The notes beneath the pieces are model-generated. The model made no database searches and was not told the origin of the DNA. It was given only the letters and a program-made list of their open reading frames with translations. The translations under genes and the position numbers were made by a program. DNA of 9,562 bases, taken from positions 35,411-44,972 of the forward strand of contig MESD01000042.1 in the NCBI GenBank assembly GCA_001770815.1, read 5' to 3'. Positions 1 through 9,562 of this stretch are shown piece by piece. This stretch comes from Burkholderiales bacterium RIFCSPHIGHO2_12_FULL_69_20 (GTDB lineage: Bacteria > Pseudomonadota > Gammaproteobacteria > Burkholderiales > Burkholderiaceae_C). Positions within the stretch are counted from its first letter, which is position 1. Every line of letters begins with the position of its first letter.

Positions 1-218
1 ACAAGACTTCGAAGGCAAGGGCGCCACGGGGATCTGTAGTGAAGGAGCCCAAGGCTTATCTGAAGGGTGTGACATACAAGAACCCGAATGGTCCTGAGAC
101 TTGGATAGGTGGCTCACTTGGGCGCCAACCGCCCTGGCTGCGCCAGCTTGTGCCCAGCACCTTGCCTTTGGAGGAGCGAGCTAAGCAATTCAGTGGCTTG
201 GCGGTCAAGAAGAAGTGA
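1..218 (+). CDS. H-NS-family nucleoid-associated protein, C-terminal DNA-binding part (5' end lies outside the window)
   Basis: Frame 3 is open from the window edge to TGA at 216-218. The translation reads ...KGVTYKNPNGPETWIGGSLGRQPPWLRQLVPSTLPLEERAKQFSGLAVKKK. The TW-x-G-...-GR-x-P-x-WL segment matches the H-NS C-terminal DNA-binding loop. It is absent from the ORF track because there is no start codon in the window. Confidence 0.7.
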   Translation, partial: KTSKARAPRGSVVKEPKAYLKGVTYKNPNGPETWIGGSLGRQPPWLRQLVPSTLPLEERAKQFSGLAVKKK

Positions 219-338
219 TCTACCTACCGCAGAAGCTGGCGTCAATAGTTCGCGCCGGATTTGACTTAGTATGATAAATAGCTCTATCCGCGCAATGTGG
301 ATGACTGCATAGGTGTCAAGAGGCGAAAATCAAGACCC

Positions 339-377
339 GCCCCACTGTCCGTAACAGGATCGTGGGGCTTTTTGTTG
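339..377 (+). terminator. Rho-independent terminator-like hairpin
   Basis: GCCCCAC (339-345) pairs with GTGGGGC (362-368) and is followed by TTTTTGTTG. It lies about 120 nt downstream of the H-NS-like stop codon. Confidence 0.55.
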
Positions 378-1117
378 CCTTGATGGTAAATATAGTTGTC
401 AGCATCTTCGCCATGCAGACAACTATGCAGATGAAGGTTAGTGCGCCGAGTCAAAATTGCACCAGCGAGTCGTTCAGAATAGAGCGCAACAGCTAAGACC
501 CCCGGGCTGCCGATGTGGGGCAAGAACAAATAAAACAATGGCCTATAAAGCCATCAAGAGCGGACTACTGAAGCTGAGACATGCCGGTAGCTAACCAAGC
601 AGCTTGTGAGTGTTGTTCGAAGGAAGCTTCTTCCTAAAAACTGGCAGCGGTTCATAATGAGCTGATCATCCCGCTGCATACACGAGCCTATCGACGGCAT
701 CGTTTAGTGATGCGCAATGCGCGGGTTTAGACATAGTCAATCCAGTTCCCATAAATCACTTCTCGATTTGTATTGCAGCCTCACGACTGAAGAACACAAG
801 AATGTCATTGAAATAGACATGCCACCAATGGGAGATCAATGCATCTGCTGATTGATCGACCAAGTGGATGATGTGCCGCTTTCGTTGGTTCTTTGAATGG
901 GGTCAACAACAAGTGAATGAGTGCCGCAGCGACAGCGCAGGCATGAATGAGCGCAGTTGTTCGTCCGCGCTGAAAGCGTGGGGCGATTAAATGCAAATCA
1001 CGCGTGAGCGTAAGTAGCACATTTTTTTGGGAGAGCTCTGACTTGCGAAGTCGGCGGTCCGTTCGTTTGCACTCAAGACGATTGCTGTTCGTGCTGCCGC
1101 ACTCACTCGTGCGTCAT

Positions 1118-1229
1118 TCGCTTCGCTCATGCCACACGGCCAGTCGAGCCTGTCCTCCGTCTCGCTTCGCTCAACTGCGGAAGGCTGAACTGTATTGGCT
1201 GCGCCTTCGTTCTTCAGTCGCTTCGCTCA
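1118..1229. repeat. Three exact direct copies of the 12-mer TCGCTTCGCTCA
   Basis: Exact copies sit at 1118-1129, 1162-1173 and 1218-1229 (start-to-start spacing 44 and 56 bp). The surrounding stretch is rich in TTCG(C/T)T and has no convincing ORF. Confidence 0.85.
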
Positions 1230-1412
1230 GCAGACGAGTTTTGAACGATGCCATCGTAGAACTCAAGGAAGTCTCATGCCTGCGGCGCTAGCTTGTTGAT
1301 TGGCATGCAGTGGTTCATTTGATTTCTGATAGATGCTGATCAAAGAAAATCAGGTTGTCCTTTCGAGGAGGTAAAGCATAAAGTTGCGATCTATCAATGA
1401 CAGAGTTAGAAG

Positions 1413-1679
1413 ATGCTATTTGACCTTGGGGCAATAGTTGCCACCCCTAGCTGCCTGCGGCATTGCTTGAAGAGCAATGTTGATCCAATGCATCTCATTC
1501 GGCGCCATGCAGCTGGTGACTGGGGAAGTGTTGACTCTGACGATGTAAAGGCAAACGATCATGCAATCAAGCACGGCCTACGTGTCTTCAGCTCTTACAT
1601 CGTTGGTGATGACAAGGTCTGGTGCATCACGGAGGCAGATAGAAGTTCAACATGCCTCTTGCTTCCACAAGAATACTAG
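1413..1679 (+). CDS. Small conserved plasmid/ICE-associated protein of unknown function (GDWG...ITEADRS...LLPxEY family)
   Basis: 88-aa ORF containing RHAAGDWGSVDSDD...KHGLRVFSSY...VWCITEADRSSTCLLLPQEY. From memory, this motif string marks a roughly 90-aa family common on plasmids and integrative elements, sometimes mislabelled as type I restriction subunit M. The Shine-Dalgarno sequence is weak (GAG/GAAG upstream). Confidence 0.65.
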   Translation: MLFDLGAIVATPSCLRHCLKSNVDPMHLIRRHAAGDWGSVDSDDVKANDHAIKHGLRVFSSYIVGDDKVWCITEADRSSTCLLLPQEY

Positions 1680-1791
1680 TGGATGCTTCCTTGCATTGCC
1701 CCGTCAATTCGATGGGTGATCAATCTCCGGTCGCTCTCCACTCAAGAAGATCACATACTAGCTCTACTGTGTTTAACAAAGGAGCTAGGAA

Positions 1792-2235
1792 ATGAGTGCA
1801 CTTTCGAAGCTGAAGCTTGTGAGCGTTCAAGCCGAACGCAAATCTCCGACCAATCTGCGTCGTAACAAGCTGACTGGGAAAATTGACCAACAAATCGCGA
1901 GCGCAAAAGCCGCGATTGAAGGTCGCAGCTATGCCGCAAGTCGCACGAAATTCGTCAAGGACGGCGAAACTGGCGAGCGAAAGCAGGTTGAGTCGTCGAC
2001 CCGAGTCAAGCAGTGGTGGTGGAAGTCACCGACCGGGAAGGTCGTGCTTGCTTTGCGATATGGCGCCAAGCCGCTAGAAATCGCCAAGGGCAAGAACGCC
2101 ATCGAGGTTGGCGACATGGACGGCCTGGTTGCCGCACTAGAGGCGGTCAAGGAAGCCGTGCAGGCCGGCGAGCTTGACGCTCAGATCGAGCAGGCTAGCG
2201 GTGCACTGCGCGCTGGCTTCGCCAAGAAGAAGTGA
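1792..2235 (+). CDS. Conserved hypothetical genomic-island protein (resembles the family I recall as DUF6641)
   Basis: 147-aa ORF with a good SD (AAGGAG, 7 nt upstream). The motifs RRNKL..., ...KQWWW...GKVVLALRYGAKPLEIAKGKNAIEV..., and AVQAGELDAQIEQ match my recollection of this island-borne family. Confidence 0.7.
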   Translation: MSALSKLKLVSVQAERKSPTNLRRNKLTGKIDQQIASAKAAIEGRSYAASRTKFVKDGETGERKQVESSTRVKQWWWKSPTGKVVLALRYGAKPLEIAKGKNAIEVGDMDGLVAALEAVKEAVQAGELDAQIEQASGALRAGFAKKK

Positions 2236-2246
2236 GGGGCGGCGCA

Positions 2247-2411
2247 ATGAACACGTACCAGGCCTCGGTGCGCGTAAAGAGCGCCAGCGGCAGTGGCACG
2301 ATGGTGGTGTGGGCGCAAGTTCAAGCCAGCAACCCCATCGCAGCCCGGCAACAGCTTGAGGCTCAGTACGGGCGTGGCAACGTCGTCGGATTGCCTTGTC
2401 TTGCAGGCTGA
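2247..2411 (+). CDS. Small 54-aa protein, unknown function (below the ORF-track size cut-off)
   Basis: ATG at 2247 lies 12 nt after the upstream stop, with a GAGGGG SD about 8 nt upstream. Translation: MNTYQASVRVKSASGSGTMVVWAQVQASNPIAARQQLEAQYGRGNVVGLPCLAG. The tight spacing suggests co-transcription with 1792-2235. Confidence 0.5.
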   Translation: MNTYQASVRVKSASGSGTMVVWAQVQASNPIAARQQLEAQYGRGNVVGLPCLAG

Positions 2412-2430
2412 CCCGACGTCCTGCCACAAG

Positions 2431-3027
2431 CTAGGCTGGTGTGCGTGCCCGTCTGGCGAAGCCGATTGCCAGTAACCCCGCCGTAAGTAGCGCGAAAGTA
2501 GATGGTTCTGGTACTGCCTGCGCCTGGCCATACGCTGTGATCTGAACCTGGCCCGAAAGAGTCGCGCTGGGGCCTCCGGAACTGAAGGATGCCCCGCCAT
2601 TGCCCGAGAGCTTCGTGTCAGACTTGCCCAGCAACAGCCGGTTAAGGAACGTCCATGCCCCATCAACCGGCGCGTTGTTCTCCGTGACCATCTGCGATGC
2701 GCCCGGAGTCGGTTCTGTGACGCATGCGATGCTTAGAGGGTTGCAGAAGTGCAAGCCTACGCTGCTGCCGAGATAGGTGCTGACGAAGGTGACGGACTGT
2801 GGTGGGCCAAAGTTGGATGTGAATCCTATGAATTCGACCAAGTATGAATCCACCGTTGCTGAGCCCACGTCGAGACCGCCTGCGTCCCAGGAGCCGGCGA
2901 TGGTGTTTGGACTTCCCGAGAAACTGAAGTTGATGGTGGTCGAGTCAAGCGCTACGGCGGCGGCGTGCGTGACGTTGGTCATGGAAACGGCGACCATTGC
3001 AACTACCCCTACAACTCGGCTTTTCAT
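2431..3027 (-). CDS. PEP-CTERM sorting-domain secreted protein
   Basis: The C-terminus ...AVPEPSTFALLTAGLLAIGFARRARTPA is a canonical PEP-CTERM signal: VPEP, a hydrophobic helix, then an Arg cluster. I place the start at the internal ATG at 3027 (MKSRVVGVVAMVAVSMTNVTHAAA, signal-peptide-like, AAGGGA SD upstream) rather than the ORF-track start at 3171. Confidence 0.8.
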   Translation of the reverse strand: MKSRVVGVVAMVAVSMTNVTHAAAVALDSTTINFSFSGSPNTIAGSWDAGGLDVGSATVDSYLVEFIGFTSNFGPPQSVTFVSTYLGSSVGLHFCNPLSIACVTEPTPGASQMVTENNAPVDGAWTFLNRLLLGKSDTKLSGNGGASFSSGGPSATLSGQVQITAYGQAQAVPEPSTFALLTAGLLAIGFARRARTPA

Positions 3028-3266
3028 CGTTCGTCCCTTTAGGGCCTGTGCAGATTTGACTGCATAAATGTGCTCCGCTCTTGTTTGCGTTGCACGCGCA
3101 CCATGCGAGTGGAGCCCGCAACCGTCCTTAGGCTGACCTCCATGCGCGTCGCACTCATGGTACCGCTCCATAGTGCAACACCACCATCATTGACTTGGGG
3201 GATACCGAAGCCCGGCATTCGCGTCGTCGGCGCTGATAAATATGACGAACACCATGGGGACCAAAC

Positions 3267-3476
3267 ATGCGACTAGAAGAGATCCAACCGAAAGACGCAG
3301 CCGAGCAACGCGTCGACAGGCTGAAGGACAACGCGACAGCTGCGAGCGACAGGGCTAAGAAGCTCAAGGCGCAGGCTAACGCTGAAGCGGAGCGACTGCG
3401 TGTAACCCGGTCGCAAGAGCGGCCCGAGAGAACGACGAAGTCTGGGGCAGCCGCAATGATCAAGCCGCACTCCTAG
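3267..3476 (+). CDS. Small charged, probably helical protein, unknown function
   Basis: 69-aa ORF rich in K/E/A/R (…RVDRLKDNATAASDRAKKLKAQANAEAERLRV…) with a GGGGA SD-like element upstream. An antisense ORF (3273-3548) overlaps it and looks less protein-like. Confidence 0.4.
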   Translation: MRLEEIQPKDAAEQRVDRLKDNATAASDRAKKLKAQANAEAERLRVTRSQERPERTTKSGAAAMIKPHS

Positions 3477-3685
3477 TCGGTCGCCAGAAAGCGTCGAGAG
3501 AGGTCTGCACAAAAAGGAGGCACTCGGAGTCGTCCAAGAAAACATCAATTTAGCGAAGTTGCACGATCATATTGATCTATCGCGTTGGAGGTGCATTCGA
3601 TTATGGGGAATAGGGCGTGAAAATAAGTGATTGGTCGTCAACGCGGACGAAGATAAGCGAATTCGCATCAATGCCATTTCACCCT

Positions 3686-3716
3686 TGACAAACAACAATG
3701 CCCCTTTCGGGGCATT
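3686..3716 (-). terminator. Rho-independent terminator ending the 333-aa/139-aa operon
   Basis: Perfect 8-bp stem AATGCCCC/GGGGCATT (3697-3716) with a 4-nt loop (GAAA on the minus strand). On the minus strand it is followed by TTGTTGTTTGT. It lies about 25 nt after the stop of 3742-4161. Confidence 0.65.
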
Positions 3717-3741
3717 ATTTGGCAACAACACTGAGCAAACA

Positions 3742-4161
3742 TTACGATTCTTTGAACTCATTGAAGTCAAACTTGAGTGCATCCGCACATCGAATGTTGC
3801 GCATCACGTGCAGATTGTTTTCCTCCGTTTGCCCTGCTACTTCAAGCAGCCTAAAGCGACATTCATCCACATTGTCTTGCAGCAGCTCGACACCGTAGAT
3901 GGAAGCAAGCGGATTCTTGTGCCTGAGAGATGCCTTGATATATAGAACTGGCACGAAAACTTTTCCATTTCCTGCCGCCGGGGCAGAGTAGGTCTTACCT
4001 TCTTCCCAGGCTGTGTCCGGAAGTTGCGAAAGTAACTCCAACACTAGCTTGGTCGGAGTGAAGATTTCGCCATACTCCCTTGCACGCTCCTTGCTGCGCA
4101 CAAGGAAGTAGTCCATTGCTTCGTCTTCGCACAGCTTTTGCAACTCGGGCGAGAAGTTCAT
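3742..4161 (-). CDS. Methyltransferase-like SAM-binding module lacking the catalytic motif (gamma-class N6-adenine MTase N-terminal half)
   Basis: 139 aa. G31-EIFTP-TKLVLELL resembles motif X (FxTP). Y58-SAPAAGNGKVFV resembles a degenerate motif I ((D/E)PxxGxG). I88-YGVELLQDNV resembles motif III. NIRCADALKFDF resembles the segment just before motif IV. The ORF stops at ...NEFKES, so no (N/D)PP(Y/F/W) is present. Its start overlaps the upstream stop (ATGA at 4158-4161). Confidence 0.65.
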   Translation of the reverse strand: MNFSPELQKLCEDEAMDYFLVRSKERAREYGEIFTPTKLVLELLSQLPDTAWEEGKTYSAPAAGNGKVFVPVLYIKASLRHKNPLASIYGVELLQDNVDECRFRLLEVAGQTEENNLHVMRNIRCADALKFDFNEFKES

Positions 4162-5159
4162 TCTGGTTTTTTCTCACGCTGGGCATCGAACTCCTTCTTA
4201 ATGCGCATCGCACGCGCAAGACCGTCCTCGTGAATTTGTGTCTGCTTGGGAGTTATTACGGCCGGTGCGCCTCTGTCAGAGTGGACTAAGTCATTTGCGC
4301 GTTCCAAAGCAGGAATATCCTCGCCCGTCATAAGATACGGCATCACTTCCGCATCGTTCCTTGCAACCGCTTCGTGGTAGTCGCTCATATGCAGAACAGG
4401 ACTTCCCACGACGCCCGCAGTAAGTATTATTTGCGATGTAGTAACGACTACCTTTAGAAAGCTAAACCTCCCCTCATTTATCACAACGGTAATCTTTACT
4501 GATGCGCCCTCCTTGCAATACTTCATTAGCTGCAACAAGCGCGGCGCATCATACGAATACTGCGGCAATATCGCCCTATCACAATCGTCTGACAATGTGA
4601 ATCTGCACATTACCCGATCGTCAGGGCCGATTGCTGCACGAACCCGCATCCTTTTGTCAGTATAGATAACAAACTGATCATCATACTGAAACTGCTCGGC
4701 TTTCGACCACCAACCCCGCAATAGATCAGTGCCCTCGGCGGTAGCTTCGAAGGTTGCTTTGTCTTCAAATCCGTGTTTCCGCGATAGCAACTCATATGCT
4801 TTGTAGCTACCCATCGTTGCTTTAGATAGCAGGGGCACTGAATGCGAACTGTCATTGCTGCCTGTTATCAGGATTGACTTGGCTCCATTTCTTGCCCTGA
4901 ACATCGCCGCAGTGCAAGTTTGATAATGCGGATGCTTAAGGATTGCTTTGATTAGATCGAGCGTGCTTATCCCAACATCCTCGTCCAGCCCTTCTACCTT
5001 TTCGAGAAAGCCGCTATGTGCTCTGAAGATTTGAAACTCTGGATTCTCATAGCGGGAACTGCTAAAGCTGGCGCCGTGCTTTCCCAAGAAGAGAGGCTTC
5101 ATCTCTTCAAATGGTTGAACATACTGCACCAATAGCCGCAAGCAATCGATTAGTTGCAC
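4158..5159 (-). CDS. Unknown 333-aa protein with no family I can recognise
   Basis: Long ORF with a GTG start at 5159 and a GGAG SD 7 nt upstream. The 4-nt overlap with the downstream gene indicates translational coupling. It is among the lowest-GC parts of the window (about 40-48% on hand-counted lines). An alternative ATG at 5102 (MKPLFLG...) has a poorer SD. Confidence 0.7.
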   Translation of the reverse strand: MQLIDCLRLLVQYVQPFEEMKPLFLGKHGASFSSSRYENPEFQIFRAHSGFLEKVEGLDEDVGISTLDLIKAILKHPHYQTCTAAMFRARNGAKSILITGSNDSSHSVPLLSKATMGSYKAYELLSRKHGFEDKATFEATAEGTDLLRGWWSKAEQFQYDDQFVIYTDKRMRVRAAIGPDDRVMCRFTLSDDCDRAILPQYSYDAPRLLQLMKYCKEGASVKITVVINEGRFSFLKVVVTTSQIILTAGVVGSPVLHMSDYHEAVARNDAEVMPYLMTGEDIPALERANDLVHSDRGAPAVITPKQTQIHEDGLARAMRIKKEFDAQREKKPE

Positions 5160-5169
5160 TTCATTTCTC

Positions 5170-5196
5170 CAAAAAAATAGGCACCGAAGTGCCTAT
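5170..5196 (-). terminator. Strong rho-independent terminator after the 311-aa gene
   Basis: On the minus strand: ATAGGCAC-TTCG-GTGCCTAT (8-bp stem, UUCG tetraloop) followed by a 6-7 T run. It lies about 20 nt after the TAA at 5218-5220. The T run abuts the GGAG SD of the next gene. Confidence 0.75.
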
Positions 5197-5217
5197 GTTG
5201 CGCAAAGCCGATTGCTT

Positions 5218-6153
5218 TTACTTCTTCTTGGCTGCGTTGAGTGCTTTAGCAGCGATGTCAAAGTTGCTCTTGGCGAGCTTGACAACATGTTCCAGTGCGG
5301 AATGATCGTCCTTGGGTCTTGCAGCTTTGGCCGTCACAAGTTGTTCTTGTGCGACTGCCACAGCCATTTCAGCATTGACCTTTGCGGTTGTCAGCGCCAG
5401 CCGTTGGATCTTGATCTTCGGATCAACAGTAACCTTGGCTGCTTTCTCAGCTGCATTCTTGTTCCGTAAGTAGTCCACCAGTAGCTTGTCGCGCTGATCG
5501 TCGGAGAGAGGAATCTCCTTCAGCGTTGCTTCGTCGCCCTCGCCACGGATGGCAATCAGAATGCGATATTCTTGCTTGCCAATCCATTCAAACTCATCGA
5601 CTTCGGCAAGCGGCTCGCCGCTGTTTTCAAGCATTGAGACTGCATCGGACGGCTTGAGAGCAACGGTGGTAGATGCGCCCTTGGCGCGCGTGGGATCCTT
5701 AAACCCCGACAGAGCACCATCCTGAGCGTGCACAGCAGCAACGAACTCACCGACAGTCGTAGGCCGGTTAGGAAGCGCATATGCACCACGCACAGCCCTG
5801 GCCCAAATGCTGACTTGCTTGTCGTCAGCGTGGAAGACATAGCGAACGAGCGCATTGCTCAACTTTGCCGTCTTGGACATTTCCACTGGCGTCTGCAGTT
5901 CCTTCAGCTTTGCCAGAAGCTGGTCGCGGAACGAGCTCTCCTTGTCTTGCTGCATCACCGAGTAGTAGATCGCGTAGACCTCACCGATCAGTGAATACAA
6001 ACGATCACGGCCGCCGATTTCGATCTGTCTGTAATAGTCGCCAGCATCGGCGCGAAGCTTGACAACTTTGTCCATATGCTTCGACAGCTTGACCACCTTC
6101 GGCGACGCTGCATTTGCAACTGCATCGCTTTCGACTGCATTGTTTGCACCCAT
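5218..6153 (-). CDS. Unknown 311-aa protein with an Ala/Lys-rich helical C-terminus
   Basis: Long ORF with ATG at 6153 and an AAGGG SD about 8 nt upstream. No recognisable catalytic motif. The C-terminal 80 aa or so (…AEKAAKVTVDPKIKIQRLALTTAKVNAEMAVAVAQEQLVTAKAA…AAKALNAAKKK) looks coiled-coil-like. Confidence 0.7.
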   Translation of the reverse strand: MGANNAVESDAVANAASPKVVKLSKHMDKVVKLRADAGDYYRQIEIGGRDRLYSLIGEVYAIYYSVMQQDKESSFRDQLLAKLKELQTPVEMSKTAKLSNALVRYVFHADDKQVSIWARAVRGAYALPNRPTTVGEFVAAVHAQDGALSGFKDPTRAKGASTTVALKPSDAVSMLENSGEPLAEVDEFEWIGKQEYRILIAIRGEGDEATLKEIPLSDDQRDKLLVDYLRNKNAAEKAAKVTVDPKIKIQRLALTTAKVNAEMAVAVAQEQLVTAKAARPKDDHSALEHVVKLAKSNFDIAAKALNAAKKK

Positions 6154-6203
6154 CTTTTTGCCCTTATTAGTGTCAACGCCTCACACGCAAAGGCACAAAG
6201 AGA

Positions 6204-6241
6204 AATGGCGTGTAGCCCTGTATTTCGGGCGACACGCCATT
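6204..6241 (-). terminator. Long hairpin between the integrase stop and the 311-aa gene; possible integrase terminator or attenuator
   Basis: AATGGCGTGT (6204-6213) pairs perfectly with ACACGCCATT (6232-6241). The inner pairing GCCC/GGGC extends the stem. T-rich sequence follows on both strands (minus strand: TTTCTCTTTG). Confidence 0.4.
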
Positions 6242-6303
6242 GTTCTTTACAATACACAGTGTGTACTACCGCACACACCATGGTTGCATTTGCTTAAGGA
6301 AAA

Positions 6304-7368
6304 TCAATCTGCATCAATGAGTCTTGCTGCCTTCGACATCACTTCACTTTTGATGACATGAGCGTAGACCATCGTGCTTTGGATTGACTTGTGACCCAAG
6401 TATTCCTTCACTTCCAGTAGCCCCATTCCAGCCTGCAGCAGGTGAACCGCCCTGGTGTGTCTAAGCGTATGTAACGACACCGAGCCTTGATCTTCATTCA
6501 ATGCAGCACGCTTGACAGCAGCAGCAACCCACTTGTTATTTGACTTGCCAACCTTCGATCCAAACACATAGTCACCAAACTCCATTGCGCGACGACGAGT
6601 AAAGATTTCACGCATCGTGTTGGTCATACCAATGGTGCCATCAATGCTGCCCTTGTTGCGCTTCATAAAGACTGTACCTGCATTGAAGTCAACTTGGTTC
6701 CACTTCATCTGTGAAATCTCTGTTAGTCGACCAGCACTGTCCAACAGCAACCTAACAAGGTCAAAGTTCTCCTGCTTCTGAGCAATGGTGACAACATCAA
6801 CACCAAGTGCAGGATCAAGTGCAGCAAGGAAACGAGCAAGTTCCTCTTTTGTAAGCCAACGAACCTTCCCACTGTCGTGCTTGATGGGAGTCATTTTCTT
6901 ACGGGTGGTATAGCCTTTTTCAGTGCAATACTTGAGCATTGCATTGAAGTAGGTGACTGATACCTTGAGTGTGCTTTCCTTGTAGCCTTCCTCACGCTTC
7001 TTGAAGACTACATCCTCCAACTGATGGTCGGTAATCTTGTCCAGCGTAAGGTTAGGCAGCATCTTGAAGTATCGAATGTGAATCTCGCAGTTCTGAGCAC
7101 TTGTCAGGTGCTTGCGAGACTTCACAAACAGATCGATTGCGTCATGCAGCTTGATTGGCTTTTTGTTGCCAAGCACGACTTCTTCGATTAGCTCGGCCTT
7201 CTTCTTCGCCAAGATGCGCTCAGCGTCACGACGAATGCCTGTGTGAGTGCTCTCCGCAATCATCACACCTTTGATCTGTGTTCGAATATGCCAAGTCTGG
7301 CCGCGCAGGATCAAGCCACCGTAGTTGGTTGGATGTCGTTCTGCCACTTGTTTCTCCTTCAGCGTCAT
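6304..7368 (-). CDS. int: Tyrosine recombinase / phage-type integrase
   Basis: The C-terminal catalytic signature …SLHTLRHTRAVHLLQAGMGLLEVKEYLGHKSIQSTMVYAHV… carries H-x-x-R, LGH and the nucleophile Tyr. A box-I-like AGRLTEISQMKW is also present. The ATG at 7368 lacks an SD. The in-frame GTG at 7347 follows AAGGAG by 6 nt and may be the true start. Confidence 0.93.
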   Translation of the reverse strand: MTLKEKQVAERHPTNYGGLILRGQTWHIRTQIKGVMIAESTHTGIRRDAERILAKKKAELIEEVVLGNKKPIKLHDAIDLFVKSRKHLTSAQNCEIHIRYFKMLPNLTLDKITDHQLEDVVFKKREEGYKESTLKVSVTYFNAMLKYCTEKGYTTRKKMTPIKHDSGKVRWLTKEELARFLAALDPALGVDVVTIAQKQENFDLVRLLLDSAGRLTEISQMKWNQVDFNAGTVFMKRNKGSIDGTIGMTNTMREIFTRRRAMEFGDYVFGSKVGKSNNKWVAAAVKRAALNEDQGSVSLHTLRHTRAVHLLQAGMGLLEVKEYLGHKSIQSTMVYAHVIKSEVMSKAARLIDAD

Positions 7369-7469
7369 ATCGGTAGCGTTGCGGTTGGACTAAAGCTGTA
7401 CATAAACACAGTGCTGTATAACCATACAAAAATGTTTTCCGTATGTCCCTGTGCAGCTTTTGTCACAGT

Positions 7470-7518
7470 CCCCGCTTTTATTGTTGCCCCGCTGTAATAC
7501 TTTTACGACCGCTGTTTT
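7470..7518. promoter_or_regulatory. Three direct CCGCT(G/T)T repeats upstream of int; candidate arm-type or accessory-factor binding sites
   Basis: CCCCGCTTTTA (7470-7480), CCCCGCTGTAA (7487-7497) and ACCGCTGTTTT (7508-7518), spaced 17 and 20 bp (cores at 7472, 7489, 7509). They lie between the int start and the att/tRNA fragment. The function is an inference. Confidence 0.3.
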
Positions 7519-7573
7519 GCTGGAAAAACGACCAATCTTGTGACACCAAAAGTTGGGTGTTGCCGCAACGAGA

Positions 7574-7618
7574 CAAGCACTCGCGTCAAGCGTTTTTTGC
7601 GCGATGCGTAAGTGCTTG
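7574..7618. repeat. Inverted repeat / hairpin next to the att region
   Basis: CAAGCACT (7574-7581) and AGTGCTTG (7611-7618) are perfect 8-bp inverted repeats. An inner TCGCG/CGCGA pairing and a T6 run lie between them. Confidence 0.5.
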
Positions 7619-7672
7619 CTGTGTATAGATTTTTTGTTCCGCGCAGGTTTATTCCCTGCTCCAAAGCAATGC

Positions 7673-7734
7673 AATGGATAGAACGGACCCCTCCTAAGGG
7701 TCAGATGTAGGTTCGATTCCTACTGGCCGCACCA
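7673..7734 (+). tRNA. 3' fragment of a tRNA-Arg(CCU) gene (D-loop to CCA); probable att repeat at the island junction, not an intact tRNA
   Basis: Anticodon arm GACCC-CTCCTAA-GGGTC gives anticodon CCT. T arm is GTAGG-TTCGATT-CCTAC. The acceptor 3' strand is TGGCCGC followed by A and CCA, ending at 7734. The required 5' acceptor strand GCGGCCA and the D-stem 5' strand are absent upstream (GCTCCAA pairs at only 4 of 7 positions; ATGC does not pair with GAAC). Confidence 0.7.
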
Positions 7735-7784
7735 GGCGCATCGGCCCTGTCGACCCTTTTGGCGCGCCGCTGCGGCGGCCGGTG

Positions 7785-8621
7785 TCAATAACCCGACAGG
7801 TCGGGCGCCGCAAAGTCCGACGGCCGGCCGTTGGCGTCGGGGTGACCGGTGTCGGTCAGGCGCCGCTGGGCGATGCGCTGCTTGTCGAGCATGCGGCTGA
7901 TGACGGCCGCTTCTTCACGCAACGAGAACGCAAACGGGTAGAGCGACCGCTCGCGCGAAGCCCGCTCGGGCTGCCCGCCGAATTCACCGATCTGCGCCTT
8001 GATGTACTCGAACTCCACACCCAGCAACACCGCCGGTGCATTGACCGACTTGTTCATCCGCTCGCCGGCCAGCACCTGGCAGCCCAGCATGCGCTCGTAG
8101 TAGCGCTCATGGCGCGGATTGACCTCGATGAGCAGCATGTCGTAGCCGCGAACCCGGTGCGCGACGATGTAGGCCACGTGGAACAACGCGGCCAGCACGC
8201 GCTTGGTGCCGACCGACGGATCGATGGCCAGCTTGGTGAACTCGCAGATCTTGCGGCCCTGGCGGCGCAACTCGCCCACTTCGGGACCGAAGGCGTCGTC
8301 CGCGCTCAGCTTGCTGAGCCCGTCGAACGACACGGTGATGGTGCCGATGGTGACGTCGGCTTCCACCGCCGTGAGGGTGAACTTGTGCACCGATTGGTCG
8401 GTCGGCAAGGTCACCTGCCCGTAGCCGCGCCAGGCGTAGCGGTCCTTGAGCAGGCTGTTGACGCGGCTGCGCCGGTCTTCGGACTCGGCCGTCTTGATCT
8501 TGAAACGACGCTGGCCGGCGGGCCCGTCGGGCAGCAGATCGATGCGGGGGTCTTGCACCAGCATGTGCCCGCCTGTGCCGCGCGCCAGCACCGATGCCGC
8601 GAAGATCGTGCTCGATTTCAT
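7785..8621 (-). CDS. GNAT-fold / FeeM-like N-acyltransferase (tentative)
   Basis: High-GC ORF. FKIKTAESEDRRSRVNSLLKDRYAWRGYG and ...ICEFTKLAIDP... match my recollection of N-acyl amino acid synthase (FeeM-type) proteins of the acyl-CoA N-acyltransferase fold. The start is ambiguous: ATG at 8621 (MKSST...) or 8564 (MLVQD...). The ORF-track start at 8729 runs into lower-GC sequence that looks intergenic. Confidence 0.55.
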   Translation of the reverse strand: MKSSTIFAASVLARGTGGHMLVQDPRIDLLPDGPAGQRRFKIKTAESEDRRSRVNSLLKDRYAWRGYGQVTLPTDQSVHKFTLTAVEADVTIGTITVSFDGLSKLSADDAFGPEVGELRRQGRKICEFTKLAIDPSVGTKRVLAALFHVAYIVAHRVRGYDMLLIEVNPRHERYYERMLGCQVLAGERMNKSVNAPAVLLGVEFEYIKAQIGEFGGQPERASRERSLYPFAFSLREEAAVISRMLDKQRIAQRRLTDTGHPDANGRPSDFAAPDLSGY

Positions 8622-8819
8622 GGGGACACCGGGTAAAGGGAAAAGCTGACCACTTCGACGCGAGACGACATTGAAACTGATGATACCCACCAAGGTGTGG
8701 CGCGAGCATGACGTCCGACCCGGGATCACAGGCTATTTCCGGCAACAAGCCGCTGCAAGCGCCTTTCGATGGGAAATACCCCTTGAATGAGGGGGCGAGC
8801 CATCCATGCGCCATGCCTG

Positions 8820-9562
8820 TCAGGCCGTTGCAGTGTGCGCCGGGATCATGGCTTCGAGCATGCTCAGGCAGTCGGCCTGGTGTAACGGTTTGTCGTGGCG
8901 GATTCTCAGCATGCGCGGAAACCGCAGCGCGATGCCGCTCTTGTGGCGCGGGCTGTGGGCGATGCCCTCGAAGCCCAGTTCGAAGACCAGCGTGGGCCGC
9001 AGGCTGCGCACCGGGCCGAACTTCTCCAGCGTGTTCGCGCGGATCACCGCGTCGACGGCCTTGAACTCGGCATCGGTCAGGCCCGAGTAGGCCTTGGCGA
9101 AGGTGACCAGCTGCAGCGTGCCGGGCTGGGCGGGCTCTCGCCGGGTGATGGCCTGCACCACCGCATCGGCTTCGTCGGCATCGGCGGGCGGGCGGCTCCA
9201 CACCGCAAAGGTGTAGTCGGTGTACAGGCCGGCACGGCGGCCATGGCCGGCCTGGGCATAGACGAGCACCGCATCCACGGTGCAGGGCTCGATCTTCCAC
9301 TTCCACCACACACCATCGGCCTTGGTGCGGCCGGTGCCGTAGGCCGAATCGCGCTGCTTGAGCATCAGGCCCTCGACCCCAAGCTCACGGCTGCGTCGGC
9401 GCTGTGCGGCCAGTTCGACCCAGCTGTCGGCCTGCAGCGCCGGCGACAGCCGCAACGGCCCGGCGGCCAGCAGTTGCTCGAGCCGGTGGCGACGCTGGTG
9501 CTGGGGCCATGTGCGCTGGTCCTGGCCGTTCACTTCCAGCAGGTCGTAAGCGATGAACTGCA
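8820..9562 (-). CDS. ATP-dependent DNA ligase, C-terminal part (5' end outside the window)
   Basis: …EGLMLKQRDSAYGTGRTKADGVWWKWKIEP…VFELGFEGIAHSPRHKSGIALRFPRMLRIRHDKP… matches the adenylation/OB-fold motifs of bacterial ATP-dependent ligases of the ligase-associated DNA damage response type. The frame stays open upstream of the track's start to the window edge (…QFIAYDLLEVNGQDQ…). Confidence 0.85.
   Translation of the reverse strand, partial: QFIAYDLLEVNGQDQRTWPQHQRRHRLEQLLAAGPLRLSPALQADSWVELAAQRRRSRELGVEGLMLKQRDSAYGTGRTKADGVWWKWKIEPCTVDAVLVYAQAGHGRRAGLYTDYTFAVWSRPPADADEADAVVQAITRREPAQPGTLQLVTFAKAYSGLTDAEFKAVDAVIRANTLEKFGPVRSLRPTLVFELGFEGIAHSPRHKSGIALRFPRMLRIRHDKPLHQADCLSMLEAMIPAHTATA

Follow-up and report, generated by a model that had tools for sequence, protein, structure and literature searches.

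A predicted clamp-fold protein and a half-methyltransferase in a three-gene operon of integrase-bearing Burkholderiales islands

The window analyzed here (the whole 9,562-nucleotide stretch of Burkholderiales DNA) carries a minus-strand operon of three genes next to a tyrosine integrase. These encode a 311-aa protein, a 333-aa protein predicted to adopt the PCNA/sliding-clamp fold and, overlapping the latter by four bases, a 139-aa protein that is the SAM-binding half of an N6-adenine DNA methyltransferase (MTase). We place the probability that this identification of the components and of their architecture is right at roughly 0.85. The combination is rare, conserved and, as judged from PADLOC models and the literature, not described before. 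Loader-less PCNA-fold proteins outside replication are, to our knowledge, almost unstudied in bacteria, and this one is locked into an operon with a protein for which no role other than partner docking and SAM binding is plausible. Were the pair to form a DNA-riding complex, a mobile element would have a novel means of reading, writing or sabotaging adenine methylation. A DNA-associated heteromer of clamp and half-MTase that serves the island is the mechanism we favor, though as a tentative proposal that falls short of an even chance when taken as a whole.

Operon layout and the island backbone

The features of the locus are as follows (positions in the window).

~3686–3716, strand unassigned: hairpin downstream of the operon, between it and a convergent 69-aa ORF; probable terminator
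3742–4161, minus: 139-aa MTase-half gene, from the ORF list; ATG start
4158–4161, minus: ATGA stop/start overlap of the clamp-like and MTase-half genes, four bases common to both ORFs
4158–5159, minus: gene of the 333-aa protein with the predicted clamp fold, from the ORF list; GTG start, GGAG 7 nt upstream
5170–5196, minus: hairpin (5196–5177) and U7 run (5176–5170), intrinsic-terminator-like, between the 311-aa and clamp-like genes
5218–6153, minus: 311-aa gene, first of the module; homologues immediately precede the clamp-like gene in related loci
6304–7368, minus: tyrosine integrase, 354 aa; Pfam Phage_integrase (3.7e-24) and PHROG 1 (1.5e-47)
7672–7733, plus: 62-nt displaced copy of the 3' part of tRNA-Arg(CCT); att repeat at the integrase-proximal island end

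Island ends and neighbor genes were taken from L002, a 20-kb contig identical to the window. There, the island measures 13.2 kb and is integrated at tRNA-Arg(CCT), as seen from the att repeat and the intact tRNA: direct repeat D3 joins positions 6428–6489 and 19630–19691 of that contig (85% identity), and positions 19630–19704 constitute the intact tRNA-Arg(CCT). A GC step from ~46 to ~67% falls at the att repeat (7672–7733). Neither an Rfam nor a tRNA scan of the window gave a hit.

A first-pass annotation made from the sequence alone had described the clamp-like and MTase-half genes as a two-gene cassette of 40–48% GC, among the lowest values in the window, and as a separately acquired module nested in the island. 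Measured GC is 49.1% for the cassette, 48.2% for the integrase, 53.7% for the 311-aa gene, 52.4% for the rest of the island within the window and 66.8% for the core. The cassette is thus not distinct in composition from the surrounding island, and the notion of a nested low-GC acquisition is dropped. Its placement close to the integrase was correct, except that the conserved 311-aa gene (5218–6153) lies in between.

The same annotation saw the two genes as bracketed by clean terminators. Both hairpins are real, but the U-tract of the downstream one is broken up (GUUGUUUGU) and a consensus terminator scan of the window did not call it; it folds at −18.2 kcal/mol on the minus strand (z = −3.1) and at −14.1 kcal/mol on the plus strand (z = −2.7). 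The upstream hairpin folds at −11.9 kcal/mol (z = −2.1), with 6 of 200 shuffles folding equally well. As terminator-like sites across the whole window show no excess over chance (9 vs. 9.5 expected), it is position that makes the upstream hairpin credible. Specifically, a hairpin and U-run fill the 48–73-nt spacer between the 311-aa and clamp genes in all six related lineages (6/6), with stem sequences that differ and a common core, GGGC(A/G)C...GTGCCC. This hairpin sits inside the three-gene unit, only ~10 nt before the ribosome-binding site of the clamp gene, which leaves a promoter no room there. The real unit is therefore not a terminator-bracketed pair but three genes—311-aa, conserved hairpin, clamp-like, overlapping MTase half—and the upstream hairpin is probably an attenuator or an mRNA 3'-end stabilizer within this operon.

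The operon is a backbone component in a small family of Burkholderiales islands that carry integrases. In several island variants it is accompanied by the same backbone genes (DUF6641, ORFs of 54, 69 and 88 aa, and integrases), and for this reason the module looks like element backbone more than swappable cargo. Integration sites differ between the islands (tRNA-Arg in the window, guaA in L020), and so do the integrases.

A predicted clamp and its co-diverging neighbor

Sequence comparison places the 333-aa protein nowhere among curated families, as the first-pass annotation had noted: it is a near-orphan whose family amounts to 8 clusters among 1.84 billion representatives, neither it nor its 8 relatives match Pfam, NCBIfam or PHROG, including any curated clamp family, and a profile search against PDB sequences ranked PCNA first, weakly (E = 0.009). 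Its predicted fold is recognizable. The AlphaFold2 model, built on 8 sequences (pTM 0.69, mean pLDDT 71, core confident), predicts a two-domain PCNA/sliding-clamp fold, with a PCNA-like two-domain core at residues 1–255 followed by an acidic disordered tail of ~80 residues (256–333). When this model was searched with Foldseek, the top 50 matches in the PDB were all PCNA or 9-1-1 (E from 2e-7, target TM 0.55–0.67). In BFVD, the best matches were 239-aa phage proteins (A0A2I7SAX6 and A0A6J5TA98; E 1e-11, TM 0.80), which also have a two-domain clamp fold but share no detectable sequence similarity with the window protein (12–17% identity). Phage and giant-virus clamps followed, with the poxvirus late transcription factor VLTF-1 at rank 12.

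Among known systems, PCNA, T4 gp45 and 9-1-1 (two-domain subunits, trimeric rings) resemble the ~250-residue pseudo-symmetric beta-alpha-beta-beta-beta core of the modeled protein. However, the window clamp stands apart from them in falling outside the clamp families of Pfam and NCBIfam, in its acidic disordered tail, island location and half-MTase partner, and in having no loader or polymerase nearby: no AAA+ clamp loader, polymerase, nuclease or other effector was found in the window or in the 20 kb of L002. Its four predicted inner helices are also only weakly basic across the family (3–8 K/R vs. 3–7 D/E), while those of canonical clamps are more basic, and a DNA-encircling ring accordingly stays putative. 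Invariant residues of the family are few (G63, H76, P77, F137 and W150), and its alignment holds no stretch conserved enough to seed pattern searches. Phage and plasmid sequences searched by tblastn with the 333-aa protein gave no match.

The 311-aa protein is basic (pI 9.0), with a coiled-coil C-terminal third. It has no match in Pfam, PHROG, PADLOC, NCBIfam or the PDB, tblastn against plasmids gave nothing, and a word-indexed homologue search recovered only the protein itself. Homologues of 33–43% identity are nonetheless encoded directly upstream of the clamp-like gene in five related loci (L011, L020, L023, L025 and L193), and the family carries a conserved KQVS[IV][WY] motif as well as a conserved tail at the C-terminus, S-x-D-[IV]-A-x-x-E-L-K.

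Across genomes, the clamp and MTase-half genes recur as neighbors in five of the seven clamp lineages with a readable downstream region; the small gene is missing in the other two (L025 and L192). Both minus-strand ORFs of the window and the ATGA at 4158–4161 are real, and the same four-base overlap recurs in L011, L023 and L193 despite an upstream protein of just 21–31% identity, with the genes of L020 overlapping too. The translational coupling proposed in the first-pass annotation held up, the two genes proved to be conserved neighbors, and since the overlap is kept despite such low clamp identity, the adjacency of the two genes does not reflect chance. In lineages with these 21–31% identical clamps, the small protein is 140–153 aa long.

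Island variants also have a recombination breakpoint at the ATGA junction. The window and L011 share 87% nucleotide identity over positions 1413–4166 and none that is detectable beyond; the 311-aa and clamp proteins co-diverge (31–36%), and the half-MTase and downstream genes are 77–95% identical. From this comparison, a single type of half-MTase functions next to clamps that share just 31% identity. A breakpoint at this position argues against a tightly co-evolved interface between the two proteins, unless that interface consists of a few invariant clamp residues.

Such patterns would also suit an island replication or maintenance unit, in which the 311-aa protein would be an initiator or DNA-binding factor, the clamp would recruit or retain the host replisome on the excised island as a private processivity factor, and the half-MTase would be an accessory. 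Replication is the foremost setting of the clamp fold, the island has no other recognizable replication gene, and the module is a conserved backbone next to integrases despite the different integrases and sites (tRNA-Arg, guaA). Moreover, the 311-aa and clamp genes are replaced together, as a mosaic pair, in a manner that resembles swaps of replicon-specificity modules, and the KQVS[IV][WY] motif of the 311-aa family resembles the beta-clamp-binding consensus QL[SD]LF. Yet the unit comes with no polymerase, primase, helicase, loader or recognizable initiator fold (the 311-aa protein matches nothing), no iterons are conspicuous among the repeats of L002, tblastn found no copies on plasmids or phages, and the half-MTase would be left without a role. 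We consider this reading a possible one, if on balance doubtful.

A clamp without replication partners could instead act in transcription. T4 gp45 acts with gp33/gp55 as a mobile activator platform, and by analogy a DNA-loaded island clamp might be such a platform in a transcriptional or developmental switch, with the 311-aa protein and the half-MTase as co-factors that couple the platform to RNA polymerase or SAM status. VLTF-1 is among the structural matches, and the module adjoins the integrase, with its dose presumably set by the internal hairpin. However, the support is all by analogy: gp45 requires a loader and DNA nicks, the operon has no sigma-like or HTH partner, and promoter/enhancer features were not found in the window. 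That DNA clamps can steer the activation of an integrative element has a precedent in the ParB-like BisD-CTP clamp, which is encoded by ICEclc and controls the behavior of that element (PMC12409273). We judge a switch of this kind quite improbable for the operon described here.

A methyltransferase half and its relatives

The heteromer that we favor depends on the nature of the small partner. The 139-aa protein is the non-catalytic SAM-binding half of a gamma-class N6-adenine DNA MTase, a half-domain assignment that the first-pass annotation had already reached. Motifs X (FTP), I (GNG), the acidic residue of motif II and motif III (DAL) are present in this order, and the protein stops right after motif III. 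Lacking motif IV ((N/D/S)PP(Y/F/W), hereafter NPPY), strands beta5–7 and a target-recognition domain, it is unable to methylate alone. Its match to Pfam N6_Mtase covers only profile positions 11–97 of 311, and further matches are to PHROG 21201 (6.5e-14), PHROG 4376 (1.5e-7) and PADLOC MTase_II (2e-8). The AlphaFold2 model (pLDDT 88) has three short strands only and resembles the N-terminal part of DrdV, CamA, M.BseCI, MmeI, LlaGI and HsdM. By sequence and structure together, the protein aligns to the N-terminal SAM-binding region of Eco57I, MmeI, CamA, DrdV, the type ISP enzyme LlaGI, HsdM and PglX, but it differs from such full gamma-class MTases in ending just before motif IV. In the window copy, the motif I aspartate is gone (SAPAAGNG vs. 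LDPAAGNG in the family; copies of the L011 type have LDPS where the window has SAPA), a loss that, as far as the sequence can tell, may weaken SAM binding.

The missing half was sought within the islands. NPPY is absent from every ORF, and no frame holds an NPPY or a remnant of an MTase C-terminus. One candidate, NPEF at residues 39–42 of the 333-aa protein, was rejected as a degenerate motif IV: it is unconserved in L011 and in the family, and it lies in a predicted clamp fold rather than a Rossmann fold.

One might then suspect a decayed restriction–modification (R-M) system or orphan MTase, the 139-aa ORF being a dying fragment that lies beside an unrelated gene by chance. The MTase motifs do stop at motif III, a recombination breakpoint does fall at the gene junction, and the window copy has lost its motif I aspartate. 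However, selection on the small gene is purifying (dN/dS 0.19), its product keeps a size of 140–153 aa and its overlap beside clamps that are 21–31% identical, its >550 short relatives are all short by design, and no catalytic remnant survives in any island frame. Since related islands likewise carry no full-length MTase or NPPY motif, this low dN/dS indicates that the locus is not a decayed R-M system; decay is very improbable and already largely refuted.

How the half-MTase is deployed elsewhere can be seen from its relatives. An HMM from alignment A3, which has the 139-aa protein as its first (query) sequence, finds >1100 of them. The family is widespread and short throughout, with >550 relatives, and NPPY occurs in none of the short members. 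An NPPY protein is instead their immediate neighbor, located upstream in 58 loci and on the downstream side in 44. Of the 51 upstream NPPY partners that are complete, only 17 have a motif X–I half of their own, and several begin exactly at motif IV (MKFDVVIGNPPY...), as in L112; NPPY halves of the L160 and L179 type begin there too. Alternative neighbors of the short family are operons of an Eco57I MTase and a helicase. In its native contexts, the short family is the detached SAM-binding half of split gamma-class N6-adenine MTases.

Assembly of DNA MTases from fragments in trans is known from M.AquI, which naturally consists of two polypeptides, and from engineered M.SssI and M.HhaI (PMC3404938, PMC2836561). 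The same logic of assembly is what we infer for the NPPY-partnered half-MTases, although those enzymes are C5-cytosine MTases split in the variable region, whereas the present family is N6-adenine, has its break between motifs III and IV, shows the reverse gene order and, in the island, lacks the catalytic fragment. A closer counterpart is gp115 of Klebsiella phage PKO111, one of the short proteins of PHROG 21201/4376, which belongs to the same family (32% identity), is equally short and, like the window gene, overlaps the preceding, larger gene at its end. Yet the neighbor of the phage and most bacterial short proteins is an NPPY MTase protein, or an Eco57I MTase with a ResIII helicase, whereas here it is the clamp-fold protein. 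In the island family, the slot directly upstream, with the same four-base overlap, holds this protein and not an NPPY protein, and a clamp-fold neighbor of the half-MTase is confined to these islands. An HMM search of the 160 loci fetched with the half-MTase probe revealed no additional clamp-like or 311-like ORFs. Candidate clamp-like upstream partners in phage-like loci were tried and rejected, as hhalign comparisons with the 240-aa protein of L029 and with PKO111 gp114 gave nothing; by Pfam, the former contains an HNH domain and the latter GIY-YIG and MTS domains.

This ancestry is also what speaks for stand-alone anti-phage defence or anti-defence cargo, the reading suggested in the first-pass annotation, in which the half-MTase would be a decoy for the NPPY half of phage split MTases, leaving phage DNA unmethylated, or the clamp would sense free DNA ends by threading onto them. 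The half-MTase family descends from R-M and phage split MTases, the 311-aa and clamp genes diverge fast, and the module is rare, patchily distributed and integrase-proximal in two island types. However, PADLOC-DB 2.0 contributes generic models only: MTase_I/II match the 139-aa protein, and nothing matches the 333- and 311-aa proteins. The module is without an effector domain, its neighbors are backbone genes rather than known defence systems, and it is constant across island variants, unlike variable cargo. Defence or anti-defence cargo therefore appears rather unlikely to us. The literature on clamp pairings with methyltransferases or defence, on DUF6641 and on truncated MTase accessories yielded nothing relevant, and the first-pass impression that the pairing is new is borne out, as no PADLOC model or paper describes a pair of clamp-fold protein and MTase half.

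A proposed clamp/half-methyltransferase heteromer

In the heteromer proposal, the half-MTase would be made to dock onto a partner, as half a Rossmann sheet exposes an edge. Since its synthesis is rigidly coupled to that of the clamp-fold protein, a heteromer of the two is probable. In it, the clamp, perhaps as a trimeric ring, would be the DNA-associated platform, and the half-MTase would supply SAM binding or, alternatively, a docking surface for an NPPY half acting in trans from host or phage. The 311-aa protein, which co-diverges with the clamp, is likely the direct clamp partner, and the hairpin that follows its gene would lower the dose of clamp and half-MTase relative to it. Such a complex would serve the island through control or sensing of adenine methylation on DNA, or through interference with phage split MTases. 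It would not be a free-standing R-M or toxin–antitoxin system; the window contains no catalytic MTase, nuclease or helicase domain of an R-M system, and no toxin or antitoxin Pfam domain was found.

A bolder version, which we rate as distinctly unlikely, holds that a PCNA-like ring replaced the catalytic half or the helicase motor of an R-M-derived module. The clamp-tethered half-MTase would then ride DNA, completing an MTase with an NPPY half in trans or trapping phage NPPY halves. In eukaryotes, recruitment of DNMT1 by PCNA is a case in which a DNA clamp tethers a methyltransferase-type activity to DNA. If this version were true, the clamp-tethered half-MTase would be the prokaryotic counterpart of PCNA–DNMT1 coupling and would found a new class of DNA surveillance or epigenetic systems built on a clamp. 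Both PCNA–DNMT1 and BisD offer a functional analogy to the island pair only, as neither is homologous to it and folds or partners are different.

Beyond the island, the census exposes a large family of natural split, order-permuted N6-adenine MTases in phages, together with a three-gene operon of half-MTase, Eco57I MTase and helicase across many phyla. R-M annotation is affected by both, as the short proteins are now labeled "DNA methyltransferase" although they are not catalytic alone. A 446-aa "fusion" in L111 proved to be an artefact of ORF over-extension in high-GC DNA.

Clamp-fold protein and methyltransferase half

The two ORFs flagged by the first-pass annotation are real, and the ATGA overlap described there is present in the sequence:

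4158–5159, minus strand: 333-aa ORF with a GTG start and GGAG 7 nt upstream
3742–4161, minus strand: 139-aa ORF, sharing ATGA with the 333-aa ORF at 4158–4161
5196–5170, upstream of the 333-aa gene: clean hairpin and U7 run (-11.9 kcal/mol, z = -2.1)
~3716–3686: stronger hairpin with an interrupted U-tract (-18.2 kcal/mol, z = -3.1)

Family searches with the 333-aa protein stayed as empty as that annotation had anticipated (no match in Pfam, PHROGs, PADLOC or NCBIfam; itself alone in a word-indexed search of 5.8 billion clusters), but its view that the protein has no assignable family gives way once predicted structure is considered. Exhaustive HMMER searching of 1.84 billion representatives recovered eight related clusters that align across a ~250-residue core, with a variable tail beyond, and PCNA ranks first, if weakly (E = 0.009), for the 333-aa profile among PDB sequences. 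The AlphaFold2 model from this eight-sequence alignment (pTM 0.69; residues 1–255 confident, tail disordered) draws its top 50 Foldseek matches in the PDB exclusively from PCNA or 9-1-1 subunits (E from 2e-7, target TM 0.55–0.67), and its best BFVD matches, two uncharacterised 239-aa phage proteins (E 1e-11, TM 0.80), are followed by phage sliding clamps and giant-virus PCNAs. Together, profile, model and structural matches point to a predicted two-domain DNA-clamp fold, modeled from eight sequences. We do not file the protein as a working sliding clamp, because it belongs by sequence to no clamp family, no clamp loader or polymerase genes were found near it, and its predicted inner helices are only weakly basic. 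That the genes form a private replication or maintenance module is a tentative reading at best; a clamp-based transcriptional switch, by analogy with BisD of ICEclc (PMC12409273) or T4 gp45, seems rather improbable.

The 139-aa partner had been read as the SAM-binding half of a methyltransferase (MTase), and this is borne out. Pfam N6_Mtase matches it at profile positions 11–97 of 311 only, PHROG 21201 (“DNA methyltransferase,” members ~156 aa) matches at 6.5e-14, and PADLOC offers generic MTase models only. Its confident AF2 model (pLDDT 88) can be superposed on the SAM-binding N-terminal region of DrdV, CamA, M.BseCI, MmeI, LlaGI and HsdM. The family alignment keeps motif X (FTP), motif I (G-N-G), the motif II acidic residue and motif III (D-A-L), and each member stops before motif IV, the catalytic NPPY. 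The motif I aspartate is gone from the window copy (SAPAAGNG vs. family LDPAAGNG), and dN/dS against the orthologue in the related locus L011 is 0.19.

The three-gene operon across islands

Clamp-like relatives, all in metagenomic loci, comprise seven lineages with readable surroundings. Checking for conserved neighbors placed the half-MTase gene immediately downstream of the clamp-like gene in five of the seven, with the identical ATGA overlap in four of these five; the small gene is missing from clamp lineages L025 and L192.

Lineages with a half-MTase gene downstream of the clamp-like gene (identity to the window's proteins)
Window and L002 (near-identical island): reference
L011: clamp 31%, half-MTase 77%
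L020: clamp 25%, half-MTase 57%
L023: clamp 28%, half-MTase 52%
L193: clamp 22%, half-MTase 64%

Wherever the upstream region is readable, a 311-aa homologue (33–43% identity) precedes the clamp gene, and in all six such lineages the 48–73-nt spacer carries a GC-rich hairpin and U-run immediately ahead of the ribosome-binding site of the clamp gene; the stems differ in sequence around a common core, GGGC(A/G)C...GTGCCC. The hairpin and U7 run once taken for an upstream terminator are thus genuine, but they lie inside the operon as a conserved element of it, and would most simply be an attenuator giving less clamp and half-MTase than 311-aa protein. The functional unit is therefore the 311-aa gene, the hairpin, the clamp-like gene and the half-MTase gene. 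Its components are of known kinds (a clamp fold; an existing, uncharacterised PHROG family), both the clamp-like and the 311-aa family are near-orphans, and neither the clamp/half-MTase combination nor the three-gene operon occurs in PADLOC or in the literature searched, which agrees with the earlier statement that the pairing is not among described systems.

The three-gene unit belongs to the island backbone. It is accompanied across islands by DUF6641, the 54-, 69- and 88-aa ORFs, a 188–190-aa integrase-like gene and a large integrase, a set kept in islands with different integrases and sites (tRNA-Arg in the window, guaA in L020). The window holds:

1413–1679, plus strand: 88-aa ORF, 59% identical in L023
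1792–2235, plus strand: DUF6641 (PHROG 31551), 93% in L011, also in L025 and L193
2232–2411, plus strand: 54-aa ORF, conserved island backbone
3267–3476, plus strand: 69-aa ORF, convergent with the cassette

The 188–190-aa integrase-family ORF lies near the module, besides the full-length integrase, in four island variants (L002 14130–14696; L023 6131–6697; L025 2987–3559; L193 4264–4836), and is possibly a small recombinase or a regulator, as opposed to a random fragment. With backbone genes shared in this way, the argument that the cassette is separately acquired cargo falls; so does its distinctly low GC, measured at 49.1% against 52.4% for the remaining island, 48.2% for the integrase and 66.8% for the core. 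A stand-alone defense or anti-defense system, e.g., a decoy for phage split MTases, is accordingly an unlikely description of the unit.

Over 1413–4166, through the half-MTase gene and up to the ATGA junction, the window shares 87% DNA identity with L011; beyond the junction no nucleotide similarity is detectable. Correspondingly, the half-MTase and the 69-aa, PEP-CTERM, 54-aa, DUF6641 and 88-aa proteins are 77–95% identical, vs. 31% for the clamp and 36% for the 311-aa protein. This step at ATGA indicates that the 311-aa and clamp genes were exchanged, or are diverging, as a pair, which ties the 311-aa protein closely to the clamp; the half-MTase, judged from these identities, behaves as the constant partner while the pair changes. 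The step also argues that any interface between half-MTase and clamp has to use the few clamp residues that are invariant (G63, H76, P77, F137 and W150).

The 311-aa family (window 5218–6153; L011, L020, L023, L025, L193) also conserves an internal KQVS[IV][WY]A segment, resembling the bacterial beta-clamp-binding motif QL[SD]LF, and a C-terminal S-x-D-[IV]-A-x-x-E-L-K tail—possible clamp-interaction peptides that we treat as leads only.

Split methyltransferases and the proposed heteromer

Probing genome and metagenome collections with the half-MTase family alignment returned >1100 relatives; all 160 fetched are short (105–267 aa), and no short member contains NPPY. Given selection, conserved size and a family short by design, a decayed restriction-modification (R-M) remnant is largely refuted and very improbable. 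Among 189 short members whose neighbors were surveyed, an NPPY-bearing protein lies immediately upstream in 58 and immediately downstream in 44; a clamp-like protein lies upstream in 19, which are redundant copies of ~5 islands.

Where the NPPY protein lies downstream, it is an Eco57I-family MTase with a ResIII helicase after it, the helicase in some cases carrying a fused T5orf172/MUG113 nuclease; together these match a fused type ISP/IIG-like PADLOC profile. This operon (half-MTase ~215 aa, Eco57I MTase ~500–550 aa, ResIII helicase ~850–970 aa; L066 5995–10794, L041 5995–10837, L069 5977–8158 with 9408–12329) is present in many phyla; it resembles a split type ISP/IIG-like R-M system that has one additional, non-catalytic MTase-like subunit.

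Upstream NPPY partners typically occur on phage-like contigs and next to the relatives closest to the window's 139-aa protein (L017, 58%; L112, 53% identity). Their own motif X–I half is recognizable in only 17 of 51 complete partners: several start exactly at motif IV (MKFDVVIGNPPYQ at residues 9–37), and in others motif I is degenerate, with the glycine loop missing. The short protein ends in “...ADALKFDF,” directly before the motif IV point where partners begin, which argues that it is, in those contexts, the detached SAM-binding half of a natural split, order-permuted N6-adenine MTase. In each locus listed, a ~150-aa protein with motifs X and I–III lies just downstream of the NPPY partner:

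NPPY partners in split, order-permuted MTases
Partner starting at motif IV (MKFDVVIGNPPYQ): L160 3254–3991; L179 4063–5016; L183 122–862; L149 308–1240; L119 4123–5007; L122 1077–2066; L155 181–1185

The layout is widespread among phage-like metagenomic contigs, and no description of it was found in the literature searched. There are precedents for DNA MTases that work by fragment complementation: M.AquI, and the engineered M.SssI and M.HhaI (PMC3404938, PMC2836561). T4-like phages carry the arrangement too. In Klebsiella phage PKO111, gp114 (495 aa, GIY-YIG plus MTase motif IV region) overlaps gp115 (153 aa; L030 2491–4426), and gp115, labeled “DNA methyltransferase,” is the SAM-binding half only, so that its RefSeq label is probably incomplete; Synechococcus phage Bellamy has a helicase-MTase-x-half layout.

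The clamp-bearing islands contain no catalytic partner in cis, none of their ORFs having an NPPY motif. A half-Rossmann protein evolved to dock, and made in fixed coupling with the clamp, would most likely bind that clamp. We therefore favor, at a probability of roughly one in three (0.35), a DNA-associated clamp/half-MTase heteromer that would either bind SAM or offer a docking site to an NPPY half supplied in trans.

Island boundaries and other genes

The host is a Burkholderiales MAG, and the 55-kb metagenomic contig L002 carries an essentially identical element, with no nucleotide differences from the window in the integrase, 311-aa, 333-aa and 139-aa genes. In L002 a 62-nt direct repeat occurs twice, 13.2 kb apart, in copies that are 85% identical. 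One copy forms the 3' portion of an intact tRNA-Arg(CCT) at L002 19630–19704, a position outside the window. The window itself contains no tRNA by ARAGORN and ends as follows:

7672–7733 (L002 6428–6489): repeat copy, 3' part of tRNA-Arg(CCT), beside the integrase and exactly at the GC step
7785–8729, minus strand: FeeM-type N-acyl amino acid synthase, core gene flanking the island
8820–9533, minus strand: bacterial ATP-dependent DNA ligase, core (3' part of the gene, C-terminal part of the protein)

GC is 46–62% from 1 to ~7671 (island) vs. 64–70% from ~7734 onward (core). Repeat pair, intact tRNA and GC step together establish a tRNA-integrated element of ~13 kb. Left of 1413 the window and L002 diverge, their sole match there being a 180-nt stretch (271–450, 84%); the distal island part (window 1–1412 side) varies between strains.

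The core ligase gene of L002 shares its operon with NUDIX, Exo_endo_phos and PLD-like genes. L193 encodes, at 783–1769, a beta-class N6_N4 DNA methyltransferase (328 aa) unrelated to the half-MTase family. In the distal island half of L002, outside the window (15678–19529), 64–116-nt repeats in 4–6 copies (61–91% identity) are interspersed with an FRG-domain gene, an IS (rve) and small ORFs, and look like REP or MITE-type elements. The window part of the island also carries:

2431–3171, minus strand: 246-aa ORF, PEP-CTERM sorting-signal protein

Its L011 orthologue has 198 aa and is 95% identical, so the true start is probably the Met at residue 49 (~3027) and not 3171.

Follow-up and report, generated by a model that had tools for sequence, protein, structure and literature searches.

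Among the C5 cytosine methyltransferases, M.AquI and M.EcoHK31I are made of two polypeptides, both of which are needed, and the amino-methyltransferases include permuted classes. Dnmt3L, METTL14 and MTA9 are in turn derived from methyltransferases, have lost catalysis and/or cofactor binding, and are kept as binding partners. Phages, plasmids and defence-like operons abound in split or permuted adenine methyltransferases; the family of short front-half proteins with which we deal here, however, was not found described in the literature, and we found no biochemical study of it.

The member of this family analysed here is a 139-aa protein encoded in a stretch of 9,562 nt, which we call, in its whole length, the window. 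Although a split front-half family as such is known, this locus is unusual in its orphan state, in the unrelated gene to which the front half is coupled and in the residues that its motif I has lost.

The 139-aa protein and its motifs

The features on which the argument turns are the following, with coordinates in the window and the strand in brackets.

3694..3719 (-): terminator-like hairpin with an 11-bp stem, a GAAA loop and a U-rich tail, about 23 nt past the stop of the 139-aa gene
3742..4161 (-): ORF of the 139-aa protein, a stand-alone AdoMet-binding-region module with motifs X, I, II and III
3775..3798 (-): motif III, NIRCADAL, residues 122-129, placed by the family alignment
3886..3900 (-): motif II, IYGVE, residues 88-92, followed by the family-invariant QDN...R
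3955..3990 (-): motif I, YSAPAAGNGKVF, residues 58-69, eroded in the window allele
4054..4071 (-): motif X, GEIFTP, residues 31-36, retained here
4158..4161 (-): ATGA overlap, seen in the sequence, of the TGA of the 333-aa gene with the ATG of the 139-aa gene
4158..5159 (-): ORF of the 333-aa protein, upstream of and coupled to the 139-aa gene
5177..5196 (-): terminator-like hairpin between the 311-aa and 333-aa genes
5218..6153 (-): 311-aa protein between the integrase and the coupled pair, without a family match
6304..7368 (-): tyrosine integrase of the low-GC island (Pfam Phage_integrase, E 3.7e-24)

The similarity of the 139-aa protein to methyltransferases exceeds chance, both in profile searches and in predicted structure. 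Its residues 17-105 align with positions 11-97 of the 311 positions of Pfam N6_Mtase (E 1.1e-4; 22.1 bits against a cut-off of 20.4), which bears out the homology proposed by the initial annotation from the letters alone. PADLOC MTase_II covers residues 19-134 (E 2.3e-8), and PHROGs 21201 (156 positions, annotated 'DNA methyltransferase'; E 6.5e-14) and 4376 (134 positions; E 1.5e-7) match as well, as does PHROG 11371 with the C-terminal 100 positions of its profile only. The AF2 model, computed with 65 relatives as input (pLDDT 95.1, pTM 0.89), comprises N-terminal helices and exactly three strands (residues 58-60, 88-92 and 123-125), which amounts to a half-Rossmann fold. Its top Foldseek matches in the PDB (probability about 1.0, TM by query 0.5-0.56) are all N6-adenine DNA methyltransferases, namely CamA, DrdV, M.BseCI, MmeI and HsdM. 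We thus regard as secure the identification of this protein as the AdoMet-binding region (beta1-beta3) of a gamma-type N6-adenine DNA methyltransferase, encoded as a separate small protein.

The motif X previously read as EIFTP stands, its columns being conserved at 81-99% among 312 family members (E 99%, F 93%, T 99%, P 81%). The strand YGVE, earlier called motif III-like, has to be renamed, given that the standard numbering makes IYGVE motif II. Over the same 312 members the conserved columns of the motif II region are Y89 (90%), G90 (94%), D/E92 (99%), D96 (95%), N97 (97%) and R104 (91%), and those of motif III are N122 (95%), I123 (87%), D/N127 (93%) and L129 (82%). The C-terminus lies 10 residues past L129, at which motif III ends, and ahead of any motif IV, as had been stated from the start for this methyltransferase-like protein; in the canonical-order relatives found by phmmer (P0095, P0127 and P0140), NPPF or NPPY follows motif III at a distance of 16-40 residues. 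Since the protein contains no motif IV of the type (N/D/S)PP(Y/F/W), no motifs V-VIII and no target-recognition domain, it cannot methylate alone, and it is very unlikely that the window protein is an enzyme. The original proposal of a sensor, an adaptor or a decoy in place of an enzyme is therefore right in that there is no enzyme alone, but it does not describe the default role of the family, and it becomes relevant only because the window copy has lost its partner.

That the ORF is a maintained short protein and not a fresh truncation is supported by its context. The dedicated terminator proposed to follow the stop corresponds to the hairpin at 3694-3719, with a folding energy of -22.2 kcal/mol (z = -3.49) that none of 200 shuffled sequences equalled, and the proposed coupling of the start is borne out by the ATGA shared with the 333-aa ORF. 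From the stop to the next, convergent gene there are only about 265 nt. A C-terminal half hidden in this downstream stretch was considered and rejected, as it is merely intergenic DNA that holds no remnant. The absence of an NPPY remnant, initially noted for a single downstream frame, extends to all frames of the window, in which tblastn with nine catalytic halves gave E values of at least 0.2 and an unfiltered HMM search E values of at least 0.6.

A family of front halves and its catalytic partners

An exhaustive phmmer search with the 139-aa protein against 1.84 billion representative proteins returned 1,239 clusters at E <= 1e-3, with 218 at E <= 1e-10 and a best E among the family relatives reaching 1e-34. 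Of the best 150 of these 1,239 relatives, 132 are at most 260 aa long and 15 are longer than 300 aa (median 171 aa), so that the short form is the norm and the window protein no isolated truncation. Together with a dN/dS of 0.19 against the sister island described below, these lengths uphold the view of a maintained short protein. What the initial annotation had missed is that shortness is normal for a large family that accompanies an NPPY catalytic protein. Longer relatives were not returned by a word-indexed search, and fused forms surfaced only with exhaustive phmmer. In the fused relatives P0031, P0032, P0042, P0045 and P0155, motif IV (NPPY or NPPF in four, NVPW in P0155) lies at the N-terminus, and a region ending in a WTDxEL...LTxEE helix precedes the 139-aa-like module at the C-terminus. 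With motif IV at the beginning and the front half at the end, these proteins are to be seen as circularly permuted enzymes.

Elsewhere the two halves are encoded side by side. P0004, which is 58% identical to the window protein, comes directly after a 369-aa NPPY protein, the two genes overlapping by 4 nt; P0019 (48% identical) directly follows a 452-aa NPPY protein that is itself preceded by a helicase; and P0022 directly follows a 363-aa homologue with NPNY. These three, all separate genes, are nearest to the window protein among its relatives outside the islands. The same catalytic/front-half pairing is formed by gp114 (NPPF) and gp115 (the module) of the T4-like Klebsiella phage PKO111 and by gp86/gp88 of cyanophage Bellamy, and a Sphingopyxis plasmid carries, in this order, an 'N-6 DNA methylase' of 208 aa (WP_054590677), an 'Eco57I ... 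domain-containing protein' of 526 aa and a DEAD/DEAH helicase. Partners in this family are often part of helicase-linked restriction-like systems. Among the close relatives sought in a metagenome scan, none was closer than 48%. Another two-subunit enzyme, M.ECPA8_3172P-PNB-2 of an Stx phage, is described as combining a methyltransferase with an RNA-recognising subunit (bioRxiv 10.1101/2023.09.20.558713); it was considered as a relative and is not treated as one, because it is absent among the phage matches of the 139-aa protein.

The regularity of this association was surveyed in 160 loci, 80 of them in prokaryotic genomes and 80 in viral contigs. Partners were detected with an HMM of 39 viral catalytic halves and were counted if they lay within 4 kb on the strand of the module or were fused to it; 97 of the 160 loci were well flanked, i.e., had at least 3 kb on both sides. 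The module-bearing ORF measures 105-270 aa in 155 loci and is a 436-478-aa fusion in 5, and in none of the 160 surveyed ORFs does an NPPY follow the module. An NPPY-family partner or a fusion is present in 139 of the 160 loci and in 91 of the 97 well-flanked ones, the partner being immediately upstream in viral contigs and immediately downstream (about 505 aa) in bacterial genomes, plasmids included. Some partners start directly at NPPY, and are thus truly devoid of a front half; others keep one of their own, which in the bacterial partners has the variant motif I DPACKSGVFL (98% conserved). Fusions of the module with complete beta-class methyltransferases (P0043 and P0126), a Rep3_N-like protein, an RHH domain and a SEC-C motif occur as well, and the cofactor-contacting columns of the module are conserved at 93-100% over 312 non-redundant family members. 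Its near-constant methyltransferase company and its varied fusions argue that the module is an independent AdoMet-binding domain and no mere fragment.

The orphaned locus, its sister island and its neighbour

No catalytic half was found for the 139-aa protein in the window, in the 20-kb island or in the assembled genome, which is 96.7% complete. Neither the window nor the 20-kb locus around the island (L001) nor the sister island (L013) gave a match to the NPPY-half HMM, which, when run in six frames over the 5.5-Mb assembly, matched only a 577-aa protein on contig C16. The latter is a complete gamma-class enzyme, equipped with NPPY as well as with a motif X and a motif I (EPSFGDGDF) of its own. 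The remaining Eco57I/N6_Mtase matches in the genome are long ORFs that carry a motif I of their own, and one ORF with NPPF is cut at the start of contig C115 and may or may not possess a front half of its own. Lack of a partner characterizes 6 of the 97 well-flanked loci of the survey, and the uncharacterized upstream proteins of other partner-less loci gave no family matches.

The island stands out by a GC content of 47-51% against 60-70% in its flanks, and a search of 36 further genomes of the genus did not turn up the 139-aa gene. The sister island contains 311-like, 333-like and 139-aa genes in the same order and with the same 4-nt overlap; it is partner-less too, and its 139-aa allele keeps a canonical motif I. 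Each island is a mosaic: a block with 87% nucleotide identity begins 5 nt ahead of the 139-aa start and extends through an 88-aa gene, whereas the 311-aa protein shares only 39%, and the 333-aa protein only 33%, of its residues with its counterpart. Between the two 139-aa genes we obtained a dN of 0.147, a dS of 0.784 and an omega of 0.19, a value that averages the two lineages and is no proof of continued constraint on the window allele; neighbouring genes range from 0.05 to 0.38 in the same comparison. With the sister island orphaned as well, purifying selection has operated in the partner-less state, and this state is old relative to a dS of 0.78.

The degenerate motif I that had been noticed at the outset is real, in that both glycines (G64 and G66) are kept in APAAGNGKVF and the acidic residue is gone. 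Position 59, hydrophobic in the family, is S in the window; position 60, which is D/E in 98% of the family, is A; and positions 67, 68 and 69 (N/Q 94%, F 86% and L 89% in the family) read K, V and F. With at least two deviations at positions 60, 67 and 68, the window allele is alone among 312 members, while all conserved family columns outside the motif I changes are intact in it. A canonical motif I is also kept in six other partner-less loci and in the sisters P0002 and P0003 (77-80% identical). Judged by these alignments, degeneration of motif I is specific to this allele and not a trait of the family. Because the same 139-aa protein, identical and in the same gene neighbourhood, occurs in six independent metagenome assemblies, the erosion is no assembly artefact. 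In Tajima relative-rate comparisons, the window lineage shows 10-12 unique changes, about half of them in motif I, and its sisters show 1-5 (p 0.002-0.2, according to the outgroup used), and the DNA of codons 67-69 hints at a compensated +1/-1 frameshift, which would fit it better than point substitutions. SAM binding by the window protein is probably weakened, as predicted from these replacements, and the confinement of the damage to this allele counts against a role of the window copy as a SAM sensor.

The 333-aa protein encoded upstream is far more isolated. It belongs to no family of Pfam, NCBIfam, PHROGs or PADLOC, phages and plasmids gave no tblastn match, a profile search of PDB sequences found none, and a word-indexed protein search returned only the query sequence itself. 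One homologue alone turned up, P0170 of the sister island (31% by BLASTP, 33% by local alignment). We considered whether the 333-aa protein could be a divergent catalytic or recognition half. Its NPEF (residues 39-42) was rejected as a degenerate motif IV, being absent in P0170 and leaving the NPPY-half HMM blank (no match below E 5), and BLASTP against the fused relatives P0031 and P0032 was not significant; on these searches we take the protein not to be a methyltransferase half. In the ESM Atlas model (pLDDT 0.55), residues 1-257 match PCNA/gp45 clamp clusters (TM 0.53-0.59 by query and 0.70-0.76 by target, feature score 0.91), and the protein may accordingly adopt a PCNA/sliding-clamp-like fold over these residues, followed by a helical tail. 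The clamp-like fold stays a lead only, because AF2, given the protein and its one homologue (two sequences), produced a model with a pLDDT of 33.6. As for the ATGA, such an overlap speaks for co-expression of the two genes and for nothing beyond it; the 333-aa and 139-aa proteins may also interact.

Possible roles of an orphaned front half and comparison with known systems

The best reading of these data is, in our opinion, that the 139-aa protein is an orphaned subunit, which would be either a retained binding partner of the upstream protein or a gene at the beginning of its decay. We give an even chance to the first of these, namely that an orphaned, non-catalytic split-methyltransferase subunit has been kept as a partner of the co-translated 333-aa protein. 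The catalytic NPPY partner would have been lost from the integrase-borne island, after which selection would have maintained the 139-aa module in the role of a structural partner of, or an adaptor for, the 333-aa protein. The exposed half-Rossmann face, which normally docks onto the catalytic half, could have been reused as a protein-protein interface. In the window lineage, cofactor binding would have become dispensable and the protein would have left methylation altogether. A more specific proposal, which we consider distinctly unlikely, is that the overlapping gene encodes a PCNA-like ring and that the front half, exapted on the mobile island, serves as a SAM-independent, non-catalytic adaptor docked onto it. 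If this were true, the pair would be a bacterial counterpart of the Dnmt3L-type regulators, tying a clamp-like, DNA-bound platform to the function of the island, be it replication, maintenance or interference with incoming DNA.

The main rival is decay. Having lost its catalytic half, or having been separated from it by recombination, the gene would merely hitch-hike in a conserved block and be in early pseudogenisation, with motif I as the first casualty and a protein left without any function. This explains the damage to motif I and the faster rate of the window lineage equally well: only this allele among 312 members has a broken motif I, its lineage has 10-12 substitutions of its own where the sisters have 1-5, and its codons 67-69 resemble a compensated frameshift. 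The rarity of the orphan state (6 of 97 well-flanked loci) and the mosaic nature of the island, in which the block of similarity starts exactly 5 nt before the 139-aa start codon, agree with it too. A decaying gene would nonetheless have to be reconciled with an intact reading frame whose omega of 0.19 falls within the range of the neighbouring genes, with the retention of every other conserved family column, with an orphaned sister island that keeps both a canonical motif I and the ATGA coupling, and with the occurrence of the identical allele in six assemblies. Two of these alone truly count against decay, namely the omega, which is an average, and the conservation of the coupling. Decay is in our judgement unlikely on balance but a good deal more credible than the clamp-docking proposal and than the two alternatives that follow.

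It is conceivable that the protein still works in trans, as the SAM-binding half for a catalytic half located in the host, in the unassembled part of the genome or on a helper phage. Two-part enzymes are what this family is made for, the window protein has kept motifs X, II and III as well as the two glycines of motif I intact, and the NPPF ORF on C115 is cut by a contig end. However, the six-frame search of the genome found a complete enzyme only, the other Eco57I/N6_Mtase matches are long ORFs with their own motif I, the loss of an acidic residue conserved at 98% and of the N/Q-F-L disfavours efficient SAM binding, and the coupled upstream gene encodes no methyltransferase; we therefore find a working subunit improbable, even more so than docking onto a clamp. 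Lowest of all we rank the idea of a decoy or inhibitor, by which the module would bind catalytic halves, or full-length Eco57I/Type ISP-like enzymes, whether these belong to the host or to competitors, would hold them in dead complexes and would thereby modulate restriction or methylation to the benefit of the island. A small subunit that is SAM-dead would be dominant-negative, the face that docks onto NPPY halves is presumably kept in the confidently predicted AF2 model, the gene sits on a mobile island, and the partners in its family frequently belong to restriction-like systems with a helicase. Against this, the idea is purely inferential, no known anti-restriction family was matched in PHROGs or PADLOC, the conserved coupling to the 333-aa protein is left unexplained, and the intact motif I of the sister allele means that the SAM-dead state is not an ancestral design.

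If the 139-aa protein has indeed been retained as a partner of the 333-aa protein, it would illustrate a possible route by which an enzyme subunit turns into an adaptor or regulator. An orphan subunit that remained under selection in the absence of a catalytic partner and then lost its cofactor motif is, in any event, a natural experiment on the fate of half an enzyme. In practical terms, the annotation 'N-6 DNA methylase' on proteins of 130-260 aa should not be taken to imply an active methylase.

How does this locus compare with described systems? The pairing of Dnmt3L, METTL14 and MTA9 is with an active paralogue, which is not evident in the window, and their sequences are related to ours no further than by the class I fold. 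With M.AquI and M.EcoHK31I the principle is similar, a methyltransferase fold divided over two genes, but the window keeps one piece only. Some family members adjoin helicase-NPPY proteins of 1,100-1,330 aa or helicase genes, as in Type ISP-like systems (relatives of LlaGI and LlaBIII), whereas the window contains no helicase, no nuclease and no NPPY protein. The gamma-class N6-adenine methyltransferases of the TaqI/Eco57I/N6_Mtase type, with solved structures of CamA (7lt5/7rfn), M.BseCI (7qw7), MmeI (5hr4), DrdV (7lo5) and HsdM (3lkd), have the same X-I-II-III order and sequence, and their N-terminal halves superpose on the predicted helices and beta1-beta3 of the 139-aa protein; the window protein differs from this class in lacking NPPY, motifs V-VIII, the target-recognition domain and the acidic residue of motif I. 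From the small subunits of split Eco57I-type enzymes (PHROGs 21201 and 4376; RefSeq 'N-6 DNA methylase' proteins of about 130-260 aa) it is set apart by its missing NPPY neighbour, by the unrelated 333-aa gene upstream and by its eroded motif I, and yet it shares with them the family, the length class, the point at which the protein ends and the tight coupling to the gene upstream.

Partners and fusions across the family

In bacterial genomes, the NPPY-bearing protein usually encoded beside a member of this family is about 505 aa long, as seen at 4638-6173 of one surveyed locus (L044) and at 57 similar loci among L032-L111. These partners retain a motif X of their own, together with a variant motif I, DPACKSGVFL, which is 98% conserved and carries lysine at the first glycine position. 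Because the partners thus keep both motifs, the small subunit at these loci is a paralogue of the partner's own front half rather than a substitute for a missing one. The half-methyltransferase module also occurs, among the relatives P0043, P0126, P0146, P0006 and P0009, fused at either end to complete beta-class PF01555 methylases, and in the same set to a Rep3_N-like initiator, a FitA-like RHH domain or a SEC-C motif; this variety of fusions indicates that the module travels as an independent domain.

In the genome that holds the window (G000), an NPPF-bearing ORF at 1-1950 of contig C115 runs past the contig start, leaving its front half unassembled. Cut in this way, it is the genome's only catalytic-half candidate whose completeness is unjudged.

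Comparison with the sister island

The window island and its likewise orphaned sister, L013, are a mosaic. Positions 1413-4166 of the window align with 1708-4461 of L013 as one block of 87% nucleotide identity, which begins 5 nt ahead of the start codon of the 139-aa gene; to the left of it, protein identity is 39% for the 311-aa gene and 33% for the 333-aa gene. Within the block itself, per-gene dS is widely spread, from 0.075 to 2.3.

At codons 67-69 of the 139-aa gene (window 3955-3963), K-V-F replaces Q-F-L. Relative to the sister allele, which has a canonical motif I, 7 of 8 bases match when the segments are aligned with gaps, as against 5 of 9 without, and the replacement would fit a 1-base insertion followed, seven bases on, by a 1-base deletion.

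Expression signals and island edges

Features in and around the island are as follows.

3-218, plus strand: 5'-truncated ORF with a final TWIGGSLGRQPPW-type segment, similar by eye to the H-NS C-terminal DNA-binding motif
5177-5196, minus strand: hairpin resembling a terminator, with an 8-bp stem, a UUCG loop and a T run, in the gap that separates the 311-aa gene from the 333-aa gene
7785-8729, minus strand: N-acyl amino acid synthase of the FeeM type (Pfam E 5e-46), high-GC flank
8820-9560, minus strand: ATP-dependent DNA ligase, C-terminal part, high-GC flank

The hairpin directly adjoins the 333-aa gene's ribosome-binding region, and its position ahead of that gene means that the 333/139 pair may need either read-through or a promoter that has escaped recognition in order to be expressed.

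The ORF at the left end may, from its sequence, be a xenogeneic-silencer-like island gene. At the other edge, the initial annotation had placed a putative 3' tRNA-Arg fragment (7673-7734, within 7400-7780) next to the integrase, where the GC content jumps. ARAGORN found no complete tRNA in the window; the putative fragment would fit an att repeat. In the surrounding 20 kb (L001), NUDIX, exo/endo/phosphatase and PLD-like genes precede those for the synthase and ligase.

C-terminal tails of short relatives

By a rough count, one-sixth of the short family members (P0012, P0013, P0015-P0018, P0035, P0077, P0123 and P0159 among them) have at their C-terminus a tail, basic or acidic, whose last two residues are LF, IF or FF, for example QQTLF or KAKSLF. 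The window's 139-aa protein has no tail of this type. That relatives should carry clamp-peptide-like tails is curious beside the possibly clamp-like 333-aa gene upstream in the window. In sequence, the tails resemble the peptides with which polymerases and phage proteins bind clamps.
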